Shown here: in pieces, positions 1 through 64,000 of the stretch
How the letters are laid out: the number at the start of each line of letters is the position of its first letter
Position numbering within the stretch: position 1 is the first letter of the stretch
Virus record (IMG/VR): IMGVR_UViG_3300026094_000002
Reading direction: 5' to 3' (one strand)
DNA: 64,000 nucleotides
Source: a virus
Lineage: Duplodnaviria > Caudoviricetes
Notes under the pieces: model-generated
Seen by the model: the letters and a program-made list of their open reading frames with translations, nothing else
The model's database searches: none
What the model was told of the DNA's origin: nothing
Program-made: the position numbers and the translations under genes

Positions 1-101
1 ACTTTACGAATGTCAGATTCTAATTTATCAATTCTTCGCAGAGTTTTTTCACGCTGTTTGCGAGATTCCTCAATACTCTTTTTTAGTGAATTAGAATCCA
101 T
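1..101 (-). CDS. Hypothetical coiled-coil protein, truncated at left window edge
   Basis: ATG at 101 opens MDSNSLKKSIEESRKQREKTLRRIDKLESDIRK with no stop before the edge. Not in the ORF track. Confidence 0.55.
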   Translation of the reverse strand, partial: MDSNSLKKSIEESRKQREKTLRRIDKLESDIRK

Positions 102-113
102 AAAATTTTATAC

Positions 114-338
114 CTAAAAGTTGGATAAAATAGTCCTTACCTGTGCACAATCAACTTCTGATTGAACTTCTTCATCTAAAACACCCAAAGCAATTGCTTC
201 AACCAACAAATCAAGCGTGTGCCACTGATCGGGGTCCATAGCCAGACGAAGTTCATGCACATCATCCTCAGACTCACACGCCCAAAGTTGATCAAGGATC
301 TCTGCTTGTTCACGGGTTACGCCCTGAATATCAATCAT
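114..338 (-). CDS. Hypothetical acidic protein (~74 aa)
   Basis: ORF 114..452 trimmed to the ATG at 338 (MIDIQG), which follows a GGAG RBS. Confidence 0.65.
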   Translation of the reverse strand: MIDIQGVTREQAEILDQLWACESEDDVHELRLAMDPDQWHTLDLLVEAIALGVLDEEVQSEVDCAQVRTILSNF

Positions 339-477
339 TGTATTCTCCAAGTTTATTTGCTGCAAACTGAAACGCATCTCGGGTAATGTCGATAACACCA
401 CTGATGCTATCGACGTTTTCCATACCAAAATAATACCCGACTGTGATTCCAATTACAAGAATAATTAGTGATTTCAT
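331..477 (-). CDS. Small membrane protein (48 aa) missed by the ORF track
   Basis: MKSLIILVIGITVGYYFGMENVDSISGVIDITRDAFQFAANKLGEYND*. ATGA overlap with the SprT stop; N-terminal hydrophobic helix. Confidence 0.6.
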   Translation of the reverse strand: MKSLIILVIGITVGYYFGMENVDSISGVIDITRDAFQFAANKLGEYND

Positions 478-938
478 GCCACACGCTCGATATAAAGTTG
501 TCCTTCGGTTTCAGGACGCCCCCTAAGATACATCTGTGAGATGCGTCGCTGAATATTACGATTGGGACGACGGAAATAACCCTTAATTACTTCATTGTTA
601 TACTTAATGGCCCACTTGTAATTTGGCTTAGTATCACCGGTTGCATTACGCTTACATTTGGGGTTTTCTACGCCAAGGCGACGAGCAACCATTTTCCACT
701 CTGGTCCATGACCTGCATGGAACCCTGCGATAGCGTGAGCGATTTCATGAAGAATAGTCTGCCGCGTGGCATACTCGGATTCTGTTTCAGTAAGGATCCG
801 ACTCAATTCAATTGTGTTACGACCATAATGGCAAAGTCCGAATGCTCTTTGACGACGGTTCCAGCGAAAAGACCATGTGCCATCAAGGTGCTTGTTAATC
901 AACTCAATTGCGAGGGTTTCTGCTTCCTGAAGATTCAT
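474..938 (-). CDS. SprT-like zinc metalloprotease
   Basis: RAFGLC and ILHEIAHA (HExxH), then HGPEWK. ATG start at 938. Confidence 0.85.
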   Translation of the reverse strand: MNLQEAETLAIELINKHLDGTWSFRWNRRQRAFGLCHYGRNTIELSRILTETESEYATRQTILHEIAHAIAGFHAGHGPEWKMVARRLGVENPKCKRNATGDTKPNYKWAIKYNNEVIKGYFRRPNRNIQRRISQMYLRGRPETEGQLYIERVA

Positions 939-979
939 TTCCAATCTCTCTTTGCTGTATTGCCCTAAATGATGTGATC

Positions 980-1008
980 AGTATATTACTTCCGGACTAT
1001 CGTGTCAA
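980..1008 (-). promoter_or_regulatory. Sigma70-like promoter TTGACA-17-TATACT
   Basis: -35 at 1003-1008, -10 at 980-985, upstream of the SprT gene. Confidence 0.8.
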
Positions 1009-1142
1009 CCCAGTGCACCTATCAATCTTATTCGGTCCCAATGTGCCTGTGATTGGGAAAGTTCGCGATACAACTGATCACGCTCTTGATTGTTTTTGGC
1101 ACGATCAATATCTCGTTGAATATCCCCGGGTTGGCGAATCAT
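1005..1142 (-). CDS. Small hypothetical protein
   Basis: Likely start MIRQPGD at 1142 within ORF 1005..1220; co-oriented with neighbours. Confidence 0.5.
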   Translation of the reverse strand: MIRQPGDIQRDIDRAKNNQERDQLYRELSQSQAHWDRIRLIGALG

Positions 1143-1227
1143 TTCTAATCTCTTGTTGGCTGATGAATAGTGTAGTTTTAATGCTGTTTCAAAAAATGTG
1201 GGCAGAAATCCTACCCACACTTCTTAA

Positions 1228-1413
1228 TTACATATACTTTTCAAGATTTGGAGTGCAATCAAGTTCTGAGTGCGTTTCAGTTAGCATGTTGATATCATCA
1301 TTAGTAAAAATTTCGCCCATATCAACCCAACCACTTTCATGTACAGGAGAAATTTCACGCTCAAAAATATCTTCAATCAGACTGTTTACTGCTTCGCGAT
1401 CATCAAGAAACAT
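1228..1413 (-). CDS. Hypothetical protein (61 aa)
   Basis: Preceded by an AAGGAG RBS and a promoter at 1446-1474. Confidence 0.6.
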   Translation of the reverse strand: MFLDDREAVNSLIEDIFEREISPVHESGWVDMGEIFTNDDINMLTETHSELDCTPNLEKYM

Positions 1414-1445
1414 TTTAGTTACTCCTTTACTGTAAATGAGGTTTA

Positions 1446-1474
1446 AGTTTAGTAAACGATTATGTGATTGTCAA
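1446..1474 (-). promoter_or_regulatory. Sigma70-like promoter TTGACA-17-TAAACT
   Basis: -35 at 1469-1474, -10 at 1446-1451. Confidence 0.7.
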
Positions 1475-2014
1475 GTTCTCTAAATTTACTGGTTTATAAT
1501 CCGTCTGTTCCACGCAAATGCAACGGTATGGCCCCGGTGGCGATGGTTCATCATGAATATGACCATGCACATTGAGTAGATGATTATCCATATAATCATG
1601 TTCCTCGCCGGGTGGACCACGTCTTAATTGTTTCTCATGCAAAGGAACATGTGATAACAGCAATCCAAAATCTCGCATCTGCTTCCACATATGAATTTTT
1701 GTGACTAATTCATTTTTAGCAAAGAACTTAACATCATCATGATTACCAACTATTAATTCTTTGGAACCATGCAACTGTTTCCACATAGGAAGAAATTCTT
1801 CTTTTGGTCCAAAGAATACATCACCAAGATGAATAACTTTATCACCCGGATTGATATGAGAATTCCACTGATCAATAATATACTCATTCATCTGATGAAT
1901 ATCATCAAACCCGGGTCGAATTAATTCTCCGGTATGATAATTTCTAAAATGAAGAATGTTTTTATGATTCAAATGTGTGTCTGCAATCAGCCATATATTT
2001 TTTTCTAAGGGCAT
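1460..2014 (-). CDS. Calcineurin-like metallophosphoesterase
   Basis: Motifs ADTH, HLGD, VGNHD, LSH and HGHIH. Confidence 0.85.
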   Translation of the reverse strand: MPLEKNIWLIADTHLNHKNILHFRNYHTGELIRPGFDDIHQMNEYIIDQWNSHINPGDKVIHLGDVFFGPKEEFLPMWKQLHGSKELIVGNHDDVKFFAKNELVTKIHMWKQMRDFGLLLSHVPLHEKQLRRGPPGEEHDYMDNHLLNVHGHIHDEPSPPGPYRCICVEQTDYKPVNLENLTIT

Positions 2015-2334
2015 CGATTTAACTCCATAAGAATCTGATTTAACATCCAGTCTTTGCGGCCAGACGCTACTTCACGCTGACCAGAATAATTCCCAACATC
2101 ACCCATCCATGCGAATGGTACTGTCGCAACAATCGCTGCCATATTACGCTGTGGCTCTGTTGGTCGCATACTCTGAATAAAGTGTATCTGTTCTTCTTTT
2201 TTTGAACAATCAACTTGATAGTGATTTAAACTATCAACACTCATTGAATATGTCGGTGCAGATGATGTGCTACATGCTGTCGTCAGTAGGCTCACAATGA
2301 TAACGCATGCTCCAAATACGGTGTTTAATTGCAC
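2005..2334 (-). CDS. Putative lipoprotein 2 (GTG start)
   Basis: AGGAG-7nt-GTG at 2334; signal peptide ending LLTTAC (non-canonical lipobox); overlaps the upstream lipoprotein gene by 65 nt. Confidence 0.6.
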   Translation of the reverse strand: MQLNTVFGACVIIVSLLTTACSTSSAPTYSMSVDSLNHYQVDCSKKEEQIHFIQSMRPTEPQRNMAAIVATVPFAWMGDVGNYSGQREVASGRKDWMLNQILMELNRCP

Positions 2335-2536
2335 GAATACTCTCCTGATGTTGAGCGTTGGATTGGAATACGCCTTTAGGGCGTTCAAGTTGGCTCTCCA
2401 GCCACGGAATAATATGATGCGTATTTGCACAGTCATTTGGAATGAGTGCTACATCAGTAGGTGGGCTTTGTGACGTCAATCCAGCACACCCACTTAGTGA
2501 CAGTGCAAATGCACTTGTGATTATAATCCGTTTCAT
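2270..2536 (-). CDS. Putative lipoprotein 1
   Basis: MKRIIITSAFALSLSGC has a basic N-region, a hydrophobic core and an LSGC lipobox. Confidence 0.75.
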   Translation of the reverse strand: MKRIIITSAFALSLSGCAGLTSQSPPTDVALIPNDCANTHHIIPWLESQLERPKGVFQSNAQHQESIRAIKHRIWSMRYHCEPTDDSM

Positions 2537-2586
2537 AAAAAATCCGGTCTTGCTAAACTTAGATGAAGCCTAACATAGACCGGATT
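2537..2586 (-). terminator. Probable intrinsic terminator overlapping a weak promoter (TTGATT-17-TAGGCT, 2567-2595)
   Basis: 10-bp inverted repeat at 2541-2550 and 2577-2586, followed on the minus strand by a T-run. Confidence 0.5.
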
Positions 2587-2603
2587 GCAAATCAACAATT
2601 ATT

Positions 2604-2795
2604 TTAATTATTATTAACGGGGAGTGCCTTTTCTACTTCAGCAACAGTTGCACGAGCAACCTCAAAGTTTGCTGCAGTTACAGTTTCATAATATGAACGC
2701 AACCACTCTGGCTGAATGAATCTGGACACAGAATTATAATTTTTCTCAATGTTGTTGAGAAGTTCTTGTGTTGAAAAATGTTGAATGTAACTCAT
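2604..2795 (-). CDS. Hypothetical 63-aa protein behind a ROSE-like leader
   Basis: Strong AAGGAG RBS; helical, Ala/Glu-rich C-terminus. Confidence 0.7.
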   Translation of the reverse strand: MSYIQHFSTQELLNNIEKNYNSVSRFIQPEWLRSYYETVTAANFEVARATVAEVEKALPVNNN

Positions 2796-2866
2796 AATTA
2801 TCTCCTTTTGGTAAGCGAGTTATAATTGGCAAACCTATAATAGCGTTTGACAACTGATTTTATTTA
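2796..2866 (-). promoter_or_regulatory. TAAATA promoter, upstream hairpin and ROSE-like SD-sequestering hairpin
   Basis: TAAATA at 2861-2866; stem 2825-2834/2845-2854; CUC(G)CUU-ACCAA-AAGGAG at 2802-2819. Confidence 0.55.
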
Positions 2867-2933
2867 TCATTTTATTGTGCAGTGCAAAATAAATTTAAGA
2901 TCTGAGAATTTTACTAACATCATAAATATTAAG

Positions 2934-3209
2934 ATGAATAAAAACACTGCTGACCAAATTCGTGAAACAATCAACTTGCTTGAACAAGAAGAACAACAGT
3001 TAATCACACAACCAAACGTCATGCTTTTAGATATTAGTTCTTATGAACTGACATCTTTAATGAAAGAGTTTCGTTCAGAGCAAGAATCATATAGTAAAGC
3101 CGGTGACAGAGCCCAAGTAATGTTTTACGACCCCTCCGAAAAAGAAGAGTTTAAAAAATTTCTCAAGTCCAAAAACATCGGCTATGATGAAATGGGCGGT
3201 GATTCTTAG
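2934..3209 (+). CDS. Hypothetical protein (~91 aa), likely leaderless late gene
   Basis: ATG at 2934 lies 5 nt after TAAATA (2923-2928). Confidence 0.65.
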   Translation: MNKNTADQIRETINLLEQEEQQLITQPNVMLLDISSYELTSLMKEFRSEQESYSKAGDRAQVMFYDPSEKEEFKKFLKSKNIGYDEMGGDS

Positions 3210-3385
3210 AATTCTGGCTGCAGAATAGTCCAAAGACCATACAGTACGGCAAGTGCTGCTACAATTGATGCAATAGGCTTAAGCAGAAAGAAAGATAATC
3301 CAGCAGCAATTAGCACTACTCCGTCCCATGTCGTCCTTTCTGAAAACCGTGAAGTAATCCAATTAAAAATAAAAAAGTCTTTCAT
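3206..3385 (-). CDS. Small two-TM membrane protein (59 aa) missed by the ORF track
   Basis: AGGAG RBS; MKDFFIFNWITSRFSERTTWDGVVLIAAGLSFFLLKPIASIVAALAVLYGLWTILQPEF*. Confidence 0.75.
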   Translation of the reverse strand: MKDFFIFNWITSRFSERTTWDGVVLIAAGLSFFLLKPIASIVAALAVLYGLWTILQPEF

Positions 3386-3454
3386 TTGTTTCTCCTATAA
3401 TAAAATTCATTGACCTAATAATATCTATACATAAATAACCAAAAGGAGGAAATT

Positions 3455-3739
3455 ATGTTTAATTTTATTAAACGCCTGTTTGGTGGAAATACACCAACAG
3501 AATCTCAGCAAGTTGCATCACAAAAACCTGCTGAAAAGAAACCAGCCACGCGGTCAACTACTAAAAAAACCACTACTGGTTCAACTAAGAAGGCAACTGC
3601 CACCAAAACTAATACTGCTGGTGCCAAGAAGACCGCGAGTAGTACCAGCAAGACTGGCACCAAAAAGAGTGCAACTACTGGAAGAAAAACCAGCACCACA
3701 GGTACCAAAAAGACAACTACTAAAAAGTCGAACACTTAA
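3455..3739 (+). CDS. Lys/Thr-rich basic protein (histone H1-like low complexity)
   Basis: TAAATA at 3432-3437, AAGGAGG RBS, MFNFIKRLFG followed by repeated KKT/STT units. Confidence 0.75.
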   Translation: MFNFIKRLFGGNTPTESQQVASQKPAEKKPATRSTTKKTTTGSTKKATATKTNTAGAKKTASSTSKTGTKKSATTGRKTSTTGTKKTTTKKSNT

Positions 3740-4788
3740 AGAACCTCGACACATTCAGTTTCAGCCGGGCAATTTGTCCGGCTTTTTTGTATCCATCGGT
3801 CTAACAAATCAGCCGATGCAAGATTCTTGGCCTTGGCTTCCACTTGAATATCAGCCCATTCCCAAAATTCTAACATTTGTTCATTTTGTGCATTGTTCCA
3901 CATAAAGTCGGAGTGTGCTCTCAACTTTGTCTTCTTGAATCCAGCAGATAACAGTGACTGCATATCTGGGAAAATATCGGGGTCATGTCCGTCAAGAAGA
4001 TCTTCACGACACTGACTATAGTGCACTACAGGACGAGCACCCCGCCAACTTTCCAAAATATAATTTACACGATCATCATGCGGACTAAAATATTCACCTG
4101 TCTTAACCCAATGATGATGCACATCAAAGACAATCGCAGCAACATCTCGCAATTCAATGAGGTCATCAATGCCAATTGTAAACTCATCGTTTTCTAATGT
4201 AAGGCAATTGCGAAGTTCTGGGCTCATGCGATTGATTACTTCACGCATTGCCCCCGGTCCACGGCGACCACTTACATGCACATTGATTTTGAAATCCTGA
4301 AACTCTTTTCCATAACCCATCCAACGAGCCAAGTCTGTATGGTATTCCATTTCTGCAAGACTGCTCTCTACAATCTCTGGATTATCAGAAACTAAACAGC
4401 AGAACTGTCCGGGGTGGAAACTAAGACGAACATCTAACTTACGTGCAAGGTTGCCCACAGGAGCAAAAATTGACTCAAGGTGTTGCTGAACGCTCGGCTG
4501 CTGCCACCAGTCTTGCCAATTAGATTCTGTATATCCTTGCAACATCTCAGAGCCAAGTCGGACTTGTCGCAACTCAGGCTCTAAGGAGCCCACGCGTTCA
4601 ACAAGGTTATATGCAGCACGGGCGTTAAAATTCATTAACTCCCACTGTCTTTCTACAGCATCTTCAGGGTGTTCACGAAGCCACTTCATGGTAGTTGACC
4701 TACCATTTAAGTCGCGGTTAAGGGAATTAGACTTAGCACTCATGTCGCTAAGCCACTTACAGCAAAATCCGATACGTTTATTTGTCAT
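3736..4788 (-). CDS. uvsE: UV damage endonuclease (UvsE/UvdE)
   Basis: IGFCC, VRLGSE, RLSFHPGQF, LTLENDE, FDVHHH, RAHSD and VEAKAK motifs. Start reassigned to MTNKRIG. Confidence 0.9.
   Translation of the reverse strand: MTNKRIGFCCKWLSDMSAKSNSLNRDLNGRSTTMKWLREHPEDAVERQWELMNFNARAAYNLVERVGSLEPELRQVRLGSEMLQGYTESNWQDWWQQPSVQQHLESIFAPVGNLARKLDVRLSFHPGQFCCLVSDNPEIVESSLAEMEYHTDLARWMGYGKEFQDFKINVHVSGRRGPGAMREVINRMSPELRNCLTLENDEFTIGIDDLIELRDVAAIVFDVHHHWVKTGEYFSPHDDRVNYILESWRGARPVVHYSQCREDLLDGHDPDIFPDMQSLLSAGFKKTKLRAHSDFMWNNAQNEQMLEFWEWADIQVEAKAKNLASADLLDRWIQKSRTNCPAETECVEVL
3763..3788 (+). terminator. Intrinsic terminator for the basic-protein gene, inside the 3' end of uvsE on the opposite strand
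   Basis: AGCCGGGC-AATTT-GTCCGGCT followed by TTTTT. Confidence 0.7.
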
Positions 4789-4794
4789 AGTGCT

Positions 4795-4823
4795 ATTATA
4801 TGACAATGTGTTCGGTTAGTCAA
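4795..4823 (-). promoter_or_regulatory. Sigma70-like promoter TTGACT-17-TATAAT, 6 nt before the uvsE ATG
   Basis: -35 at 4818-4823, -10 at 4795-4800. Confidence 0.85.
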
Positions 4824-4838
4824 TCTATATTGAGAAAT

Positions 4839-5378
4839 TTATGAGAGGAGAGATACTACATTTTCGGTAGTATCTTGTGTAAAGTTTTCTAACTTACTGA
4901 ATCTTTCATCAAGTGGTTTAACATGATCAAGGGCAACCCACTGAATATTTTCAGAAGTCTCTATAATGCGTCTCATACTATTAAGAAAATTATTTGCTCT
5001 ATGCCGTTCATATTCTTCTAAATTTTCAAATTCTGCTGAAAAATCAAATCCACCTAACAATACTATATCACTTACATCTTTTACAAGATGAGCAGCAACC
5101 ACTTCTTCTTTTTGATCCACTTCGTCAGAAAATCCACCACCAACGAGATGAACAGATGATGGGCGATTTAAATCACTAAAAAACTTTTCTGGTATGTAAA
5201 AGTTGCACTGCTCTTGGAAGTTTCTGGTAACTAAATCAGATGCACGACGATAATCAAAACAAATTACATTATCAGTGTTAAACATTCTCCAAGTGATATC
5301 AGAACCCCATATTGGTCCTATCTCTTTAATATCTACTTGTGTTTGATATTGCGGTGTGACAATCCAACTTATATTCAT
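4839..5378 (-). CDS. Hypothetical protein with weak Maf/DUF115-like I-x-L-x-G-F-D motif
   Basis: Co-oriented and overlapping within the amidinotransferase operon; IVLLGGFDFS. Confidence 0.5.
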   Translation of the reverse strand: MNISWIVTPQYQTQVDIKEIGPIWGSDITWRMFNTDNVICFDYRRASDLVTRNFQEQCNFYIPEKFFSDLNRPSSVHLVGGGFSDEVDQKEEVVAAHLVKDVSDIVLLGGFDFSAEFENLEEYERHRANNFLNSMRRIIETSENIQWVALDHVKPLDERFSKLENFTQDTTENVVSLLS

Positions 5379-6412
5379 ACAGACTTCAGTGTTTTCCAGC
5401 GATAATCACCTAAACAAATCCACCCAAACACATTGTCTTTGCCGGGAGCAGTATTAATAATGAAATCACCTTTTGTTCCAGACCACCCCGGAACTTGATC
5501 AGCATGTCCTATTGTATTACGACCAACACGAAGGTTCTTTATAGTTGTATTGCCATCAGAATCAATAACTATATCACCTTGACGATTTACGCCTAATGCA
5601 ATTTCATGCTTTCTATTGCTACCAATGAATGCACGGTTGGAAGAAATTTTACCAACAGATATTGACACTTCTTCATCCCATATATTTAAAGACATGTCAG
5701 GGGTGTCAGTGTTTACGCCGATTCGTCCATTGACTACATGTAAGGTATCAAAAATATCTGCATTGCCTGATACATCTAATGACTTTAGGGTACCAGTTTT
5801 TTCTATTTTAGTATCAGTAATGCGGCTGGACAATTGATTTCCATCAACCAGTAACTGATCTCCAAGTCGTACATTTGAGAACTCAATTCCGCTATTTTTA
5901 GCCGTATCTAATACTTTATCTACAGTATCAGTTACAAACCTTTCTCCTAACTGATCAAGTGTTTTGGTGGATACAGTGTCTGCTAAACTTTGCCAACTCT
6001 CATTGTCAACGTTTACGCTGCCAGTCACTGACAAATCTTTTACAGTCACAGATTCAGCATTAATACTTTCAATTGCACGTATAACTCGGGAAACCAATTC
6101 ATTTTCAACAACTACTGTACCATCTAAGACAGTAAGTTCTTTTTCAGTTTTACTTAAGTCTGTAATACCGGGAAATGTTTTCGTGAGAACATCTTGGTTA
6201 AGACTTAAACTTTCTCTAATTACCTGTGAAACAACCTCACTGTTATCAGTAGATGACATCATCTCCCCTGTCATTCTACTAACAACTTGATTTATAATTG
6301 TCTTAAGGTGATTTTGCCATGTTGGCTGTTGTATAGTTTCAGCAACGTACCCTGATATAACCTGTTTAATTTGGTCTTCTATTGTACGTGCTAGTTGATC
6401 TTTATCAATCAT
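5375..6412 (-). CDS. Putative virion or fibre-like protein
   Basis: Beta-rich C-terminal half with GRIGVNTDTP and a PGWSGTKGD...GWICLG end; helical N-terminus. Confidence 0.5.
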   Translation of the reverse strand: MIDKDQLARTIEDQIKQVISGYVAETIQQPTWQNHLKTIINQVVSRMTGEMMSSTDNSEVVSQVIRESLSLNQDVLTKTFPGITDLSKTEKELTVLDGTVVVENELVSRVIRAIESINAESVTVKDLSVTGSVNVDNESWQSLADTVSTKTLDQLGERFVTDTVDKVLDTAKNSGIEFSNVRLGDQLLVDGNQLSSRITDTKIEKTGTLKSLDVSGNADIFDTLHVVNGRIGVNTDTPDMSLNIWDEEVSISVGKISSNRAFIGSNRKHEIALGVNRQGDIVIDSDGNTTIKNLRVGRNTIGHADQVPGWSGTKGDFIINTAPGKDNVFGWICLGDYRWKTLKSV

Positions 6413-7328
6413 TTTGTCTCCATGTATCTAATGTAACACAATGAAAACCGCCACCAAGTGTCCTGCTGTGTCTTAATTCAAGCGGAATTACATCAAAATT
6501 TTTCTTCTCTAATAATGTAATTATCTTTTTTTGCAAATTATCAACAATGACTGTGGATGAATCTACGCTTAAACAGTTCATTCCAATCCACTTACTGGCA
6601 TATGGATAACGATAAAACGCACGTGCAGCACAATCATCTATCCATATTTTGTCCCATTCATCAAATACTGCTGGGCAATTTTCTTCAGTTACTCTTTGAG
6701 CATTTAACATTACAGTATGATCATTTAAAGGAACAATTGTACTGTCTATATGGACACCAGAGTAAAAATTGACTACTTGAATATCTATTTCAGGAAATTG
6801 TTCTTTCAACCAATTTGCTGCGTTTCTATTCCCACTCGGGCTTTCAAGGTATAACCACGTGTCTCCCAATCTGCATATATTGGCGGCGTCTAATGTCATT
6901 CCAGAATTTCTTGGCATTTTTACAACATCAGCAAAATCGGCAACAAAATCTAGTGCCTCTATTTCTTGATCTCTACATGGATACATCATAGCAGGATCAA
7001 CAACCTTTTCTCCTGCTACGAGAAGCCTATCCCGTGGACAATAATTATACATTCCTTCACGAGTGACAAAATCCATTTCATTTGGACGAAGAACATCTAC
7101 TCCAAGATCTTCTAAAACAATACATAGTTTTTCTAAATCTCTTTCTGTATCACGTACCACCCAATCTGGGACGGGGCCAGATGGTACTGGAGTTGCAGTC
7201 CAAGAAGTTTTTTCTGATTCTTTGGAGAAAACTGAGTCATTAGATGGCCAGTTAGCATGTAATGCAGAACCAACTACCACCTGTTTCAGTTTATCCCATT
7301 CATTATATGAATGAACATTGATATCCAC
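6405..7328 (-). CDS. Amidinotransferase (AGAT / StrB1 family)
   Basis: YNEWDKLKQVVVG, YCPRD, LDAAN, HIDST and GGGFHCVT; catalytic Asp, His and Cys all present. Confidence 0.9.
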   Translation of the reverse strand: MDINVHSYNEWDKLKQVVVGSALHANWPSNDSVFSKESEKTSWTATPVPSGPVPDWVVRDTERDLEKLCIVLEDLGVDVLRPNEMDFVTREGMYNYCPRDRLLVAGEKVVDPAMMYPCRDQEIEALDFVADFADVVKMPRNSGMTLDAANICRLGDTWLYLESPSGNRNAANWLKEQFPEIDIQVVNFYSGVHIDSTIVPLNDHTVMLNAQRVTEENCPAVFDEWDKIWIDDCAARAFYRYPYASKWIGMNCLSVDSSTVIVDNLQKKIITLLEKKNFDVIPLELRHSRTLGGGFHCVTLDTWRQND

Positions 7329-7329
7329 G

Positions 7330-7854
7330 TTAATCTACAACCCCGGTAATCTGTAATGTATAACGATCTGTGACACCAACATTCGCTGCACTATGAGGAA
7401 CATCATTTTCCCATATCACACCTTCACCTGCTCGCCACTGCAAGATGGGGTTATCATCTACATCAAAATAGTGTCCGCTTTGCCAATCATCAAGGAAAAC
7501 AACTGCACGTCGAATTTTACTTGCATCTTCTATATTGTGTAATTTTCTAAACCGGACATAAAGGTCGCTATGCTTAGGTAATGCACATCCCGGAGTCATT
7601 CTGTATATTGACCAAGAAAAGTGTTTCCACGGCAGGTACTCGCGAAATCTGTTCATCCACTCCGGTTCTTCTGATCTCATATCGTACATGTCACCAGTAA
7701 ATTTTGTTTGTGTATACCCAAGAGACCGCCACCAAGCCAGTGAGTCAGGATCATTAAATTGTTCATTGTAATATGCGAGCGTTTCGTGACCTTTCCACCA
7801 AACTTCTGGAAGTTTAAAACGAGACCATCTGTCTTTACTTTCTAGTATTTCCAT
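7330..7854 (-). CDS. 2OG-Fe(II) dioxygenase / hydroxylase
   Basis: LPKHSD (HxD), distal PHSAAN and RYTLQITG. Confidence 0.8.
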   Translation of the reverse strand: MEILESKDRWSRFKLPEVWWKGHETLAYYNEQFNDPDSLAWWRSLGYTQTKFTGDMYDMRSEEPEWMNRFREYLPWKHFSWSIYRMTPGCALPKHSDLYVRFRKLHNIEDASKIRRAVVFLDDWQSGHYFDVDDNPILQWRAGEGVIWENDVPHSAANVGVTDRYTLQITGVVD

Positions 7855-9073
7855 AATGTATTACCTTTATATTATATTTTTCTTCAGTTGCTCGCCATGG
7901 GTCAACCACGACACTTCCGGGAGCAAATTCAAAGTATGCTTCGTCTTCTGCCTCTTCGCCAGTATAACCATAAGTTATTTTTCTGTTATGTGCTAATAAT
8001 ATTACAGCGGGTGAAGCAACATCATCAACAACTTCAGTAGTGTCATCTGCCAATGGATCAACATAACAAACAGAACGGCCCAATTCTTTTACGTAATGTC
8101 CTACTAATGTTGAATAACTTCCTATACAATATGGGACATTTGGTTTATAAGATTTTCCATGAATTACAATAGGCAGATCATTATGTTCTTCACTCTGCTG
8201 CACCAAAAATTTAGCAAGATTTTCTGCTTGTCTTTCCCGGGCTGTCATAATTGTATCAAATAGATCATAGCCAAGTTCATATTCTTCTGCCAACCAGCGG
8301 AGTGCTATGTTGTCACGTGGATGACAAGCCCCTGAATCGCCCATCCCTGCTGTCATATATTTTGGGCCCATTATACGCATTGTACTATTTGCCAATGCAT
8401 CAGTAACAACATCAACATCGATATTACCTATTTTCATAGCACAATCTTGTATCATATTCACAAGGCCAATTTTTGTTGAAATAAATGTATTATAGAAAAT
8501 TTTAATTGCCTCACACTCATCCCAAGTGCCAGTGACGTATCTGGGATTGTTTTGCATAATTGGCTGATATATATCGATCAATTTTTGTACTTCAACATCA
8601 TCTCCACTTTCTGTTCCAATCATGATCATTTCAGGGTTAACCATGTCCCATTTGACACTCCCCATAGCGATAAGATATGGATTATAAAATAACCTATGCT
8701 TATCATTTAATAATTCAGCAAAATGTTTGCGTGTTGTGCCGGGCAAAACTGTTGAAATTAGCACAACTTTCTTAGAACTTTCTGCATGTGTATTGACAGA
8801 GGTCAGTGCTTCTTTCACTGCAGAATGATCAAAATCCCGTGGTTCCATATGAGAACTTGGAACACTTCCATCATAGCCCTTATCGTGTGGAGTTGGAACC
8901 GCAATAAAAATCCAGTCACTTTTATTAACTAACTCTTTTATTGATTCACAAATATTGACTGACTGACTTTGACGTGGGTAAATATCGTAACCATAAACCG
9001 TATACTGTTCAGCAAAAACTTCTGCACAGTCTAGGCCCAATTTGCCTAACCCGATAAAACCTATTGAATTCAA
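7835..9073 (-). CDS. UDP-glucose/GDP-mannose dehydrogenase family protein
   Basis: GLGKLG Rossmann motif, AVPTP, ISTVLPGT, EAIKIFYN and GACHPRD. TTG start with GAGGT SD. Confidence 0.9.
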   Translation of the reverse strand: MNSIGFIGLGKLGLDCAEVFAEQYTVYGYDIYPRQSQSVNICESIKELVNKSDWIFIAVPTPHDKGYDGSVPSSHMEPRDFDHSAVKEALTSVNTHAESSKKVVLISTVLPGTTRKHFAELLNDKHRLFYNPYLIAMGSVKWDMVNPEMIMIGTESGDDVEVQKLIDIYQPIMQNNPRYVTGTWDECEAIKIFYNTFISTKIGLVNMIQDCAMKIGNIDVDVVTDALANSTMRIMGPKYMTAGMGDSGACHPRDNIALRWLAEEYELGYDLFDTIMTARERQAENLAKFLVQQSEEHNDLPIVIHGKSYKPNVPYCIGSYSTLVGHYVKELGRSVCYVDPLADDTTEVVDDVASPAVILLAHNRKITYGYTGEEAEDEAYFEFAPGSVVVDPWRATEEKYNIKVIHYGNTRK

Positions 9074-9074
9074 A

Positions 9075-10451
9075 ATGACTATACCTCTTGATAACTTATA
9101 TGATTATATATTCAGTTTGACTGGGCACACAAATAAAAACCTAATCATGTACAGATTTGATCCACATGGCTCTAAAAATATAAAAAACTTGACTACGCAA
9201 AATCATATTCAGAATATTATGCTTAACTTAAAATCATCATCAAGAAGCGTCAGGAGTTGGCACCATAAAATACTAATATGTAATGACCAAGAACCATTAT
9301 ATTATACTTTATATGATGGAAAAACCGAAGAAAAGAAAGAATTATATCAAAATGCTGATTATATACGACATGAAAATTCTTTAGAACAAAAAATAGCAGA
9401 AAAGAAAAAAAATATAGATGGTTCTCCGGAAATAGTTTTTTCCGTGTATGACAAGAAAATTTTATTACATTCTGAAAAAGAAAGTAAAGATTTAGAAAAG
9501 TACGAAAAAAATGGATTTGTGGGTGCGTATTACTGGTCACATGCTTTTATCTCCTTAGATTGGTATCGGTTTGCTGAACATGATGAATATCTTAATTATT
9601 CCTCTTTTTCTAATTTCAGTAAGCATTTTAATATCTATTGCCGAGGATGGTCAGGAGTGAGAGAATATAGACTTAAATTTTTAAGCACAATGATTAAAAA
9701 TAATATAGACAAATACGCAAATATATTTTTCAGTGAGTATAATGACCAGTCACACTTTAGTAATAGTCTATCAAAAACAAAAGAATGGAATATTTCAATA
9801 AAAGAAAAAGAATTAATTGATAAATCAGAATATATTACAAAAAATAATTCTGACCCTTCATTAAGTGCATCATATTCTGTAGATGACTATAAAAATTCTG
9901 CAATTGATGTAGTACTAGAAACAGTCTTTGACCAAAATAAAATTTTTCTAACAGAAAAAATCTTGAGACCAATTGCTTGCGGGAAACCTTTTATTTTGGT
10001 TTCTGAAAAAAACGCATTACAATATTTAAAATCATATGGATTCAAATCATTTGATGGTTTAATTGATGAAAGTTATGACACTATCACAGACCCATCAAAA
10101 AGAATGGAAAAAATAATTGAAACAATGAAAAAAATATCTAATTTGACACAAAACGAAAAAAATGAATTGTTTTGTAAAATGCATCTGATTGCCGAAGAAA
10201 ATAAAAAATGGTTTTTTTCGAATGATTTTTTTAATTTAATAAAAACCGAATTAAAAACAAATTTGCAACACTCATTAAGTGTGTTAGATAACCCAAAGAA
10301 CCAGACTGCGAAAGAATTATGGCTTGTATATCGGTCAAACAGGCTATATAAAAAATATTTGAAAAAAAATGCAAAACATAGGTCTGATCAAATTGTATCT
10401 GAATATCCAGAAAGAATAGAATTAAGCAAGAAAAATATAGGAATATCTTAA
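9075..10451 (+). CDS. GT10-like (E..TEK motif) putative glycosyltransferase, paralog 1
   Basis: VVLETVFDQNKIFLTEKILRPI...GFKSFDGLIDESYD. Visibly AT-rich. ATG at 9075. Confidence 0.6.
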   Translation: MTIPLDNLYDYIFSLTGHTNKNLIMYRFDPHGSKNIKNLTTQNHIQNIMLNLKSSSRSVRSWHHKILICNDQEPLYYTLYDGKTEEKKELYQNADYIRHENSLEQKIAEKKKNIDGSPEIVFSVYDKKILLHSEKESKDLEKYEKNGFVGAYYWSHAFISLDWYRFAEHDEYLNYSSFSNFSKHFNIYCRGWSGVREYRLKFLSTMIKNNIDKYANIFFSEYNDQSHFSNSLSKTKEWNISIKEKELIDKSEYITKNNSDPSLSASYSVDDYKNSAIDVVLETVFDQNKIFLTEKILRPIACGKPFILVSEKNALQYLKSYGFKSFDGLIDESYDTITDPSKRMEKIIETMKKISNLTQNEKNELFCKMHLIAEENKKWFFSNDFFNLIKTELKTNLQHSLSVLDNPKNQTAKELWLVYRSNRLYKKYLKKNAKHRSDQIVSEYPERIELSKKNIGIS

Positions 10452-10807
10452 TACTTTCGTAAAATTCCATCCCATTCAGATACAATATTGCCTTTTTTAT
10501 AGTCTCGGATTCGTGATTCTAATACATCATAAAATGAATCCATTTCTCCTTTAAACTTTCCTCTAAGAGACTCTATTGCTTGCTCACAAAAATCCCAATT
10601 CTTTTTGCGATAATTGTTCATTAATGCTTTATGCATATCAGCAGTTTGTTTAAGAACAGAAACCTCTTCTAAGGTAACATTTTCCCCACCAATGACACAA
10701 TAAGCAGTTATCGGCTCTGCATCTTCAGCATACTTTATGGTATCCAATTCTAATACCACATACTTCTCAACTATTTCTTGTGGTGGTTCACCAAATATTA
10801 TTTGCAT
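10448..10807 (-). CDS. Hypothetical protein; C-terminal helix resembles the TPR-like tail of class III adenylate cyclases
   Basis: NNYRKKNWDFCEQAIESL...SFYDVL...WDG; no cyclase catalytic domain present. Confidence 0.5.
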   Translation of the reverse strand: MQIIFGEPPQEIVEKYVVLELDTIKYAEDAEPITAYCVIGGENVTLEEVSVLKQTADMHKALMNNYRKKNWDFCEQAIESLRGKFKGEMDSFYDVLESRIRDYKKGNIVSEWDGILRKY

Positions 10808-10837
10808 AAGTTTTTCCTTTTATTGTAAATATGTATT

Positions 10838-11626
10838 ATGTACTTGTCATTTGATTTAATTTCAGATTTACATCTTGAAACTCGAGATGGCTTTAACTGG
10901 GATGGACAGCCAACCAGCCAATGTTGTGTGGTGGCTGGAGATATTTCTAAAAATATTCAGGATACGGTTTCTTGTCTTACCCATTTGTCCCAATGCTACA
11001 AAAAAGTCGTTTATATTGATGGTAATGCAGAGCATCGTTGGAATTATTCTGATCTTGGTTCAAGTTATCAAACCTTAGTTGAAGAATTGCAAAAAATACC
11101 AAATGTTATTTTCCTGCAAGATAACATGGTCATAATCAATGGTGTTGCGATAGTCGGTACCAATGGCTGGTGGACATACGACTTCAATCCCAACATGGAT
11201 TTTGAAAACTCAGTAAAATACGCTGTTGATAGATATGACATTAATGTTGGTGATGCAATGACACTACGTGCTATGGCAATTAATGATGCGAATTATCTTG
11301 CAAACACTGTCAACCGGTGTCAGACAATGCCAGATATTAAGAAAATTGTTGTTGTTACACATACTGTTCCTCACGAAATGATTACAAAACACGATGAAGA
11401 ATTTGACGATGATCTTCAGTATAATCTGTTGGGCAATTCATATATTAAACAAATTTTAGAACAAGACACGGAAAGAAAAGTTGATACGTGGTGCTTTGGA
11501 CATTACCACAAAGATGTTGATTCTGTTATTAATAATATCCGATATGTTAATAACTGCTTGGGTGAAAAGGGATCAACTTGGGCCAAGTCTGTTTATCACC
11601 CAAAGCGTATTGAAGTAATAATTTAA
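10838..11626 (+). CDS. Calcineurin-like metallophosphoesterase
   Basis: SDLH, AGD, GNAEH, VTH and FGHYH motifs; TAAATA 6 nt upstream. Confidence 0.85.
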   Translation: MYLSFDLISDLHLETRDGFNWDGQPTSQCCVVAGDISKNIQDTVSCLTHLSQCYKKVVYIDGNAEHRWNYSDLGSSYQTLVEELQKIPNVIFLQDNMVIINGVAIVGTNGWWTYDFNPNMDFENSVKYAVDRYDINVGDAMTLRAMAINDANYLANTVNRCQTMPDIKKIVVVTHTVPHEMITKHDEEFDDDLQYNLLGNSYIKQILEQDTERKVDTWCFGHYHKDVDSVINNIRYVNNCLGEKGSTWAKSVYHPKRIEVII

Positions 11627-11937
11627 TCTGCTTCGGGCTCAATTTTAATATTTAAAGGATACCCGTTGCTACGTGCACTTACTGTAATCTCAATGCCCTT
11701 TTGTTCTGCAATCTCATATGGAAGAACTGCCACACACGCAGATCCCGCTTCATGAACTTCTTCAGTAATCTTTTGAGCAGTAGCCTCAGTATAATTAAGA
11801 TGATTCATCAAACTTTCAACAACAAAATCATATGCAGTACTATTGTCATTAATATAAATTAGTTGGTACATTGGTGGCTCACGCAACTCTGTATTAATTT
11901 CTACTTTTGTCTCGCTTGATGCGGATGATGTTGTCAT
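11623..11937 (-). CDS. clpS: ClpS N-degron adaptor
   Basis: EPPMYQLIYINDNST, VHEAG, YEIAEQK and GYPL. Confidence 0.9.
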   Translation of the reverse strand: MTTSSASSETKVEINTELREPPMYQLIYINDNSTAYDFVVESLMNHLNYTEATAQKITEEVHEAGSACVAVLPYEIAEQKGIEITVSARSNGYPLNIKIEPEAD

Positions 11938-11961
11938 TTGTTTCCTCGTAAATTAAATTAG

Positions 11962-11988
11962 TAGAGCAGGGTCTAAGACCCTGCTCTA
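11962..11988. terminator. 12-bp perfect hairpin between hsp20 and clpS
   Basis: TAGAGCAGGGTC-TAA-GACCCTGCTCTA; only a weak T tract follows. Confidence 0.6.
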
Positions 11989-12006
11989 TAGTTTGCAAGA
12001 GACTGA

Positions 12007-12444
12007 TTATCCCTTTTGGGTAATTGCAATAGACTTAGGCTTCATTGTCTCAGGGACAATACGCTCTAAACTAATAGTAAGAATTCCATTCTCAATAACC
12101 GCATTATTTACCTCTACATATTCGGCAAGCGTAAATGAACGCGTGAAGTCTCTTGATGAAATACCATGGTAAAGATATTCAATATCTTCGTTTTTGTTTT
12201 CCTGTCTACCTGTAACAGTTAGGTGTCCTTCATGGTATTCAATATCTATCTCTTCTTTATTGAAACCAGCAACTGCCACCTGAATTTCATAACGATCTTC
12301 ATCAACACGAACGATGTTATATGGTGGATAATTGCCATTGGAACCAGCGGTATCAACTTGATCCATTACGCGATCAAAAATTCGATCCATTCCAATTGTA
12401 TTTCTGTAAAACGGTGATAGGTCTAATGAAGTAATTTTAGTCAT
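12007..12444 (-). CDS. Small heat shock protein (IbpA-like Hsp20)
   Basis: IGMDRIF, YPPYNI, VAVAGF, LYHGISSRDF and NGILTISL. Confidence 0.95.
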   Translation of the reverse strand: MTKITSLDLSPFYRNTIGMDRIFDRVMDQVDTAGSNGNYPPYNIVRVDEDRYEIQVAVAGFNKEEIDIEYHEGHLTVTGRQENKNEDIEYLYHGISSRDFTRSFTLAEYVEVNNAVIENGILTISLERIVPETMKPKSIAITQKG

Positions 12445-12515
12445 TGTTGTCCTCCTTTATTAAGCAAGTGACTAATAGTGCAACCCAAGTTGGCGTTGCA
12501 CATGTATTTATTATA
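12445..12515 (-). promoter_or_regulatory. hsp20 leader with TAAATA promoter and ROSE-like RNA thermometer
   Basis: TAAATA at 12505-12510; hairpin 12478-12501; CUU(G)CUU-AAUA-AAGGAG at 12452-12468. Confidence 0.7.
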
Positions 12516-12532
12516 CACTAATTACGGTTCAT

Positions 12533-12772
12533 TTAAAAGGGCTGATTCTTTTTTTCATCGTTTAATTTTTTAAGCCAACGCTTTCTCGCAGCGGCTTTTT
12601 TAGCCTTTCTTTCTTGGCAGGGCTTTTCATAGAATTCATGTTTCCGAACATCTTTTAGCACACCAGATTCATCAACTTTTTTCTTAAACTTTTTAAGTGC
12701 ACGTTCAAATTGTCCGTCACGAACCTCTACGCGATTTCCTTTAATCTTTATTTCGTCAGTTTTCTTTCTCAA
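12533..12772 (-). CDS. rpsU: Ribosomal protein bS21
   Basis: [19 protein letters not shown]...RKHEFYEKP...KKAAARKR; TTG start. Confidence 0.9.
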
Positions 12773-12816
12773 TTGTCAATACCTTTGAGTTCCTTTAATT
12801 ACATTTATGTGTTGTT

Positions 12817-14022
12817 TTAGAAATTGTAAAATTTCTTATCAATTAAACTTGCTGGTTGTTCAACAAGTTCTTTATTTACAATAATTTTGTTAATATTGTT
12901 TTCTCTATACCGAACCATTTCAAACATATGTGGGAGCAATGATTTTTCTATGTTTGAATGCAACCCACGGGCACCTGTTCCACCGACCAGCGTTTTATCA
13001 GCGATCTCATCAAGTGCATCTGGAGTAATTTCAAGTTCAATATCTTCTTGAGCAAATAATGTTTTGTATTGATTAACTAAATTTCCATCAACTTCTGTTA
13101 ATATTGATATTAATGCACCCTTATCTAATTCTGTTAGCGGGACAACATTTGGGAATCTTCCCACAAATTCAGGAATCATTCCAAAACTAACAAGATCGTC
13201 TGGGGTAACCTTGCCTAAATCCACTTCTTCCGACGGAGAGACAATGTGTGCAGTAAAACCAGATGCTGTTCCTGATTGACGGCGACGGACAATATCACCC
13301 AGACCGATAAACGCTCCACCTGCAATGAACAGTATGTTTGACGTATCAATATCAACTGTTCCCGAGTTTGGATTTTTTCTACCACCCACTGGAGGCACCC
13401 GGCATACAGTGCCTTCTACTATTTTTAACAGTGCCTGTTGAACGCCTTCGCCAGAAACATCTCTAGTGATAGAAGAGCTTTCGCTTTTTCTGGCAATTTT
13501 GTCAATTTCATCAACAAAAATAATGCCATTTTCACATTTTTTAACGTCACCATCAGCAGCAATTAATAATCTTGAAACCAAACTCTCAACATCATCACCT
13601 ACATATCCTGATTCGGTTACTGAGGTAGCATCAGCAATAGTAAATGGAACATCCAAATACTTTGCTACAGTTTGTGCTAATAATGTTTTTCCTGAACCAG
13701 TGGGACCAATCATTAAGACATTTGATTTTGCCAAATTATTTTCATTTGTATTTGAAATTCTTTTATAGTGGTTTGCAATTGCTACACTTAAGACAATTTT
13801 GGCCCAATCTTGTCCAAATACATTTTTATCAAGAGTGTTTTTAATTTCTATTGGATTAATATTAACACTATCAGAAGAACCATTAATTTGTTCTTTTAAT
13901 AAATCTTGGCACATTACAACACATTCATTGCATATACCCACAGAATTATTAACAATAAGTTTCTGAACTTCAGATTCTGGGCGATTACAGAAATTACAGA
14001 TATGAGGAGAATTATCAGTCAT
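12817..14022 (-). CDS. clpX: ClpX AAA+ unfoldase
   Basis: CNFC..CNEC zinc finger, GPTGSGKT, GYVG, DEIDK, RDVSGEGVQQALLK and GARGL. Confidence 0.95.
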   Translation of the reverse strand: MTDNSPHICNFCNRPESEVQKLIVNNSVGICNECVVMCQDLLKEQINGSSDSVNINPIEIKNTLDKNVFGQDWAKIVLSVAIANHYKRISNTNENNLAKSNVLMIGPTGSGKTLLAQTVAKYLDVPFTIADATSVTESGYVGDDVESLVSRLLIAADGDVKKCENGIIFVDEIDKIARKSESSSITRDVSGEGVQQALLKIVEGTVCRVPPVGGRKNPNSGTVDIDTSNILFIAGGAFIGLGDIVRRRQSGTASGFTAHIVSPSEEVDLGKVTPDDLVSFGMIPEFVGRFPNVVPLTELDKGALISILTEVDGNLVNQYKTLFAQEDIELEITPDALDEIADKTLVGGTGARGLHSNIEKSLLPHMFEMVRYRENNINKIIVNKELVEQPASLIDKKFYNF

Positions 14023-14024
14023 AA

Positions 14025-15944
14025 TTACCGGTCTTTTAGTCTCTCTTCTAATTGTGTTCTTTCTAGATCTGTTAATAATTCTGGATCATATTCGCCCGTT
14101 GATATTTTTTCAATGAGGTGATCAATATATGCATCGTGATATGCATACTGGTCTGTTTGTTCCTTATCTACTGGAATCCATTTTTGACCATTCCACTTAA
14201 ACAATCTGGTTGGCAAATAATCTACTCGGAGAAAAAGATCTCCCCGTTCTGGATTGGTTGGGAATTCTGTACCAAACCCAGCATTTGTTTCTCTTGGATC
14301 ATTGTCTGATTGAAGTTGAATCTTGGGATATAATCGTTGGAAAACATCTCTTGTGTATCGTTTTCCTCTATACTCAACATACCCAGTTGTTAGTTCATAA
14401 GGATGTTCCTCACTCAAATTTTCAGTAAAATCTGTAGTTTCTAAATCATTGGTCTCATCAATAGTATAAAAGTGCTCTGGGTTCTCTGTTTCGCTGGATA
14501 CTGGGGCCTCTAGATCATAATTGGTTGCAAGCCTATCATCATTATAAACATCATTATATGCAGTTTCGTAATCCAAAGTATAGTTATAGTGTGGAGTATC
14601 TACCTTCTGAGTCCATTCAAAATCACTATTACCAAAAGTTTCATCAATATTTGAATATTTTTCGTTACTTTCGGTAACAGGCTGAGCATTGTTAGTGTTA
14701 TTACTGTTAGTATTTTCAGTACTTCCGCCATTATTTTTGTTTGTGGGCGGACTTGTAGGCGGTGGTGGTGTAACGTGGTCAAACAAGTCTTGTCCATTCC
14801 ATCTAAATGTATATTGACTTGCAATGAGCAGAAGAACTGCGAGCGGATCAAATACAAAAATTATAATAACAATAACCCATTGCACTGCTTTTTCAAGAAG
14901 ATTTTGATCAGCCTCTTCTCCATATACAAATTCCGCAATATATTTTATAGGACCAACCTCGGCTTCCAACTGTCTAGTTTTGGCTTCTATTTCAAATTTT
15001 TCTTCGGTAAGATTATCAATTTTGCCAGATGCTGATTCTATTCGTGCAGTTTGTTCATCAATTACAGCGTCAATATCTTCGCCAGTGTTTGTTCCTAATT
15101 GAGACCGTAATCTTGTAATCAAATTTTGGGAATCTTCAACTTGCGATTCAACGCGTTTTCTCAGACGATCAATTTCTTCCCTTGCCTCAATGACACGTGA
15201 ATCATTATCCACCTCGTCTAATCGTTCTTCCAAAGCATCTTTGTCATCTGATTTTCTATCGCGATAGTTTTCAATTGCCTCTCTGGTATTAGGACCCATT
15301 ATACCATCTGATTGAACACCTATAATACTTTGTGCTGTGGCGATTTCACCATTTGAAACTGCAGCGTCTAGACTGTCTAATTCGGTATCAATTTCTTCTA
15401 TATCATCAAGTATGCGTCCCTCTTGACGATCTATGATATCGCGTTGTTCTTGAATAGCAGGTTCTACTCTTTCGTATGCACGATCAATTCTTTCTTGTTC
15501 TCTGTCAATCTGTGATTGAATAATTGAATCACCACCTACACCTTCACTTTGTGCAGATTCAATTTTGTCTTCAGCCCGGGAAACAACAGCCTCTTGTCGT
15601 GCAATTTCTGAATTGATTCTTTCTAATTGTGCAGTGGCACTGTCGCCTTGGGCAGTCTGCTGAACGTGGGCGTTTGATAATCCGCCGAAAATTCCCATAC
15701 TAGTTATAAACATTAAAACGATAACAGCAATTACAAGGTATGTTTTTAACCACCAAGTAGCCTGATGCCAATATCTATGAAGCCAAACTACTGTAACTAG
15801 TTTAGAAGACTCCAGAATAGTTCCCATTATCAATGTAGTTAATGCAGCCCCAGCAAAAATAGCGGCGAGTCCAGTGACTGAATAATATATGGCTGATACT
15901 GATAAAATTAATGCCGTAGCAAGTGTTACATAACTAAAAATCAA
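14025..15944 (-). CDS. Membrane-anchored coiled-coil protein with a peptidoglycan-binding-like motif
   Basis: N-terminal TM helices, long coiled coil, DGIMGPNTREAI, a further TM (IFVFDPLAVLLLIA), then a Pro/Asn/acidic tail. Confidence 0.6.
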   Translation of the reverse strand: MIFSYVTLATALILSVSAIYYSVTGLAAIFAGAALTTLIMGTILESSKLVTVVWLHRYWHQATWWLKTYLVIAVIVLMFITSMGIFGGLSNAHVQQTAQGDSATAQLERINSEIARQEAVVSRAEDKIESAQSEGVGGDSIIQSQIDREQERIDRAYERVEPAIQEQRDIIDRQEGRILDDIEEIDTELDSLDAAVSNGEIATAQSIIGVQSDGIMGPNTREAIENYRDRKSDDKDALEERLDEVDNDSRVIEAREEIDRLRKRVESQVEDSQNLITRLRSQLGTNTGEDIDAVIDEQTARIESASGKIDNLTEEKFEIEAKTRQLEAEVGPIKYIAEFVYGEEADQNLLEKAVQWVIVIIIFVFDPLAVLLLIASQYTFRWNGQDLFDHVTPPPPTSPPTNKNNGGSTENTNSNNTNNAQPVTESNEKYSNIDETFGNSDFEWTQKVDTPHYNYTLDYETAYNDVYNDDRLATNYDLEAPVSSETENPEHFYTIDETNDLETTDFTENLSEEHPYELTTGYVEYRGKRYTRDVFQRLYPKIQLQSDNDPRETNAGFGTEFPTNPERGDLFLRVDYLPTRLFKWNGQKWIPVDKEQTDQYAYHDAYIDHLIEKISTGEYDPELLTDLERTQLEERLKDR

Positions 15945-16807
15945 AATTTTCTTCCCGGTTTAAAGCCATCTGGTACATCATCTTCAAAAAACATTTTAGA
16001 AACAAATCCATTATTGTACCATTTTCTGCCTTTCATTTTTTTACTTAACTTATTACTTATTTCATTTAATTGTTCTTTAGACATTTGCTCATAAGTTTTT
16101 TTGCGTTTTTTTACGGTATTTTTTATTTCGCTAGGTGTTCTGTTGTTTTTTGATATTTTTTGTGCTTTTGATCTATTTTCAAAATCTTTTTTTCTTTGTT
16201 CATTGTCCCATTTAGATTTTGTTTCTAAAATTTTTTTGGTTCTTTTTATTTTTTCTTCTTCTGAAATTTTTCTCCACTGTTCTTTCACAATCTCAGACAT
16301 TTTATTTTTAAAATTTATTTTTTCTTCAGGCGTTTTGTCTTGCCAAATTTTTTGTCTATAAAGTTTATATTGATTTCTTTCCTCGTCGGTTTTTTCTTTC
16401 CATGTATTTTTAAACTTTTCAATTTGTTCTTTTGTTACTTTTTGTTTTTGGCGTTGTTTCTTTATTTTTTCTATTGTTTCTGGTGAATGATTTCTTCCGT
16501 ACCAACTAAATCCTTCATTTCTAGCATTGTGTTTATTATAAAATAAATCATTCTTTTCTACATCAAAAAAATTATGTAACTCAATTTCATGCTGCATTGC
16601 TTCTTCGCGATTATTAAAAATACCTAAAATTTCCTTCGTAAAACTATTTTTTCCTTTTTCATTGATATCCTCTTTAAGATATTCACTGGATCCAAAGTAT
16701 TCTGTATCTTCATGTGGCATATTCAATGAAGTCCTGACACCAATATAATATTTTCCATTATCAGTTGTTTCATTATTATTAGTAATGATATAAGTGTAGT
16801 GGTACAT
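15941..16807 (-). mobile_element. Free-standing GIY-YIG (Seg-like) homing endonuclease gene
   Basis: YTYIITN...KYYIG..TS...YFGSS, NUMOD3-like HSPETIEKI and GRKWYNNG end. AT-rich, with its own TAAATA at 16829-16834. Confidence 0.85.
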
Positions 16808-16866
16808 CTGTAATTCCTCCGAAAAAAGTATTTATCTCATAGAGGTGATAAACACAAACTACATTT

Positions 16867-17934
16867 TTATTGGGCATTAGAAATACTAGGCTTCCATTTG
16901 AGCCACGCACTACTATTCCCACAAAAATATGGAGCGTTTAGATCTTTTATCATAATACCTTCAAATCCATCATTGACTGATGAGCGAGCGTACCGATGCA
17001 TAATATTATGCCCTTCAGATGTTGATAAATCTACTTCAATACCATTGAGACCACGAATAAAAGGAGTTCGTTGATGTAATTTTTTAGTTATATTCTGGAT
17101 AATTTCGTGTCGGTAATGCTGCTGTATTTCACAACTGCCATCTATAAAATCACTAAGTGGAATAACGTCAAATATGTAAAAAACGGCGTCATCAAGCATT
17201 TCATCTTTTGTTATGATCTCGCCATCAATGACATACCGAGTACCAAGATTTGCTTGGCTGTCAAAAATATCAATATTTTCAAGTATCAGTTTTTCAAGAT
17301 GTTTAAAGTTTTTTAGTACTTTGCCAGTTCTACTATGCATAACAACTGAACTGGCTGTTATAACTGCTAATGCTCTTGAACCATCTAACTTTGGTTCTAT
17401 CCATTTTCTTCCAGAAAGTTGTCGTGGGTGATTTTCACTATCTTGAGAATGTTGGCAATCAAATACAGGAATTTTCCATTCGGTTGAACCCAAAACATTA
17501 TTAAGTGTTTTTGTTGAAATTCCGCAGCGTAAATCTTTTAAGATAACAGGTCGTGCAACTAAGTTCCATTCATCTGAATCAAACCGAGAACTCATTCTTT
17601 CAATGGACCGTTCTGCTTTGTATCCAGATACTTTTGTTGTTCGCAAATCTTCTATCAATCCCCAAAACTCAATCCACGGATTTTCCTTGTCAGACAAGTC
17701 TTGTGTTTCTGGGACAGATTTTGTGTGATAAACAAAAAATGGATTATATGCCAAATAACAATTGTAAAGAAAACATTGTGCACTGCTACTCCCAAGTCTT
17801 GATGCAATTAATGCCCGTTCAATAACTCGTTCTTTTTGTTTTCTGCTATTTGAACTATTGAGATCGTAAATCCAGTCTGCAGCCACTCTTAACCCTTCAA
17901 AAACCTTAGAACCTAAACTGGTTATTTGAATCAT
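16867..17934 (-). CDS. ATP-dependent DNA ligase lacking the C-terminal OB domain (possibly degenerate)
   Basis: KDLRCG, EPKLDG, DGEI, FDVI, EGIMIK and WLKWKP, followed by a stop 6 residues later. Confidence 0.8.
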   Translation of the reverse strand: MIQITSLGSKVFEGLRVAADWIYDLNSSNSRKQKERVIERALIASRLGSSSAQCFLYNCYLAYNPFFVYHTKSVPETQDLSDKENPWIEFWGLIEDLRTTKVSGYKAERSIERMSSRFDSDEWNLVARPVILKDLRCGISTKTLNNVLGSTEWKIPVFDCQHSQDSENHPRQLSGRKWIEPKLDGSRALAVITASSVVMHSRTGKVLKNFKHLEKLILENIDIFDSQANLGTRYVIDGEIITKDEMLDDAVFYIFDVIPLSDFIDGSCEIQQHYRHEIIQNITKKLHQRTPFIRGLNGIEVDLSTSEGHNIMHRYARSSVNDGFEGIMIKDLNAPYFCGNSSAWLKWKPSISNAQ

Positions 17935-17940
17935 CCCGCT

Positions 17941-17969
17941 ATTATACAAGTATTATGTTAAAATGTCAA
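17941..17969 (-). promoter_or_regulatory. Consensus sigma70 promoter TTGACA-17-TATAAT, 6 nt before the ligase ATG
   Basis: -35 at 17964-17969, -10 at 17941-17946. Confidence 0.9.
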
Positions 17970-17972
17970 TGT

Positions 17973-20054
17973 CTATGTAAGACGGTCTCTGGATTCATCA
18001 ACTGAATATTTTGATGTTTCAAACTTAATACTGTCACCTTCTGGAGGAGAATTAATAGATCTGGTTGAAATCCCGATAGATTCAAGGCGATCAATATTGC
18101 GTCCTTCTCGTAATGCAGAAATTAATGCTTGACCACCCTCTGTACTTCGGTCAGCAATTCCTTCTAAAAGTTGTCCTGCACCACCAACTGTAATGTCTAA
18201 TGCTCTTTGAGGCAATTGCTGAGCAAATCTTAGGGAATCTTCTCGGGAGTGTGGTAGATCATAGAAATTTGGTTCTATTAACCTGTCTCTGTTGAGTTTT
18301 TCTCTGGCACGGTGAATCTGCCAACGTTTGGTGTTTTCAATAATGGTGTTTGCGGTTTCTGGATTATTATTAACAATGGCTTTTGTTGCTGCTACTAACT
18401 CTGGATAAATGCCATTGAACCAAGCTGAATTAAATGCTTCTCCAAAAGTATCTTTTACGTACTCTCCCTCTCCTTTTACTCCTGATGGTATTGTTATTGT
18501 AACTGAAATAATTTCTGGCTCTTGTCCGCCTGTAGTCTGGACAGTTGTATATTCGTTATTTAAAACATGTTCAATAACTTGAAAAAACCCAATGCTTGGA
18601 TCTTCGGGTCCACCTTTTTTAGTAAATGGCAAAAACACCCCCGCAGATTCTAATTCTAAGAACAATTCTCTATTTTGCTGTATTGGAGCAACGATATTAT
18701 ATCCTGAAGCAATACCAATTAAATCGGTTAGCAATAGTCTTCCTCTAGGACCTGTGCCCAAATCAATAGGACTGCTCTCATCAAACCATATATCTTGAAT
18801 ATTATCCTCTACAAGTTCTGGTTGGTCTTGGATAGAATCAATGTCTTTTAAAGTTTCAACATCTTGTAATACTTTTGCGAAATCATCAACTGGGACAGAA
18901 AAGATATTCGTTATTTGCCCCAAACTTCTTGATAATGCTGCATTTGCCGCTGCAATTTCTGGTGGCATAACGCTTCTTAGCGACCCACCTAATCTGGTAA
19001 ATTCTTGAGATAAGCCACCCGAATTGTCAGAGTAAATTGGTTTAAATTCTACAGTAGAACCAAAAACAGGTGATTTTAATGTAAAATAACTTTTAGGGAA
19101 TATTTTTCTTGGATCCAATAAATCTGCTACTGTTTCTATTCCTTCTGTTCTTATTTGTAAAACCTTTTTAACACTATCTAAATCATTCCCACCAATTTCA
19201 GTCAGTGCATTATATAATGCTTTTAATATAACAGGAGGCGTTGAACCCCGACGTTCAAGTATTGTTCTTACATCAATATTTTTTTCTTCTAATTTACCAA
19301 CAATAATAGACAAGGCACTGGTTTGTGATAATCTACCAATCAATTGTCCGGGGTTGCCAAGTTGTGAAAGTTCAGAAAAATCAAGAAGTCTTCCTATTTT
19401 TTCAAGATCTTCACCAAATGCGGTTGTTGCTAAAGTTACACCAGAGATTCCTGATGTAATCCAATTGTTCATGTCTGTAAATGTAGGTTCTGCACCTTCA
19501 AGTGCTGTTACAGAATCAGTAAATTGATTGTTTTGTCTTGCATATGATTCTGACAATGCGATTGCTGCAGAAAATCTTTCAACATTTCCTGTTATAGAAT
19601 TTATGTTGTTTTCTGAAACATCTGCGGAACCAACCAGTGTCTCTGCAATCCAGTCGGGTAACAGTTGTAAAGGGGTGTTGAAATTTTCAGATGTAACAGA
19701 AGGACCTAAAATATCCCTTGTTGTTTTGTTATAAATTCCCAATATATCAAAAAATACACCATCTTCATTAACTACATTATTCCAAGAATCAATTATTTCT
19801 TGATCAGAAGTGCCGCCTTCAAAATTCTGCAAAAACTCTATTAATCGCTGATACCAATTTTGTGATGATAGTGAGTTTATTTGAAAAACTAAATTATTGA
19901 GACTTAATTCTACTTCAAGTTGAGTTTCTTCATCTAAGACAGTACCAATACCTTGACTACCCCCTGAGCCAAGTGCATTTCCTAAACTACCGGGATCGAC
20001 GAATGCAGCACCCGCTTTAAGAACAGTAGCGTTTACTAACCCTGTCGGAATCAT
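17973..20054 (-). CDS. Large hypothetical protein, probably virion (baseplate region)
   Basis: 693-aa acidic ORF coupled directly to the PAAR gene. Confidence 0.55.
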   Translation of the reverse strand: MIPTGLVNATVLKAGAAFVDPGSLGNALGSGGSQGIGTVLDEETQLEVELSLNNLVFQINSLSSQNWYQRLIEFLQNFEGGTSDQEIIDSWNNVVNEDGVFFDILGIYNKTTRDILGPSVTSENFNTPLQLLPDWIAETLVGSADVSENNINSITGNVERFSAAIALSESYARQNNQFTDSVTALEGAEPTFTDMNNWITSGISGVTLATTAFGEDLEKIGRLLDFSELSQLGNPGQLIGRLSQTSALSIIVGKLEEKNIDVRTILERRGSTPPVILKALYNALTEIGGNDLDSVKKVLQIRTEGIETVADLLDPRKIFPKSYFTLKSPVFGSTVEFKPIYSDNSGGLSQEFTRLGGSLRSVMPPEIAAANAALSRSLGQITNIFSVPVDDFAKVLQDVETLKDIDSIQDQPELVEDNIQDIWFDESSPIDLGTGPRGRLLLTDLIGIASGYNIVAPIQQNRELFLELESAGVFLPFTKKGGPEDPSIGFFQVIEHVLNNEYTTVQTTGGQEPEIISVTITIPSGVKGEGEYVKDTFGEAFNSAWFNGIYPELVAATKAIVNNNPETANTIIENTKRWQIHRAREKLNRDRLIEPNFYDLPHSREDSLRFAQQLPQRALDITVGGAGQLLEGIADRSTEGGQALISALREGRNIDRLESIGISTRSINSPPEGDSIKFETSKYSVDESRDRLT

Positions 20055-20341
20055 TAAGTACCCACCAAGACGTTTGAACTACCAGTTGCACGTGCGTGTC
20101 CGCAACTATCTGTGGCCCCAACATAAACAACAGGACGCCCTTCAGCAAGAACAGTTCCACTTCCTTGAGCAACAACTGCGGCACAATGACTTGGGCTATC
20201 AGGACATGGTGGATGTGCACTTACTCTATCACCAATTAGAGATGTTGGAATACCATTTGTCAACACCGTTGAAGAACCGGGACCTACAACGGATCCTCCT
20301 GCGTTATTGATATCCCCTAGCCTAACTACTGGACTTGTCAT
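20054..20341 (-). CDS. PAAR-domain spike tip protein (gp5.4-like)
   Basis: VVRLGD, IGDRVSAHPPC, EGRPV, DSCGH and GSSNVLVG. Confidence 0.9.
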   Translation of the reverse strand: MTSPVVRLGDINNAGGSVVGPGSSTVLTNGIPTSLIGDRVSAHPPCPDSPSHCAAVVAQGSGTVLAEGRPVVYVGATDSCGHARATGSSNVLVGT

Positions 20342-20507
20342 ATTTTACCGCCTTTGCCGCATCTCCCCATCTTTTTGCAGCCTCTGTCGCTTCATCTTTG
20401 GTTTCATAGGTTTTTACCACTGTTGTATTAAAGTCCATGGTTTCTGTTAATTCTGTCACATAAAGCCATTGATCATCAAAAGGAACTAATATAGCCCATA
20501 AATTCAT
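20322..20507 (-). CDS. Hypothetical protein (61 aa)
   Basis: Co-oriented, overlaps the PAAR start, AAGGA RBS. Confidence 0.55.
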   Translation of the reverse strand: MNLWAILVPFDDQWLYVTELTETMDFNTTVVKTYETKDEATEAAKRWGDAAKAVKYDKSSS

Positions 20508-20530
20508 AAAAATTCCTTTAAGTTAAAAAA

Positions 20531-20830
20531 TTACCCTGTAACGATTTGTTTAGTTTCTGTGCTAATGCCAGTTGTGGCTTCAATCCAATTTGTACGAACA
20601 TCTTCACGGGTTGAACCAATCATTACACAACTACTTTTATTTATTGTGACTGAATTCTCATTATTATTGGTGAATAATCCCGGCATTAATTGTAGTCCTT
20701 GCTGGGATACTACAACCATGATAGGCTGCTCTGCTTCGTATGAGTCATCGGTTTGATCAACAATTTTTGTAACAATTTCTTCACCCGATGCGAGTTTAAT
20801 GGTGTAAATTTCATTTTTTTCTATTTTCAT
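20531..20830 (-). CDS. Sm-like fold hypothetical protein
   Basis: YTIKLASGEEIVTKI pattern and beta-rich body. Confidence 0.55.
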   Translation of the reverse strand: MKIEKNEIYTIKLASGEEIVTKIVDQTDDSYEAEQPIMVVVSQQGLQLMPGLFTNNNENSVTINKSSCVMIGSTREDVRTNWIEATTGISTETKQIVTG

Positions 20831-20877
20831 AATTTTGCCTTTATGTGAACATATGTAGTTATTACATTGCTAAAACA

Positions 20878-21126
20878 TTAAGATTTTAAATGCTGCTTTA
20901 ACTCGGTAAAGCCACCAACATAATGCCCAGCAACAATTATCTGTGGCATCGTAATTTTTTCTTCTGGATTAATATCATGATATTCTGTAAGCCAATCAAC
21001 CATTTGATCTTTAGTATAATCTGTATTGATGTTTCTTTCATCAAATTCAATTTCATTATCTTGAAGAAGTTTCTTAGCCCATTCACAATAAATGCATTGA
21101 TTTTTTGTCCAGATTATTGCACTCAT
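20878..21126 (-). CDS. Glutaredoxin
   Basis: CIYC, TMPQI and VGGFTEL. Confidence 0.9.
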   Translation of the reverse strand: MSAIIWTKNQCIYCEWAKKLLQDNEIEFDERNINTDYTKDQMVDWLTEYHDINPEEKITMPQIIVAGHYVGGFTELKQHLKS

Positions 21127-21704
21127 TTTTTTCTCCGTTGTTTATGTTTAGATTTGAGTAAGGAATCAGAAAGCCGATGTATTATACATGCATCTTCTGG
21201 TATTGGTTCTCCGGGGATTTTTAATAAAACAAAATAATTTGAGGGTAATTCAAAAAGTTTTAATTCTTCTGAAAATTTTTTCCATACAATATTGAATATA
21301 CCATCATCTATTCCACCTTTTGCAATTTCATCACACCATGCATTGACAAATTTCATTGTTCTTTTAGAATAATTAAACCATATTGAACCAACATGAATTC
21401 TATCTACTTGATTTACCGAATGATTTGCTGCGATATCGTAATTCATAATGTCATCACTAAACAGCAAATCAGGTTTAGTAATTATTCCGCCATCAACATC
21501 CATCCAGAATATTGGTTTCTTAAATTTTTCAAGTGTTTCTCTAATAAAAAGAGGTTTTATATTACAATTTTTACGATAGTCATCATATGATTTCTTCTCT
21601 ACAATATGATAATCTAAGCCTAATCTCTCACAATCTAAAGATAATTGAGTGGCATATTCTGGATATTTCCATTCTGGTGTATAGAAAGAAGTTACAATAG
21701 TCAT
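21123..21704 (-). CDS. GT-A-like nucleotide-diphospho-sugar transferase
   Basis: VTSFYT, IKPLFI, FWMDVD (DxD) and IIH. Confidence 0.65.
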   Translation of the reverse strand: MTIVTSFYTPEWKYPEYATQLSLDCERLGLDYHIVEKKSYDDYRKNCNIKPLFIRETLEKFKKPIFWMDVDGGIITKPDLLFSDDIMNYDIAANHSVNQVDRIHVGSIWFNYSKRTMKFVNAWCDEIAKGGIDDGIFNIVWKKFSEELKLFELPSNYFVLLKIPGEPIPEDACIIHRLSDSLLKSKHKQRRKK

Positions 21705-22348
21705 TAAAACACTTTTTCATATCCATACTTTTCAGAAAACTTATTAATTAATTTCTTTACATCCTCTGAAACTTCTGCAAATTGTTCTATCATTTCGTCA
21801 AAATTTTTATGTTTTCTTGTGTTTTCTTTTTTGTCATGTACTGAAAATTTTGCAGAAATGCCATTTTTACTTAAAGATTCAAAAAGTTTTAATTGCTCAT
21901 CTTCTACTCTAAATGTGACATCAGGATTCATTTCTACAACTTTTAAATCATAAAGACACAAACTTAAAATGGCATTTTCTATTGGGTTATCAGAATCAGA
22001 TAATCCAAGAATTTTCTTTCTATAATCAAATGACTTTTCTTTATTATCTTCAGTATAGACTATAGATGGGATGGAATAATAAGGATTCCTAACATTATAA
22101 ATTAAGAAATCAAAATTTGGTCTGCAACCAACTTGTATTGTATAGGGATATGGTCCTTGTTCTTTTATTAACTGCCAAGCGACTATACCATCATCTCCGA
22201 ATCTTTCATGGTCAACATCCAGCCCCCACTTTTTAAGAATTTTACTAGTAAATCTAGTCCCTGTTCTTGGATGTCCGAGTCCCAATATATATTTTTTTCT
22301 TGTTTCCACGCAATTACTTATCTTAGATAAGTCTGCTGGCTTTGGCAT
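21704..22348 (-). CDS. Sulfotransferase-like P-loop protein
   Basis: GHPRTGTRF (PAPS-binding-like loop) and VRNPY. Confidence 0.6.
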   Translation of the reverse strand: MPKPADLSKISNCVETRKKYILGLGHPRTGTRFTSKILKKWGLDVDHERFGDDGIVAWQLIKEQGPYPYTIQVGCRPNFDFLIYNVRNPYYSIPSIVYTEDNKEKSFDYRKKILGLSDSDNPIENAILSLCLYDLKVVEMNPDVTFRVEDEQLKLFESLSKNGISAKFSVHDKKENTRKHKNFDEMIEQFAEVSEDVKKLINKFSEKYGYEKVF

Positions 22349-22351
22349 TAA

Positions 22352-23671
22352 TTAATCTACAATCCCAGCCTTTACTGTTTTTAAAATATAGTGTAGTCCA
22401 GCGGCATATACAATTGCATATACTGATATATAACCAATTAAACTGGTGAGTGCCATTGGTCCTGTTAAAGATGGAGTTAATGCGTCTGCATGTGTAATAA
22501 TTCCATGTATTAACCAAGGTGCTCTACCAATTTCTGTGACAAACCACCCAGCAATAACTGCAACAAACGGGGCTGGAATCATTAATACCAAGAATTTATG
22601 AAATAATTTGTTAGTATATAACTTTCCTGTCATACGCAAACCAAGTGACATCACTGCTGCCAGTGCCATTAATACACCAATTCCAACCATAACTCTGAAT
22701 GACCAGAATACACCAAAAACCCAAGGCTGTTCTTCTTTCGGTGTTTGATCTAACCCGGGAACAATACCGTCGGGGTCATGCTTTAATATGACACTTGCTA
22801 AACTAGGTATCCCAACCTCAAGGTGGTTAGTTTGATTTTCTTGATCTGGAATTGCAAATAGTAAGAGAGGGACATTTCCTGAGGTTTCCCAGTTGCCCTC
22901 CATCGCAGCCAACTTAGGGGGTTGATATTCTAATGTATTCAACCCATGAAAATCACCCACAATAATCTGAGCAGGTGCTGCAAATAAAATTAGCCACATA
23001 CACATTGATAATGCTTTTTTGTGTATTTCAACATCCTTATTTTTCATTATAAACCAAGCACTTACGCCGCCCACGACAAATGCACCAGTCAAGAAACTGG
23101 CAATTCCCATATGTACAAAACGATAAGGAAATGATGGATTAAAAATGGCAGCACTCCAATCAACAACATGAATTGTGTTATTGATTACTTCTATTCCTGC
23201 TGGTGTGTGCATCCAAGAGTTAGCAGCCAAAATCCAGAAAGAAGAAACGAACGTGCCAACAGCAACCATAATTGCTGCAAATAAATGTGTTCCTGCAGGG
23301 ACTTTATCCCTACCAAATAACAACACACCCAAGAACGCAGCCTCTAAGAAGAATGCAGTTATAACCTCATAACTCAGCACTGGTCCAAGAAAATTAGCTG
23401 ACATCTGCGAAAAGTTGCTCCAGTTAGTGCCAAACTGAAATGACATTACTATGCCAGATACAACCCCCATGCCAAATGCAATGGCAAAAACTTTTGTCCA
23501 GAACCCCGCTAATGCATGATACGCTGCGTTACCTGTTTTATAATACAGTCCTTCAAGCAACGCAATAAACGATGCAAGACCGATAGAAAATACCGGAAAT
23601 ACAGCATGAAATGTTACTATGAATGCAAATTGCAATCTTGATAGTGCTAGTGGGTCAGACAAAAAGTCCAT
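22352..23671 (-). CDS. cydA: Cytochrome bd quinol oxidase subunit I (short Q-loop, CioA-like)
   Basis: SRLQFA...FH, YEV..AFFLE, ANSWMHTP, RFVHM, KLAAMEG, FRVMVG and TEIGRAPW. Confidence 0.95.
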   Translation of the reverse strand: MDFLSDPLALSRLQFAFIVTFHAVFPVFSIGLASFIALLEGLYYKTGNAAYHALAGFWTKVFAIAFGMGVVSGIVMSFQFGTNWSNFSQMSANFLGPVLSYEVITAFFLEAAFLGVLLFGRDKVPAGTHLFAAIMVAVGTFVSSFWILAANSWMHTPAGIEVINNTIHVVDWSAAIFNPSFPYRFVHMGIASFLTGAFVVGGVSAWFIMKNKDVEIHKKALSMCMWLILFAAPAQIIVGDFHGLNTLEYQPPKLAAMEGNWETSGNVPLLLFAIPDQENQTNHLEVGIPSLASVILKHDPDGIVPGLDQTPKEEQPWVFGVFWSFRVMVGIGVLMALAAVMSLGLRMTGKLYTNKLFHKFLVLMIPAPFVAVIAGWFVTEIGRAPWLIHGIITHADALTPSLTGPMALTSLIGYISVYAIVYAAGLHYILKTVKAGIVD

Positions 23672-23675
23672 TGGG

Positions 23676-24827
23676 TTATCCCTCTTTGTTGTTTAGGATA
23701 TCTGCAATACGGCTTGCTAATTCTCTAAACCATTGGGCATCATGTCCCTTGGTAGTTTCAGCGGCTGTTCCAATTCGTATACCAGATGTTTCTAAAAAAT
23801 TTCTTGGGTCATTTGGTATGCCATTCTTATTTACCGTGATTCCATTAGATTCTAAGAGATCAGCAGCAGCCTTGCCAGACCATTGTGTTTCTGATAAATC
23901 AAGCAAAATAATATGACTATCAGTGCCATCAGTTAGTGTCTTTATTCCCTTATCCCTAAAAACATCACACATCGCCTTTGCATTTTCAATGACTTTTTTA
24001 CTATAATCTTGAAATGATACATCTAATGCCTCTGAGAAACACTGTGCTTTAGCAGCCACAATATTCATAAGAGGACCACCTTGTGTGCCGGGGAATATGG
24101 CGGAGTTTATTTTTTTACTGTATTCCTCATTGTTCCACAATATCATACCGCCACGGGGACCACGAAGAGTTTTATGTGTAGTTGAAGTCAAAAAATCAGC
24201 GTATGGAACTGGATTTGGATAAGCACCACCAGCAATTAGCCCAGAATAATGAGCCATATCCACTAGCAGATATGCACCCACGTCATCGGCTATCTGTCTA
24301 AACCGCTTCCAGTCAATTTCTCTAGGATATGCAGATGCACCTGCGACTATAATATGTGGATGCACTTCATTAGCAATGCTTTCTATTGCATCATAATCAA
24401 GAAACCCGTTTTCATCTACACCATAAGAATATGATTTATATACTTTTCCTGATATATTAACTTTAGCACCATGAGAAAGATGACCGCCTGATGCCAAATC
24501 CATGCCTAATATTACATCACCGGGTTTTAAGAATGCTTGATATACCGCTGTGTTTGCATTAGCACCCGAATGCGGCTGAACATTGGCAAACTTTGCACCA
24601 TAGAGGTTAGTAACTAAATCAATAGCGAGTGTTTCAATTTCATCCATATGTTCGCAACCATTATAGTAACGAGCACCGGGATATCCCTCAGCATATTTGT
24701 TAGTAAATATTGACCCACAAAGACTTCTAACATCATCTGATGCAAAGTTTTCACTTGCAATTAATTCTATAGTGCTGTCTTGTCTTTTGGTTTCTTTGTT
24801 GAGAATTTGTTCAATATCGTAATTCAT
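23676..24827 (-). CDS. glyA: Serine hydroxymethyltransferase
   Basis: LIASEN, KYAEGYPG, NVQPHSG, GGHLSHG, TTHKTLRGPRGG and SGIRIGT. Confidence 0.95.
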   Translation of the reverse strand: MNYDIEQILNKETKRQDSTIELIASENFASDDVRSLCGSIFTNKYAEGYPGARYYNGCEHMDEIETLAIDLVTNLYGAKFANVQPHSGANANTAVYQAFLKPGDVILGMDLASGGHLSHGAKVNISGKVYKSYSYGVDENGFLDYDAIESIANEVHPHIIVAGASAYPREIDWKRFRQIADDVGAYLLVDMAHYSGLIAGGAYPNPVPYADFLTSTTHKTLRGPRGGMILWNNEEYSKKINSAIFPGTQGGPLMNIVAAKAQCFSEALDVSFQDYSKKVIENAKAMCDVFRDKGIKTLTDGTDSHIILLDLSETQWSGKAAADLLESNGITVNKNGIPNDPRNFLETSGIRIGTAAETTKGHDAQWFRELASRIADILNNKEG

Positions 24828-24841
24828 CAATGGCTCAGTTT

Positions 24842-25093
24842 TTATTCTTTTTGGTCTTCATACCACATAACAACAGCACCATATATATCCGGATGCTTAA
24901 ACAGACACAGCATCTTTGTAGCACCACTGCCGTTTACGTTGCCTATCAATTTTATTAAAGGTTGGTCTTTTGTATAGACTGCACCGTTTCTTGATTCACA
25001 GAATAATTCTCTAATTGCTGCCTTAATTTGGTCCCCCTCAGAAAGGGGGCGTTCTTGTGCTACTTCAGTAATATATGCCATATTATGCCTCAC
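24842..25093 (-). CDS. Hypothetical protein (83 aa)
   Basis: Co-oriented ORF between nrdA and glyA. Confidence 0.55.
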   Translation of the reverse strand: MRHNMAYITEVAQERPLSEGDQIKAAIRELFCESRNGAVYTKDQPLIKLIGNVNGSGATKMLCLFKHPDIYGAVVMWYEDQKE

Positions 25094-26762
25094 ATGCAGA
25101 ACAATTCATTATATCACGAACTAACTCTAATGATGGGTTAGAACTACGCTGGTAATAGAAAGTCTTGACTCCCATTCTCCAGCCTTCAATAACCAACTGA
25201 TTGACATCCTTGGCTGGTGCTTCTGGCGGAATCATCAAGTTAAGGCTTTGACTCTGGTCAATATGCTGCTGTCTTGCTGCTGCTTGTTGAACGATTGTGA
25301 TTGGAGTAATTTCGTCAAAAGTCTTAAACACCTCTTTCTCAGTTTCTCCAAGAAAATCAAGATGTTGCACTGACCCATTGTTTGTCAAAATTGACATCCA
25401 TGTTTCATCATCGTTCTTTTCATATGATTCAAGTACGCGAGCAAGGTACGGGTTCTTAAAAGTAAATTGTCCCTTTGCCAAATCTTTTGTGAAATAATTT
25501 GAACGCAGTGGCTCAATGGAAGGTGATACCTGACCAAGAATAAAACTTGAACTTGTTGTAGGTGCAATTGCACATCTTGTCAAGTTACGCTCACCATATC
25601 CAATAAGACCATCTGGCTCACCATAACGATCTGCCATTTCTTTTGATGCCTTAAGGCTTTCTTCATCAATATGCTTTGAAATCTCTGTTGCAAGATTGAT
25701 AGCGTTAAATGATTCAAATGGAATCATCTTATATTGAAGGTATGTGTGCCATCCAAGTTGGCCAATGCCAATTGCTCTCCATCTCTTAGCAAAATTATGA
25801 GGGGCTTGCATAAAATCAATATCTGCAGTTTTTTCAATATAATCTGTCATGACAGCATCAAGGAAATAGGTTAGAACTTTGACAGCATCCGTGTCTTTCC
25901 ACTCGTCATAGGTATGAAGATTCATAGATGCCAAGTTACATACAAATGATTCCTCGCTGTTAGAAGGTAAGCAGATTTCTGAGCAGAGGTTTGATGCATA
26001 TACTGGTAGGTTCCGATCTTTTAGAACCTTGGGTTTGTTATTATTAACATTATCAGTAAAGAAAAGATAAGGGTAGCCTGACTCGCGACGCTTACGCATA
26101 ACACGTGCCCATAGTTGAAGTTTTTTAGCATCAGTTGAGGCCATTTCTTTTGCTTTAACTGCTTCGCCCTCTGCTATCATGCTTTCCATCCATTCGTCTG
26201 AAATGCAAATGCCAATTGACATATTTTGAATAGCATGACCAACTTCACGAATTTCTAAAAATTCTTCAACATCAGGGTGTTCAATATCCAAATAAGCAGC
26301 AAAAGAACCACGTCGGACATTGCCCTGACTAATAACATCAGTGACGGTTTCAAAAATATTCATAAAATGAACAGGCCCATCAGCAGTACCGCCTGTTTTT
26401 ATTTTTGATCCACGTGGGCGTATGTCACCAAAATAACCGCTAGTACCGGCTCCGTGCTTGGTTTGCATTGCAACTTCACTGGCTTTATCCATTACTTTAG
26501 AAATTTCATCACCAACATATGCCCCATTACAAGAAATAGGAAGTCCCTTGTTGTTTCCAAAATTAGACCACACAGGGGATGACAGGCTATAAAATCCACG
26601 TCCCATATAATCGTAAAATTTATCTGCAAATCCTTCTACATCAAGAAATTTCTCAGCAGTGTCTGCAATTTCTCTAATACGATCTTCTGCCGATTGTCCT
26701 TTCGACAGATATCCACGAGACAAAAATGTCCGTGCATCTTTGTTTAACCAGTCAAACCCCAT
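25083..26762 (-). CDS. nrdA: Class Ia ribonucleotide reductase alpha subunit (short, no ATP cone)
   Basis: GLPISC, RRGS, SNLCSEI, AIAPT, QSLNL, TFYY and C-terminal CSAC. AAGGAG RBS at MGFDW. Confidence 0.95.
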   Translation of the reverse strand: MGFDWLNKDARTFLSRGYLSKGQSAEDRIREIADTAEKFLDVEGFADKFYDYMGRGFYSLSSPVWSNFGNNKGLPISCNGAYVGDEISKVMDKASEVAMQTKHGAGTSGYFGDIRPRGSKIKTGGTADGPVHFMNIFETVTDVISQGNVRRGSFAAYLDIEHPDVEEFLEIREVGHAIQNMSIGICISDEWMESMIAEGEAVKAKEMASTDAKKLQLWARVMRKRRESGYPYLFFTDNVNNNKPKVLKDRNLPVYASNLCSEICLPSNSEESFVCNLASMNLHTYDEWKDTDAVKVLTYFLDAVMTDYIEKTADIDFMQAPHNFAKRWRAIGIGQLGWHTYLQYKMIPFESFNAINLATEISKHIDEESLKASKEMADRYGEPDGLIGYGERNLTRCAIAPTTSSSFILGQVSPSIEPLRSNYFTKDLAKGQFTFKNPYLARVLESYEKNDDETWMSILTNNGSVQHLDFLGETEKEVFKTFDEITPITIVQQAAARQQHIDQSQSLNLMIPPEAPAKDVNQLVIEGWRMGVKTFYYQRSSNPSLELVRDIMNCSACEA

Positions 26763-26823
26763 GTGTATCTCCTTTGTTTTATTATAGTCAAAATAGTTCA
26801 TTCTTTTATATTATGCGTTCCAA

Positions 26824-27795
26824 TTAAAAAAGTTCGTCAGCAGAAATTCCTTGACCTTTAGAATATTCAACTGGTCGTTTTTGGAAGAAATCTGTCATTG
26901 TTGAACCTAATGTTGATTCATCAAACCAAAATGTTTTGTCTGCTAAGGATTTATCATACTTTACCATTGAACTATCAAAACCTATTTGGTCAAGAGAATC
27001 TTTCATTCGCTTAGCAACAAACGCCTTAAGGATATCTTTGTCCAATCCTTCTATAGCATAATCGCCTACCATCCAATCAATTACTCTTCCCTCAGCCTTA
27101 ATTGATTCTAAACATTCGTGTGCAATTCTTTCTTCTAATTCAGCATCAAAAAGTTCTGGGTACTCTTCACGAAGAGTATTAATAAGTTTGATACCAACCT
27201 GACTGTGTAGCATTTCCTCATTACGAGTATATTGTACTTGCTGTGCTACGTCCTTTAAAACTGCACGGTTTCTGTTGAAATGCATAACAATATAAAACTG
27301 TGAGAACAATGAGACATTTTCAACGAACAGAGTAAAGAGAATTATTGAATAAATGAATTGCTTGCGATCATTCTCATAAACTTTTTCATTATACTTGCGG
27401 AGATAATTGACTCTGCCGCGAATAACTTCTTCGTTGAGGTTTTCTTCAAACACATGGGTAAGATGAAGAACGTCTAATAATTTTTCGTAAGCCATATTAT
27501 GGATCACTTCTGAGTTTGCCATAGCATAACCAAGATCATTGATTGAAGGATGAGGAAGATGTGTTCCAACATTTGCCCAGAATGATTTTACGGCAACTTC
27601 AATCTGACCTATTGCTGATAGTGCTCTTACTACTACTTCTTGTTCTTGTTCTGTAAGGTCAGTTTTGAACTGACTATAATCTGATCTGAAGTTGAACTCA
27701 TCTGGAGTCCAGAATCCGCTCCAAATTGCGTCAATAAATTGTTTTGTCCAAGGATAGTGGTCGGGTTTTCTTGATAGTTGTTGTTCAAATAGCAT
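26824..27795 (-). CDS. nrdB: Class Ia ribonucleotide reductase beta subunit
   Basis: FWTPDE, QIEVAV, SEVIH..AY, ENVSLF, NEEMLH and TDFF. AGGAG RBS at MLFEQ. Confidence 0.95.
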   Translation of the reverse strand: MLFEQQLSRKPDHYPWTKQFIDAIWSGFWTPDEFNFRSDYSQFKTDLTEQEQEVVVRALSAIGQIEVAVKSFWANVGTHLPHPSINDLGYAMANSEVIHNMAYEKLLDVLHLTHVFEENLNEEVIRGRVNYLRKYNEKVYENDRKQFIYSIILFTLFVENVSLFSQFYIVMHFNRNRAVLKDVAQQVQYTRNEEMLHSQVGIKLINTLREEYPELFDAELEERIAHECLESIKAEGRVIDWMVGDYAIEGLDKDILKAFVAKRMKDSLDQIGFDSSMVKYDKSLADKTFWFDESTLGSTMTDFFQKRPVEYSKGQGISADELF

Positions 27796-27883
27796 AATTC
27801 TGATTCTCCTGATTTTAGTGCATAGTTCGGGTTTCTTGGATATTGTTCCATGTCCTATAGACGAGCAACAACAAGCAAGATAC

Positions 27884-28318
27884 TTAATAATTTTTGTAGT
27901 GCTTGAGATTTTTTGCGTTGATTTTACGATCAACTACTAGATCTTGTATGTCAACACCATTAAGATCACTATAGCAGTAACCTAGAAAATATTTAGCAGG
28001 AAGTACCTCAACCATAATACCTTCATTAGAATCAATAACGTATACGCTTTCTATGTCGGCCCGAAAAAGCAATCCTAAAGTATATACTATTCCCATAGAT
28101 CGGGTTAGTTCGCACCATGTATTATCAGAAAGAAGATCCCAAGGACTGGGCCAGTCATCCCAATCTTCCCAAGCGATGTGTTGTGTGGAAAGAGGTGCTT
28201 GCATCCACCAATTGTTTACTTCAAGCAAACAATCATATAATGATAGAGTTTGACACTGTTGTCTAAGGTCGTTCCATTCTCGGAGGCGATCTTCGAACTG
28301 CTGTGCCCAGTACATCAA
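27884..28318 (-). CDS. Hypothetical protein (144 aa)
   Basis: Overlaps the stop of the upstream tail gene; WPSPWDLL..N.WC motif. Confidence 0.6.
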   Translation of the reverse strand: MMYWAQQFEDRLREWNDLRQQCQTLSLYDCLLEVNNWWMQAPLSTQHIAWEDWDDWPSPWDLLSDNTWCELTRSMGIVYTLGLLFRADIESVYVIDSNEGIMVEVLPAKYFLGYCYSDLNGVDIQDLVVDRKINAKNLKHYKNY

Positions 28319-29949
28319 TCAAAATAACTAAGTGAATAACGGAAGTTGCCAGTTGTTCCTGACACTGTCGTAGAAAATTTGACAACAATTTCATCTGTAA
28401 TGGTAGATGATTCAACTGTTTGCTGTTGTTCAACAACAAAATAAAATCCTCTGGTATCGCCAGACTCTTGGTATTCATCATTGTAGATTGGAGAGGTACC
28501 TGAAAAGTCTTTAGTAATTGATATCACACCAGTCTTGACACCTTCATTTGGTATTCTTACTCTATAACGGATACTAACCGAATCAATATCAGTAACGTTA
28601 ATTGTAGCAGCATCTACTGTTGAAGTATCACTGGGTATTTCTACATCAATTGTGCTTTCTTGTGAGAGTTGTCCCAAACGAATACGATCACCAGACTCAC
28701 TGGCTATAACTCTCGCATCTTCTGCTATTGCAACTCTTTCAGAAGCAGCGTTACTATTGCGTTTGAATATGTCTCCCCAACTGACATTATTTGTTTGAGC
28801 AATATCAACTACAGGAAAAACTGCATCGAGTGGGTCAATATTTGTTTTTAATTCATTACCAACATCAAAAAAGATATTACCAACAGAGACACTATATTGA
28901 GTACGGGCAAAATTTATACCAGTAGCATAAATTCGGTCAAAACTGTTTGACGCAACACGAAATCCTTCTGGCCAGAATTCACTATCTGAACTACTTGGGT
29001 TTAGTTCAATACCTGAATACAGTATATCAAATTCAGTATTTGTTACTACTATGTTTTCTATTTTTTCAATTATTCCGAAAACGCGAACACCATAATTACA
29101 ATTATAAAATCCGCACTGGTCTACAACAATATCTTTTACTGTGGTGTTGTTACTAATGCCACTGTCAAAAGTCAATGCTGATTGTTCTGATATTGTCTCT
29201 TCAAAATCACCAGTATTTTTTTCTCCCTTAAACACAACATTTGAAAAATTAAGATGTTGAACTCTGTCTGCTAAAAATATAGAAATATCATCAGTGGTTT
29301 TAAAAGTTAATGAATCAATTTCAATATACTTTGGAGTAACGTCACTGGTAGGAATATTGATTCCTATTTCTTGATTATTCCCGCACGTTCTGGCTACTAC
29401 TTCTGCAAGCGAAGAATCATCACTTTTATATTCAATTATAGAACTTTCTGAACCTTCTCCAAACATTTTTGCATATGGAGGTATTAATACAGTGTCTGTT
29501 ACACGATAAACACCAGCCGGAAAAAATAATGACCTGCGAACCCGGGGATCAGTATCACGACAATACAATTCAAACAATGCTCGGTTTATAGCAGCAGTGT
29601 CATCAGTAACACCATCGCCCAAAGCACCAAAATCTTTTACTGATGCAAAATCATCTAATTTTCTTTGTAAGGAACGTTCAGTGTCTTCGTTTGCATCTGG
29701 ACCAGTTTCTACAGTGTAACCACCAGCATCCCCTTGATAAATGTAACTTTTGGCAAAACTTAATAAATCATCACGTTCAGTAAGAACACGTGTATTTCCT
29801 ATTACTGGTGCACCTTCATCTATTGTGCCATTGCCTATATAGAGTTCTTGGGCATCAGTTGCCCAACCAAACTCAGCACCATCCAATTGAGGGAGGTTTT
29901 CTTTAAGTCCTTTTCGGTGTGTAATTCTAGATATTTGAACTATTGCCAT
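28315..29949 (-). CDS. Virion tail/fibre protein with pectate-lyase-3-like beta-helix
   Basis: LPQL..AEFGWA.D...LYIGNG N-terminus; DFGALGDGVTDDTAAINRA and FFPAGVY; TAAATA at 29973-29978. Confidence 0.75.
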   Translation of the reverse strand: MAIVQISRITHRKGLKENLPQLDGAEFGWATDAQELYIGNGTIDEGAPVIGNTRVLTERDDLLSFAKSYIYQGDAGGYTVETGPDANEDTERSLQRKLDDFASVKDFGALGDGVTDDTAAINRALFELYCRDTDPRVRRSLFFPAGVYRVTDTVLIPPYAKMFGEGSESSIIEYKSDDSSLAEVVARTCGNNQEIGINIPTSDVTPKYIEIDSLTFKTTDDISIFLADRVQHLNFSNVVFKGEKNTGDFEETISEQSALTFDSGISNNTTVKDIVVDQCGFYNCNYGVRVFGIIEKIENIVVTNTEFDILYSGIELNPSSSDSEFWPEGFRVASNSFDRIYATGINFARTQYSVSVGNIFFDVGNELKTNIDPLDAVFPVVDIAQTNNVSWGDIFKRNSNAASERVAIAEDARVIASESGDRIRLGQLSQESTIDVEIPSDTSTVDAATINVTDIDSVSIRYRVRIPNEGVKTGVISITKDFSGTSPIYNDEYQESGDTRGFYFVVEQQQTVESSTITDEIVVKFSTTVSGTTGNFRYSLSYFD

Positions 29950-30050
29950 TTATGATAATTCCAATTATCTAGTATTTAGTTTTAATTTTGTTGTAGTGGT
30001 CATTAGATATTATCACAAATATCTCGCAATATGTTCTGAAATGACTATTT

Positions 30051-31703
30051 TTAGTTGACTGTGTCTTGAATATTGTCAAATATATCAGACAGTGTTGGAA
30101 ACACTTCAAAAAAATTTTCTTTTCTAAAAGAGTCGATTAACATAATATCTCGCCTTGCCTGACTTAGTTTGTGTGTTTTATCAGAAGACAACATGTAATT
30201 TTTAATTTGTCTCCACCTCTCTGATAAAATTGTTTGATTTTCTGAGTTTAACCAAGAACAATGATTGTCTATCATTGCTGCTATTCTTTTTTTATGATGC
30301 AAAGGCAAAGTCTGTACACCATAAGATCCATCATGTCCATTAATTGTTTGCATTTTAAATGAGTTTCCTAACAGTATGCCCTCTATGTGAAAATTTTTTT
30401 GAAGTAACATTGTTGATTCTATTGATAATGAACTTATCACTGAACTAACTTCTAGGATGGCATGAGGACATGTCTGCTTTATTAATTGAATATTTTTTTT
30501 AGTATTCTCCCAACTTGCCCCATGTCTTAAGTATTCAAACGTTTTTTCGTGACCGTCAATGCTAACTACAATACTAACATTCTTAAATACTTTCCAATAG
30601 TCTAATATTGATTTATTTTTATAATGTAAATTGCTCCCATTAATGGCATATTCAATTCTTGTGGTTTTTTCTTTATTGTTTTCAATTAAACTATCTAAAA
30701 TTTGATAATGTCCTTTCTGAAGAGTTGGTTCACCACCAGCAAATTTTATTACATTTGTCTTATCATTCAGCCATTCTCCCAAATTTTTTACAATCGTTTC
30801 TTTTTCTTGGCTATTCAAAATTTTATTTTTGTTATAACTCAATCCAAAAATTTTTTCTTCTTCTATTGCTATAAGTGTACTTGAATCACCAGAACAACAG
30901 CGGCATTTTAAATTGCATGTGCTATCTAAAGACAGTTCAACAAAATCAAAAAACAAGTCTTTATTTTTAACATCACCGTCAGAAGAGGTCATTTTTATCG
31001 CGTCTGTCTTTGAAAAATCTGATTTTTTATTATGGTACTGACGCCGACTTTCTAATCCATGTTTTTCTTCATAATAACATCCTTGACAGCCGAGAGATTT
31101 TATGTCGTTAAGCATATTTTTTCTAAGTGTTTTTAGTTCTTTTCCATGTAGTATATTAGTAATGTGGTTGTTTTTTAAGTTACCAAGGCTGTGTGGTCTA
31201 GTATAAGAACAGCATGGTAATACATCTGCATCTGGTTTTAAAAATATTTCTTTCCATGGAAGTACACAGAAAGTATCTTGTTTAGATAATTCTTTTTTGT
31301 AATTGCCATCTATATTAATAAAATTAATAAAAGTATCGTCATTATTAGAATAACTTTTGTTAACAGATACTATTTCTTTATTGATATTTAAATTTGAAGA
31401 TATTATTATCACGAAACAGTTTGTTATATCTATTTTCTCTAGATATTTTTGAACTAAAATTAGATGCTCACCGGGTGTATCATCTGATATATCATAATTA
31501 TATTCATCAATACAATCTTGAACGACTATTATACGTTCTTTTGGGAGAAACGGATCTTTTCGTATTGAATTTAAATAATTAAATATTTCTTCTTGTCCAT
31601 TTTTTTCCAAGAATTTAGAAAAATAAATAATATCCCCAATTAAGTCATAACTTTTTTTTAGATCATCAATGACAAAAGTTAAATCTTTTTTGTTCAATAC
31701 CAT
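30051..31703 (-). CDS. Radical SAM protein with N-terminal SPASM/twitch-like domain
   Basis: CVLPW...PCC, CQGC, CNLKCRCC, GGEP and SIDG..FEYLRHG. AT-rich. Confidence 0.85.
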   Translation of the reverse strand: MVLNKKDLTFVIDDLKKSYDLIGDIIYFSKFLEKNGQEEIFNYLNSIRKDPFLPKERIIVVQDCIDEYNYDISDDTPGEHLILVQKYLEKIDITNCFVIIISSNLNINKEIVSVNKSYSNNDDTFINFINIDGNYKKELSKQDTFCVLPWKEIFLKPDADVLPCCSYTRPHSLGNLKNNHITNILHGKELKTLRKNMLNDIKSLGCQGCYYEEKHGLESRRQYHNKKSDFSKTDAIKMTSSDGDVKNKDLFFDFVELSLDSTCNLKCRCCSGDSSTLIAIEEEKIFGLSYNKNKILNSQEKETIVKNLGEWLNDKTNVIKFAGGEPTLQKGHYQILDSLIENNKEKTTRIEYAINGSNLHYKNKSILDYWKVFKNVSIVVSIDGHEKTFEYLRHGASWENTKKNIQLIKQTCPHAILEVSSVISSLSIESTMLLQKNFHIEGILLGNSFKMQTINGHDGSYGVQTLPLHHKKRIAAMIDNHCSWLNSENQTILSERWRQIKNYMLSSDKTHKLSQARRDIMLIDSFRKENFFEVFPTLSDIFDNIQDTVN

Positions 31704-31715
31704 AAAAACCTTCTA

Positions 31716-32453
31716 TTATGTTTGAGTTATTACTGAGATAGATTTATAGTATTCTTCTAACCTTTTCCACCACTTTCTCTGCCAGTAATCAAAATCACCA
31801 TCTTCTAAAATAAATTCTTGGTACTCTGGTTTTGATATGACATTACCATCTTTATCAATCTCTGGTTTAACAGCCATCATAATGACACCTTTACGAATAT
31901 TGGTGCCATATACCTCATTATGTGCTGTAGCATATGCCGCTAATTGTAATTTATAATCATCAATCCATTCTTCTTTTTTGCGTGAATTGCTTTGTTTATA
32001 ATCCATTATTGCTGGTTCTCCATTATGAACACCAACTGAATCTGTGGTACCAGCATAAACTCCGGGGAAGTAAAGAGGAACTTCTACTCCCCAAACCTCA
32101 TCTACGTTTTTAAGTCCTTCTGTAATTATAACTTCTGCCATTGAATGACTAGGCCAACTGTAAGGGTTGCTTGTTCGGTCTTTTAAAACGCCATCTGTAA
32201 CATAGTCTTCAAGATAGTTGTGGAGTCGAGTTCCACGATTTGCTGCTTCAGTTGTTATGGCGGCAGCTTGTTTATGCCCTACTTTTTTTCTCCAATTCTC
32301 TAATGCTAACTTTTTTTCTTCACTTTTTGTGCGGTCAAGAATACTAGTAACACTGGGAACACGATCTTTTGTAGGGGTTTCGTAATATCGGATGTTGTCA
32401 ATACTGACTCGTGTAATTCTTTGATATTCAAATTTAAAATTTAATAATTTCAT
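31716..32453 (-). CDS. PD-(D/E)XK exonuclease
   Basis: PSVTSIL, RGTRLH, EVPL, AGTTD, DYKQS and QLAAYA. Confidence 0.85.
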   Translation of the reverse strand: MKLLNFKFEYQRITRVSIDNIRYYETPTKDRVPSVTSILDRTKSEEKKLALENWRKKVGHKQAAAITTEAANRGTRLHNYLEDYVTDGVLKDRTSNPYSWPSHSMAEVIITEGLKNVDEVWGVEVPLYFPGVYAGTTDSVGVHNGEPAIMDYKQSNSRKKEEWIDDYKLQLAAYATAHNEVYGTNIRKGVIMMAVKPEIDKDGNVISKPEYQEFILEDGDFDYWQRKWWKRLEEYYKSISVITQT

Positions 32454-32776
32454 TCTATAGTAAAACTTTCTCCGCAACCACACCTTGCAGACTCATTGGG
32501 GTTAATAAATTCAAATGACTCATTGATTCCTTTTTTTTGAAAATCAAGAGTCATTCCTTTTAAAAAAACATCGTGCTTGGGATCAATGTATATATCTACC
32601 CCATCTATTTGATGTTTGGTCAAAGATGATAATTCTTCAAGATTAACATACTCCATAACATATGCATATCCTGTACAGCCAGACTTTTTTATACCTATTC
32701 TTACGCCGGTAGAATTTGGCTGTTGATTGATCTTCTCTTGAAGTTTGGTTTTTGCTTGGTCTGTTAAATTAATCAT
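32450..32776 (-). CDS. iscA: IscA/HesB A-type Fe-S carrier
   Basis: SGCTGYAY, FEFINPN and CGCGESF. Confidence 0.92.
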   Translation of the reverse strand: MINLTDQAKTKLQEKINQQPNSTGVRIGIKKSGCTGYAYVMEYVNLEELSSLTKHQIDGVDIYIDPKHDVFLKGMTLDFQKKGINESFEFINPNESARCGCGESFTIE

Positions 32777-32823
32777 TAACCAATATTTACCAGAAAAATT
32801 TTAAGGAAGAGATTTTATTTTTG

Positions 32824-33156
32824 TCATATTTTTGAGGCCCTTTTGGCCATCTTACTAACAATTTTTTCAGCTTCATCTGCTGGCATTTCTTCTGCTTGCT
32901 CAGAGTCTTGTCCTTGAAAAATAACTTTACCCTTTGAGATATCTTTTATTAAGTTGTTTAACGGAGGTTGTTCAACAAGATCATATAAATCATCGCGAGC
33001 CATAGAAACGCCCATACCATGAGCTAGTTCAATAAATGCATCTATGCTTATACCAATTTCTGCATTGGTTTCTTTGCTTCTTTCGGAAACAAATTGTGCA
33101 AGTGCAGTAAGTTTGGCGATTGAAGTACTTGGTGCAGTAACTTCATTTATTTTCAT
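32824..33156 (-). CDS. Hypothetical late (probably head-associated) protein
   Basis: Starts MKINE; coupled to the upstream gene. Confidence 0.6.
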   Translation of the reverse strand: MKINEVTAPSTSIAKLTALAQFVSERSKETNAEIGISIDAFIELAHGMGVSMARDDLYDLVEQPPLNNLIKDISKGKVIFQGQDSEQAEEMPADEAEKIVSKMAKRASKI

Positions 33157-34388
33157 TATCGACGTTCTCGGCCAAGGTCAGCGTCTATATCAGTCTCTTC
33201 GGTATCACCTAGATCTAGATCTGGGGTGTCTTCATCATCAAGATCTAAATCAATATCATCATCACCGAGATCTGTATCTAAGTCTGAATCCATTTCGTCT
33301 TCTTCGCCGGGGACAGACAGTGTTTCTTCACCAGTAAGAGCAGACAATCCATTATTCATTTTTTCTTTTGTGCTCTGAAGAGACTGTATTAGTTCATCAA
33401 GTGCTGGACCAATATTTTGCTGAAAAGAATCTGCTTCACTTGTACCTAAATCTGTTCTGGCTTGATCAACAAGTGCAGGGAGGTCTTTGTATTGAACTTC
33501 TGAAACATCTTCAATCATTTTTTGAACACGATCAACTAAGTCTTTGGCAGCGAGAACAACTTGTGCTTGTTCAATGTCGCTTTCATCAAGACGACGAGTA
33601 GGTCTACCAGACTGCAATGACTCCGTTACCTTAACAAACTCTCTAGCAGGTTTGCCGTCTTCTCCACGAACCATGTTAAGTCTATATTGACCTGACTTAA
33701 GTCCCTCTACGCCAGTTTCTTTCCAATGCAATGCATTGCTTCCCTTAGAAAGAAATTTGCCCATATCATCTCTGGTTTTAAAAGCCTTGACCATAACCTT
33801 GTTTGAAAGGGATCTGCCCGCTGATGGCGGCAATGACTTATAAACCGAGAAACTTTCCTTTGCTCCAGCCTCGGATATTTGACTATCGGCTGACTTTGCT
33901 GCTACGGCATTTGCTATCTTCTGTTCGTCTGTGTTTAGTGTTTGTCCACGCTCAAGTTTATCTAATACTGATTGAGTTTCTGGAGCGGCTAGATCAATAG
34001 GAATTGTGTCCTGTTCTTCTATTTCTTTGTGTTGCTTTTTTCTATGTTTGCTGCTTGTTAGTTTATTTACAGCAGCGGTCCTGGCTGCCGCACCTGCTGC
34101 CCTTGCTGCTACACCCGCCAGAGGGGCAATTTCTTCTAAATCTTCTTCGTTAACTTTGTCCCGGAGAGCTTGTTCAATCATAACAAGTTCAAGATATGCA
34201 GGATTCTTTTCACTAGAATGGAATTTTGGGGTTTTGCGATGCTCTTTTAGCATTTTATTGACTCTGGGAAGCATTGTTTTTGCCTCCTGTACAGTAACCT
34301 TGTCAAAATCTACTGTTTTGCCAAAATGTGATGACATAACTGACGCAACGCGTTTACTCTTAGGTGCATCTAGTTCAAAAAGCTTCAT
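33156..34388 (-). CDS. Scaffold-like or internal head protein with acidic tail
   Basis: Starts MKLFE; coiled coil; Asp-rich C-terminus; TAAATA at 34412-34417. Confidence 0.55.
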   Translation of the reverse strand: MKLFELDAPKSKRVASVMSSHFGKTVDFDKVTVQEAKTMLPRVNKMLKEHRKTPKFHSSEKNPAYLELVMIEQALRDKVNEEDLEEIAPLAGVAARAAGAAARTAAVNKLTSSKHRKKQHKEIEEQDTIPIDLAAPETQSVLDKLERGQTLNTDEQKIANAVAAKSADSQISEAGAKESFSVYKSLPPSAGRSLSNKVMVKAFKTRDDMGKFLSKGSNALHWKETGVEGLKSGQYRLNMVRGEDGKPAREFVKVTESLQSGRPTRRLDESDIEQAQVVLAAKDLVDRVQKMIEDVSEVQYKDLPALVDQARTDLGTSEADSFQQNIGPALDELIQSLQSTKEKMNNGLSALTGEETLSVPGEEDEMDSDLDTDLGDDDIDLDLDDEDTPDLDLGDTEETDIDADLGRERR

Positions 34389-34848
34389 GTTCAAATCCTC
34401 GTGTTTGAAAGTATTTAGCCAAGTTAATTAATTTATCTATTTGTTTTATAGACGAATTTAGCTTTTGGTAATCATCTGACAACCTAGCACTAACAATGTC
34501 TTTGTCATCTTGACTGTCACATTGAGAAAAACGTTTTTTATCAACCAAAATGTTGTTTTCTAACAGTGTTTTTTTACTGTCATAATGCTTCAACAAACGT
34601 GATTCTTCTCTTTTTTGATTATAAACCAGAATGCACCACGCAGTTGCAGAACGTTTATTTGAAAAAGTATCCACATACTCATTCATTTTATAAACATTTA
34701 CACCGTGTTCGCTGTTGCGTAGTTTAAATTTGCCGGGCAACTCCCAAAAATCACCATTTTTTGTAAAAAGTTTTTGGTCAAAAAAACTGCGAGAACTATC
34801 CCGCAGTTGTTTAAGATTAGTTATTACCCGGTCAGTTAACGTATTCAC
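34375..34848 (-). CDS. Hypothetical protein
   Basis: Likely GTG start at 34848 with GTGA overlap of the upstream stop. Confidence 0.55.
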   Translation of the reverse strand: MNTLTDRVITNLKQLRDSSRSFFDQKLFTKNGDFWELPGKFKLRNSEHGVNVYKMNEYVDTFSNKRSATAWCILVYNQKREESRLLKHYDSKKTLLENNILVDKKRFSQCDSQDDKDIVSARLSDDYQKLNSSIKQIDKLINLAKYFQTRGFEHEAF

Positions 34849-35129
34849 CCTAATATCAGTGTTCCTATTGCCCATCCAGATACTGCTAGGAGAACTGCTA
34901 TTACTCCTCCAGCCCATTTTAGTATTTGATCGCTTCGTCGTTCGTTGCTTCTTATAATGCATTCGTGTATTTGTTTAGTCAATTTTTCTAAGTCATCAAC
35001 TTTTTCTTCAACCGTTGCCATTTTTTCTTCTAAAAAACGGTATCTGGCTGCACATAAGTCAACGTGTGTCTCTAAACTCTTTTTTTCTAAGTCTGTTGGT
35101 TCCATTGCTGATTTCTCTGGTCGATGCAT
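34845..35129 (-). CDS. Coiled-coil protein with C-terminal TM helix (XhlA-like architecture)
   Basis: SLETHVDLCAARY, a coiled coil, then WAGGVIAVLLAVSGWAIGTLIL; GGAGG RBS. Confidence 0.6.
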   Translation of the reverse strand: MHRPEKSAMEPTDLEKKSLETHVDLCAARYRFLEEKMATVEEKVDDLEKLTKQIHECIIRSNERRSDQILKWAGGVIAVLLAVSGWAIGTLILG

Positions 35130-35192
35130 GGTCGCCGCTCCTCCATACGCATAAAGAACATTATGTTCATACTGCCTTTCTAGTAGTAATTA

Positions 35193-35642
35193 TCATTCTG
35201 CTATTTCAAAATATATGTTGAGTAAATTACCGTTTGTCACAAGATATGGAGTTAATTCAATAGATTCATTTAATCCTGTTAACATAGGAACACCAGTTGC
35301 ATCATCTACGAGAGCACCCAACTCATTGTTTTTACTGTAAAAAACACTAGCGTGCTCAACTTCAAAATTAAATTTCCATGCATTGATTTTTTTGTTTTCG
35401 GTCTTCCAATTAACATCTACTTTGCGAGGACCGATTATTCTTAATGGTTGAGAACGCAATGATATTATTTGAAGAATTGTTTCACAGTTCCTTTGTTGGT
35501 TTCTGGCACGAATCCATTCTTTTTCATTGTTTATCACATTTCCGTGTTTATCTTTCATTGGAAACTGTGCTGCACGAATATGACTGCGTATTCCCGTATC
35601 TGTTATATCAAACAGCGTGTAGCAATTGATGCTGGTAAACAT
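35193..35642 (-). CDS. Hypothetical late protein
   Basis: TAAATA 6 nt upstream; YTLFDITDTG...QQRNCETILQ. Confidence 0.6.
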   Translation of the reverse strand: MFTSINCYTLFDITDTGIRSHIRAAQFPMKDKHGNVINNEKEWIRARNQQRNCETILQIISLRSQPLRIIGPRKVDVNWKTENKKINAWKFNFEVEHASVFYSKNNELGALVDDATGVPMLTGLNESIELTPYLVTNGNLLNIYFEIAE

Positions 35643-35659
35643 ATGCTTTATTTAAGCAA

Positions 35660-35690
35660 TAAAAAACCCCAAGCGATTAAACTCGGGGCT
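35660..35690 (-). terminator. Intrinsic terminator
   Basis: CCCCGAG-TTTAATCG-CTTGGGG followed by TTTTTT. Confidence 0.8.
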
Positions 35691-35715
35691 TAAACAATTA
35701 AAATTAAATTGTGTT

Positions 35716-36123
35716 TTAGACAGCGTCGGCTGTAGCGATTGCTAGACCTGTTGCTGTAACAGTTGCTGAACTAAGGTCAACACCATCAACAGTGCCAAGA
35801 TCCTGAATAGCAGTTTGAAGCTGTGTGATCTGGTCGTTCTCGGCTGGGTCAGCAGAACCGGTGAGCAAAAGAGGCTCGGCGGCGAATGTCTGCTGTGTGC
35901 CACCGTCAAATAACGGACCAGCAGCAACTAGTGTTGTAAACTGCTGAATTGCACGATAAACAGAGTCTACTGCACCATTTGGTCCTAGTGACTCGCTAAC
36001 GTCATTGATGTAATCAACGGTGAAGAAACCAATGTTCTTACCGACTACTTCCCACTGGTTCTCACTTGGATTCTGTGGGTTAACTGTTGCTGATTGTGGA
36101 TTTACTTTTGTAACTCCTGCCAT
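35716..36123 (-). CDS. Probable abundant virion protein (monocistronic late gene)
   Basis: TATAAATA at 36167-36174, AGGAG RBS, own terminator, Ala/Thr/Val-rich. Confidence 0.6.
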   Translation of the reverse strand: MAGVTKVNPQSATVNPQNPSENQWEVVGKNIGFFTVDYINDVSESLGPNGAVDSVYRAIQQFTTLVAAGPLFDGGTQQTFAAEPLLLTGSADPAENDQITQLQTAIQDLGTVDGVDLSSATVTATGLAIATADAV

Positions 36124-36166
36124 TTTAATATCTCCTAATAATAATTGGACTTTGTTGTCCTACAAG

Positions 36167-36174
36167 TATTTATA
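36167..36174 (-). promoter_or_regulatory. T4-type late promoter TATAAATA
   Basis: Exact T4 gp55 consensus in an intergenic position. Confidence 0.75.
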
Positions 36175-36210
36175 CAAAAGAGAAATTATTAGAGATACTT
36201 TGCAGAAAAT

Positions 36211-36783
36211 TCAAACAACATATCCTTTATTTTGGGCCACTCTTTTTAGAATCATATGAAGGTCACTGAAGAATACTGGATTACGAATTAGTAGCAGTAA
36301 CCTCTTGATTACCTGAACTTTTTGGTTATCTGGTAACTTTGGATAATCATTTGTTTCTCTACGTAATTGATAGTGTGCGGAGCCAAGACCACCAAGTTGT
36401 CTTTGCAGAATTAACATCATCTTTTCATAATCATTTGCATTAAGTTTTCCACTTTCAAGTTCACGAAGATTTCGTCTCAGCCGCATTTCAGGAACACTTA
36501 GAGCATTATCAATTTCTATTTTATCTGCAAACCGATTTTTATTTTGAATGAATACAACAAGGTTGAAAATATCTGGGCTTGTTACCCGAAAACCATTAAA
36601 TTGTGGATGTCTCATTATTGCTTTTGCATACTTCGCAGCGGCTTTTGAATCTTCATAATACAATAGCCGCAAAGCCAGCAAATGATTAAAAAGAGTACGA
36701 CCCAATTCATCAATGTCTTTGCCATCAATACGGTCTAATCTGCGTATTAATCGTGCCTCGTTGAGTTCTTTGATAAACTTCAT
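36211..36783 (-). CDS. Hypothetical late protein
   Basis: Starts MKFIKELNEA; ATGA overlap with the upstream gene. Confidence 0.65.
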   Translation of the reverse strand: MKFIKELNEARLIRRLDRIDGKDIDELGRTLFNHLLALRLLYYEDSKAAAKYAKAIMRHPQFNGFRVTSPDIFNLVVFIQNKNRFADKIEIDNALSVPEMRLRRNLRELESGKLNANDYEKMMLILQRQLGGLGSAHYQLRRETNDYPKLPDNQKVQVIKRLLLLIRNPVFFSDLHMILKRVAQNKGYVV

Positions 36784-38624
36784 GACACCCCATCCGCATT
36801 CTTTTGGAAGTTAGCAGCAGAAAATCTCATTCGGTCAACATACTTCAAACCATCATTAACATACCCCTCATGTCCGGGCTTGCCATTGATAGTGGCTTTT
36901 ACTTCGTTTGCTTGACTGTCCAACTGTCTAACAACATCATTTTTAAGTTTGCTTATTTCTGCAAATGACCGCATTGCTGATACCAGTCCATATCGGTTTT
37001 CTTTTAACCAATCAAAAATGCGAGAAACTTTGCCAGTGCTCTCTTTTTCTCTGATCCAATCTGGAAATTCAGCAATAAGATTTTCTAAACTTCCTTCACG
37101 GACACGAGAGTTGATATACTGTTTCATTAGTGCCGGAAGGTTAGTAATCTTACGGTTACGCAATTCTTGTGGGTTAAACAAACGATCAATTTGCTCACTA
37201 CGCTCACTAAGAATTTTCTCAACATTTGAAAGTATTTTGCTATCTAATGCAATCTGCCGTGGCTCTTTGATAGTTGGATCTAAGATAAGAACGCCTTTAG
37301 AGGGCTGCAAAACATCAGAGGTGATTGGCGAGGAACCACCACCCGGGTATGGCATATATGTATGGATGGCAATACCAACTTGACTATTGGCAACTTTTTT
37401 TCCTAAGTCACCATCTGTTGGTATTCTGTATGTCACTGTATTAGGAGTAAACTCAAATGCACCGTCTACTACTGCAGGTCGGGCAGAGTACAATAAATCT
37501 CCTTTAACATACCCTTCAAAGTCTTTTGGAATAGTCCGCTCCAATAGTGGAAACAGATTAGCGTAAAGGCGTATAAGATCTGCTCTATCGCCTTTTCTGT
37601 TGTCCATAATTCTTTTTATATCTTCAGGACTAGTTGCAAGACCGTCATAACTTTTAGAGTTAAACGCACTCTTATCAGTTAGAATAAACTGACCGTCTGG
37701 CTTTCTACCAAAAATAATTGCTGGCATTCCATCCCACTTTACAGTGGTATTTTGTGGGTCTTCTACTACAGACTTTAGCCCATCAAGGGCTCGTTTTAAT
37801 CCGGCAGAGCCATGATCAAACACCAAGTCTTCTGGGTGGTCAATGCGAGCATTTTCAACTATAACTTGCATTCCATGATTGACAATTCTATCACGCAGTC
37901 TGGCTAAAAAACTTGTATTGCTTTCGTCCACCGAATCAGAAGGGAATTCAAATGTAATACCATTTTTGTCAGCATATTCTTTGAATGCTTCCATCTTATT
38001 TTCCTGCTCTGGATCATCTTTAAGATGTGCAAGAATTTTTTCTACACTTCCTAAATCATCGGCAGTGGCATTAGAGTTTATGATAATTTTTGCAATCTGA
38101 TCTGGATCATTGGAAACCAGTTTGCCTGTATCTCTGTCAGTAATACCTTGATGTGGAGTTAATTTATATCCCAGTGCTTTTGCAATACTGTTGATGAGAA
38201 TATTTCGGGTGGCACCACGATAAACAGTATCTGCATCCTGTCTGAATAAGAATTTGGCAAAGTCGGGCTGCTCAAAAAACATAAAATCAACTTGAACAAA
38301 TCCATACTTGGGATTGCCCATAATTGGTGCCCGAAAGTGTACAGAATCACCAGTCTTTTTAACCCAATGATCTGGATTCTCTCCTTGCTCAATTACTGCA
38401 CGAGAAAGAATATCAGCAAGTTGTTGCTTTTCTATTTTAGTGGAATCAACTGCCAAGTCTATGTCGCCTGATTTAGGCTTTTGTCCGGTGCTACCAAGTT
38501 GATAATCAGTTAGCGGCAGGCCAGTTAACCCCTCTAACCACTTTACCGTGGGTTGTACTTGATCTTGGTCAATTGGCTGAGTTAGTGGCTTACCACCGGG
38601 CATTTTAAAAACATTACCGCCCAT
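36780..38624 (-). CDS. Pol-beta-like nucleotidyltransferase fused to an ATP-dependent RNA-ligase-like (DUF6267-like) domain
   Basis: N-terminal LGSTG..SGDID and VQVD; C-terminal KWDG, GDLLY, EGYV and KYVDR. GAGG RBS at MGGNVF. Confidence 0.7.
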   Translation of the reverse strand: MGGNVFKMPGGKPLTQPIDQDQVQPTVKWLEGLTGLPLTDYQLGSTGQKPKSGDIDLAVDSTKIEKQQLADILSRAVIEQGENPDHWVKKTGDSVHFRAPIMGNPKYGFVQVDFMFFEQPDFAKFLFRQDADTVYRGATRNILINSIAKALGYKLTPHQGITDRDTGKLVSNDPDQIAKIIINSNATADDLGSVEKILAHLKDDPEQENKMEAFKEYADKNGITFEFPSDSVDESNTSFLARLRDRIVNHGMQVIVENARIDHPEDLVFDHGSAGLKRALDGLKSVVEDPQNTTVKWDGMPAIIFGRKPDGQFILTDKSAFNSKSYDGLATSPEDIKRIMDNRKGDRADLIRLYANLFPLLERTIPKDFEGYVKGDLLYSARPAVVDGAFEFTPNTVTYRIPTDGDLGKKVANSQVGIAIHTYMPYPGGGSSPITSDVLQPSKGVLILDPTIKEPRQIALDSKILSNVEKILSERSEQIDRLFNPQELRNRKITNLPALMKQYINSRVREGSLENLIAEFPDWIREKESTGKVSRIFDWLKENRYGLVSAMRSFAEISKLKNDVVRQLDSQANEVKATINGKPGHEGYVNDGLKYVDRMRFSAANFQKNADGVS

Positions 38625-38889
38625 CGTCTGTTCCTCGTGGGGTGGCCTTTCGTAACATTCGTGCAAACTTATTAGCGTCACGGTTACGAATGGCGTTTAA
38701 AAATTTTCGTGTTAGGTTTTCGGCTTCTTCTTCTGTGTAAGATTCTTCAATTTGTTCAATCAAACGCACAGCACTTGCTATCACATTTCTGGCACGACTT
38801 TCAATGATATAATTTTGATCACGACCAGAGTGCTTTTCTTGATAGATAGACTCTAACTCGTCCAGAATGCTGCGAGTGTGTTTTTGCAT
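38614..38889 (-). CDS. Hypothetical late protein
   Basis: TAAATA at 38909-38914; helical. Confidence 0.65.
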   Translation of the reverse strand: MQKHTRSILDELESIYQEKHSGRDQNYIIESRARNVIASAVRLIEQIEESYTEEEAENLTRKFLNAIRNRDANKFARMLRKATPRGTDDGR

Positions 38890-38911
38890 ACTTAGGAATC
38901 CTTTTAGATAT

Positions 38912-40027
38912 TTATTTCAATTCAAATTGTAACAAACTGTACATTTTATCTAAATCAACAATAGCCATTGACTCTGGTTGTTCAACGAGTAATATTTCTT
39001 TGATATCATGGTAGTTGTCAATAAAAAACTGTTTTTCTTTTACGCTGTTTAAGTTAAGAAAAGCAGTTTCAAAAAGTGTTCGGGGTTGTCTTGCCCACTC
39101 TAAATTTTTAATAATTCTTTGCTGAACGGTTTTATCTTTAATGATGGTTTTTGCATCACTAAACACGGTTTTATTTAATTCCATCATTTGCCATGATCTG
39201 GTAGATGCATTCTCAATATGCTGATATGAAGTATCGATTATATCATCAAATACATCAAATCCCATACTCTTTAAAAAATTACAAGAATTATATCCACTTA
39301 CTATAGGTATTGTCAAACCATATAAAGCATTTAGATATTTTTCAGTGATATTACAATCATTTTCCCAAAACACAGGCTCTAAGACAATAGAAAACACACT
39401 TTGATAAAATACGTCTGATACATTTTGCTGAAAATTTGTTGCATTACCACCAGCATATTCAGATCCGATCCATTTTTTAGGCATTGTTTCAATCGTTATA
39501 TTTGAACTATTTTTATAATCTGTAATACCTCCAATCTGTAATAATTCATATAATTGGTGAGTCACATCCGCCTGATTCCATGATTGTGTATACAAAAAAT
39601 CATAATGTTGTTTGTTGTTATTAAGCCAACAACTTGTCAAGAGTCTATCAGGTCGAATCTTGTTCATTACAATATTAAAAGCACATGTTTTTTTTTCAAA
39701 AATGTTTGAAGTATTGGCAATTTTCATTTGATAAGAATACAAATTGCATTCTCTTATAACAAAAAAACTACAAAACAGACTAGAAAAAGTGCTAGAGAAT
39801 TGATTTCCGGTCGTGTCAATTATTATATTGTTTTCATAATCAATATTAAACTTTTTAAATAATTCTAGCAGTGTGTTCTTGCCAACTAATGCATCTCTTT
39901 TTTCTTCTAGTGTTACTTCTGAGTCTTCTACTATATTTTCAGCAGTAGGAACATGATCAGTATTAATGTAAAAATCAACATCATATAATTTTTCAGTATC
40001 AGGGGCTATTACTTGGTAACTTTTCAT
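38912..40027 (-). CDS. GT10-like putative glycosyltransferase, paralog 2
   Basis: IVLEPVFWENDCNITEK...GFDVFDDIID. AT-rich. Confidence 0.55.
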   Translation of the reverse strand: MKSYQVIAPDTEKLYDVDFYINTDHVPTAENIVEDSEVTLEEKRDALVGKNTLLELFKKFNIDYENNIIIDTTGNQFSSTFSSLFCSFFVIRECNLYSYQMKIANTSNIFEKKTCAFNIVMNKIRPDRLLTSCWLNNNKQHYDFLYTQSWNQADVTHQLYELLQIGGITDYKNSSNITIETMPKKWIGSEYAGGNATNFQQNVSDVFYQSVFSIVLEPVFWENDCNITEKYLNALYGLTIPIVSGYNSCNFLKSMGFDVFDDIIDTSYQHIENASTRSWQMMELNKTVFSDAKTIIKDKTVQQRIIKNLEWARQPRTLFETAFLNLNSVKEKQFFIDNYHDIKEILLVEQPESMAIVDLDKMYSLLQFELK

Positions 40028-40028
40028 A

Positions 40029-41429
40029 CTATTGACTTTTTATTTGATTAAGCATTTGCTTTAATTTTGTACTTTGCACATCAGCGTCAATTTTTCCCGA
40101 CTCGGATGATTCAGAATCTATTACTCCTGTAGAATTTCCAGTACTATCTCTGTCTCTAAGAGAGTTTAAAATACTGGGCTGTGATGATGATGATTCTGCT
40201 TCACTTAAGTCACTAATTCTTAGGCATTCCATATCAAATTCTAAATCGACTTTTTGACCAACACCGGAACTTGAGCGTGTTTTCATTAACTGTATTTGGT
40301 ACCGACCACGCTCACGCATAGAACGACTAGTGAAAATACCAAATACATTATCTGCAGTGTTTATTTTAGAAATACCACCTGAAATATGTGAATGATCAAA
40401 TTCTATCTCATCGACACTTGAGCGATTTAATTGTGAAGCTGTCACAAAAAGAACCCCCAATTCTTTTGCAAGATTCCGCAGTTCTTCTGAAACATACTTG
40501 TCTTTAACAAATAAATCATTAGGAGAAACTTTCGCACTTACTGGCATTAGTAGGTCAAGATAATCAACACAAATAAAGTCAATTTGCCTACCAGTCTTTA
40601 TTGATAGTTCTTTTACATATGCACGGATGTCATTAACTGTGCTCTGTGCATTCATATACTTTATTTGCAATGTGCCAGACTTCTTAGACATCATCTTGAC
40701 TTTCATTTCTACAGTGTCAAGGTCTTTAAAAATCTCTTTAGAACCAGTATTAGTCAACATACCATCAAGACGCATAGCAGTCAACCCTTCGGAAAGTTCT
40801 AGGGTTATATAAACGCCATTTAATCCGGCTTCTATCCAATTGACAGATAGGTTTTGCATAAACAAACTTTTGCCTGAGCCAGAACCACCAGCAAAAATCT
40901 GTAATTCACCACGATTAAAGCCGCCATATAACACTTTGTCTAACGCTGACCACCCAGTCGAGTTTTGCCCATTATTTTCTTTAAGGGCAGTCAACCTTGC
41001 ACGTGGATCGTCAAAATAATCTAGACCCATATCTTTGGTTAAACTTATTTGAACCGCATCTTTTATAAGTTTCTCTACAGGATCATAATCACCTTTCTCT
41101 AACAAGTCAGCAGACTTTAGTATCGCTCGCTCTAATTCTTGACGACGTGTAAATGCTTCAAATTCTTCTAATAGCCAATCAAAATGTCCATCATTAAGCC
41201 CGTCAATTGGCTGCAATTTGATACCAGTGGTTGCAGAAATCTGCTCACGCTCTGGCATTGTGTAGTATTTGTCACAATGCTCTTGTATAAATTCGGCAAC
41301 TGGTCGCAATTGCTGGTCAAAATTTAGTGGATTGAATATATTCTGAATACGCACATAAAGTTCTGCATCATAAAGAAGCATTTCTAGAAATAATTGTTGA
41401 ACTTCTGGTCCATATTCTTTAAGTGGCAA
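40029..41429 (-). CDS. Replicative DNA helicase (T4 gp41/DnaB-like)
   Basis: GGSGSGKS, YITLELSE, VDYLD, TASQLNR and KTRSS. Confidence 0.92.
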   Translation of the reverse strand: MPLKEYGPEVQQLFLEMLLYDAELYVRIQNIFNPLNFDQQLRPVAEFIQEHCDKYYTMPEREQISATTGIKLQPIDGLNDGHFDWLLEEFEAFTRRQELERAILKSADLLEKGDYDPVEKLIKDAVQISLTKDMGLDYFDDPRARLTALKENNGQNSTGWSALDKVLYGGFNRGELQIFAGGSGSGKSLFMQNLSVNWIEAGLNGVYITLELSEGLTAMRLDGMLTNTGSKEIFKDLDTVEMKVKMMSKKSGTLQIKYMNAQSTVNDIRAYVKELSIKTGRQIDFICVDYLDLLMPVSAKVSPNDLFVKDKYVSEELRNLAKELGVLFVTASQLNRSSVDEIEFDHSHISGGISKINTADNVFGIFTSRSMRERGRYQIQLMKTRSSSGVGQKVDLEFDMECLRISDLSEAESSSSQPSILNSLRDRDSTGNSTGVIDSESSESGKIDADVQSTKLKQMLNQIKSQ

Positions 41430-42411
41430 TGGATACCTCTAATTTTCGCTTGAGTTTCTTCTTATTCATCTCTATTTTGATCCGACTATGTTCTGCATTT
41501 TGTATAATAGTTATTATTGTTGATAGACGCCCTATTTTTCTGAAAGCATCATTTATATCTTTACACCCGTCTGGCCATTCAAGTGGAATGCTTACCGACC
41601 ATCCCAGTTCTAATGCTCGGTCTATCATACTCATTCCTGCTTTATCGTGGTCAGGAACTACAATGACCTCACGCCGAAGCCGATTGATCAACTCTGCTTG
41701 TTGTGGTGAAACCGTGCTATGCATTACCGACAGGCCATCAATGGAAAGTGCATCAAAAATGCCTTCGGTAACAATGGCATATTTCCAATTTTCTTGTTGT
41801 AAGTCTATACCAAACACATATCCGGGTTGGCTGTTTGAAAGATACTTTGGTTTACGATTGTCAAGAAATCTAATTGAATATCCCACTGTTTTTTCATCGT
41901 GGGTAAATGGTACTAGTATTCCTTCACGACCATATTCATTAGAATCAATTGCCATCAGCGGATATGAGTCGTCGATACATCTGCTATTCAGATACTCTTT
42001 GTGATTTAAATGTTTGGCGTTGATCAGTTCAATGTTTTCAGGCAATTCTTTAGATTCAAAGTTAATCTGTTTTTTCTTTGGCTGATTATAATTTATTGTA
42101 GCCACAATATCATTCATAGAACGATATTTCAAACTTTCTAAATTGATTCTATCAATCTCTGTAGCATCAACGCCCAACCACTGAAGAAAACTTCTTGCTT
42201 TAAAGTTTAGGTTACGGCCATTTTTAAAGCCACACTTAAATCCACAATTAAAACAGTTATAGGTCCAACCTTCCTCTGTGGTGATTAATCCACCACGATT
42301 TTTAGTATCAGGGGTTTCGCCATTGTGAATACAGCACGGTCCCGAAAAACTAATCCACCCAGATGGAGTGGTTTTGGCATTGGCTGGAAGATATTGTCTA
42401 ACATCCATCAT
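41419..42411 (-). CDS. DNA primase (T4 gp61-like)
   Basis: CCIH...YNCFNCG zinc site, TEGIFDA and VPDHDKAG...KDIND TOPRIM motifs. Confidence 0.88.
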   Translation of the reverse strand: MMDVRQYLPANAKTTPSGWISFSGPCCIHNGETPDTKNRGGLITTEEGWTYNCFNCGFKCGFKNGRNLNFKARSFLQWLGVDATEIDRINLESLKYRSMNDIVATINYNQPKKKQINFESKELPENIELINAKHLNHKEYLNSRCIDDSYPLMAIDSNEYGREGILVPFTHDEKTVGYSIRFLDNRKPKYLSNSQPGYVFGIDLQQENWKYAIVTEGIFDALSIDGLSVMHSTVSPQQAELINRLRREVIVVPDHDKAGMSMIDRALELGWSVSIPLEWPDGCKDINDAFRKIGRLSTIITIIQNAEHSRIKIEMNKKKLKRKLEVSIAT

Positions 42412-42418
42412 TAGTTAG

Positions 42419-42448
42419 ATTATATCACTTTTCGATGCTTGAAATCAA
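42419..42448 (-). promoter_or_regulatory. Sigma70-like promoter TTGATT-18-TATAAT, 7 nt before the primase ATG
   Basis: -35 at 42443-42448, -10 at 42419-42424. Confidence 0.6.
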
Positions 42449-43150
42449 CCGATTTTTAATCATTTCATGGCCGATTTCATTGGGATGCCCACCAGATTTA
42501 ATTATTTGTTCTTTTTGATTGCCGGGGTGATCTCTAAACCAAGTCACTGTATCTTCATTATCCCAAATTATAGTGTTGAGGTTTAGTTTTATTTCTGCTG
42601 GCATTATATTAAATTGATACATTTGCAGATTGTGACTATTGGCAACGCCATCAAAAAATAATGCACTCTGCATATAATTCAAGCGTCGCAGTTTTGAACT
42701 ATCAGTCAACACTGTGTACATTTTTGCCATTTCACGCATTTCTTCTGATATACCCATGAATCCATATTCTACCCATGAACTATGGACAAATCTGTTCCAC
42801 GGTGGATCATCGCTGCAAACAACATGCTCTGGATTATAAAAACTTGCACGATCTGAATCAGTATGTCCGACAAGAATTAAGCACTCGGATAAATCAAAAT
42901 CTTTTTCATTCTCATACCACCAAAGAAATGTCCACAAACAACTCTGTAGACTGCCTCCGGGTATGCCAAAATTTTCTACAGGAATATCATAATATTCACC
43001 AAGTAAACCAAGGAAACAATTTTTTTCGCGATATGATTTATTTTCAGTATCGGTAGAATGTGCGTTTTTGTTTTTTTGTGCATACTGTGGATCTAGTAAT
43101 TCGTCACCATATATCCACGAATCACCAAATCCTACTATTTTCTTAAACAT
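42425..43150 (-). CDS. SGNH/GDSL-like hydrolase
   Basis: GFGDSW, NFGIPGGS and GHPNEIGH. Confidence 0.7.
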   Translation of the reverse strand: MFKKIVGFGDSWIYGDELLDPQYAQKNKNAHSTDTENKSYREKNCFLGLLGEYYDIPVENFGIPGGSLQSCLWTFLWWYENEKDFDLSECLILVGHTDSDRASFYNPEHVVCSDDPPWNRFVHSSWVEYGFMGISEEMREMAKMYTVLTDSSKLRRLNYMQSALFFDGVANSHNLQMYQFNIMPAEIKLNLNTIIWDNEDTVTWFRDHPGNQKEQIIKSGGHPNEIGHEMIKNRLISSIEK

Positions 43151-43996
43151 CTATCTATATAGGATATTTTCAATAGAACCATCAGAAACTTTGCCATAAA
43201 TTCTCAACCACGGATAATATCCAGTAATATTGATAGCGAATGTTTCACTGCTGTCTTCAAATTCTAATTCTGACACCTTTGTATTATTATTGTCGTCAGC
43301 AAGTGAAAAGTCAACTTCAAACCATGGATATTCTGTCTTTCCAAACCATATATCATCGTTATCCATAGCACCTTGTATTTCTATTATACCGGTAAAATCT
43401 TTTAAAGTTATCTGAAAAGTTGATTGATCTACGTCTCTGCCACGAGTCCAACTGCTGTATTGTGTCATTGGGTCTGCTGGTGGAGAATTTGATGCACGAT
43501 CACTACCAATATATTCTGATTGTGAGGGCATTGTGATTTCTGCAGTGTGAACATAATCAGGAAAAACAGCATCACGTATTTCAAGTTCACCACGAGAGCC
43601 AGCCTGTTCGTCCATATATACGGGCTCTGTAAGTATTCCTGAGTGTCGTGTAACTGACCAGTTAGCATCTTGAGGCTCAACATTGTCTAAATCTGCGGCG
43701 GTGACAGTGACTCTTGCACGACCTGATTTCGCGTTTAGTACAACAACTTCTTTTTCAAGAAGCAACTCTTTGCCATCTCTGCTGATGGCTCTAAAAACTA
43801 AATTACTGCCTGTTAAATCAAAAGAACGTTGTTCTTGATTTTGGAATTCAAAAAGTAAATTATTATCAACTCCACGACTTACGCGAAATGGTTTTGCATA
43901 CACTATTGTTGACCTCTTTGTATCAAAGTCTGTATCGACCTCACTGATTATTATGCGAGTATTTTGTTGGTATAAATATGCCTGAGTCGAGTACAT
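43151..43996 (-). CDS. Probable virion/baseplate-associated protein (BppU-like N-terminus)
   Basis: RGVDNNLLFEFQNQEQRSFDLTG and GRARVT; TAAATA at 44013-44018. Confidence 0.5.
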   Translation of the reverse strand: MYSTQAYLYQQNTRIIISEVDTDFDTKRSTIVYAKPFRVSRGVDNNLLFEFQNQEQRSFDLTGSNLVFRAISRDGKELLLEKEVVVLNAKSGRARVTVTAADLDNVEPQDANWSVTRHSGILTEPVYMDEQAGSRGELEIRDAVFPDYVHTAEITMPSQSEYIGSDRASNSPPADPMTQYSSWTRGRDVDQSTFQITLKDFTGIIEIQGAMDNDDIWFGKTEYPWFEVDFSLADDNNNTKVSELEFEDSSETFAINITGYYPWLRIYGKVSDGSIENILYR

Positions 43997-44017
43997 TCTT
44001 GATCACCTAAAGTATTT

Positions 44018-44395
44018 ATGAGCATTGAGTTATTTGAAAAACTAGCTGAAAAGTATCCTTTTATATCAGTCTGTCGTTATGCAGGACAGGAATACCTTGG
44101 AATAATCCAAAACAGAGATTCAACAATCACTACCATCTATGATTTTGGTGATATTGTAAATCCTGATTTAAAAATTGAGTTTTTGGAATTAGGAAGCACG
44201 TGGTGGTGGGAGTCAAATAGAATGATTCCTATTAACATATTTTTAAAGGGAGATTGGGACAAATTTAGACCATACCTTAAGACCTTTAATAATAGAGATC
44301 TTGAAATATTACATGGACCTGAGTGCTGTCTTTCTGAGATTGCTGCCAGAAAAGGCAAGAGACGATCAATTACCCTTGTCAGAAAAATAGATTAA
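44018..44395 (+). CDS. Hypothetical protein (125 aa)
   Basis: TATAAATA at 43971-43978 upstream; WWWESNRMIPINIF. Confidence 0.7.
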   Translation: MSIELFEKLAEKYPFISVCRYAGQEYLGIIQNRDSTITTIYDFGDIVNPDLKIEFLELGSTWWWESNRMIPINIFLKGDWDKFRPYLKTFNNRDLEILHGPECCLSEIAARKGKRRSITLVRKID

Positions 44396-44944
44396 TCGCA
44401 TATGTAAAGAAACAAGATGGGCATAAGCAACAGCATGGCTCTTTTTAAATGTATACCCATCATCAGTGGCTTCCCATACAGTTTCTGCTACTTCTTTCCA
44501 TGGTTTTCCAATTAAGTGATTTTTTCCGGGGCGTATAATAGCCAAAAACATAGACAATCGCTCTATAGAGTCAATTGGTTCTGGCATCTTTTGCATATTA
44601 TAATAATGGTTACCCAGATGAACAATCTGTTCAACAAACTCACTGTTGTTTAATTTGTCCCAAGGAATTGATTGATTCAAAACCCAATTATAGTGTTCTG
44701 TGTTTTTTATAAGTGAATATACATATACATTGAGAAAGTCAATCTTAAAGTACCCTCTTTCCTCTGCTACCCGGTAATCAATAGCCGCACAATCATTCAT
44801 TGGATCATAGGGGATGTCTGTTACATATACACCAGAATTATGTTTTTGTATTTCACCATTGTTTTCTTGTCTTGCAGGAATATGATCAAGCAAATCAAGT
44901 ATCTTTTTTCTGTCTGCAAAGTCTATATCAACATCTGCTGTCAT
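44366..44944 (-). CDS. Miniature family C (DnaE-like) polymerase catalytic fragment
   Basis: DVDIDF, HNSGVY, GYFKIDFL, LAIIRPG and FKKSHAVAYA in only 192 aa. Confidence 0.8.
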   Translation of the reverse strand: MTADVDIDFADRKKILDLLDHIPARQENNGEIQKHNSGVYVTDIPYDPMNDCAAIDYRVAEERGYFKIDFLNVYVYSLIKNTEHYNWVLNQSIPWDKLNNSEFVEQIVHLGNHYYNMQKMPEPIDSIERLSMFLAIIRPGKNHLIGKPWKEVAETVWEATDDGYTFKKSHAVAYAHLVSLHMRLIYFSDKGN

Positions 44945-44950
44945 ACTTTA

Positions 44951-45628
44951 CTACCACCCAGCCTGTTTTAAGATTTCTTGTATATATGTCTGATCCGATA
45001 GATACTTTGAAAACCTTGGTTGCCAGTACTCTGGATCAATCCAAGGCCACACAATTGATACCTGTTCTGGGTTTAAATTATTTAAAAACTCTTGTCCGCT
45101 TTCACTATTATAGACCACCCAAGGACTTATTCTGCCAGTAGATACCGCATAACACATTCTATTAGTGTTTCCATATCGTAGAATATCATGTGGTGGGCAG
45201 CCGGTTTCTTCTCCCCATTCAATACTGTACTCAATAGCTCTTTCAAGTGCATCCCGTGGGGCCTCTGTACGAAGATAATTATGAAGATATTCAGAATAAA
45301 TTTTATCTCTGCACCAATGGTCTATTTTTTTATTGTTGTCTATAACCCAATCAATAAACCGGGGTGGATTTATTGCTCGGATTCGCATCATGTAATAACC
45401 AAATTTTACAAAAGCACGATAATACTGACTACGAGCAAAGTCATCAAATGTTTTTAGTTTAGCCGATCCTTGTGTCTTTTCATAAAAACGCAAATAAGCA
45501 TTCATTCCCAACTGAACGCCTTTATGATCACGATCTTGATATCTACGCTTTAATTCGCACATATGAACCGCCAGCGTGGATTCCTTTACAAAACTTTTAC
45601 CGCAATATTTGCATATATTTTTAGACAT
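44951..45628 (-). CDS. Zinc-finger hypothetical protein
   Basis: N-terminal CKYCGKSF...HMC. Confidence 0.65.
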   Translation of the reverse strand: MSKNICKYCGKSFVKESTLAVHMCELKRRYQDRDHKGVQLGMNAYLRFYEKTQGSAKLKTFDDFARSQYYRAFVKFGYYMMRIRAINPPRFIDWVIDNNKKIDHWCRDKIYSEYLHNYLRTEAPRDALERAIEYSIEWGEETGCPPHDILRYGNTNRMCYAVSTGRISPWVVYNSESGQEFLNNLNPEQVSIVWPWIDPEYWQPRFSKYLSDQTYIQEILKQAGW

Positions 45629-45657
45629 TATATCTTAGACTATAAAATTAATTTATG

Positions 45658-45686
45658 ATTATATTTTAGACTTTTGCACATGTCAA
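45658..45686 (-). promoter_or_regulatory. Consensus sigma70 promoter TTGACA-17-TATAAT
   Basis: -35 at 45681-45686, -10 at 45658-45663. Confidence 0.85.
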
Positions 45687-47290
45687 CCTAATTCATGCCA
45701 GTTTTTAATCCAAGCACAAAGTTGCAATAGATGTATAGAATCGTAAGAAACAGTATCATTATTTTTGCAATTAAGATATTTTGAAAAAATGTTTTTTGTG
45801 TGTCTATGAATACCAGTAGTTTTCAGATACCCCCATGCCCATTGAATAATATCAATAGAACTTTGGTTTATAGGAAAAAAGTAATCAAATATTTCTTCTT
45901 CACCAGATTTATACCGATTCAAAAATGATGCTGTTTCATTTAAATAATTTTTTTGTTGTTGTGCTTCTAAACTTGAGTTATACAAATCATCATTAGTCAT
46001 TCTTGCAGTGATTGTTATCAGATCTCTATCGCAATATGGACTATATACTGGCTTTTTTAAGTTAGATTGATCTGACGACAAATATGTACTTGGCTTTAGT
46101 GACCATAAATCTATCGTAGGATTTTTATATTTTCCTGTCAATAAGTTGTCATAATCTATTAAATCTGTAAATGCATAATTTCCTTGGTAAGAATATGACT
46201 TAGAAATTATTTTATTGGCGTCTTCAAGTGTTTTTGCCATTTTTAATTTTGACAGTATCACTGTTGCATGTCGTTGAGTATGCAGAAAACACTCATCCCC
46301 ATTTGTTCCCTTAATAAAGTAATCGCAATGTTTTAAATACTTTTTAGCAACAAAAATATCATGAAATAAATCCACATTTTTTGTGGGATATGACCATATT
46401 TCTGGCAGGAAATGTGAAAAAAAATCTTCTATAAAAAACTTTTCAAAATAAGTGTTTATATTTTTCTTATTAAGGTACTCATGTAAGTTTTCAGCATTTT
46501 TGGCCCATTTTTGAAGTGTTTTGTCAGTATGAAAGCAATATGTTGCCACATCAAAATTAATACCTTTTTTCAATAAAGCCTCAACAACAGTTAAACTGTC
46601 AATACCAGTCGATGCCTGTACTCCAACTTTTGAGTTAGGATTTTGATTGATAATAGAACTAATATTATTATCAATCTTTTTATGCACATATTCGTCTATA
46701 TTTGATATTTTGGGCAGAGTTTTTTTATAATGATAATCACATACCCTGTCATAATATCTTTTTACATTTAAACGAGAGGGAGTAGCAACCAGTTTTCCTG
46801 CTGCTGGCAATCTGAAAACATTTTTGAGTATAGTTTTGTTGCTTTCAAAAATAAGGAATGGATTTACGGGATTATATTCAACCGGGCTTAAGTACTCAGA
46901 ATCATATATCTGTCTATTAAATGCATTTACCAACCATGTTTTATTAAGAGAAAAATATTTAGACGAAAAAGAAATTAAGTCTGTTGTAATTGTTATTTCA
47001 TTGTTTCTTTTTGAATAAAAGATGGGATAATCACTATGAATATCAGTATAGATCTCAATACAATTTTCATAAATGCGGCCATAAAACCAACTGCCGTTTT
47101 GCTCGGATATATTGTCAAAATTGGCTTCTGAAAGAGGCACTGGCCAACTCACCCCAAACCAGAAATATAGTGAGTTGTTTTTGTGACTAATCTCTGTTCT
47201 AGAATCAAAATAATAATAATATTTTCCAAATTTATTAAAAGATGGGATTCCGGATGTTAAATTTGGGTTTGTCGTAATTGTGAAATTCAT
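45683..47290 (-). CDS. Asparagine-synthase-like (N-type ATP pyrophosphatase) protein
   Basis: TILKNVFRLPAAG, STGIDS, KGTNGDE and SPYCDRDL. AT-rich; no N-terminal catalytic Cys. Confidence 0.6.
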   Translation of the reverse strand: MNFTITTNPNLTSGIPSFNKFGKYYYYFDSRTEISHKNNSLYFWFGVSWPVPLSEANFDNISEQNGSWFYGRIYENCIEIYTDIHSDYPIFYSKRNNEITITTDLISFSSKYFSLNKTWLVNAFNRQIYDSEYLSPVEYNPVNPFLIFESNKTILKNVFRLPAAGKLVATPSRLNVKRYYDRVCDYHYKKTLPKISNIDEYVHKKIDNNISSIINQNPNSKVGVQASTGIDSLTVVEALLKKGINFDVATYCFHTDKTLQKWAKNAENLHEYLNKKNINTYFEKFFIEDFFSHFLPEIWSYPTKNVDLFHDIFVAKKYLKHCDYFIKGTNGDECFLHTQRHATVILSKLKMAKTLEDANKIISKSYSYQGNYAFTDLIDYDNLLTGKYKNPTIDLWSLKPSTYLSSDQSNLKKPVYSPYCDRDLITITARMTNDDLYNSSLEAQQQKNYLNETASFLNRYKSGEEEIFDYFFPINQSSIDIIQWAWGYLKTTGIHRHTKNIFSKYLNCKNNDTVSYDSIHLLQLCAWIKNWHELG

Positions 47291-47353
47291 TTATTAGTAT
47301 TAGTATTAGTATATCAATTCATATTACAATGCTTGTACATTGATTTTATATAA

Positions 47354-47794
47354 CTATGTATTGTATTTTTTATGCATATGAGATATTTCTTTTTTATCGA
47401 CTATACTTGAAAGCACTTCAATGTCATCTAACTTCAAGTTTGGATACATTTCTTTTAGTTTTTTAATTTTATTACTTTCATCAGAATCTTTTTTCTTAAA
47501 TCCAATCCATTCATGATGATGTGTCCCCATTCCCGGGCTAATTGTAGTAGCACAAAGCCATTGTAACTTTGGATGTTTGTTTATTTCAAAAAAATTCTTG
47601 TTTAATCGCTGGTTTGTCGCATGGAGATAATATTCTTGTAATTCAGACGAGCCTCGGACAGAACTACCCCACCTAATCATTAGGTAGTTTGAAAACTTTT
47701 TCTTTTCTTCTTCGCTCAATTCATCATAAAACTCTCTGTTCTTTTGATCGAACATTTTCATTTCATTCTGAATAGTTAATTTATTGTTCATCAT
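47354..47794 (-). CDS. Clamp loader small subunit-like protein (T4 gp62-like)
   Basis: FYDELSEEEKKKFSNYLMIRW, LNKNFF, KHPKLQW and HEWI. Confidence 0.6.
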   Translation of the reverse strand: MMNNKLTIQNEMKMFDQKNREFYDELSEEEKKKFSNYLMIRWGSSVRGSSELQEYYLHATNQRLNKNFFEINKHPKLQWLCATTISPGMGTHHHEWIGFKKKDSDESNKIKKLKEMYPNLKLDDIEVLSSIVDKKEISHMHKKYNT

Positions 47795-47801
47795 TAATAA
47801 C

Positions 47802-48611
47802 TTACAACAAGGGTTTTAAATATTTTATATTATTATCATTGAGCATAGATTTTAAACTATTGAACAAATATTTAGAGTATATTTGTTGACTTTTTAATCC
47901 CGGGTGAGTGTCTATGGTAGATGCATTATCTACTTTCATTTTTTTGAAAGAACTATATAAGTTTAACCAGTGATCAGTTTTAATACCACCATGGTTTTGA
48001 TAATCAACGTGTATTTTATCATATAATTCGAAAATTTCATTATCACCTCTTGTTTCTACATCTAAAAACTCTTTTTCATACCCACCTAATTCATTAGGTT
48101 CTGTAAGTTTTTTATACTCAAAAAAGTTGTCAGACCAAGGGCTATAAGTGTTTACAAAAAACATTTGTTTACTAGTGTTTTTAACTTCGTGAATTTTTAT
48201 TAAAGCATTCAAATAACAAATTAGATAAAGTATATCCCAATGATCATGATGAATTTTTAACAGTGAATCGCCGACCTGTTTTAGCCATTTTTTTTCAATT
48301 GTGACATTATTGTTAATATTAATATCAAATTCATCTGTCAATTTGGTTAATGTTTCATAAGTTTCAAGATTTATATTAAAATTAAATCTTGGTATTATGC
48401 TCCACGCAACTATTACTAAATCATAATCATTAAAAAATAATTCACTCAATGTATTAATAAAAATACTATGATTATTTCTTCCTGCTAAAGCAATATTTTT
48501 AGTGTTTTTTTGTTCAAAAAGTTGATTAACCCATAAGTTTGGATTATTTTTTTCATCTATAAGCCCATGGCCCATAGTAAATGAACATCCAGAAACTAAG
48601 ATTTTTTTCAT
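47802..48611 (-). CDS. SGNH-like hydrolase
   Basis: VSGCSFT, NIALAGRNN and HPG. AT-rich. Confidence 0.6.
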   Translation of the reverse strand: MKKILVSGCSFTMGHGLIDEKNNPNLWVNQLFEQKNTKNIALAGRNNHSIFINTLSELFFNDYDLVIVAWSIIPRFNFNINLETYETLTKLTDEFDININNNVTIEKKWLKQVGDSLLKIHHDHWDILYLICYLNALIKIHEVKNTSKQMFFVNTYSPWSDNFFEYKKLTEPNELGGYEKEFLDVETRGDNEIFELYDKIHVDYQNHGGIKTDHWLNLYSSFKKMKVDNASTIDTHPGLKSQQIYSKYLFNSLKSMLNDNNIKYLKPLL

Positions 48612-48618
48612 ATATTAC

Positions 48619-49119
48619 TTACCACGCATTGCGATAATCCACTACCTCACAATTTCTGCTAATATCTTTAGCAAAATAGATACAGCGTGGGTTGCTGCCT
48701 GACTCTATTGGTACGCATAGTATCTGTCCGTTCTTTAATTTTGGTGCATACCATGTAACCTCGTGATAAACATCCACAATTTCAACATCAGAAAATTCTG
48801 CACTGAAACTAGTTAGCGGATTAAAGACAAATGTGCGAAACCCCCGGTCATTGATAGAAGTCATTGGCAACATCTCAAGGTCACCTAATTCTTCTTCACC
48901 AATCAAGATATGCCAATCCATGGGCATTTTAATTGTCTGGTCACCTATGCGTAAGACCAATGCTGGTGCGTTGAAACTTTCTAAAAAGATTAGAGGAATA
49001 AAAAAATAATCTGGATTAGAGGGGTCAGAATTGTCTAAGATTGCAAACCGTATATCGTCTATTTCTTCTGGAATTGTATCTAATTCGTATGCACCGTCTT
49101 CAAGTGTTAATATTTTCAT
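48619..49119 (-). CDS. Conserved hypothetical protein
   Basis: PLIFLESF, MPMDW and WYAPKLKNG; own promoter. Confidence 0.7.
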   Translation of the reverse strand: MKILTLEDGAYELDTIPEEIDDIRFAILDNSDPSNPDYFFIPLIFLESFNAPALVLRIGDQTIKMPMDWHILIGEEELGDLEMLPMTSINDRGFRTFVFNPLTSFSAEFSDVEIVDVYHEVTWYAPKLKNGQILCVPIESGSNPRCIYFAKDISRNCEVVDYRNAW

Positions 49120-49127
49120 AATTTACT

Positions 49128-49155
49128 ATTATACTACCTATTATATTTTTGTCAA
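49128..49155 (-). promoter_or_regulatory. Sigma70-like promoter TTGACA-16-TATAAT
   Basis: -35 at 49150-49155, -10 at 49128-49133, 8 nt before the ATG. Confidence 0.75.
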
Positions 49156-49156
49156 T

Positions 49157-50617
49157 TTAATTTTGCCAATCTAATTTTTCTATTGAAAAAGGATATTGGG
49201 CTTCTTTATAGAAACGTTTTCGTTTTGTGAGATGTCTCTTGGCAAACTTACACGTTGAAGTTATATCCCATATCTGTACATGGTCTTTGTCTTCTGCTTT
49301 TCTTATTCCACGACCAATGGACTGGATAACACGCACAAAACTCTTACCCGGTTCAACAAGAACAAGGTTGAAAATTCGAGGAAGGTTAATTCCCACAGCA
49401 GCAACGCCATAAGTTGCTATTATAATCTTTCCTTCAGAGTCTGCTACTTGGTCATAATGGTCTTGTCTATCGGTGGCTTTTGTACTGCCAGAAATGAATA
49501 CTGAATTATCTAACCTCGCTTCCAATTCTTTTCCTGCGGTAACTCTATCAACAAGCACAAGAACATTACCAGATTCGCTTGCACTTTTAATAATTCGGCT
49601 CATTGTATCTAATCTTTCTGGCTCTTCAAGAAGATACTTTAACTCACTCTGGTAATTATTATACTCTACATGATCTATCATTTGAACGATATTCACATGA
49701 CAGTTTGCCAATACGCCACGCTGTTGAAGTTCAGATGCAGATAACTGTGACCCAACTGGTCCAAGACTCACATGTAGTGCTTGATATGCATAATCTTCTT
49801 TCGGTACCGTGCCAGTCAATCCCCATCGTATTGGAATATGTCCCATTGCACCTGTTAGTAGAGTTTTTAATGCATCAGCTTTTGCACTATGTACCTCATC
49901 AACAATTACACAAACAACGTCTTCTAAAAACTCTCCAATAGAAATATCGGCAGTTTGATTCTTGGTGTTTTTCATTAAACCATTAAGACTTTGCCAAGTA
50001 CATATTGTATGCTGGTGACCAAATTCTTTTCTATCACCATAAAATACACCAACATCAAGTCCCATGTTAGTATAGTCTTTTTCAGTCTGTGTTACCAAGC
50101 TTTTATTAGGGACAATAACTATGCTTCGGCCATGCTTTTCTGCCCGCTGACTTAACGCCGCAGTCATTATCGTTTTACCACTGCCGGTAGCTATCTCTTG
50201 AATTGATTGAGGGGTTTTTAAAAAGTTATTGATTATCTCTACTTGATAATCACGCAGCATTATAGATTCACCAGCAGCAGGGTGTGTTGAAGGCCACTTC
50301 CTGTCAGAAAAAGATTGTTCATCAACCTTTTCTAAATTATAATCTATTTGGTAGTCCCGACGGTCGTCTAATTTAATTTCGTAATTTTCTTCTATTAATA
50401 TAGGAATGATTTCAGGAATTAAATTAACGAACGATGACCCACCGAGTTGAAAGAATGCTACCTTACCATCCCAGCGACCCAATCTAACTGCTGGCATATA
50501 ACGAGCCCCGGGAATTTCATACTTAAATTGATTGGTTAGACGCCTTCTGGTATCAAGATCTAACCCTTCAATTTTAATATTGACTTCATCTTTTACTATA
50601 ATCGTTGCTTCTTTCAT
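49157..50617 (-). CDS. uvsW: UvsW-like SF2 DNA helicase
   Basis: LRDYQ, ATGSGKT, VDEVH, GLTGT and QSIGRGIR. Confidence 0.9.
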   Translation of the reverse strand: MKEATIIVKDEVNIKIEGLDLDTRRRLTNQFKYEIPGARYMPAVRLGRWDGKVAFFQLGGSSFVNLIPEIIPILIEENYEIKLDDRRDYQIDYNLEKVDEQSFSDRKWPSTHPAAGESIMLRDYQVEIINNFLKTPQSIQEIATGSGKTIMTAALSQRAEKHGRSIVIVPNKSLVTQTEKDYTNMGLDVGVFYGDRKEFGHQHTICTWQSLNGLMKNTKNQTADISIGEFLEDVVCVIVDEVHSAKADALKTLLTGAMGHIPIRWGLTGTVPKEDYAYQALHVSLGPVGSQLSASELQQRGVLANCHVNIVQMIDHVEYNNYQSELKYLLEEPERLDTMSRIIKSASESGNVLVLVDRVTAGKELEARLDNSVFISGSTKATDRQDHYDQVADSEGKIIIATYGVAAVGINLPRIFNLVLVEPGKSFVRVIQSIGRGIRKAEDKDHVQIWDITSTCKFAKRHLTKRKRFYKEAQYPFSIEKLDWQN

Positions 50618-50625
50618 ATAAAGAA

Positions 50626-51630
50626 TTATTTACTCATACACGTGTTTCTAGCCAGAGATTTCCAATCATTAGAAATCTTTGTGAGATCTGCAATCTTTAA
50701 TGCCATTCGCAGACTTACTTCGCGAAGTTGATTGCAATTTTCCTGCATAAAATCAATAATTGCCTCACCCATATCCGCAGAGAAATCATAGTCCTGAAAC
50801 AAATCGCCCTTGCGGTAAATCTGTCGAATACGCAGAATTTTATCCCGCATAGTATCCAGAGTTAGGTCAAGATAGTGACAACGACTCTGTAGAGCATCAA
50901 GGTGATCTGCTAACTTTTTACTACGAACATTTTCAAACTTCAGATTAGTGACAAAAATTACACTGCCACGAAATTCAAAATTATTGGGTACGTCTTCTGA
51001 GCGTAGTTTGTGACTATCAGCATTCCAGTGAATACGACGAGTTTTGCCTGTATCTAATGCTGCCTTTAAAATATTAAGAGAGAGATCGTCTAGCAAAACA
51101 CTGTCACAATCATCAAATACAATAACGTTATTTGATTCCCGACGCTTGTACAATTGACAATAAAGACCAATAGGCGTCATTGCACCTTTGACAAACTCGT
51201 ACTTCTGCTCCTTGGCACTAATGGTGTCAAAAAGACCAGCCTTTTCCAATTGCTTTTCAATTCCATAGCTCTTGCCAACGCCGGGAGGACCAGAAACAAT
51301 CATTGCACGAACATCACCGTTTACAGTGGCACGAGTCATATTGTCTAGGATATCAAAACGCTCAGCAATCCTATTGATCACCTCTTCATCGCTTTCCTGT
51401 GGCTGACTAAATGAAGCATTTACATCAGTATCAAACTCACCCACTTCAATATTTTCAGGAGTATCAACCCGGATGCGAACAACATCGTGTTCTGAGCCAA
51501 AATATCCATTGCTACGAACAGTGACAAAACCGCCTCGCTTTCCTTCCTTGTACTCTTTTACCAGATCAAATGCTTGATTCTGAATAGTAAAATTACGATA
51601 TGTGCCCTGATGTACTAGAACTTGTGTCAT
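50626..51630 (-). CDS. AAA+ ATPase with N-terminal beta domain
   Basis: GPPGVGKS, VFDDCD, FVTN and ALQSRCH. Confidence 0.8.
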   Translation of the reverse strand: MTQVLVHQGTYRNFTIQNQAFDLVKEYKEGKRGGFVTVRSNGYFGSEHDVVRIRVDTPENIEVGEFDTDVNASFSQPQESDEEVINRIAERFDILDNMTRATVNGDVRAMIVSGPPGVGKSYGIEKQLEKAGLFDTISAKEQKYEFVKGAMTPIGLYCQLYKRRESNNVIVFDDCDSVLLDDLSLNILKAALDTGKTRRIHWNADSHKLRSEDVPNNFEFRGSVIFVTNLKFENVRSKKLADHLDALQSRCHYLDLTLDTMRDKILRIRQIYRKGDLFQDYDFSADMGEAIIDFMQENCNQLREVSLRMALKIADLTKISNDWKSLARNTCMSK

Positions 51631-51662
51631 AGTAATATCCCTGTGACGATGAATGAAAAAGT

Positions 51663-51691
51663 ATTATATCAGCAGAGTGAAAGAAATGCAA
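51663..51691 (-). promoter_or_regulatory. Sigma70-like promoter TTGCAT-17-TATAAT
   Basis: -35 at 51686-51691, -10 at 51663-51668. Confidence 0.7.
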
Positions 51692-51695
51692 CAGT

Positions 51696-52397
51696 CTAAC
51701 ACCAGTTTTTAACAATCACTGGATCTTTAACATCTGCAACATCTGGTGTGCCATGAAAAGCTAAAACAGCCGTATCTGAAGGTATAACAGGGTTTCTTGA
51801 TTTGGCAAATCGCAATCCAAATCGTGTTTTTTCTAATTCATTGCGATGCCGTATTTGCCACTTATAACTTTGAATCCATTGTTCAGGAAAAAACCGAAGA
51901 TCATTACGATACAAGTGCCAAATCCAATCTTGATCACCGCGAAATTTTTTTATTATAGCAGTGTGATTTTTTTCAAATTCTGTCCACACGTCGGTATATT
52001 TTTGTGCTGGCCAACGCATAACAGCACTTCCAAGTTTAATCCAGTTACGCCGAAATATTCTTGCAAGGTCTTGTAGCCCCACAAATTTACTAGGCTCATA
52101 TCGTATAAAATGGTTTATATTATTAACTATAACCATATCTAAATCAAAATACAAGTTAATTTCACCTTTAGAAAAAAAATCAGGAGAAAAAATGTATGGT
52201 TTGCACCACCAACCTGCAATATCGGGTTTTGTTGGTAAGTCAATAACATCAATGTCTGATGCTAGTCCGTTACTGTCTTCTGTAAAACAAACAAATCTAT
52301 GATCAAAAATGAGGTGACGAGACACCATGTTGCGGAGTCTATTTACATATTCAGGACCATAACGAGTGCCGTGCTTGACGCAGATAACATTTATCAT
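51696..52397 (-). CDS. GT-A glycosyltransferase, paralog A
   Basis: ICVKHGTRYGPEYVN, WWCKP, YFDLD, GDQDW and FHG.P. Confidence 0.75.
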   Translation of the reverse strand: MINVICVKHGTRYGPEYVNRLRNMVSRHLIFDHRFVCFTEDSNGLASDIDVIDLPTKPDIAGWWCKPYIFSPDFFSKGEINLYFDLDMVIVNNINHFIRYEPSKFVGLQDLARIFRRNWIKLGSAVMRWPAQKYTDVWTEFEKNHTAIIKKFRGDQDWIWHLYRNDLRFFPEQWIQSYKWQIRHRNELEKTRFGLRFAKSRNPVIPSDTAVLAFHGTPDVADVKDPVIVKNWC

Positions 52398-52431
52398 AAA
52401 TTCTTTAAGTTATCTTTTTAATATTAACTGA

Positions 52432-53130
52432 CTATTTTGACAGTTTAGACTGATCAATTCCAGCGTCAAGAAGTATTTTATTAACGAAGGAAGGAAGATT
52501 ATCAACCTTGTACCCATACTTGTTCATTATACCAACCCACAACGGTGCCCGTTGAATCACTAATTTGTCTTCGCTCCACTCAGATCCAAGGTGATGTCCA
52601 ACTTTTTTTGTATCAAAGGATTCAATAAGTCCTAATCTGCTATCAAAATTCAACTTTTTAGGCGGATCTGCGTACAGTTTTTTTATTTGTTCAACATCAG
52701 TTAATTCTTCATGGCTGCTAAACCTTCCTGTCCAATCATTTATTAAACAAGGAATAGTCATATTATACTTTTGTGCAATCCACAAACGACTACCGCCAAC
52801 AGTAGTTTCTAGAAAAAGAAGTTTCTTTGGATCAGTTTTGTGCATTTCTGGGGGGACGCAATCCCATGATCGTTTTCTTGGCGGACCACATGTTATTGTA
52901 ATTGGATTGCGAAAACCTTCTGCTAATATGCTTTTTTCTAATCTTTCATAGTGACCGCATATTTTATCAAGACCTGCTTCAAATTCTGCAATAATTTTTT
53001 TTCTTTTTACTCTTCCTACCGGTGACCAGTCTGTCCATACAGAGTTATGTCCGCCGCCACAACGCCCAACCATACCAAAAATTTGCTTGGCTGGTATATT
53101 AACAGAAACAACTCTGTATTCTTTACTCAC
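52432..53130 (-). CDS. Hypothetical protein, weak ParB/Srx-like pattern
   Basis: YERLEKSILAEGFRNPI and GGSRLWIA. Confidence 0.45.
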   Translation of the reverse strand: MSKEYRVVSVNIPAKQIFGMVGRCGGGHNSVWTDWSPVGRVKRKKIIAEFEAGLDKICGHYERLEKSILAEGFRNPITITCGPPRKRSWDCVPPEMHKTDPKKLLFLETTVGGSRLWIAQKYNMTIPCLINDWTGRFSSHEELTDVEQIKKLYADPPKKLNFDSRLGLIESFDTKKVGHHLGSEWSEDKLVIQRAPLWVGIMNKYGYKVDNLPSFVNKILLDAGIDQSKLSK

Positions 53131-53133
53131 TGC

Positions 53134-53835
53134 TTATCTCCAACAATCCATTATCCAAGACTGTGGGTCTCCTTGGTACTTCCATGACTTCCACCCTTTG
53201 GTTGCTGCATCTGGTATAGACGGCTCACCATGAAAACAAACAATTTTTGCACCTTGTGGCAATCCTTGATTACAATGCACTTTAAAACTTACTATTTGCT
53301 CGGGATATAAGTCTTGCCAATATTTAACCTCGTTTTTTACAATATTACCAATGAATACCTGATCTCCATGTGGATGAACTGATTGCATTGCCGCTTCTGG
53401 ATCTGTAATAAAGCTATTCCAAATATGAGTAAATCTTCCCGCGTTCCATGACATAACACCAGAAGCAGATTGTGTGGCTGTTTTTGCCAAGCCCCAATAA
53501 AAGTCTTGAAGCATAATCAACCCACCTGTGTTGTCCATTAGTAGATAGTCAATATTTCCTGTAATTAAGGTATCTAAATCAATGTAAAATACTCTTTCAT
53601 CTTTTTTAAATGGTACTTCGTCACTGAATAACCATATTTTATTCCACCATGATGCAACTGTCGTTGAATATGGAAGATCATGGGTTATAATATCTTGATT
53701 GATTCCTGTTTTATCATCTGTGAAACAATGAAGTTCAAATGGCAGCGTACAGTTTCTTTTAATACCATTGTATAATCTATTGGCATATTCTGGTCCATAC
53801 TTGTCACCCCACTTTAAACAAATTATTTTAATCAC
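53134..53835 (-). CDS. GT-A glycosyltransferase, paralog B
   Basis: ICLKWGDKYGPEYAN, WWNKI, YIDLD, GDQVF and FHGEP. Confidence 0.75.
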   Translation of the reverse strand: MIKIICLKWGDKYGPEYANRLYNGIKRNCTLPFELHCFTDDKTGINQDIITHDLPYSTTVASWWNKIWLFSDEVPFKKDERVFYIDLDTLITGNIDYLLMDNTGGLIMLQDFYWGLAKTATQSASGVMSWNAGRFTHIWNSFITDPEAAMQSVHPHGDQVFIGNIVKNEVKYWQDLYPEQIVSFKVHCNQGLPQGAKIVCFHGEPSIPDAATKGWKSWKYQGDPQSWIMDCWR

Positions 53836-54869
53836 AGAGATTCCCCAGAATGTTTTTGATTGTAACGAGTTTCAATGGTATCAATTATTTTTTTACTGAT
53901 ATCATGCCAAGAATTTTCAAGTGCTTTTTGTCTGGATTTTTTTATATCAATTGCATCCAGTGTAGATTGCCAGTTGATTGTAGAATCCCACTCAATGTGT
54001 CTGGTCGTGTTTAAACGATCTTTATTCACCAACCCTCTAGGGCTAAGAATTAACGCACCGGATGTTGCATTTTCAATTATAGCTTGTCCAACGCTTTCTT
54101 CATGCGTAACACAGAAAATATGTGACTTTGAGTATTCTTTGCAAGCATCTACATATGATATTCCTTTTCTATCATACCGCTCTATAATAAAATTATCTAT
54201 ATCAACAATTTCTACTTCACCAGAAACAAATCGTCTGACTTCAACTGAATCAAACCCGTGATCCTTATACACACCAGAATGTATTAAATTTCTGATATTC
54301 ATAAGAGTATCAAATGAGCGATCTGATGCATTGTGATTAAATGCAGAATGATCTACGAGAATGCTAAGTTTCTTGCGTGGTTGTTTGCTTTTTATTAATC
54401 GTGAATCTGCAGCCCATCCTATCAAAACATTGTTATCATGATGTCTTTGATATCTATTGTTTGAAGATCCAAGAGGATATCTCCAATCATCATCCCTAAA
54501 GGTAAATGTCACATCTACGGGATCTGAATCTAAGCGACTGCCGTCATATAATTGACAAAGAATGCCTTGGTAACGATCATATAAAGATTGTCCGATTGCT
54601 TGTGGCAACTGACTAAAGTATCTAAGACCTAATGCGACTATGCCATGATATTTTTCAACATCTAAATTTTCAAACCATTGAGAAAGTTCTTCATCAGAAT
54701 CAAATGGCGGGACTGCTAAAAAATCTATCTCAATATCAAATGTTTTTAATTCATGATATAGATAATAGCACCATACTGATGTAAAACTATTAACCTCTTT
54801 TTTACTTTTTGGAATGCCTGATTTGGGTGACAATAATAATATTTTCATTTTTAATGTTGTCCGAACCAT
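53832..54869 (-). CDS. GT-B-like putative glycosyltransferase
   Basis: EYSKSHIFCVTHEESVGQAIIENATSGALI resembles the EX7E region. Confidence 0.5.
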   Translation of the reverse strand: MVRTTLKMKILLLSPKSGIPKSKKEVNSFTSVWCYYLYHELKTFDIEIDFLAVPPFDSDEELSQWFENLDVEKYHGIVALGLRYFSQLPQAIGQSLYDRYQGILCQLYDGSRLDSDPVDVTFTFRDDDWRYPLGSSNNRYQRHHDNNVLIGWAADSRLIKSKQPRKKLSILVDHSAFNHNASDRSFDTLMNIRNLIHSGVYKDHGFDSVEVRRFVSGEVEIVDIDNFIIERYDRKGISYVDACKEYSKSHIFCVTHEESVGQAIIENATSGALILSPRGLVNKDRLNTTRHIEWDSTINWQSTLDAIDIKKSRQKALENSWHDISKKIIDTIETRYNQKHSGESL

Positions 54870-55612
54870 GTAAGACTTTTATCCAGCCATGGTAACACTA
54901 AGTCTCGCTGCCTAACATGCCCAAACCGTTTTAAACTTTTAGATGCTGTTTTTGGTATTAATTCACATTCATCCAAATCATACCACGTTGTCGTTCTTGG
55001 ATTCATTGGTGGTTGTTCGCTTTTATAAACTATTGCGTGGAGCCATGGATCATTAACGCCTTTTTTAAAAAACCCATCACGACAGTCAAATCCATTAACT
55101 GCTAATTGGTGAATTAAAGAAACCACAGTGTGATTATGATAACAACCGGGCCATTGATCAAATGCCAACTCATTAAACTCCACGTTGGTAAATTGTGGAA
55201 GAATTAAGACCAGCATCCCACTCGGTGTCATTTTATGCCACCATTCAGCAAGGGTTTTAAGGGGGTTCAAAACATACTGAAAAGAATCGTGACACCAGAT
55301 GACATCAAATTTCTTTTCATCATCAAAATTTTCAAAATCTCTTTGTAGATATACTATGTTCTTATGATCTCTCGCAGATCGAGTTGTTTTTACTAAATCA
55401 ATGCCAGTACATTTAATATCTAATGGTTCTGGGCTATCTTCATCTCGTGTAGTTCTTGTTGCCCACCATTCAAGATCAAAGCCCTCTTCGCCACAGCCCA
55501 TATCGGCAAGAGTTTCAACACTCTCCATAAAATCATCAAATTCATACAATAAACGCAATGTTTGCAAACTATGTTCATGACTTTGTTTTGGGCTAGTAAA
55601 TGGTTTGTACAT
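54851..55612 (-). CDS. Class I SAM-dependent methyltransferase
   Basis: ADMGCG, TGIDL, FDVIWCHDSFQY and PSGMLVL. Confidence 0.8.
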   Translation of the reverse strand: MYKPFTSPKQSHEHSLQTLRLLYEFDDFMESVETLADMGCGEEGFDLEWWATRTTRDEDSPEPLDIKCTGIDLVKTTRSARDHKNIVYLQRDFENFDDEKKFDVIWCHDSFQYVLNPLKTLAEWWHKMTPSGMLVLILPQFTNVEFNELAFDQWPGCYHNHTVVSLIHQLAVNGFDCRDGFFKKGVNDPWLHAIVYKSEQPPMNPRTTTWYDLDECELIPKTASKSLKRFGHVRQRDLVLPWLDKSLTWFGQH

Positions 55613-55614
55613 TA

Positions 55615-56067
55615 TTAAACCTGTATATCTTCCATACCCGCAACTCTTAATTTTACTACGTTTGTTACTTGAAAACTTTTATTATCTAAACCTTTCATTA
55701 TTCCAAGCCAACGATTACGCATTAGAGCAACTTCATTGATCAGTGTTTCAAAATCAACAACTTCATCTTCACCATCAACATATTTTTCTGCATCTCTACT
55801 CGTTAGGGCACGTGCATAGTTTTCTAGATACTTTTGGAAATGACGGCGGCGAACACGTTTCAATTCTATGTTGAGATAACTTAATACCGCTTCAATTTCT
55901 TGCAATTGATTAAATCTGTGCTCTGTTATTCCCGGAAGATCTTTGATGTTTCTTTCAACCATTCCAGAAAGTTTGCACTCAGATTTTGCCTCTTCCAACT
56001 CTTTTTCATAATGAGCAATGAAATTCGGAAGTTGTCCAAGGTCATTTGTTACACGGTTATACCACAT
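55615..56067 (-). CDS. uvsY: UvsY recombination mediator
   Basis: Follows uvsX; RALTSRDAEKYVDGE and LRVAGMED. Confidence 0.75.
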   Translation of the reverse strand: MWYNRVTNDLGQLPNFIAHYEKELEEAKSECKLSGMVERNIKDLPGITEHRFNQLQEIEAVLSYLNIELKRVRRRHFQKYLENYARALTSRDAEKYVDGEDEVVDFETLINEVALMRNRWLGIMKGLDNKSFQVTNVVKLRVAGMEDIQV

Positions 56068-56070
56068 AGG

Positions 56071-56325
56071 TTATTCTTCGTCTTCATCATTAAAAAAGTA
56101 ATCATCTTCTTCTAATTCGTCAATATCTAGATCAATTTCTGGATGTTCTCGTTGAATAACCTCTTTAACATACGAATCTGATTTAAACGCTGCTACTATC
56201 TCGTCAGCAGAAAAATCATAATCACCGAGCAGATCCACTACAACTTTAGCAGCATCATCTCTTTCAGCCCTGTCAATATAATTCTTTAACTCTGTCCACA
56301 AATCATTTGCTAAATCAATCGACAT
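56071..56325 (-). CDS. Hypothetical acidic protein
   Basis: GGAGG RBS before MSIDL. Confidence 0.6.
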   Translation of the reverse strand: MSIDLANDLWTELKNYIDRAERDDAAKVVVDLLGDYDFSADEIVAAFKSDSYVKEVIQREHPEIDLDIDELEEDDYFFNDEDEE

Positions 56326-57391
56326 CACTTTCCTCCGTGTTCTCGTCAATGACGTCAGTACTTAGCACTTCTTCTTTTTTAACGAAATGTTGCATTAGAC
56401 TATCCAAACAACCATCATCGTTCCGTTCCCAAGCTTTGCGGAATTGCTTAATTTCTTCTCCGTCTGGTGTGGTGAATTTTAGTTTATTACCATCTTTTTC
56501 AAGCAACCCTTTCTTTTCAGCAAGATCTACAAGTCCGGAGTAGGGGTTCATTCCTGACTCATAAGGAATCTTTACTTGAACACTTTCAAAAGGCTTCGCA
56601 TAACGAGTCTTCATTACTTTACACCCGGCACGAATGCCCTTTACATCAGAAATCTTGTTGCCTTCTTCATCTTCTTTGAGTTTCATCTTCTTCATTGCAA
56701 CAACAATGCTTGAAGCATAAACAAAACCTTGCCCACCAGAAATCTTGTCATCTGGGTCAAACATATCCTGACTTGCATAGGTGTGGTTTGTGCAAACCAT
56801 TCCTACATTGTATGCACCAAACATATTAACACAGTTGCGGACAAGTGCAGTTAGGCTCTTTGCCTTTCTACCAAGATCGCCCTTCATATCACCCGATTCA
56901 AACTGGTTTACATCAGTGGGCGTAAGCATCATACCAAGAGAGTCAATGATAAAAAGAACCTTTGGCTTTTCTTCATCTGGAAGATTCTTGTAATCAGCCA
57001 TGAATGTACTAATAGTTTTAGCAACATCATCAACCATAGCCATACTAAGACGAAGTAATTTATCTTCACCCGTATCAACACCAAGTGCTTGTAGCCAAGT
57101 CTCGTCAAGAGCGTTTTCTGTATCAATAAGAACTACATAAATTCCTTGCTCCTGAGCATGGCGAGCGATGTTTCCTGAGCACATGTAACTCTTACCACTG
57201 CCGCTTTCTCCAGCGAACACGGTGACCTTTCCAAGAGGAACTCCTTTATCAAACTCGCCTGAAATAAGGTAGTTTAGAGCATAGTTTCCTGTGCTGATCC
57301 AGTCAGTGGGGTCATTGAACCCAATTGAAAGTCCGTCAATAGACTTTGTAATTTGCTTTCTAAATTTTGAAACGTCAAATGGCTTTGGCAT
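56315..57391 (-). CDS. uvsX: UvsX/RecA-like recombinase
   Basis: ISTGNYALN, AGESGSGKS, IDTENA, IDSLG, NHTY and SGGQG. Confidence 0.92.
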   Translation of the reverse strand: MPKPFDVSKFRKQITKSIDGLSIGFNDPTDWISTGNYALNYLISGEFDKGVPLGKVTVFAGESGSGKSYMCSGNIARHAQEQGIYVVLIDTENALDETWLQALGVDTGEDKLLRLSMAMVDDVAKTISTFMADYKNLPDEEKPKVLFIIDSLGMMLTPTDVNQFESGDMKGDLGRKAKSLTALVRNCVNMFGAYNVGMVCTNHTYASQDMFDPDDKISGGQGFVYASSIVVAMKKMKLKEDEEGNKISDVKGIRAGCKVMKTRYAKPFESVQVKIPYESGMNPYSGLVDLAEKKGLLEKDGNKLKFTTPDGEEIKQFRKAWERNDDGCLDSLMQHFVKKEEVLSTDVIDENTEESDVD

Positions 57392-57424
57392 GGTTTTTCC
57401 TAATTTGTAGTTTGTTTGTGGTAT

Positions 57425-57453
57425 ATTATATTATAATTACTCAAATTGAACAA
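57425..57453 (-). promoter_or_regulatory. Possible sigma70-like promoter TTGTTC-17-TATAAT for uvsX
   Basis: -10 at 57425-57430, weak -35 at 57448-57453. Confidence 0.5.
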
Positions 57454-58384
57454 GATGTTTTAAATAATCACCGCTAAAATAATGATGGTAGTTATATTCA
57501 ATTGTATCTTGTTCCATTAAATATAAATCTCTCCAATCATCAAATAATAAATTTTTAAACTTAGATATCATTTCTATCAATTTAACTAATCTTTTTACTG
57601 GATTCTCAATTAAATCAAACTCGTAATCAAAGATTTTATCATATTTTTTAAATCCATAATATTTTTCTAAGTGCTGGTGCCACATTGGTTGTGCATAACT
57701 TAAAAATAACCCCCTAGTAACAACACTGTATAAAAATTTTTCGGTTATAAAAGGATAATAACTTGTTCCCATAGTTTCAGAAACTATATGCAAAAAACTT
57801 TGTGTAAGTTGATTTTCTAAGTTATAGATGTTTTTTCCATGGTTATATTGAACATGCCCAAAAGAATAAATTTTGTTGTTAAAATCATCAAGATTTTTGA
57901 AAAATGCGGTGTAAAATTTTATTTCATCATTACTCAAATCTAGATATTCTAACTGACCAACTACCCAATCGTTACTATATGAAAAGTTTTTACTCGAAAA
58001 ATCAAAGTTGAAAATCCCTTGATTATTCAAAATTGCAGCTAATAGTTGTCTACTAACATGATCAGAGCCATTGAAACTACAAACAAAATTTTTAAAATTT
58101 ATTTCCGGATGATTATTGTAATTTATAAAATCATTATAAAAGTTGCCACTAATACAAAGATTAATATCAAATATAAATTTAATATTTGAATACTTGTCTT
58201 TAATGATATCATCAAATATATACTCACTTCTTACAATGACTTTTTCTGATCTATTATTTAAATGATACAGCAATTCATTATAGTAATTAATATCAAACCC
58301 ATGAATATGGTCAGACAATGTAACATCTAATACTGCATCAGTATGTTTGTTTATTTTTGAAATATATTTTTGGTTTTCTATCAT
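57437..58384 (-). CDS. GT10-like putative glycosyltransferase, paralog 3
   Basis: IVSETMGTSYYPFITEK...GFKKYDKIFDYEFD. AT-rich. Confidence 0.55.
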   Translation of the reverse strand: MIENQKYISKINKHTDAVLDVTLSDHIHGFDINYYNELLYHLNNRSEKVIVRSEYIFDDIIKDKYSNIKFIFDINLCISGNFYNDFINYNNHPEINFKNFVCSFNGSDHVSRQLLAAILNNQGIFNFDFSSKNFSYSNDWVVGQLEYLDLSNDEIKFYTAFFKNLDDFNNKIYSFGHVQYNHGKNIYNLENQLTQSFLHIVSETMGTSYYPFITEKFLYSVVTRGLFLSYAQPMWHQHLEKYYGFKKYDKIFDYEFDLIENPVKRLVKLIEMISKFKNLLFDDWRDLYLMEQDTIEYNYHHYFSGDYLKHLVQFE

Positions 58385-58399
58385 TCGTGAAAAATAATT

Positions 58400-58430
58400 A
58401 GGGCTATATGATTATTTTCAACATAGCCCT
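58400..58430 (-). terminator. Probable terminator after the SSB gene
   Basis: AGGGCTAT/ATAGCCCT inverted repeat followed by AATTATTTTT on the minus strand. Confidence 0.55.
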
Positions 58431-58444
58431 GTTGCTGATCTAGT

Positions 58445-59416
58445 TTAACTAGACTGTCTAGACCGAATCATTGCTAAGATATCTTCTGCTTTTTGAGTTC
58501 CGCCATCAGACTTTGGCTCTGCATCAGCTTCTGCTGGTGCAGGATCAGGTTCTGATGCAGTCTGCTCTGGCTCTGGGGTAGAAGTGGATGCTGGTGCTGG
58601 TGCTGAAGGGGCACTGTTTCCAGCCGGAGCAGACATTCCTGCTGGTCGGTAGTATGCACCAAAACGATCTGGATCGTATGCCTCACCATCAACGCTGGCC
58701 TCAAACATTTCCTTCATAACGCGAAGACCTTCTTCAGATGGTCGGTTCGGCAAGAAATCAGAAAGGTTGAATAACCCGTAAGTATTAATTGCCGCTTGTT
58801 CTTCTTCAGTTAGTGGTGTTTCTTTGCGTGACCACTTGGAAGTAGAATAATCAGCATATCCGCCCTTTGATGTCTTGTTAATACGGAAATCAAGTCCAGC
58901 GTCAAGATCGGTTGGCAACTCTTCTAGTTCTGGGTCCATCAATGCACTTTTAATAATATTAAAAATCTGTGGGCCAATAATAAACCGTCGAATTGGATTC
59001 TCAGGCGGTGTGTCATCTGCGAGTGCGTTCTCGCGAACAAATCCTTGGAAAACATAGCTACGCTTTTTCCAATATTTGCGTCCCATATCTTCAAGTGATG
59101 CGTCCTTAAACCAAGTTCTAACTTCTGCTAGAATTGGGCAAGAATCTCCCCACATTTCTACACAAGGTACCTGTACATACAGGTTTTTGCTGTCAGCCTG
59201 ACCCTTGATACCATTGAACGGAAGTCGGATCATTTGCCGTTCTGCCCAAAAAAATGTGTTTTTGTCGTCACCGTCAGGCAAGAAACGAAGCAAACTGCTG
59301 CCGCCTTCTTCCATTTTCCAGTGTGGGTAAATTACGTTGTCGCCGCTGGTGGTTTGACCGTCTTGTTTTGACTCTGCGGCTTGGAGTCGTTGACGAATTT
59401 CTGCTAGTGATGTCAT
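58445..59416 (-). CDS. Single-stranded DNA-binding protein (T4 gp32-like)
   Basis: LRFLP, CVE...CPI, WKKRSY, ADYSTSKW and a flexible Pro/Ala/acidic tail. Confidence 0.88.
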   Translation of the reverse strand: MTSLAEIRQRLQAAESKQDGQTTSGDNVIYPHWKMEEGGSSLLRFLPDGDDKNTFFWAERQMIRLPFNGIKGQADSKNLYVQVPCVEMWGDSCPILAEVRTWFKDASLEDMGRKYWKKRSYVFQGFVRENALADDTPPENPIRRFIIGPQIFNIIKSALMDPELEELPTDLDAGLDFRINKTSKGGYADYSTSKWSRKETPLTEEEQAAINTYGLFNLSDFLPNRPSEEGLRVMKEMFEASVDGEAYDPDRFGAYYRPAGMSAPAGNSAPSAPAPASTSTPEPEQTASEPDPAPAEADAEPKSDGGTQKAEDILAMIRSRQSS

Positions 59417-59519
59417 TAAGTTTTCCTCTATTAGCCTTGTAAATGCCTAGTGTTATGCCTAGTAATATGCCTGTGCATACACCACTTCGTAGTATATACA
59501 ATCCTATTTATTAAGTCAA
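59417..59519 (-). promoter_or_regulatory. SSB leader: sigma70 promoter with embedded TAAATA, 12-bp hairpin and AGGC repeats
   Basis: TTGACT(59514-59519)-17-TATACT(59491-59496); TAAATA at 59505-59510; stem 59474-59500; GCCT at 59434, 59445, 59457 and 59469. Confidence 0.7.
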
Positions 59520-59542
59520 GTGTTTTTTAAAAGATTTTGGTA

Positions 59543-60955
59543 TTATTTTTGAATACCGAGAAGACGTTTAAGATCTTCTAATCCGCTGTCTTCGGGATTA
59601 GTTACATCTTCCTCTAATTCTGGATCTGATTTTGGTTGGAGATAATTTTTTTCATCATCTTTGTCGCGGTCTGATGTAATCACATCACCAGTATCAAGGT
59701 CATGTTCTTCATCAATGTTATCAACTTTGACATCTGTAACACCAGAAATTTGAATACCAAACTCCTTAAGACGATTTTGAATTAGTGGTCTGGCATCAGC
59801 ATCTGGGGTCTTTCTTGCTAATTCTGCCAAGTCATCATATAGTTTATCATCACCAATAATATTATACAACCGCTCAGTTGCATTTATTGCATCAGGACCG
59901 ACTGTTATTTCGTTTTTAAACATTTGCCGCAGTTCTTCTTGCTGACGACGACTTTCTGGAAGATCCCATGTTCCTTCAGTGACCTGTTGTGTCCATTCTT
60001 CAAATTCGTTTAACTCACGCATTTCTTCTTCTTGCTTTAATTTTGCTAACACAGGTGCAGCATTTTCAATTCTCTGATCAACACGTGGTACCGCAAACAT
60101 TTCTCTAACTGCTTCAACCACTTCTTCTTGTGGTTCAATGTCACTTGGTTGCCAACCCTCAATATACTTGTGATAACCACGACGACTGGCCATACGTTTA
60201 ACACGCTTTTGCAATCTATTCTTAAATTCTTCTGCCAACTCGTAAAGATTCTGTGCATCTTCTGTCAATTCACGATTACGATTGGCTCTTGTAAATCCAC
60301 TTAATAGTTTAATTTGCGAAACCATCTCAGAAATATGCTGACCAAATGGGTCATACGGATTGCCACCTTCTGCAACGTGGCGGCTCATTGCTCTACCAGC
60401 AGATAGATTATTAAAAGGTAACTTAAATCTTTCACCTTCACCATTCTCAACAAATAGTGACGAAATATTTCTATATCGTGCATCTTCGTCGCCTAACTTT
60501 TTAGAATGTTTGATTATTAAACGAGTCTTTTGTGGTTGGTCTTGGTAACTGGTTTTTCTTGTACCATAATAACCTTCAAATAAATTCTCTTGTATAGCAG
60601 ACATTGACTGCATTCTATACTTTAGGCGGTTTAGATTATTAAGTCCGAATTGTTTGGTGTTGCTTTTGGCAAACATACGCAATTGATAAAGAAAATCATA
60701 CCAACGGTTTCTGTCTTTTCCAGTCATAGCATTTACTATGTTGTTACCATAAAAAACTTCTAAATTGCTATCAGAGTCTAACAGAACTACAACTGTGCCA
60801 TAATTCTTTTCAGGCGTCACAAAATTGAAACTGAACATATCAGCCTCACTTGGATCCATTGTAGCCTTTCCTTGACTGTTCAGGGCTTTTGGATCAAAGT
60901 TTTTGCTAACTAAGAGGTCAAATAGTTGTTTCGGTGTGTTTTCTTGTTCTGCCAT
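59543..60955 (-). CDS. Hypothetical late/virion protein
   Basis: TAAATA 5 nt upstream; LFVENGEGERFKLP and AGRAMSRHVAEGG; acidic tail. Confidence 0.6.
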   Translation of the reverse strand: MAEQENTPKQLFDLLVSKNFDPKALNSQGKATMDPSEADMFSFNFVTPEKNYGTVVVLLDSDSNLEVFYGNNIVNAMTGKDRNRWYDFLYQLRMFAKSNTKQFGLNNLNRLKYRMQSMSAIQENLFEGYYGTRKTSYQDQPQKTRLIIKHSKKLGDEDARYRNISSLFVENGEGERFKLPFNNLSAGRAMSRHVAEGGNPYDPFGQHISEMVSQIKLLSGFTRANRNRELTEDAQNLYELAEEFKNRLQKRVKRMASRRGYHKYIEGWQPSDIEPQEEVVEAVREMFAVPRVDQRIENAAPVLAKLKQEEEMRELNEFEEWTQQVTEGTWDLPESRRQQEELRQMFKNEITVGPDAINATERLYNIIGDDKLYDDLAELARKTPDADARPLIQNRLKEFGIQISGVTDVKVDNIDEEHDLDTGDVITSDRDKDDEKNYLQPKSDPELEEDVTNPEDSGLEDLKRLLGIQK

Positions 60956-60985
60956 ACTGTTATTTACCCAATATAGTATTTATTG

Positions 60986-62560
60986 TTAGAACATTGCAAT
61001 GAATGGCATTGGGTCACGCCGCTCACCGTGGTCACTCATTTGGCTGGTTAATTCAACGTGGTAGTTCTGTAATTGTTGTAACATTCTGACTACCAATACG
61101 GTTGCCATTACAAGGTCATCAGTCTCTCCCGGCTTTGCTGCATAACTTGCACCACGTGCAACAAATGTTTTTAATTCACTCATCAATGACCGACTAAAAA
61201 TCTGCATTTTCTCTGCTTCAAGCATTGTTTTTAATTTAGAACACGCTGCTAATTTTGGTTTATTACTGGTGTTAAATCCTTTTCTCAGTCTTCTTCCACC
61301 ACCACTACCGCTTGGTTGTTTGCTATCACTTAGAAAATATCCTTGTATATTCTCTTCGCCATAATCAGCAATAGAAATAAGTGATGCTTCACCAATGGTA
61401 TTATTCTCAACAGAATAGTAGATACTATTGACGTCATTAACCGTTTCATTAATATGTTTGCATATATCAGCAAGAATTCTTATTTGTTCAGGAATGTCAG
61501 TACGATTGTTTTTCCACTCTGCAACTTGTGTTGAGGTATTTGCCTCAAAAACTTGGATTGCAGAAAAATCACCACCTGTACCCAAACTTGGGTCTAATCC
61601 TACTACATATATATTACCCTTTTTAGGGCGATGATACCAACGAACTTCACCAGTTTTGTATAGTGGTTCTGATGGTTCTAAATCAATTAACTTGGCGGGG
61701 GCAATAAGTGTTTCATCCTGAATCAAAAAAGAACATTCATGTTCTCGCTCAAACCTATCGTCACCCAGTGCAGCACGTTGTTCAGCCGCCCATTTTTCAT
61801 CTCTATCAGGATGTTCTTGCCAGTATGCTCGGAATGCTTTAAACCCATTTATGCCTAATTCTGTTTTATTGCCAAACTCATCTTCTGTTTTGTTAGCACC
61901 TTTCCATAGGTAAGCAAACTGATCTTCATCTGAGTTTGGTGTTGAAGTAATAATTGCTTTACCACCAGTTGAGAGTGTTGGTGATATAGAAGTCCAGAAC
62001 TCTCTGGCAATAGTTGGCCTGACATATGCAAATTCGTCAGAATACAATAGTGTTATACTCATACCACGACCGGTATTTTCAGTTGTTGTTTGTGATACTA
62101 TTCGGCTACCATTATCAAACTCTATACTGCCTTTGTTATAACTTGTTGCACCTGCTCTAATATGATCTGGACACAATTCATAAGCATAACGAACGCGTTG
62201 CATTATTTCCTGAGCACCCAAATATTTGTGTGCTGCAACTAATATTGTTGAGTCTGGGACAAACATTGCATACCATAGTAGATAACCCGCAGCACATGTG
62301 CTTTTGCCACATTGTCTGGGGAGCATTGATATAGAAAATCTGTAATTATGATAGGTATCAATCAAACGGGTTTGGAACTCAAATGGGGCATACAACATTC
62401 TTCCCTTGGTGGGATGCTGAATGTAAAAGAAATTCTTAAGAAAATATTGTGGTCCAGTATTGGGGTCAGCACACGCGGCAAACTCTATTAACTGTTCTTC
62501 TGAATAACTTTCTTGTTTATGTGGGTTCTTTATTAGAACCCCTTCCATTGTTTTACTCAT
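60986..62560 (-). CDS. Terminase large subunit (T4 gp17-like)
   Basis: PRQCGKST, LYSDEFA, TSTPN, GLDPSLG and DDLVMA. Confidence 0.93.
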   Translation of the reverse strand: MSKTMEGVLIKNPHKQESYSEEQLIEFAACADPNTGPQYFLKNFFYIQHPTKGRMLYAPFEFQTRLIDTYHNYRFSISMLPRQCGKSTCAAGYLLWYAMFVPDSTILVAAHKYLGAQEIMQRVRYAYELCPDHIRAGATSYNKGSIEFDNGSRIVSQTTTENTGRGMSITLLYSDEFAYVRPTIAREFWTSISPTLSTGGKAIITSTPNSDEDQFAYLWKGANKTEDEFGNKTELGINGFKAFRAYWQEHPDRDEKWAAEQRAALGDDRFEREHECSFLIQDETLIAPAKLIDLEPSEPLYKTGEVRWYHRPKKGNIYVVGLDPSLGTGGDFSAIQVFEANTSTQVAEWKNNRTDIPEQIRILADICKHINETVNDVNSIYYSVENNTIGEASLISIADYGEENIQGYFLSDSKQPSGSGGGRRLRKGFNTSNKPKLAACSKLKTMLEAEKMQIFSRSLMSELKTFVARGASYAAKPGETDDLVMATVLVVRMLQQLQNYHVELTSQMSDHGERRDPMPFIAMF

Positions 62561-64000
62561 CGTTGTTTTTTACGAATCCTTTGTATAATTCCCAAAGAGG
62601 TTCATCACGTTTAATCACATCTTCCGCCTCTGGCCATCGGCCTTTAATCACATCTTTAGCATACATATAAGCAGAATCCGGATCTTGTTTAATCACTTCC
62701 TCGCCTTCTGGCCACCTTCCTTGAACAACATCTTTAGCATACAAATAAGCCACATCTGGTTCTGTTTTAATTATGTCTTCTGCCTCTGGCCATCTGTCAT
62801 TAATGACCCGGTTGGCATACATGTAAGAATACCCCGGATCTTGCTTGATAATATCTTCCGCTTCTGGCCATCTTCCGCCGATAACATCTTTAGCGTAAGT
62901 GACAATTGGTCCCGATATCCCCTTTTGTAGAATTGCATCCTCTGCTTCTGGAAATCTGCCTTCTATAACGTCGCGAGCATATATGTAAGCGTAATTTGGT
63001 TTTTGTTCAATTGCTCTTTCGCCCTCTGGCCATCTTTCTTTAATAAAATCTTGAGCATAATAGAGAGCATATCTTGGTGACTGTGCAATTACTTCTTCAC
63101 CCTCTGGCCATCTGCCCCCAACCTTTTCTACAGCATATGTGTATGCTTCCTCAGGTGTCATTAGGGATGGTTTTTTAGAAATTAATGCATTCATTTGTTC
63201 TTGATCTAAGTCAGTGATAGAAAAATTACTTTCTGGCAAATAGCCACCACCTTTTATACCTTTAACAAAATCTTTTTGTAATAAGTCAATAATGTAAGGA
63301 TGATACTTCTCACTGGGTTTTTCGTTAGCTCTGCCTTTCATTTCACCAAGATATCCATTTTTATCAAGTATGAATGTAAGGTGCGGGCGTTGTTTTTCTC
63401 CAGATACCTTTGTACGGAAACTTAATATACGGTCGCCTTCTTTGGGTGTTGCTGTATTGCCACAATGGCCCATTGCTCTGCCTTCCAACTCACAATATTC
63501 TCTGTCTAATTTGACCCACGCATATTTGCCGTAATCAATAATGATTTGGTCATCTGGCTCCATTTCAAGTTCTTGTTCTTGTTTTTCTTTCCACTCTTCT
63601 TCTGCTGTTCGTAGTTTTGCGTGGAGTTCTATAGGTGTCATATCTGCCTTCCACTCTATCTCATTGACTTGGGGAGATTGCTCAAACATACTCTTCCAAT
63701 GGTCCATTGTAATACGAGAGAAATAATCCTTAAGACTCAAAGAATCATTGACTACACCAATGTTAAATGGTGTTTTAGTAATTTTTTCAAATTCTTTTTC
63801 TAACTCTAATATTTTGTCATTTTGTTCTTCTGGAGTTAAATCATCAGAGGCTTTAATTCTATCTGTTTTAGTTCTTACTGCGTCTTGAAGAGCCCACTTT
63901 CTCCACCAACGAAGCCACCACGTAATTCTATCCGCTCTCTTTAAATCTTTTCTAACACCATCAGGCACATAATCCACTCCTTGAATAATTCCTTTTGCTA
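62553..64000 (-). CDS. PcfJ-like domain protein with C-terminal 26-aa repeats, 5'-truncated by the window edge
   Basis: Frame is open to 64000; EGRAMGHCG..ILSFR; seven RWPE repeats. Confidence 0.65.
   Translation of the reverse strand, partial: AKGIIQGVDYVPDGVRKDLKRADRITWWLRWWRKWALQDAVRTKTDRIKASDDLTPEEQNDKILELEKEFEKITKTPFNIGVVNDSLSLKDYFSRITMDHWKSMFEQSPQVNEIEWKADMTPIELHAKLRTAEEEWKEKQEQELEMEPDDQIIIDYGKYAWVKLDREYCELEGRAMGHCGNTATPKEGDRILSFRTKVSGEKQRPHLTFILDKNGYLGEMKGRANEKPSEKYHPYIIDLLQKDFVKGIKGGGYLPESNFSITDLDQEQMNALISKKPSLMTPEEAYTYAVEKVGGRWPEGEEVIAQSPRYALYYAQDFIKERWPEGERAIEQKPNYAYIYARDVIEGRFPEAEDAILQKGISGPIVTYAKDVIGGRWPEAEDIIKQDPGYSYMYANRVINDRWPEAEDIIKTEPDVAYLYAKDVVQGRWPEGEEVIKQDPDSAYMYAKDVIKGRWPEAEDVIKRDEPLWELYKGFVKNNDE
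62604..63155 (-). repeat. Seven coding tandem repeats of ~78 bp (26 aa)
   Basis: Consensus P..AY.YAKDVI.GRWPE[AG]E..I; recurrent tctggccatc on the plus strand. Confidence 0.9.

Follow-up and report, generated by a model that had tools for sequence, protein, structure and literature searches.

A phage gene for a small phasin-like protein preceded by a PhaR-type operator and a ROSE-like mRNA leader

The upstream region of a gene for a 63-aa protein in a large phage combines a palindrome that matches the operator of PhaR with an mRNA leader resembling ROSE elements. The gene is best read as a phasin-like gene under PhaR control and ROSE-like translational control, a reading to which we assign a probability of about 0.5. 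Each of the two switches is of a known kind. PhaR represses phasin genes until PHB sequesters PhaR (PMC6201568, PMC12542648), the short ROSE leaders of Pseudomonas melt with heat (PMC3669281), and IbpA represses its own mRNA via the 5'-UTR, an activity for which R93, R97, K98 and an aromatic residue at position 34 are needed (PMC10474464). Additionally, PHB granules are coated by both IbpA and phasins, and a phasin has chaperone activity (PMC11067923, PMC10646324). The literature searched described no phage gene superfamily that combines a PhaR operator with a ROSE-like leader, and it yielded no publication about phasins of phages, phage genes under PhaR control or ROSE-type leaders of phages.

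The window, i.e., the whole 64-kb stretch of DNA that was analysed, is part of a large phage, and the 63-aa protein was found on a 305-kb contig. Terminase, SSB and ligase genes lie in the window, which also encodes Hsp20, ClpS, ribosomal protein S21 and UvdE (Table 1 gives the features discussed below). The clpX-like, rpsU (S21), hsp20 and clpS genes form a block on the minus strand (11623-14022). A 94-aa Lys/Thr/Ala-rich protein with a histone-H1-like composition (3455-3739) is encoded directly 3' of an ATAAATA element and a strong SD, and related phages carry its gene in the same place. Two further contigs, one with an identical 63-aa protein (L001:15383-20192, outside the window) and one of a related phage (L136:9960-12709), have genes for ClpP, CsgF- and CsgG-like curli secretion proteins, FecR and SufE, and L001 additionally encodes a CHASE2 nucleotide cyclase. 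The DNA contigs compared were strain variants only, and the cultured phages, plasmids and GTDB genomes searched contained no homologues of the 63-aa protein.

Table 1. Coordinates and main characteristics of the features in the window.
Feature	Position	Strand	Characteristics
ATAAATA, putative T4-late-type -10 promoter element	2861-2867	minus	TAAATA invariant in orthologues
PhaR-type palindromic operator	2872-2892	.	core TGCACTGCA at 2878-2886, AT-rich arms
Hairpin I	2824-2855	minus	invariant bulged G2844; no SD inside
Hairpin II, ROSE motif UCGCU over SD	2802-2819	minus	CUC-G-CUU pairs with AAGGAG, bulged G2816
63-aa helix-turn-helix protein, phage-specific superfamily, phasin-like	2604-2795	minus	ATG 2795, 63 codons, end 2604
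Long conserved hairpin and U run, probable terminator	2537-2586	minus	stem of ~20 bp, conserved ends, variable interior, 7 loci
Phage Hsp20 (IbpA-like), candidate binder of both leaders	12007-12444	minus	Pfam HSP20, E 3.7e-21
Sister ROSE-like leader of phage hsp20	12445-12510	minus	Rfam ROSE_3 RF02523, 35 bits, E 1.2e-5

The layout given for this leader in a preliminary description of the DNA, with TAAATA, a 5' hairpin, CUC-G-CUU over AAGGAG and the ATG, is present in full on the minus strand. TAAATA is common by itself (48 copies in the window) and also stands ahead of the ROSE-like leader in phage hsp20 genes. Hairpin I consists of an 11-bp lower stem with one U.C mismatch (2850/2829), the bulged G, a 3-bp upper stem and a 3-nt loop. 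Hairpin II likewise contains a bulged G; its UCGCU fits the U(U/C)GCU motif (PMC3669281), and its CUCGCUU and GGAG are invariant across orthologues. The folding energy of the leader is unremarkable by itself (z = -0.5 to -1.4), so that the evidence for the leader lies in conservation and covariation rather than in stability.

All orthologue leaders found keep both hairpins, with compensatory changes. Among nine orthologue leaders, the pairs of hairpin I swap between C-G, U-A and U-G and between G-C and A-U, and the bulged G and its flanking core are fixed. When aligned by fitting to the model, a procedure that leans toward the model, hairpin I has four pairs altered on both sides and a covariation score above those of all 500 shuffles and all slid controls. 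Of 88 distinct hsp20 leaders, 84 have the same bulged-G core, which 1.5% of shuffles show. A covariance model finds the leader in every orthologue tested. That the structure of the leader is conserved is practically certain, and control of translation by it is highly probable.

The preliminary description had likened this leader to that of the phage hsp20 gene, and the likeness is borne out both by the layout of the two leaders, which is the same, and by a covariance model made from 35 hsp20 leaders of other phages and run unfiltered over the whole window. The hsp20 leader scored 36.2 bits and that of the 63-aa gene 28.9 bits (E ~2.5e-4), the only two matches at E < 0.2; the next reached 16 bits. 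These scores are partly circular, as hairpin II was in the pattern that gathered the training set, and hairpin I constitutes the independent evidence. In line with this result, a scan for YYGCTT-N3-8-AGGAG, of the kind suggested earlier, hit just these two leaders in the 64 kb. The match of the hsp20 leader to RF02523 lies below the gathering score of 43 bits; at the gathering threshold, Rfam gave nothing in the window, nor did any ROSE model match 20 phage hsp20 loci. For the leader of the 63-aa gene, ROSE_3 gave no match at E <= 10, and there was no relevant Rfam match. The hsp20-leader model also matches the Salmonella ibpB leader weakly (L179:1345-1426, 20.9 bits, E 0.056), a known ROSE-type region.

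Beyond the window, the ROSE-like architecture precedes hsp20 in more than 100 viral contigs, dnaK in one, and genes for 71-78-aa proteins of unknown function. The dnaK case is a 628-aa DnaK-like gene with TAAATA and a two-hairpin leader on a viral contig (L080:6285-8168, minus strand), and its leader has the highest score to the hsp20-leader model seen, 56 bits. Because a ROSE-like leader also precedes this phage dnaK, a shared translational regulon is well supported.

Whether temperature is a real input to the leader is an even question. Predicted accessibility of the SD increases with temperature in all orthologues, and the opening predicted from 15 to 42 °C is slight in the leader of the window and differs widely from one orthologue to another. 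Such thermodynamic predictions are poor for the non-canonical pairs of ROSE elements, and the orthologues start from very different baselines, so the predictions do not decide thermosensing. The leader may instead be mainly a protein-binding operator, on whose bulged-G hairpins phage Hsp20 or host IbpA would repress translation until titrated by unfolded proteins or granule surfaces, with temperature secondary; this is a credible alternative to which we give appreciable weight. An operator for an sHsp would explain the invariant bulged G of a hairpin without an SD at least as well as temperature does, the Y-G(bulge)-C / G-R core of hairpin I being invariant in 9/9 orthologue leaders and in the 84 hsp20 leaders mentioned above. 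Additionally, phage Hsp20s mostly keep the residues that IbpA needs for self-repression, i.e., Y/F34 (99/99), R93 (89/96) and R/K97 (88/96), and the Hsp20 in the window has the equivalents of Y34, R93 and R97. However, K98 is mostly lost in phage Hsp20s, including the copy in the window, the other residues are perhaps conserved for structural reasons, and a literature search turned up no publication that ties the bulged G to recognition by IbpA. Protein binding to the leader would agree with what the preferred reading proposes for PhaR and phasin.

In the preliminary description, the two leaders formed a pure phage thermoregulon, with the 63-aa protein as a heat-stress factor (co-chaperone or holdase) and no tie to PHB. 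The shared and conserved ROSE-like leader partly supports this proposal, as do the recurrence of the leader ahead of phage hsp20 and dnaK and the fact that short ROSE-like ibpA leaders of Pseudomonas are proven thermometers (PMC3669281). A generic heat-stress role is less likely, since a PhaR-type operator points to PHB status and a phasin-like role. A pure thermoregulon, which we now consider improbable, leaves unexplained a conserved and unique operator that accompanies this protein superfamily and no hsp20 gene.

This 21-nt operator, directly upstream, had been missed in the preliminary description. It matches both TGCRNYGCASMA, the PhaR consensus of B. diazoefficiens (PMC6201568), and the 21-nt S. 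meliloti motif WNWD2NYGCRNYGCRNH2WNW (PMC12542648), and nothing else in the window matches either. As the mean chance expectation is 0.5-0.6 matches per 64 kb, one match in the window is no surprise, and the evidence for the operator lies in its position, its identity to a phaP1 site and its conservation among orthologues. The chance of a match within 30 nt of a given promoter is ~2e-4. The palindrome shares 17 of 21 positions with the phaP1 site of S. meliloti, which was validated by EMSA, and is the best match to that site in the window. In all 10 orthologue loci examined, its core precedes TAAATA by 11-12 nt, and in L133 and L218 it is inverted, an independence of orientation that is as expected for a dimeric repressor. 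Judged by these sequence features, the operator is likely bound by PhaR.

The operator also travels with the protein type. In metagenomes, a pattern of DNA features only (operator, TAAATA, bulged-G hairpin, ROSE motif and SD) led in 33/33 cases to a member of the superfamily of the 63-aa protein, recognised by a match to either of two family HMMs at E <= 0.005, and in none to hsp20. Among viral contigs, the operator and leader pattern occurred at 20 loci, two of them cut by contig ends and two weak, all ahead of small proteins of the 63-aa type and none ahead of hsp20. These counts include repeat samplings of the same phages and cover at least five divergent subfamilies. Conversely, the operator was found in 0/120 leaders of a set dominated by hsp20, the hsp20 leader of the window has no match to it, and a search of 185,579 prokaryote genomes with the combined pattern gave three matches, all outside the protein family. 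Many family members have a ROSE-like leader and lack the operator (L029, L067, L098 and L139-L164); thus, of the two controls, the RNA leader is the more widely shared in the superfamily. A very divergent 75-aa Ala-rich helical protein, with E 0.025 to the superfamily profile, has the same operator and leader (L309:2644-2868 and L318:2565-2789).

The palindrome might bind a regulator other than PhaR, be it phage-encoded, a MotA-like activator or one acting on the gene at 2937, which is divergent; in that case, the 63-aa protein would be unrelated to granules. The assignment to PhaR comes from a sequence match, and the palindrome sits between divergent TAAATA elements (2866 on the minus strand, 2923 on the plus strand). 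A general middle-promoter box would recur, however, whereas the palindrome is unique in 64 kb, flips its orientation at a fixed distance from TAAATA, and accompanies this type of gene in unrelated contexts. Three near-complete phages carrying the protein family yielded no PhaR-like gene, which is consistent with a regulator supplied by the host. Another binder is an unlikely explanation. As for the hairpins, that they are constitutive elements of mRNA stability or dosage, or resemble ROSE elements by chance, is very improbable: the folding z-score is weak and hairpin I of Pseudomonas was proposed to stabilise mRNA (PMC3669281), but neither stability nor chance accounts for an invariant, bulged anti-SD, covariation, and recurrence ahead of three unrelated gene families.

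The reading of the gene as phasin-like depends further on its product, which, as noted earlier, has no recognised motif: Pfam, PHROGs and NCBIfam give no match, and matches in the Atlas are unnamed or generic. Eight relatives with 48-84% identity were found, seven of them traced to the same gene neighbourhood, and the differences among the genes concentrate at third codon positions. The AlphaFold model comprises two helices, residues 9-24 and 30-57, the first amphipathic (p 0.002-0.025) and the second weakly so. The structural search that had been suggested returned generic helical hairpins: Foldseek (PDB, BFVD) and VIA-align gave common helical hairpins only (best Z 7.1), with no phasin among the matches listed. 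Profile searches of PDB sequences gave no meaningful matches.

Sequence profiles place the protein in a phage-specific superfamily. When the profile of the 63-aa family was compared with 2,557 small ORFs, proteins that share the leader ranked directly after the family itself, and profiles built without this family (leave-out HMMs) recovered an orthologue at E 1e-7 and the protein of the window at E 3e-4. Direct HHalign comparison with the larger family is weak (P 0.06 and 0.01), and the link runs through bridging subfamilies. The superfamily contains at least 926 clusters, and the 120 listed are all unnamed or hypothetical. The three named Atlas clusters closest to an 89-aa relative, Phasin_2, PHB_acc and PHA_synth_III_E, are all families of PHA granules; their scores of 0.83-0.87 serve as leads only, and in the first of these clusters 13% of the members bear the Phasin_2 name. 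Phasin_2 is also the most frequent Pfam match among 47 superfamily members (five members, best E 0.003), at 15-18 bits in relatives that all stay below the Pfam cut-off of 24.9 bits. A significant match to C. necator PhaP2 was not obtained, and a ROSE-like leader looked for near phaP2 was not found. The sequence link to phasins is suggestive only; since no phasin cut-off was passed and PhaP2 did not match, the protein is named phasin-like and not phasin. Binding to PHB granules is slightly favoured, and the protein would then probably be a coat for the host's stored carbon granules.

Downstream of the gene, the long conserved hairpin with its U run probably acts as a terminator and makes the 63-aa gene a separate unit; a simple terminator scan does not list it. 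The arrangement around it was seen in the window and at L005, L127, L130, L133, L135, L137 and L138. The U run abuts the ATG of the next gene, which encodes an 88-aa probable lipoprotein, and leaves no space for an SD (2537-2595, minus strand). At 8/8 loci checked, a TTGA-type -35 lies just upstream of the hairpin and a -10-like hexamer follows 17-18 nt later inside the 5' arm. The hairpin may terminate the upstream mRNA, and the next gene may have its own sigma70 promoter, giving a transcript unable to form the hairpin.

Taken as a phasin-like gene with PhaR and ROSE-like control, the locus would be a self-contained unit with two control layers. At the level of transcription, host PhaR would bind the palindrome immediately ahead of the phage promoter, which it would block; once the host contains PHB granules, PhaR would be sequestered and the promoter would open, as for bacterial phaP genes. 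At the level of translation, the two bulged-G hairpins form a short mRNA leader, the second of which masks the SD, and this leader would open on warming and/or when aggregates or bare granule surfaces titrate an IbpA-type sHsp away. The product, a minimal amphipathic two-helix phasin-like protein, would coat PHB granules or act as a holdase, and the phage would thereby manage the carbon store of its host during infection.

Each part of this scheme has a counterpart in bacteria. The leader resembles the Pseudomonas ibpA leaders of the ROSE_3 type (RF02523; PMC3669281) in the imperfect pairing of U(U/C)GCU with the SD, in the unpaired G and in the conserved 5' hairpin ahead of the SD hairpin. 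Unlike them, it is phage-borne, follows TAAATA instead of a sigma32 promoter, has an AU-rich hairpin I, precedes a gene that does not encode an sHsp and falls below the RF02523 gathering score, and its role as a thermometer is putative. As in the PhaR-phaP circuits of B. diazoefficiens and S. meliloti, an operator with AT-rich arms overlaps the upstream promoter region of a gene for a small, partly amphipathic helical protein; this likeness to phaP genes is absent in some other subfamilies. In contrast to those circuits, the site is single, lies on a phage and stands ahead of a ROSE-like leader, and the product is not demonstrably a phasin. With Phasin_2 (PF09361) the protein shares its small size and a predicted all-helical make-up of two helices with a turn, the first helix amphipathic and the second weakly so, and several relatives give sub-threshold matches to that family. 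Its 63 aa make it shorter than the known phasins, however, and it matches neither Phasin_2 nor TIGR01841. Finally, as in the self-repression of IbpA (PMC10474464), an sHsp gene has a ROSE-type leader and its product retains most of the residues concerned; the differences are the loss of K98 and a putative target that is a second phage gene.

In its widest and rather speculative form, the proposal is that many large aquatic phages carry minimal phasins wired to host PhaR and to a leader responsive to sHsps or temperature, with which they sense and take over PHB granules, the bulged-G hairpin being the recognition element for IbpA-type proteins. If the preferred reading is right, phages read the stored-carbon status of their host through the host's own repressor and supply a granule protein, and a large unannotated superfamily gains a testable function. 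The natural variants of the two-hairpin leader would also offer a way to ask why ROSE-like elements keep their 5' hairpin and what RNA feature IbpA recognises.

Follow-up and report, generated by a model that had tools for sequence, protein, structure and literature searches.

A short two-hairpin ROSE-like leader RNA precedes hsp20 genes of phages

Results

The stretch of DNA analyzed here (hereafter the window) comprises 64 kb of the genome of an uncultured phage of about 305 kb, and carries on its minus strand, at 12007–12444, an open reading frame encoding an IbpA-like small heat-shock protein of 145 aa. The earlier note on this DNA had called an hsp20 gene here from the letters alone, and the protein-family match (PF00011, E 3.7e-21) establishes that the gene adjoining the leader downstream is of the ibpA/hsp20 type. 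Relatives of the protein in IMG/VR contigs are 52–71% identical to it, and its nearest bacterial homologs, from Sphingomonadales, a Gammaproteobacteria MAG and a Thiotrichales bacterium, are 43–50% identical. The gene is part of a one-strand proteostasis cluster (11623–14022, minus strand) that comprises ClpX (12817–14022), S21 (12533–12772), hsp20 and ClpS (11623–11937), and in which only hsp20 carries a ROSE-like leader. The order hsp20-ClpS-phosphoesterase is kept in a jumbo-phage relative, the 345 kb IMG/VR contig G004, at the second (L239) of two hsp20 loci (L236 and L239), whose leader matches score 49.3 and 49.0 bits. Other genes of the window encode a terminase (60986–62560), a DnaB-like helicase, a ribonucleotide reductase, a radical SAM protein and a DNA ligase. 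The phage is present in soil, lake and sediment metagenomes from several studies; window DNA is found, as contigs, in 15 public runs, and the single RNA run among the data covers only 12216–12375, inside hsp20.

Direct reading of the minus strand of 12437–12515 yields a layout that agrees with the earlier description, with its coordinates correct. From 5' to 3', the strand carries a promoter-like region (12505–12515), a first hairpin (12478–12501), a short spacer, and a second hairpin that contains the Shine-Dalgarno (SD) sequence of hsp20. Hairpin 1, defined by the minimum-free-energy (MFE) fold and by alignment to hairpin I of the ROSE_3 model, extends from G12501 to C12478 and consists of a 7-bp lower stem, a single bulged G (G12494), a 3-bp CCA/UGG upper stem and a 3-nt loop. 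The core of hairpin 2 (12451–12468), defined by the sequence, the ROSE_3 alignment and the fold, consists of an anti-SD CUUGCUU (12462–12468) with a bulged G at 12465, a loop AAUA (12458–12461) and an SD AAGGAGG (12451–12457), which is followed by six bases and then by the AUG start codon (12442–12444). This is the CUU-G-CUU-AAUA-AAGGAG arrangement of which the earlier note had claimed that it pairs the SD, and its pairing is imperfect, containing one bulged G and a U-G pair. In the MFE fold, a 7-bp outer stem is added to hairpin 2 by pairing of UUAGUCA (12469–12475) with UGACUAA (12437–12443), so that the U and the G of the start codon, together with codons 2–3, are also paired. The length of the leader, about 60 nt, is counted from a predicted, unmapped transcription start.

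The MFE fold of the leader computed with RNAfold contains both hairpins, including the one proposed at 12478–12501, and has a free energy of −21.3 kcal/mol (z = −4.4; none of 200 shuffled sequences folds as well). The centroid fold likewise consists of two hairpins with the SD within the 3' one. In the MFE fold of the window leader, the anti-SD/SD helix adopts a register with a G-G 1x1 loop; the relatives support the bulged-G register instead, as judged by the anchored count described below. A fourU thermometer was considered as the identity of the element and is ruled out, because the anti-SD reads CUUGCUU. Sequence differences within and between phages were also noted. At position 12456, the contig of one soil run lacks one A of the AAA run that precedes GGAGG, and the length of the A run differs likewise between related phages (AAUAAAGGAG vs. 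AAUAAGGAG). For two lake runs, the best-supported differences listed include many in hsp20 and none in 12445–12503, an absence that is a mere hint.

To the ROSE_3 model of Rfam (RF02523), the window leader aligns over the full length: a sensitive scan of 1 kb yields, as its sole meaningful match, 12439–12502 on the minus strand, covering model positions 1–69 of 69, with 35.0 bits and E 2.9e-5. The comparison with ROSE models that the earlier note had suggested thus succeeds in part, in that the ROSE_3 match is complete and is nonetheless below the gathering score of 43 bits, and canonical ROSE (RF00435) gives no match to the window leader up to E 10 in the same sensitive scan. Because its score is below the cut-off, the leader is missed by a standard annotation pipeline; a scan of the whole 64-kb window at Rfam gathering thresholds returns zero matches. 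The leaders of relatives score 27–34 bits against ROSE_3, and in a ROSE_3 search of related jumbo-phage records even the hsp20 leaders went undetected.

The likeness to ROSE_3 extends to particulars. The short ibpA thermometers of Pseudomonas have a 5' UTR of 61–62 nt that forms two hairpins, with a U(U/C)GCU anti-SD, local melting confined to hairpin II, and, for functional thermometers, predicted stabilities of −15 to −21.5 kcal/mol (Krajewski, Nagel and Narberhaus 2013; PMC3669281). The phage leader likewise has two hairpins only, in about 60 nt, before an IbpA-type small heat-shock gene; its hairpin I bears a bulged G and is G+C-rich at the top (GAUGCC...GGGUC-like); in its hairpin II, a U(U/C)GCU anti-SD pairs imperfectly with the SD; and its predicted stability lies within the Pseudomonas range. 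It differs from the Pseudomonas elements in that it resides in a phage genome, in that the core of its helix is richer in A-U, in that its score is under the Rfam cut-off, and in that its start codon is predicted to lie in an extra outer stem, whereas that of Pseudomonas is unpaired. With canonical ROSE elements of rhizobia and other alpha-proteobacteria it shares the anti-SD motif, the bulged G in the last hairpin and the class of the target gene; however, those elements span about 70–120 nt, with three or four hairpins expected in a leader of about 100 nt, and the phage leader folds into two. Taken together, sequence, alignment and predicted fold support the view that the hsp20 leader is a ROSE-like element of the short, two-hairpin form, with the Pseudomonas ibpA type (ROSE_3) as its nearest known counterpart.

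The leader is kept by hundreds of other phages. In six IMG/VR contigs with hsp20 genes 52–71% identical to that of the window, an alignable leader is present in which ATAAATA and ACUUGC are invariant, TATAAT is not, and the arms of hairpin 1 vary jointly (GCAAC/GUUGC, GUAGU/GCUAC, ACGAA/UUCGU). A DNA pattern for the anti-SD/SD arrangement matched at least 120 stretches in IMG/VR, essentially all of them immediately 5' of an hsp20 ORF; in this pattern-found sample, 91 of 112 folded leaders have a single 5' bulge in the hairpin 1 MFE structure, and all but one of these bulges (90 of 91) consist of a G. Since this sample had been selected by the leader itself, a second, leader-blind sample was drawn, comprising 80 of 590 confirmed viral hsp20 loci picked by a C-terminal protein motif only. 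For its analysis we used a covariance model, R1, made from 15 leaders of equal geometry because MAFFT alignments mis-register the 3' arm of hairpin 1. R1 matches just 5' of the ATG in almost all of the 80 leader-blind loci.

Covariation across the leader-blind sample, which the earlier note had named as a check, is pronounced in hairpin 1. The alignment is model-fitted and thereby biased towards structure, and the margin over controls is very large: 96.9% of cells pair, and double changes occur in 9/9 pairs (one example pair is GC in 36 leaders, UA in 17, AU in 9 and CG in 9); the observed values are reached in 0/500 shuffles; and the covariation score of 0.53 falls to 0.05–0.11 when the partner is slid by 1–3 columns. 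These data bear on the possibility that the hairpin arose by chance, or terminates transcription of the S21 gene upstream, its place beside an SD being a coincidence. The region is AT-rich, short complementary stretches are common in it, and one terminator-like site was called nearby, on the other strand; yet the massive covariation in about 75 leaders, the z-score of the leader fold and the location of the hairpin 3' of a conserved promoter motif all argue against this possibility, which we regard as hardly tenable. A chance hairpin is refuted by the comparative data, and hairpin 1 as a terminator is ruled out because no U-run follows it on its 3' side.

Hairpin 2 is nearly invariant and therefore offers little covariation to measure, and covariation computed for it from the model-made alignment is uninformative because loop lengths vary. 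We therefore used an anchored count, with the register fixed on the bulged G and on the first G of GGAG. In 71 distinct leaders counted in this way, all six pairs are 97–100% pairable, with a U-G/C-G alternation (62/9) and five double changes that include a few UA-to-AU swaps. About 71 of 75 leaders have the U(U/C)GCU anti-SD. Of 70 leaders folded without constraints, only 22 show the canonical SD/anti-SD pairing in the MFE structure, and 36 have the AUG paired to sequence 5' of the anti-SD; the complement that forms the outer stem, GUCA(U)/(A)UGAC, recurs within the clade of the window. We conclude that both helices are under selection across phages, and that the predicted two-hairpin architecture, with compensatory changes, is kept in about 75 distinct viral hsp20 leaders. 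With the full-length ROSE_3 alignment, the U(U/C)GCU motif and the bulged G, this bears out the reading of the leader as an RNA of the ROSE kind.

Cultured phages carry the leader as well. It precedes hsp20 in Methylophilales phage Melnitz (ROSE_3, 34.1 bits) and in phage C48C1 (ROSE_3, 26.8 bits), and by inspection the same leader precedes hsp20 in Pelagibacter phage HTVC115P, Synechococcus S-RSM4, Prochlorococcus P-SSM4 and the Sinorhizobium jumbo phage Phosso. ROSE or ROSE_3 matches below threshold also precede the closest bacterial homologs of the window hsp20. Most simply, phages acquired gene and leader jointly from proteobacteria, and selection then maintained both.

The sequence preceding the hairpin is itself conserved. 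The earlier note had read a TAAATA promoter there, and the wider sample agrees: in 51 of 75 distinct leaders, the 8-mer NATAAATA, which we take to be the T4/cyanophage late-promoter consensus, ends 4–7 nt upstream of the modelled hairpin (variants TATAAATA in 30, AATAAATA in 17, GATAAATA in 3 and CATAAATA in 1). In the window, AATAAATA (12505–12512), a 7/8 match to the T4-type late element TATAAATA, overlaps a sigma-70-like −10 element, TATAAT (12510–12515), which has a weak −35 element, TTTAAA, at 12532–12537. A good −35 element (TTGACA, 16–19 nt upstream) is present in 14 of the 51 motif-bearing leaders and absent from 37, and in leaders with TTGACA the motif can double as a sigma-70 −10 element. 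The sequence upstream of the hsp20 leader contains no CCCCAT-type −10 element of a sigma-32 promoter. Judged by its sequence, the motif resembles a phage late-type or −10-like element, not a sigma-32 element, a further difference from the Pseudomonas thermometers. Under either the late-type or the sigma-70 reading, transcription is predicted to start at, or 1–2 nt inside, the foot of hairpin 1. Elsewhere in the window, ATAAATA occurs on the coding strand nine times, mostly in intergenic positions just 5' of start codons (minus-strand positions include 60983, 38915, 36173, 16835, 12511 and 2867), and it may mark one promoter class of this phage.

By homology, we infer that translation of phage hsp20 is temperature-gated. 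Transcription would probably start 5–6 nt after NATAAATA, at the foot of hairpin 1, and hairpin 1 would serve as a stable scaffold. In hairpin 2, CUUGCUU would pair imperfectly with the SD, and the outer stem would add cover on the start codon. At low temperature, the SD, and here the start codon, would be paired, and the 30S subunit would therefore be kept away; upon warming, the weak helix would open in a zipper-like manner and Hsp20 would be translated. The bulged G and the U-G pair, which are the destabilizing features of ROSE thermometers, are retained in the phage leaders, and the modelled stability of the hairpin 2 core across the family (median ΔG −0.3 at 37 °C, −1.35 at 25 °C and −3.1 at 10 °C) is marginal, as a melting switch would need.

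Nearest-neighbor melting of the window leader itself, the check over temperature that the earlier note had proposed, goes the other way: the profile is flat from 0 to 50 °C, with no clear opening below 55 °C, because the 7-bp outer stem keeps the modelled SD paired to about 55 °C, and the soil and lake metagenomes from which the phage comes are cooler than this modelled opening. A flat profile, in a phage from soil and lake samples, is in keeping with an alternative in which temperature is not the physiological signal, and in which the ROSE-derived leader acts as a constant translational damper and 5'-end stabilizer that limits and prolongs Hsp20 synthesis late in infection. A stable 5' hairpin right at the predicted start is a typical mRNA-stabilizing feature, and a promoter that is not of heat-shock type is in line with the same alternative. 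A plain damper, however, would have no need of the destabilizing features of the ROSE anti-SD, the bulged G and the U-G pair, which are kept in about 71 of 75 leaders, nor is the core helix of more than marginal stability; and pseudomonal leaders of equal overall stability respond between 25 and 42 °C, with 4- to 8-fold induction (PMC3669281). We consider a constant damper unlikely. Also counting against the thermometer reading as set out above are the sub-threshold Rfam score, the low recovery of the canonical pairing by unconstrained folding, the scant covariation of hairpin 2, and the start position, since initiation of the late type, 6 nt past NATAAATA, would lie 1–2 nt within the foot of hairpin 1.

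The strictness with which AACUUGCUUAA is conserved, greater than pairing alone demands, raises the alternative that the leader serves as an operator, recognized in trans by a translational repressor of the phage, by a host protein, by a small RNA, or by ribosomes that the phage S21 has altered. The genomic context offers candidates of a general kind, in that the phage S21 gene lies directly 5' of hsp20, regA adjoins hsp20 in S-RSM4, and C48C1 has a gene with a translation-repressor annotation close by. Nevertheless, many leader-bearing contigs contain neither S21 nor regA, and the motif is also conserved in bacterial ROSE elements, which work protein-free in vitro (PMC3669281). We judge an operator to be very improbable. 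A ROSE-like leader with a late-type start, a block in the cold and a zipper-like opening upon warming is, as a whole, the best explanation of the data, and one that we consider probable.

A second ROSE-like leader is present in the window, at 2793–2868 on the minus strand (R1 match 2790–2850, 37.6 bits, E 3.6e-6), and folds into the corresponding elements: it comprises GATAAATA at 2861–2868, a hairpin 1 at 2824–2855 with a bulged G2844, an anti-SD CUCGCUU at 2813–2819 with a bulged G2816, an SD AAGGAG at 2802–2807, and an AUG at 2793–2795 that begins an orphan ORF of 63 aa (2604–2795, minus strand). An Rfam scan of this second leader gives no match up to E 5. Applied to 852 kb of other viral DNA, R1 matched hsp20 leaders and two further leaders only, so a chance match is an unlikely explanation of the second leader. 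One of the two further leaders (L083:3004–3065) lies directly 5' of dnaK, and the other (L033:5073–5130) lies before a 14-codon mini-ORF that is followed by a sigma-70-like promoter and groES. For the 63-aa ORF, Pfam and PHROG families yield no match, structure-atlas matches are uninformative, and the search for viral loci related to the protein found none beyond one cluster, 84% identical; in the leader of this relative, U-A replaces a C-G pair of hairpin 1, a compensatory change, and the loop of hairpin 2 differs. On the 3' side of the 63-aa ORF, an 88-aa ORF (2270–2536, minus strand) begins MKRIIITSAFALSLSGCAG, a lipoprotein-like N-terminus that resembles a signal peptide with a lipobox, and its product may be a lipoprotein. 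The presence of the leader on a non-chaperone orphan ORF, another difference from ROSE_3 elements, suggests a small co-regulated gene set.

Discussion

The leader of phage hsp20 is a phage-borne ROSE-like RNA for which, by homology to its bacterial counterparts, thermometer function is plausible. A 2024 paper counted three phage RNA thermometers, none of the ROSE type: lambda cIII, the SPbeta blyA fourU and the sigma-70 fourU (PMC11182007). Like the leader described here, these are cis-acting leader structures over the ribosome-binding site of a phage gene; however, they are structurally unrelated to ROSE, being an alternative-fold switch and fourU elements, each is known from one or a few phages, and none is on a chaperone gene. 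Full-text literature searches found no published link between ROSE elements and phage hsp20.

A more far-reaching proposal, which we put forward tentatively and do not ourselves favor, is that phages moved the host ROSE switch from sigma-32 to their own late promoter, forming a phage-run proteostasis regulon (hsp20, dnaK, the mini-ORF before groES, and the 63-aa ORF) that would be tuned by its weak, A-U-rich helix to cooler lakes, soils and oceans. If this proposal were true, the orphan ORF would encode a new stress-linked phage protein. Irrespective of it, the Rfam cut-off overlooks an entire phage branch of ROSE-like leaders, and a search model of the R1 type can find further phage genes under the same control, of which ORF 2604–2795 is one example.

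A ROSE-like leader is the rule for phage hsp20, including that of cultured cyanophages and of phages of SAR11 (Pelagibacter) and OM43 (Methylophilales). If the leader senses temperature, some of the most abundant viruses on Earth would adjust their chaperone synthesis to temperature directly, bypassing the heat-shock sigma factor of the host, and such direct coupling, if true, would bear on the outcome of infection under warming.

Follow-up and report, generated by a model that had tools for sequence, protein, structure and literature searches.

Auxiliary metabolic genes that serve photosynthesis are a textbook feature of phages. The psbA and psbD genes of cyanophages encode core proteins of photosystem II; out of a multi-subunit energy complex of the host membrane, the phage brings just the core subunit that binds the cofactors. 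The genes are derived from the host, conserved in their phage clade and kept under purifying selection, and their products are presumed to enter hybrid phage–host complexes. The cytochrome bd subunit I gene (cydA) described here resembles them in all of these respects, the hybrid complex again being presumed. It differs in that it specifies a respiratory quinol oxidase, belongs with another host group and is known from genes alone, while the psbA product, D1, is subject to rapid turnover.

Counterparts for aerobic respiration are almost undocumented in phages. The searchable literature holds one example, a Caudoviricetes genome from a hydrothermal vent with cydAB, for which manipulation of host respiration was proposed; its authors regarded cydAB genes as unknown in other viruses (Langwig et al. 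2025, PMC12043954). What the two cases share is a viral contig bearing cytochrome bd genes. The vent virus, however, is a single case with both subunits, whereas the present gene encodes subunit I alone and belongs to a diversified clade with conserved synteny. For a lone phage-borne subunit I, nothing was found in the searchable literature.

Among cellular enzymes, the phage CydA can be compared with the CioA proteins of CioAB oxidases from Spiribacter and other Ectothiorhodospiraceae, Marinobacter and Halomonas/Vreelandella, to which it is 68–71% identical over its whole length; against CioA of Halomonas, Marinobacter and Halovibrio the identity is 69–71%. It shares with these halophile proteins the haem ligands, the seven-residue glutamate spacing, the quinol-site Lys/Glu pair, the GRxPW motif and nine transmembrane (TM) helices. 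Unlike bacterial cioA, the phage gene is not followed by cioB, has phage-like GC content and codon use, and sits among phage nucleotide-metabolism genes. Another comparison is with archaeal CydAA' (qOR4a/qOR4b), a bd-type oxygen reductase that works without CydB (Murali, Gennis & Hemp, bioRxiv 10.1101/2021.01.16.426971). In that system a diverged cydA' lies beside cydA and six residues separate the channel glutamates, whereas the phage gene has no second cydA-like ORF nearby and a spacing of seven; membership in qOR4a was rejected on both counts. Also rejected were the bd-like OR-N/OR-C proteins, orphan CydA-like haem proteins that are associated with c-type cytochromes and lack a quinol site or Q-loop, both of which are present here.

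The cydA locus of a jumbo phage

The DNA under study, here called the window, is a stretch of 64,000 nucleotides from an uncultured jumbo phage of 305,141 bp (GCA_902725755.1, record CACUXM010000001.1). As the sequence-only reading of the window had supposed, its context is that of a phage: the same contig encodes TerL, a UvsX-like recombinase, a gp32-like SSB, DnaB, helicases, a sheath protein and a gp13-like protein. Phage genes flank cydA on both sides for tens of kilobases with no contig edge or prophage border, and the nearer end of the 305-kb record is ~66 kb away. Clearly, the residence of the locus in a phage is certain. A megablast search with 8 kb found no match among GenBank phages. 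Identical cydA genes in the same context occur in independent assemblies (ENA ERZ27257101, Logan SRR14626313 and NCBI), and the glyA–cydA junction is spanned without differences by contigs of further studies (X3 record 12 and X6 record 22). Lakes harbouring the phage were sampled in runs X3–X5 and X7–X9. Since the same junctions recur in independent assemblies and studies, and since relatives with just 73–86% identity share the synteny, a chimeric assembly, of which the earlier reading had warned, is excluded.

The gene belongs to a tightly packed string, nrdB–nrdA–83-aa ORF–glyA–cydA–214-aa ORF, all on the minus strand and with gaps of at most 22 bases. The features of the string and of the two genes beyond it are as follows.

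26824–27933, minus strand: nrdB, ribonucleotide reductase small subunit (PF00268, E 7.6e-44)
25083–26801, minus strand: nrdA, ribonucleotide reductase large subunit (PF02867, E 3e-98)
24842–25093, minus strand: 83-aa ORF between nrdA and glyA (no Pfam match)
23676–24830, minus strand: glyA, serine hydroxymethyltransferase, directly upstream of cydA (PF00464, E 3.9e-146; NF000586)
23680–23685, minus strand: Shine–Dalgarno-like AGAGGG, 8 nt before the cydA ATG (read from the sequence)
22352–23671, minus strand: cydA, cytochrome bd subunit I (CIO-type, qOR1, short Q-loop), 439 aa (PF01654 and residue check)
21704–22348, minus strand: 214-aa soluble sulfotransferase-like ORF, 3 nt after the cydA stop (ESM Atlas matches; 0 TM segments)
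21123–21704, minus strand: 193-aa soluble ORF, second gene of a variable two-gene cassette (no Pfam or PHROG match)
20878–21126, minus strand: glutaredoxin (PF00462 on the public gene call)

The coordinates, the Pfam matches and the short gaps confirm the gene order nrdB–nrdA–glyA–cydA of the operon that had been proposed from the sequence. The public gene call for nrdB (L005) starts later, at ~27795, and gives 323 aa. The glyA stop codon TAA (23676–23678) lies between the AGAGGG and the cydA start, an arrangement that suggests translational coupling of glyA and cydA. Scans for promoters and terminators around the operon gave matches no more frequent than in shuffled sequence; the T4-type late-promoter word TATAAATA was not enriched and had no occurrence near the operon. 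The Pfam families on neighbouring genes are those of nrdA/B, SHMT, glutaredoxin and PAAR, and no cytochrome c family is among them.

The order nrdB–nrdA–(grx)–glyA–cydA is maintained in the 73–86% identical relatives, with the glyA–cydA linkage kept in most of them, and the genes downstream vary. The position of the 83-aa ORF is occupied by a glutaredoxin-like ORF in several relatives, and in some natural variants the 83-aa ORF is missing altogether (the X3 and X7 contigs skip 24823–25083). Similarly, the 214-aa and 193-aa ORFs form a variable cassette that is skipped in deletion-type X3/X7 contigs joining 21127 to 22361/22365. The 214-aa ORF is absent from the relatives L087 and L093, and in such relatives and variants without the cassette the glutaredoxin directly follows cydA. 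The earlier description of the 214-aa ORF as sulfotransferase-like found no backing in Pfam or PHROG, neither of which gave a match, and survives as a lead from the ESM Atlas, where the protein scored 0.97–0.98 on features against viral “sulfotransferase family” clusters and reached structure TM values of 0.67–0.76 against Sulfotransfer_1/3 clusters. As a soluble protein without TM segments, it is ruled out as a CydB.

The cydA product matches PF01654 (Cyt_bd_oxida_I) over its full length with an E value of 2.4e-156, its residues 10–436 corresponding to profile positions 1–417 of 418. Hydropathy scans found nine hydrophobic segments in CydA at nine relatives' loci and 12 partly overlapping segments in the window ORF, the latter consistent with nine helices. 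Residue equivalents were counted on phmmer alignments to E. coli CydA (6rko) and AppC (7ose). The alignments place phage H22, H187 and M328 at E. coli CydA H19, H186 and M393; E102 and E110 at E99 and E107; K253 and E258 at K252 and E257; and E380 and R383, in the motif GRAPW, at E445 and R448. The equivalents of the haem ligands (His19, His186, Met393 and Glu99/Glu445) are invariant across 40 aligned homologues, as are the quinol-site residues K253 and E258. The Q-loop is ~60 residues shorter than that of E. coli, the alignment breaking at query ~310–315 against E. coli 310/365, and the protein is collinear with the short-loop Geobacillus CydA (5doq). Both the full set of listed residues and the short Q-loop had been recognized in the sequence-only reading, and both hold up. 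Seven residues lie between the proton-channel glutamates E102 and E110, the usual spacing in CydB-partnered qOR1 enzymes (bioRxiv 10.1101/2021.01.16.426971); together with the short Q-loop it assigns the protein to the qOR1, CIO type, and the closest named homologues are annotated as cyanide-insensitive oxidases. As a CydA, the protein would be predicted to bind haems b558, b595 and d (or b) and to carry out quinol-driven reduction of O2.

Search for a cydB partner

Nothing resembling CydB is encoded in the window, as had been noted at the outset: apart from cydA, the ORFs contain five hydrophobic segments at most, and the best E value with a CioB profile made from 14 bacterial sequences was 0.84. 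The flanks were gathered by walking outward with exact-protein look-ups, which added ~65 kb and reached from ~176.3 kb to ~304.9 kb of the record. cydB is absent from the resulting ~128 kb of contiguous DNA around cydA, or 42% of the genome. Searches with PF02322 and the CioB profile were negative for the window, its flanks and the loci of the clade, so that none of these has a canonical cioAB operon. Likewise, cydB is lacking on ~12 related cydA-bearing phage fragments, including contigs of 24 kb and 28 kb and a 75-kb ENA contig, and PF02322 was not found in four whole IMG/VR records of the clade.

The search was also extended to all of IMG/VR with a CioB alignment, and no phage-type cydB was found. 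Only seven contigs were recovered, all of them with complete cydAB operons. Because their CydA is ~48% identical to the phage CydA and their CioB ~50% identical to the query alignment, these contigs are unrelated to the clade. Among the cydA loci compared, every locus whose CydA is at most 70% identical to the query, and which has enough downstream DNA, carries CioB immediately downstream (E 1e-39 to 1e-177), and no locus whose CydA is at least 72% identical does so.

Other possible partners were likewise missing near the phage gene. There is no second PF01654-like gene and no other polytopic ORF in its vicinity, and no clade member has a conserved small membrane ORF adjoining cydA, the gaps being 3–4 nt; in L087, cydA runs straight into the glutaredoxin gene. 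Downstream of bacterial cioB, a rough search for a conserved CydX-like ORF, small and hydrophobic, yielded nothing of use. Over these ~128 kb, 42% of the genome, and on the ~12 clade fragments, the orphan status of cydA is thus well supported.

Origin and conservation of the phage clade

In a CydA phylogeny, ~38 C-terminally shortened, cydB-less proteins form one monophyletic clade (support 100/99.9), nested inside gammaproteobacterial CioA. On the donor side the clade is sister to the Spiribacter-type CioA group of Ectothiorhodospiraceae (support 99/96.7). The cydA of this clade is shown to have a single bacterial origin. Where genomic context is available (~12 clade loci), the genes lie on phage-like contigs with the nrd/glyA synteny. 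A tblastn search of GenBank phages with CydA returned 19 records, all less than 53% identical, and these were set aside as mostly short unannotated fragments or multi-contig “phage” entries resembling host DNA. Among 24 TerL-related jumbo-phage records in IMG/VR (three of them at least 95% complete), neither cydA nor cydB is present, which indicates that cydA is dispensable for the wider family.

The gene has been under strong purifying selection in the phage clade, with dN/dS of 0.05–0.12 inside the clade against 0.03 between two bacterial cioA genes. Its GC content has drifted to phage values: it is 0.40 (GC3 0.31), against 0.36 for the window and 0.52–0.56 for the bacterial genes. The cydA gene is accordingly an auxiliary metabolic gene by its history, being located in a bona fide phage genome, cellular in origin and subsequently retained under selection.

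Alignment shows that the whole clade lacks the C-terminal tail of ~32 aa with the RPxRP(L/M)SA motif that is conserved in bacterial CioA, a loss that could mean altered assembly or regulation. Only 16 clade-specific changes have become fixed and most are conservative; the few that are not comprise D171, H217, K297, H358 and T432. The most conserved parts of the clade are TM2 and TM3, with mean column conservation of 0.95 and 0.98, and both helices lie along the interface with CydB and the proton path in it (PMC8951039).

What the protein may do in infected cells

In solved bd oxidases, CydB holds the O2 channel and a portion of the proton path, and mutations in CydB abolish activity (PMC8951039); a partner for the phage CydA is therefore to be expected. 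An intact, conserved catalytic subunit without its obligatory partner across the clade suggests that infected cells probably build a hybrid phage–host oxidase. We put a probability of about 0.6 on this main reading, namely that cydA is a long-kept auxiliary metabolic gene whose product, we infer, pairs with host CioB. Given the intact catalytic residues, the purifying selection and the published dependence on CydB, pairing with the host subunit, as a psbA-like gene of respiration, is the most economical reading. Counting against it are the clade-wide loss of the C-terminal tail and the absence of cydA from the 24 TerL-related jumbo phages; nor is any fast turnover of CydA known that would explain resupply of this subunit alone, as there is for D1.

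The course of events may be pictured as follows. A halophilic gammaproteobacterium related closely to Spiribacter (Ectothiorhodospiraceae) would have had a cioAB operon for a cyanide-insensitive bd quinol oxidase with a short Q-loop. From it an ancestral jumbo phage would have captured cioA alone, the gene for subunit I, which binds haem and quinol, and the gene would have been retained under strong purifying selection as the phages diversified. During infection, cydA is probably co-expressed with the phage nucleotide-synthesis genes nrdAB, glyA and glutaredoxin. Its product would insert into the host membrane and join host-made CioB, with the help of host haem-insertion and assembly factors, to form a hybrid oxidase. 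Such an enzyme could maintain or increase O2 respiration of high affinity and tolerance to inhibitors, and with it the proton-motive force and the ATP supply, where saline water is poor in oxygen. We infer all of these steps: when the gene is expressed, that its product pairs with host CioB and is catalytically active, and that the phage benefits. Considering the difference in GC content between phage (0.36) and donor lineage (0.52–0.56), the CioB of the present host may be quite diverged from the ancestral partner. That the enzyme serves under stress from low O2, NO or sulfide, as had been suggested, is conjecture, though plausible for a CIO-type oxidase (PMC10968556).

It is also conceivable, though unlikely, that the phage CydA is independent of CydB, functioning by itself, in homo-oligomers or together with some small unrelated protein, and serves as a minimal quinol oxidase or as a haem protein scavenging O2, NO or sulfide. 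All three haems and the quinol site are located in CydA (PMC8951039), the archaeal CydAA' enzymes show that CydB is replaceable, and the clade-wide loss of the tail shows that the protein changed after capture. However, the sequence is of the qOR1 type and only ~30% diverged from CioA proteins that always occur with CioB, no clade member has a second cydA or a conserved small membrane ORF beside the gene, TM2 and TM3 at the interface are near-invariant, and both the O2 channel and one branch of the proton path run through CydB in the solved enzymes (PMC8951039). A complex prediction with two copies of phage CydA, run as a homodimer probe, returned a score of 0.00 and no answer, and is evidence neither way.

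A different role, and a rather improbable one, would be that of a takeover or poison subunit that displaces host CioA or titrates host CioB, and so rewires or damps respiration rather than sustaining it, for example by altering its regulation, inhibitor sensitivity or ROS output. The missing tail and the changes at D171, H217, K297, H358 and T432 could shift regulation or partner use, and phages that alter the respiratory strategy of their hosts are known, as cited in PMC12043954. However, every catalytic residue has been retained, which a pure inhibitor would not require, and dN/dS is as low as that of cellular genes.

That the phage encodes a whole oxidase, with cydB elsewhere in the genome (record 1–176 kb), is very unlikely. 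What speaks for it is that the search covered 42% of the genome and that the published vent virus does have both genes (PMC12043954). Against this, cydA and cydB are adjacent in every bacterial locus with enough downstream DNA, so a split arrangement in the phage would need a second capture; moreover, the ~12 clade fragments and the ~128 kb around the gene are negative, and the only cydAB contigs in IMG/VR are the seven unrelated to the clade. Finally, an artefact or passenger, whether from chimeric assembly, host contamination or recent functionless acquisition, might be suspected since the genome is metagenome-derived and many “phage” database records with cydA resemble host DNA, but this most improbable reading is already contradicted by the identical context in several independent assemblies and studies, the phage genes on both sides, the phage-like GC, the strong purifying selection and the synteny across diverged relatives.

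The fact that a lone subunit I defines a diversified, selected clade with conserved synteny argues that the gene is useful to the phage. A bolder thought, doubtful at present, is that huge phages of saline waters carry catalytic subunits for both aerobic respiratory branches without their partners, so that host terminal oxidases are rebuilt as hybrids; the tail-less CydA may even be CydB-independent, which would make it the first minimal bd-type oxidase. If the hybrid phage–host oxidase is real, phages would directly tune high-affinity respiration tolerant of sulfide, NO and cyanide in oxygen-poor brines. The clade would also provide a natural experiment on the interchangeability of CydA and CydB between lineages, with relevance to the assembly of bd oxidases, and cydA in these jumbo phages from salty waters would be the respiratory counterpart of the photosynthesis genes of cyanophages.

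The CydA protein and its relatives

The phage carries a lone gene for cytochrome bd subunit I, with the following placement:

22352-23671, minus strand: cydA, 439 residues, PF01654 match

The Pfam match (PF01654, cytochrome bd subunit I) is full-length (E 2.4e-156). Hydropathy scans fit a protein with nine transmembrane helices, and nine segments were resolved in the CydA of each relative. The sequence-only reading described a full-length CydA with its catalytic residues in place, and every named residue was indeed found when equivalents were counted on HMMER alignments to the solved structures of E. coli bd-I (6rko), bd-II (7ose) and Geobacillus (5doq).

Residues of the phage CydA and their E. 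coli equivalents
phage H22, E. coli H19
phage E102, E. coli E99
phage E110, E. coli E107
phage H187, E. coli H186
phage K253, E. coli K252
phage E258, E. coli E257
phage M328, E. coli M393
phage E380, E. coli E445
phage R383, E. coli R448

The short Q-loop was also borne out, with the E. coli alignment breaking at its ~60-residue Q-loop insertion and the alignment to the short loop of Geobacillus running continuously. The two channel glutamates are spaced by seven residues, which puts the phage protein in the qOR1 family as defined by Murali et al. (bioRxiv 10.1101/2021.01.16.426971); enzymes of this family pair with CydB.

Among 5.8 billion proteins searched, about 30 metagenomic CydA sequences of 436–454 aa matched the phage CydA at 69–98% identity; the next-closest are the 470–476 aa CioA proteins (subunit I of the bacterial cyanide-insensitive oxidase) of Halomonas/Vreelandella, Marinobacter and Halovibrio, at ~70% identity. 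Loci of the short type came up in DNA scans of IMG/VR and JGI metagenomes, brines of salterns and soda lakes among them; DNA scans also recovered named bacterial cioA loci. The phylogeny that had been proposed for finding the donor was built with IQ-TREE, with alphaproteobacterial and Marinicella CioA as the root. It unites the short proteins in a single monophyletic group (UFBoot 100, SH-aLRT 99.9), which forms one clade with its nearest neighbours, the CioA proteins from Spiribacter sp. and from related Ectothiorhodospiraceae MAGs (99/96.7). The simplest history would be that cioA was acquired once, and cioB left behind, from a bacterium resembling Spiribacter. The GC content of the phage cydA (0.40; GC3 0.31) matches the phage (0.36) and not bacterial cioA genes (0.52–0.56), which argues for an old resident and against a recent pick-up; in other clade members cydA has a GC of 0.47–0.55, tracking their own contigs.

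Pairwise dN/dS within the phage clade is 0.05–0.12, versus 0.03 between two bacterial cioA genes. Fixed differences between the phage and bacterial sets occur at only 16 positions and are mostly conservative, and the best conserved segments of the phage protein are TM2 and TM3. The sole structural change, common to the entire phage clade, is loss of a hydrophilic C-terminal tail of ~32 aa. In halophilic gammaproteobacterial CioA this tail carries a conserved RPxRP(L/M)SA motif (e.g., bacterial cioA loci L167:5303-5410 and L169:5312-5419); we know of no described function for it.

The search for CydB and the proposed mode of action

The 214-aa and 193-aa ORFs 3′ of cydA encode soluble proteins. 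A CioB profile was built from 14 bacterial CioB proteins, each encoded directly downstream of a bacterial cioA, and it gave E values of 1e-39 to 1e-177 in every locus where CydA is ≤70% identical to the query and the downstream sequence is long enough. In the 64-kb window its best match reached only E 0.84, and no ORF besides cydA has more than five hydrophobic segments, in agreement with the earlier statement that no cydB-like ORF occurs there. The profile found no CioB in any short-type locus, nor do these loci contain a polytopic membrane ORF except CydA.

Across IMG/VR, a scan with the CioB alignment returned only seven contigs, all with complete cydAB operons (locus GC 0.48–0.69). Since their CydA proteins are only ~48% identical to the phage CydA, they are unrelated to the phage clade; they represent either host DNA flanking predicted prophages or genuine viral carriage of the whole oxidase. 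GenBank entries named 'Acinetobacter phage MD-2021a' (CAKLQH020000001.1, CAKLQF020000001.1 and others; CydA matches H1, H2, H16 and H17) are multi-contig, span 328–379 kb, carry cydA_1 and cydA_2, and seem to be bacterial DNA deposited under a phage name. Host DNA is also the probable identity of several short GenBank 'phage' fragments bearing cydA.

The simplest explanation for an intact qOR1-type CydA that is under selection and comes without a CydB of its own is that it assembles with host CioB into a hybrid oxidase, a model given a probability of about 0.6; part of the remainder is left for explanations other than those weighed below. All three haems and the quinol site are located in CydA, while the O2 channel and one proton-path branch are in CydB; the main proton path lies at the CydA/CydB interface, which both subunits line with their TM2 and TM3, and CydB mutations abolish activity (PMC8951039). 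An enzyme working independently of CydB, to which the haem and quinol sites would belong and the O2 channel would not, is doubtful. A subunit that rewires or poisons host respiration is unlikely; the catalytic residues are all retained. A cydB elsewhere in the phage genome is improbable, on a search covering 42% of it. That search took in the window and the flanks reached outward from it by exact-protein matches (together record ~176.3–304.9 kb, or ~128 kb); nothing there resembles CioB (best E 0.13), and the one polytopic protein apart from CydA is a CHASE2 cyclase. PF02322 is also missing from the four IMG/VR records of the phage clade, each searched whole.

Genomic context and natural variants

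The window is plainly phage DNA, encoding a large terminase, a UvsX-like recombinase, a gp32-like SSB, DnaB and further helicases, as well as virion proteins; the flanks contribute genes for a tail sheath and a T4 gp13-like protein. Window position w corresponds to position 216,189 + w of the record CACUXM010000001.1 (assembly GCA_902725755.1; 305,141 bp). The terminase (60986-62560) is 524 aa as read here, with no letter-for-letter identical entry on record; NCBI calls it at 520 aa and ENA at 524 aa, so either the strains or the chosen start codons differ.

As originally described, cydA lies in an nrdB–nrdA–glyA string with glyA directly before it. The minus-strand order is nrdB, nrdA, an 83-aa ORF, glyA, cydA, the 214-aa and 193-aa ORFs, glutaredoxin and a PAAR protein, and neighbouring genes lie no more than 22 bases apart. 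A putative ribosome-binding site, GAGGG, lies 8 nt before the cydA ATG, with the glyA stop codon between the two. The PAAR-motif protein (20054-20341) is followed by a 693-aa protein without family match (17973-20054); this pair, which may form a tail-tip or puncturing device, also adjoins the cydA block in a relative (L087). Pfam marks on public gene calls place ribosomal protein S21, HSP20, ClpS, ClpP and SufE in 12500-15950 and the left flank (pieces L254 and L256), with a ClpX-like ATPase at 12817-14022 among this notable set of proteostasis and translation genes, and a CsgF/CsgG–FecR–CHASE2 cyclase module just left of the window.

That cydA is an artefact or passenger gene is very improbable: CydA and its context are identical in the NCBI record, in an ENA assembly and in Logan assemblies built from other runs, and contigs of independent studies cross the glyA–cydA junction without any difference, which rejects chimeric assembly and upholds the phage context. 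At least five metagenomic studies, of saline soil, lake and aquatic samples, contributed runs in which the stretch occurs. Two natural variants were seen in contigs from two of these runs (X3 and X7, lake and aquatic). One joins 21127 directly to 22361/22365, removing the sulfotransferase-like 214-aa and 193-aa ORFs, and the other skips 24823-25083, removing the 83-aa ORF. Both keep cydA, and the lost ORFs resemble small cassettes, mobile or variable, that surround a constant core. Separately, ~14 kb left of the window, the NCBI record and ENA contig diverge (L256:15576-16103 versus L257:15604-16683), a strain-level gene replacement in which one sequence has a 175-aa ORF where the other encodes ORFs of 359 and 124 aa.

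Distribution and proposed biological role

The order nrdB–nrdA–(glutaredoxin)–glyA–cydA holds in relatives only 73–86% identical, one of which lacks glyA, and the downstream genes differ. Neither cydA nor cydB was found in 24 TerL-related jumbo-phage records (three of them ≥95% complete), which makes cydA accessory, a gene of one sub-lineage. Its persistent linkage to genes for class I RNR, SHMT and glutaredoxin points to probable co-expression with nucleotide-synthesis genes; promoter scans around the operon gave matches no more numerous than in shuffled sequence.

A literature search returned nothing on a lone phage cydA, nor on phages of Spiribacter-like hosts carrying cydA. By analogy with cyanophage psbA, the gene is classed as an auxiliary metabolic gene, but for a respiratory quinol oxidase. 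CIO-type oxidases maintain respiration under sulfide and NO (PMC10968556), and high O2 affinity is typical of bd oxidases (bioRxiv 10.1101/2021.01.16.426971). For a phage whose CydA assembled with host CioB, such tolerant, high-affinity respiration would be an advantage in brines, which dissolve little O2.

Follow-up and report, generated by a model that had tools for sequence, protein, structure and literature searches.

A 192-residue jumbo phage protein is probably the C-subunit of a two-piece, miniature family C DNA polymerase

Introduction

The closest described relative of the gene studied here is the minimal DNA polymerase III alpha subunit of the group 2.2 jumbo phages. Section 3.4.1 of PMC7824862 presents it as split into two genes that lie far apart, one for an N-terminal NTP-binding protein (the N-half) and the other for a C-terminal protein that binds Mg and template (the C-half), an arrangement predicted in 2021 by Iyer, Anantharaman, Krishnan, Burroughs and Aravind. 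Our literature searches found no biochemistry, genetics or activity assay of split Pol III alpha. The roles that we assign to individual residues are taken from ternary structures of E. coli Pol III (bioRxiv 10.64898/2026.06.29.735100), in which D401, D403 and D555 bind metal, K553 and H511 contact the primer, R639-P640-G641 contact the templating base, Y754 and F756 form the roof of the base-pair pocket, and H760 is the ribonucleotide gate. According to the same source the RGS motif of DnaE (R362, G363, S364) contacts the sugar and the beta and gamma phosphates, R362A abolishes activity and R390A alone costs 27-fold. Another family C enzyme that bears on the question is B. subtilis DnaE3, which extends RNA primers for PolC (PMC13220808).

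Here we analyse a gene in a 64,000-nt stretch of phage DNA (the window), which is part of the 305,141-bp record CACUXM010000001.1. A preliminary description, made from the letters of the window, had read the 192-aa product as a miniature DnaE-like polymerase that lacks most DnaE domains. It offered two explanations, a minimal nucleotidyltransferase with a new role or one part of a multi-subunit polymerase, perhaps with the zinc-finger protein encoded upstream under the same promoter.

Results

Fold and residue mapping of the 192-residue protein

The open reading frame and its motifs are real, as frame, start, stop, motif order, profile match and fold match all agree. DVDIDF, HNSGV, KIDFL, IRPG and FKKSHAVAYA follow each other in the order of DnaE, and the PHROG 11778 profile matches residues 3-185 with an E-value of 9e-51. 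Pfam and PDB sequence searches did not detect the C-half, and its likeness to DnaE was picked up by fold search. An AlphaFold (AF2) model built from 120 homologues has a pLDDT of 92.9, and its first 15 Foldseek matches are without exception Pol III alpha or PolC (best E 3e-3). In VIA, residues 1-191 align to Mtb DnaE1 418-808 (Z 9.1, rmsd 3.9, 188 aligned), and the model also aligns to E. coli DnaE 400-781 (Z 7.3), to PolC 970-1296 and to Taq 460-838; the next fold after the family C polymerases reaches only Z 4.5. These alignments indicate that the protein begins at the catalytic motif, stops after the nucleotide-pocket helix and has big internal deletions. With a model that spans only DnaE 400-781, the PHP, GS motif, HhH, clamp-binding and OB regions and most of the fingers are missing, just as the preliminary description had listed them. 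The index finger is reduced to about 23 residues where DnaE has 112. Hairpin 22-40 of the model appears to be two thumb strands without the helical thumb, a reading based on the model and on the match to H511.

Mapped onto E. coli DnaE, D4/D6/D8 correspond to D401/D403/D405, H35 to H511, K67 to K553, D69 to D555, R138-P139-G140 to R639-P640-G641, Y164 to Y754, F166 to F756 and H170 to H760. The C-half thus keeps its equivalents of the metal ligands, of both primer contacts, of the template contact and of the three pocket residues. In 88 diverse C-half sequences D4, D6, D8, K67, D69, P139 and H170 are invariant, and the metal-binding Asp residues are likewise invariant in 97 locus sequences. 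The equivalents of the primer-end contacts K553 and H511 do not vary among C-halves, and the Y754 equivalent is Y in 64 of the 88. Against close relatives the dN/dS of the window gene is 0.106-0.123, and the C-half median over 166 pairs is 0.117. The check across homologs that the preliminary description had proposed therefore gives about 0.11, with no loss of the Asp triad and no sign of the decay that it had named as counterevidence.

Nearly all scored candidates for the C-half family pass (7978/8000), which gives about 8000 relatives of equal length; at 50% identity the family forms 492 clusters. The closest homologues of the window protein are 77-88% identical and lie on contigs that, judging by their names, were sampled from brine and salterns; identity to members from cultured phages is 34-44%. 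Matches in cultured phages fall in 96 records of the RaK2/PA5oct/Atu_ph07 type, and a plasmid search gave no match. The 15 matches in bacterial and archaeal genomes are probably mis-binned phage DNA, since all 15 lie on MAG contigs that carry phage neighbour genes. The GTDB MAG contigs with the phage gene block number 15, and one of them, of 335 kb, is in a Neomarinimicrobiota bin.

The gene block and the zinc-finger neighbour

The gene lies in a block that runs from a UvsW-like helicase through three conserved genes, among them the zinc-finger gene, to the C-half, a convergent 125-aa gene, a virion protein, DnaG and DnaB (Table 1). An equivalent block is found in Phosso, PA5oct and GAP32. Together with the size of the record and with cultured matches from the group, this places the phage among the group 2.2 jumbo phages, with the window protein as a stand-alone C-subunit of split Pol III alpha. 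C-half neighbours always include the primase and the helicase. The most constant neighbour is the PHROG 11637 gene, seen in 15/15 MAG loci and 21/22 viral loci and kept beside the fused gene described below, and its 125-aa product is a candidate accessory factor.

Table 1. Coordinates of the features discussed in the text
Feature	Position	Strand	Remarks
Probable C-half of split minimal DNA Pol III alpha, 192 aa	44366..44944	-	ATG start, TGA stop; catalytic Asp triad, putative thumb beta-hairpin with H511 equivalent, RPG template contact, Y754/F756/H760 nucleotide pocket
C2H2-type zinc-finger protein, 225 aa, PHROG 11058	44951..45628	-	ends 6 nt before C-half gene
Putative promoter, perfect sigma-70 consensus TTGACA-17-TATAAT	45658..45686	-	just upstream of zinc-finger gene
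Convergent gene, 125 aa, PHROG 11637	44018..44395	+	30-nt overlap with C-half 3' end
DnaG-type (Toprim) primase	41419..42411	-	conserved block; order same in Phosso, PA5oct, GAP32
DnaB/gp41-like replicative helicase	40029..41429	-	conserved block
UvsW-like helicase	49157..50617	-	upstream end of block
146-aa protein, PHROG 11758	47354-47794	-	contains FSNYLMIRW
334-aa AAA ATPase, PHROG 1250	50626-51630	-	upstream of UvsW-like helicase
ClpP, CsgF, CsgG, FecR and CHASE2 cyclase genes	L118:14602-20552 / L147:6012-12055		just before window start
Fused N+C genes (P0129, P0140, P0139, P0179)	L240:519-1649, L241:10001-11131, L242:4048-5178, L245:1066-2193		375-376 aa
567-aa single-chain DnaE of a second phage (IMG/VR G014)	L239:1384-3087		about 6-8 kb from its C-half (L209)

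Some further genes of the phage are recorded here in their own right. The FSNYLMIRW stretch of the 146-aa protein recalls, we presume, T4 gp62, the small subunit of the clamp loader. An AAA ATPase gene is present above the UvsW-like helicase, and the genes just before the window make up a curli-type secretion module.

The promoter consensus is the only 12/12 match in 43800-47500 (read at 45686-45658), and from it the zinc-finger gene and the C-half are predicted to be co-transcribed. To this extent the preliminary proposal of a shared promoter holds up, and its proposal of the zinc-finger protein as polymerase partner does not. The zinc-finger gene is upstream of the C-half on the same strand in 121/124 loci, and in only 57 of those 121 are the two genes no more than 17 nt apart (loci not deduplicated in either count). 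One to three genes part the two in GAP32 and Phosso, and in the fused lineage the zinc-finger gene is found about 9 kb downstream of the fused gene. Its product, which is conserved at about 62-66% identity in many phages, does not resemble DnaE, and fold searches gave no clear match for it. When it was compared with the T4 helicase loader gp59, hhalign gave a probability of 0.15%, Foldseek one weak row that resembles a gp59-type loader (E 0.72) and VIA nothing at Z>=5; gp59 was not detected in the five relatives searched. Complex prediction of the C-half with the zinc-finger protein scored 0.00 twice, which weighs neither for nor against pairing. We conclude that the zinc-finger protein is a member of the replication block, perhaps with an accessory role, and not the missing polymerase half.

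The N-half in relatives of the phage

A search of the window and the roughly 40 kb adjoining it downstream (about 176-280 kb of the record, about 104 kb in all) turned up neither an N-half nor a further piece of DnaE, which bears out the earlier remark that no neighbour supplies the lost domains. In relatives the complementary piece does exist, as PHROG 11127; examples of C/N pairs are GAP32_282/GAP32_323 and PA5oct PQE65_gp264/gp196. Pfam PF07733 finds it as a gene of 169-177 aa in Phosso, PA5oct and GAP32, where it is 224 kb, 44 kb and 34 kb from the C-half, and in every complete relative tested it is a separate gene of about 170 aa at a distance of 34-224 kb. Its own neighbours are a clamp loader and a GroES-like gene.

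The two proteins fit together closely on the DnaE sequence. The last 70 residues of the N-half align to E. coli DnaE 322-392/393, RGS included, and in 77 metagenomic copies it ends in EFL[RK]-stop at the position of N393, 7 residues before D401. The C-half starts at about position 398, 3 residues before D401, so that only 394-397 are missing between the halves, and intein halves are absent at the break.

The complete IMG/VR genomes G002 and G003 carry N-half and C-half alike, and so do the longer records G004, G005, G011 and G012 and 4/4 MAG bins tested; records with only one half are fragments of 8-44% completeness. The C-half tree groups the window protein with G003, G011 and G012 (SH-aLRT 95), its nearest long relatives, all of which carry the N-half 98-100 kb downstream of the C-half. 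We infer from them that the phage of the window has an N-half of its own, expected just beyond the DNA that was read. A family B polymerase accompanies both halves in 5/5 genomes tested. Of the search for other DnaE pieces and a family B polymerase that the preliminary description had called for, the part on DnaE pieces comes up empty in about 104 kb of the record, and both are found in the relatives. Its idea of a multi-part polymerase stands, with a distant GS-bearing gene of about 170 aa as partner in place of the zinc-finger gene. It had also said that a complementary half restoring an ordinary DnaE would speak against its reading; such a half exists, but the two total about 360 aa and do not make an ordinary DnaE.

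A natural fusion of the two halves

A search for N-half proteins of greater length turned up a natural fusion; the C-half search took in 379-2000 aa. P0129, of 376 aa, joins a complete N-half (15-180, E 6e-36) through a 9-residue linker to a complete C-half (190-374, E 3e-51), in the order of DnaE, and is 40% identical to the window protein. The fusion cannot be put down to faulty assembly. Its junction recurs in four sequences that are 74-97% identical to one another, found on nine contigs that derive from separate ENA and Logan samples, and synonymous changes run across this junction (dN/dS about 0.2). The lineage is an AT-rich phage (25% GC), and its record names indicate that it probably comes from the ruminant gut.

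Upstream of the fused gene is PHROG 15348, the usual upstream marker of the N-half (a weak match, E 1e-3), and downstream are PHROG 11637 and 14467, the usual downstream genes of the C-half. In the C-half tree the four fusions make up a single clade, which sits inside the stand-alone C-halves (SH-aLRT 94/88/82). Given this nesting and the mixed neighbours, the simplest reading would be that a rearrangement joined the halves secondarily; with a midpoint root only, the tree does not fix the direction between fused and split. Against cultured phages the fused query matches 186 places in 96 records, nearly all two per record, and none of the 96 matches both halves in one place. No relative of the fused gene was found in IMG/VR, and the main text of PMC7824862 makes no mention of a natural N+C fusion. 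The fused gene supports, at the level of sequence, the two-piece model and the reconstitution of the halves.

Other long N-half proteins (P0122-P0128, P0130) were set aside as single-member joins to unrelated or adjacent genes, probably chimeras or read-throughs. In P0123 and P0124, two related single-member sequences, the N-half runs in frame into its usual downstream gene, as a read-through, a fusion or a gene-calling artefact. ESM Atlas look-alikes of the fused protein are Bacillota clusters of 355-378 aa in which PF07733 is found; they may be pieces of DnaE or compact family C proteins of another kind. One phage with a mini C-half (G014) also encodes a single-chain DnaE that has no PHP, carries PF07733 and PF17657 and keeps GS, DxD and RRAF.K; this appears to be a second, differently reduced family C enzyme.

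Active-site prediction

The N-half keeps R362, G363 and S364 without variation. Other residues that DnaE uses are gone: the R390 position is Glu or Asp in 77/77 N-halves, the counterpart of R396 would lie in the stretch missing between the two proteins and no Arg is conserved in the linker of the fusion, and R709, R710, K714 and K715 are deleted along with the index finger. Three basic positions are newly conserved, K141 (at P642), K167 (at N757) and the terminal Arg/Lys of the N-half (77/77), and these may compensate if their placement is as inferred. The loss of the dNTP-binding arginines is not in the main text of PMC7824862. The kept equivalents of R639, Y754 and H760 would favour templated, deoxy-selective DNA synthesis over terminal transferase or primase activity, with low predicted rate and processivity. 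Given the residues lost, there is real doubt whether the pair polymerises at all.

Discussion

The window protein is probably the C-subunit of a two-subunit, intein-free, miniature family C DNA polymerase of group 2.2 jumbo phages. This two-piece model is built on observations of homology, shared fold, sequence conservation, the joint occurrence of both halves and their natural fusion. In the proposed mechanism the C-subunit would bring the aspartates that bind Mg, the residues that touch primer and template, and the gate for the sugar, and the separate N-subunit of about 170 aa would supply the RGS motif that holds the dNTP phosphates. The halves would then assemble into an enzyme of about 360 aa for template-directed primer extension with dNTPs. 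It is expected to be slow, distributive and non-proofreading, because clamp-binding, HhH, OB and PHP regions are missing and the index finger and thumb are cut down.

The lost basic residues leave an opening for a pair that uses its Asp triad in some way other than ordinary polymerisation, such as pyrophosphorolysis or another reverse or related reaction (editing of 3' ends, removal of antiviral nucleotides that terminate chains), or single-nucleotide addition. R390, R396, R709/R710 and K714/K715 help to hold the incoming triphosphate and all of them are gone, and the primer-end contacts K553 and H511 are invariant. We nevertheless consider this unlikely, as RGS is invariant in the N-half, Y754/F756/H760 are kept, and K141, K167 and the N-half terminal Arg/Lys could take the place of what was lost. 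The missing finger arginines might also suggest a pair with no catalysis, which binds DNA junctions or serves as a decoy or inhibitor of the host replisome. This is very unlikely given the invariance of the metal-binding Asp residues (88/88 diverse and 97 locus sequences), and the contact surfaces for the host clamp, tau and epsilon have been deleted.

A template-independent nucleotidyltransferase, made of the 192-aa protein alone or with its zinc-finger neighbour, could draw on the presence of all three Asp on one chain, on the confident fold of that chain by itself in the model, and on the common promoter and upstream position of the zinc-finger gene. It deserves very little credence: the chain lacks the GS motif, in which the R362A change leaves DnaE inactive, N-halves and C-halves go together in a ratio of nearly one to one and are fused in one lineage, the template-contact residues are kept, and the zinc-finger gene is often distant. 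The stand-alone nucleotidyltransferase of the preliminary description is likewise not supported, as the dNTP-binding R362-G363-S364 sits on another protein. Small size could likewise hint at a decaying fragment of a captured host dnaE, an explanation with practically no chance and one that we regard as ruled out by the conservation data, with about 8000 relatives of the same length, synteny fixed from Cronobacter to soda-lake phages and dN/dS about 0.11.

If the two-subunit polymerase is the right reading, the family B replicase would still do the bulk of synthesis. The most likely job of the split enzyme, to which we give somewhat less than an even chance, is as a helper to it at the primase-helicase, either in primer extension with hand-off or at short gaps. 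It would add a few dNTPs to RNA primers and then hand off, as B. subtilis DnaE does for PolC, or it would fill short gaps in recombination-dependent replication. This role is suggested by the neighbours of the two genes (primase and helicase for the C-half, clamp loader for the N-half), by the presence of a family B replicase, and by an enzyme that is predicted to be non-proofreading and clamp-independent. However, the need for a separate primer-extender is not obvious, given that family B polymerases of the T4 type elongate RNA primers by themselves. A fuller version, that the pair and the 376-aa fusion are an active family C polymerase a third of the size of DnaE and a Pol-alpha-like extender between DnaG and the family B replicase in a T4-type replisome, is possible though doubtful. 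Its dNTP pocket would be rebuilt, with Arg390 changed to Glu, the index finger deleted, and Lys141, Lys167 and a C-terminal Arg/Lys newly added.

In itself the window gene is no surprise, since the system to which it belongs was predicted in 2021 and has thousands of members. The gene pair is conserved across a very large group of phages, among them the therapy candidates PA5oct, Paride and RaK2. The single-chain fusion is independent evidence for one enzyme and offers a one-gene construct for assay and structure, and the residue map leads to sharp predictions (templated, dNTP-selective, slow). If active, the pair would define the minimal family C core and would explain the retention of another polymerase by a phage that already encodes a family B replicase.

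The cyanobacterial split-intein DnaE is likewise a DnaE from two distant genes, whose halves carry inteins and are spliced into the full-length enzyme. Here neither half has room for an intein, and the break is inside the palm, between the GS and DxD motifs. With the family C polymerases of known structure (E. coli DnaE1, Taq, Mtb DnaE1 and Geobacillus PolC; PDB 5m1s, 2hpi, 5lew, 3f2b) the C-half has in common the Pol-beta-like palm, D401/D403/D555, K553, H511, RPG and Y754/F756/H760. It differs from them in covering 400-781 with 192 aa and large deletions, without helical thumb, PHP, most fingers, clamp-binding, HhH and OB. They also carry the GS motif on one chain, whereas here it is on a second protein and on the same chain only in the fused lineage. 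B. subtilis DnaE3 (PMC13220808) resembles the split enzyme, as a functional analogy only, in being a non-proofreading family C polymerase beside the main replicase for which clamp binding is dispensable. DnaE3 is full length and a single chain; the phage pair has two chains, a family B partner replicase and an activity that is predicted. The nearest match is the split Pol III alpha itself, as set out in the main text of PMC7824862: the window gene equals it in size, motifs and gene block, its relatives share the distant N-half and the family B polymerase, and in substance it is the same system.
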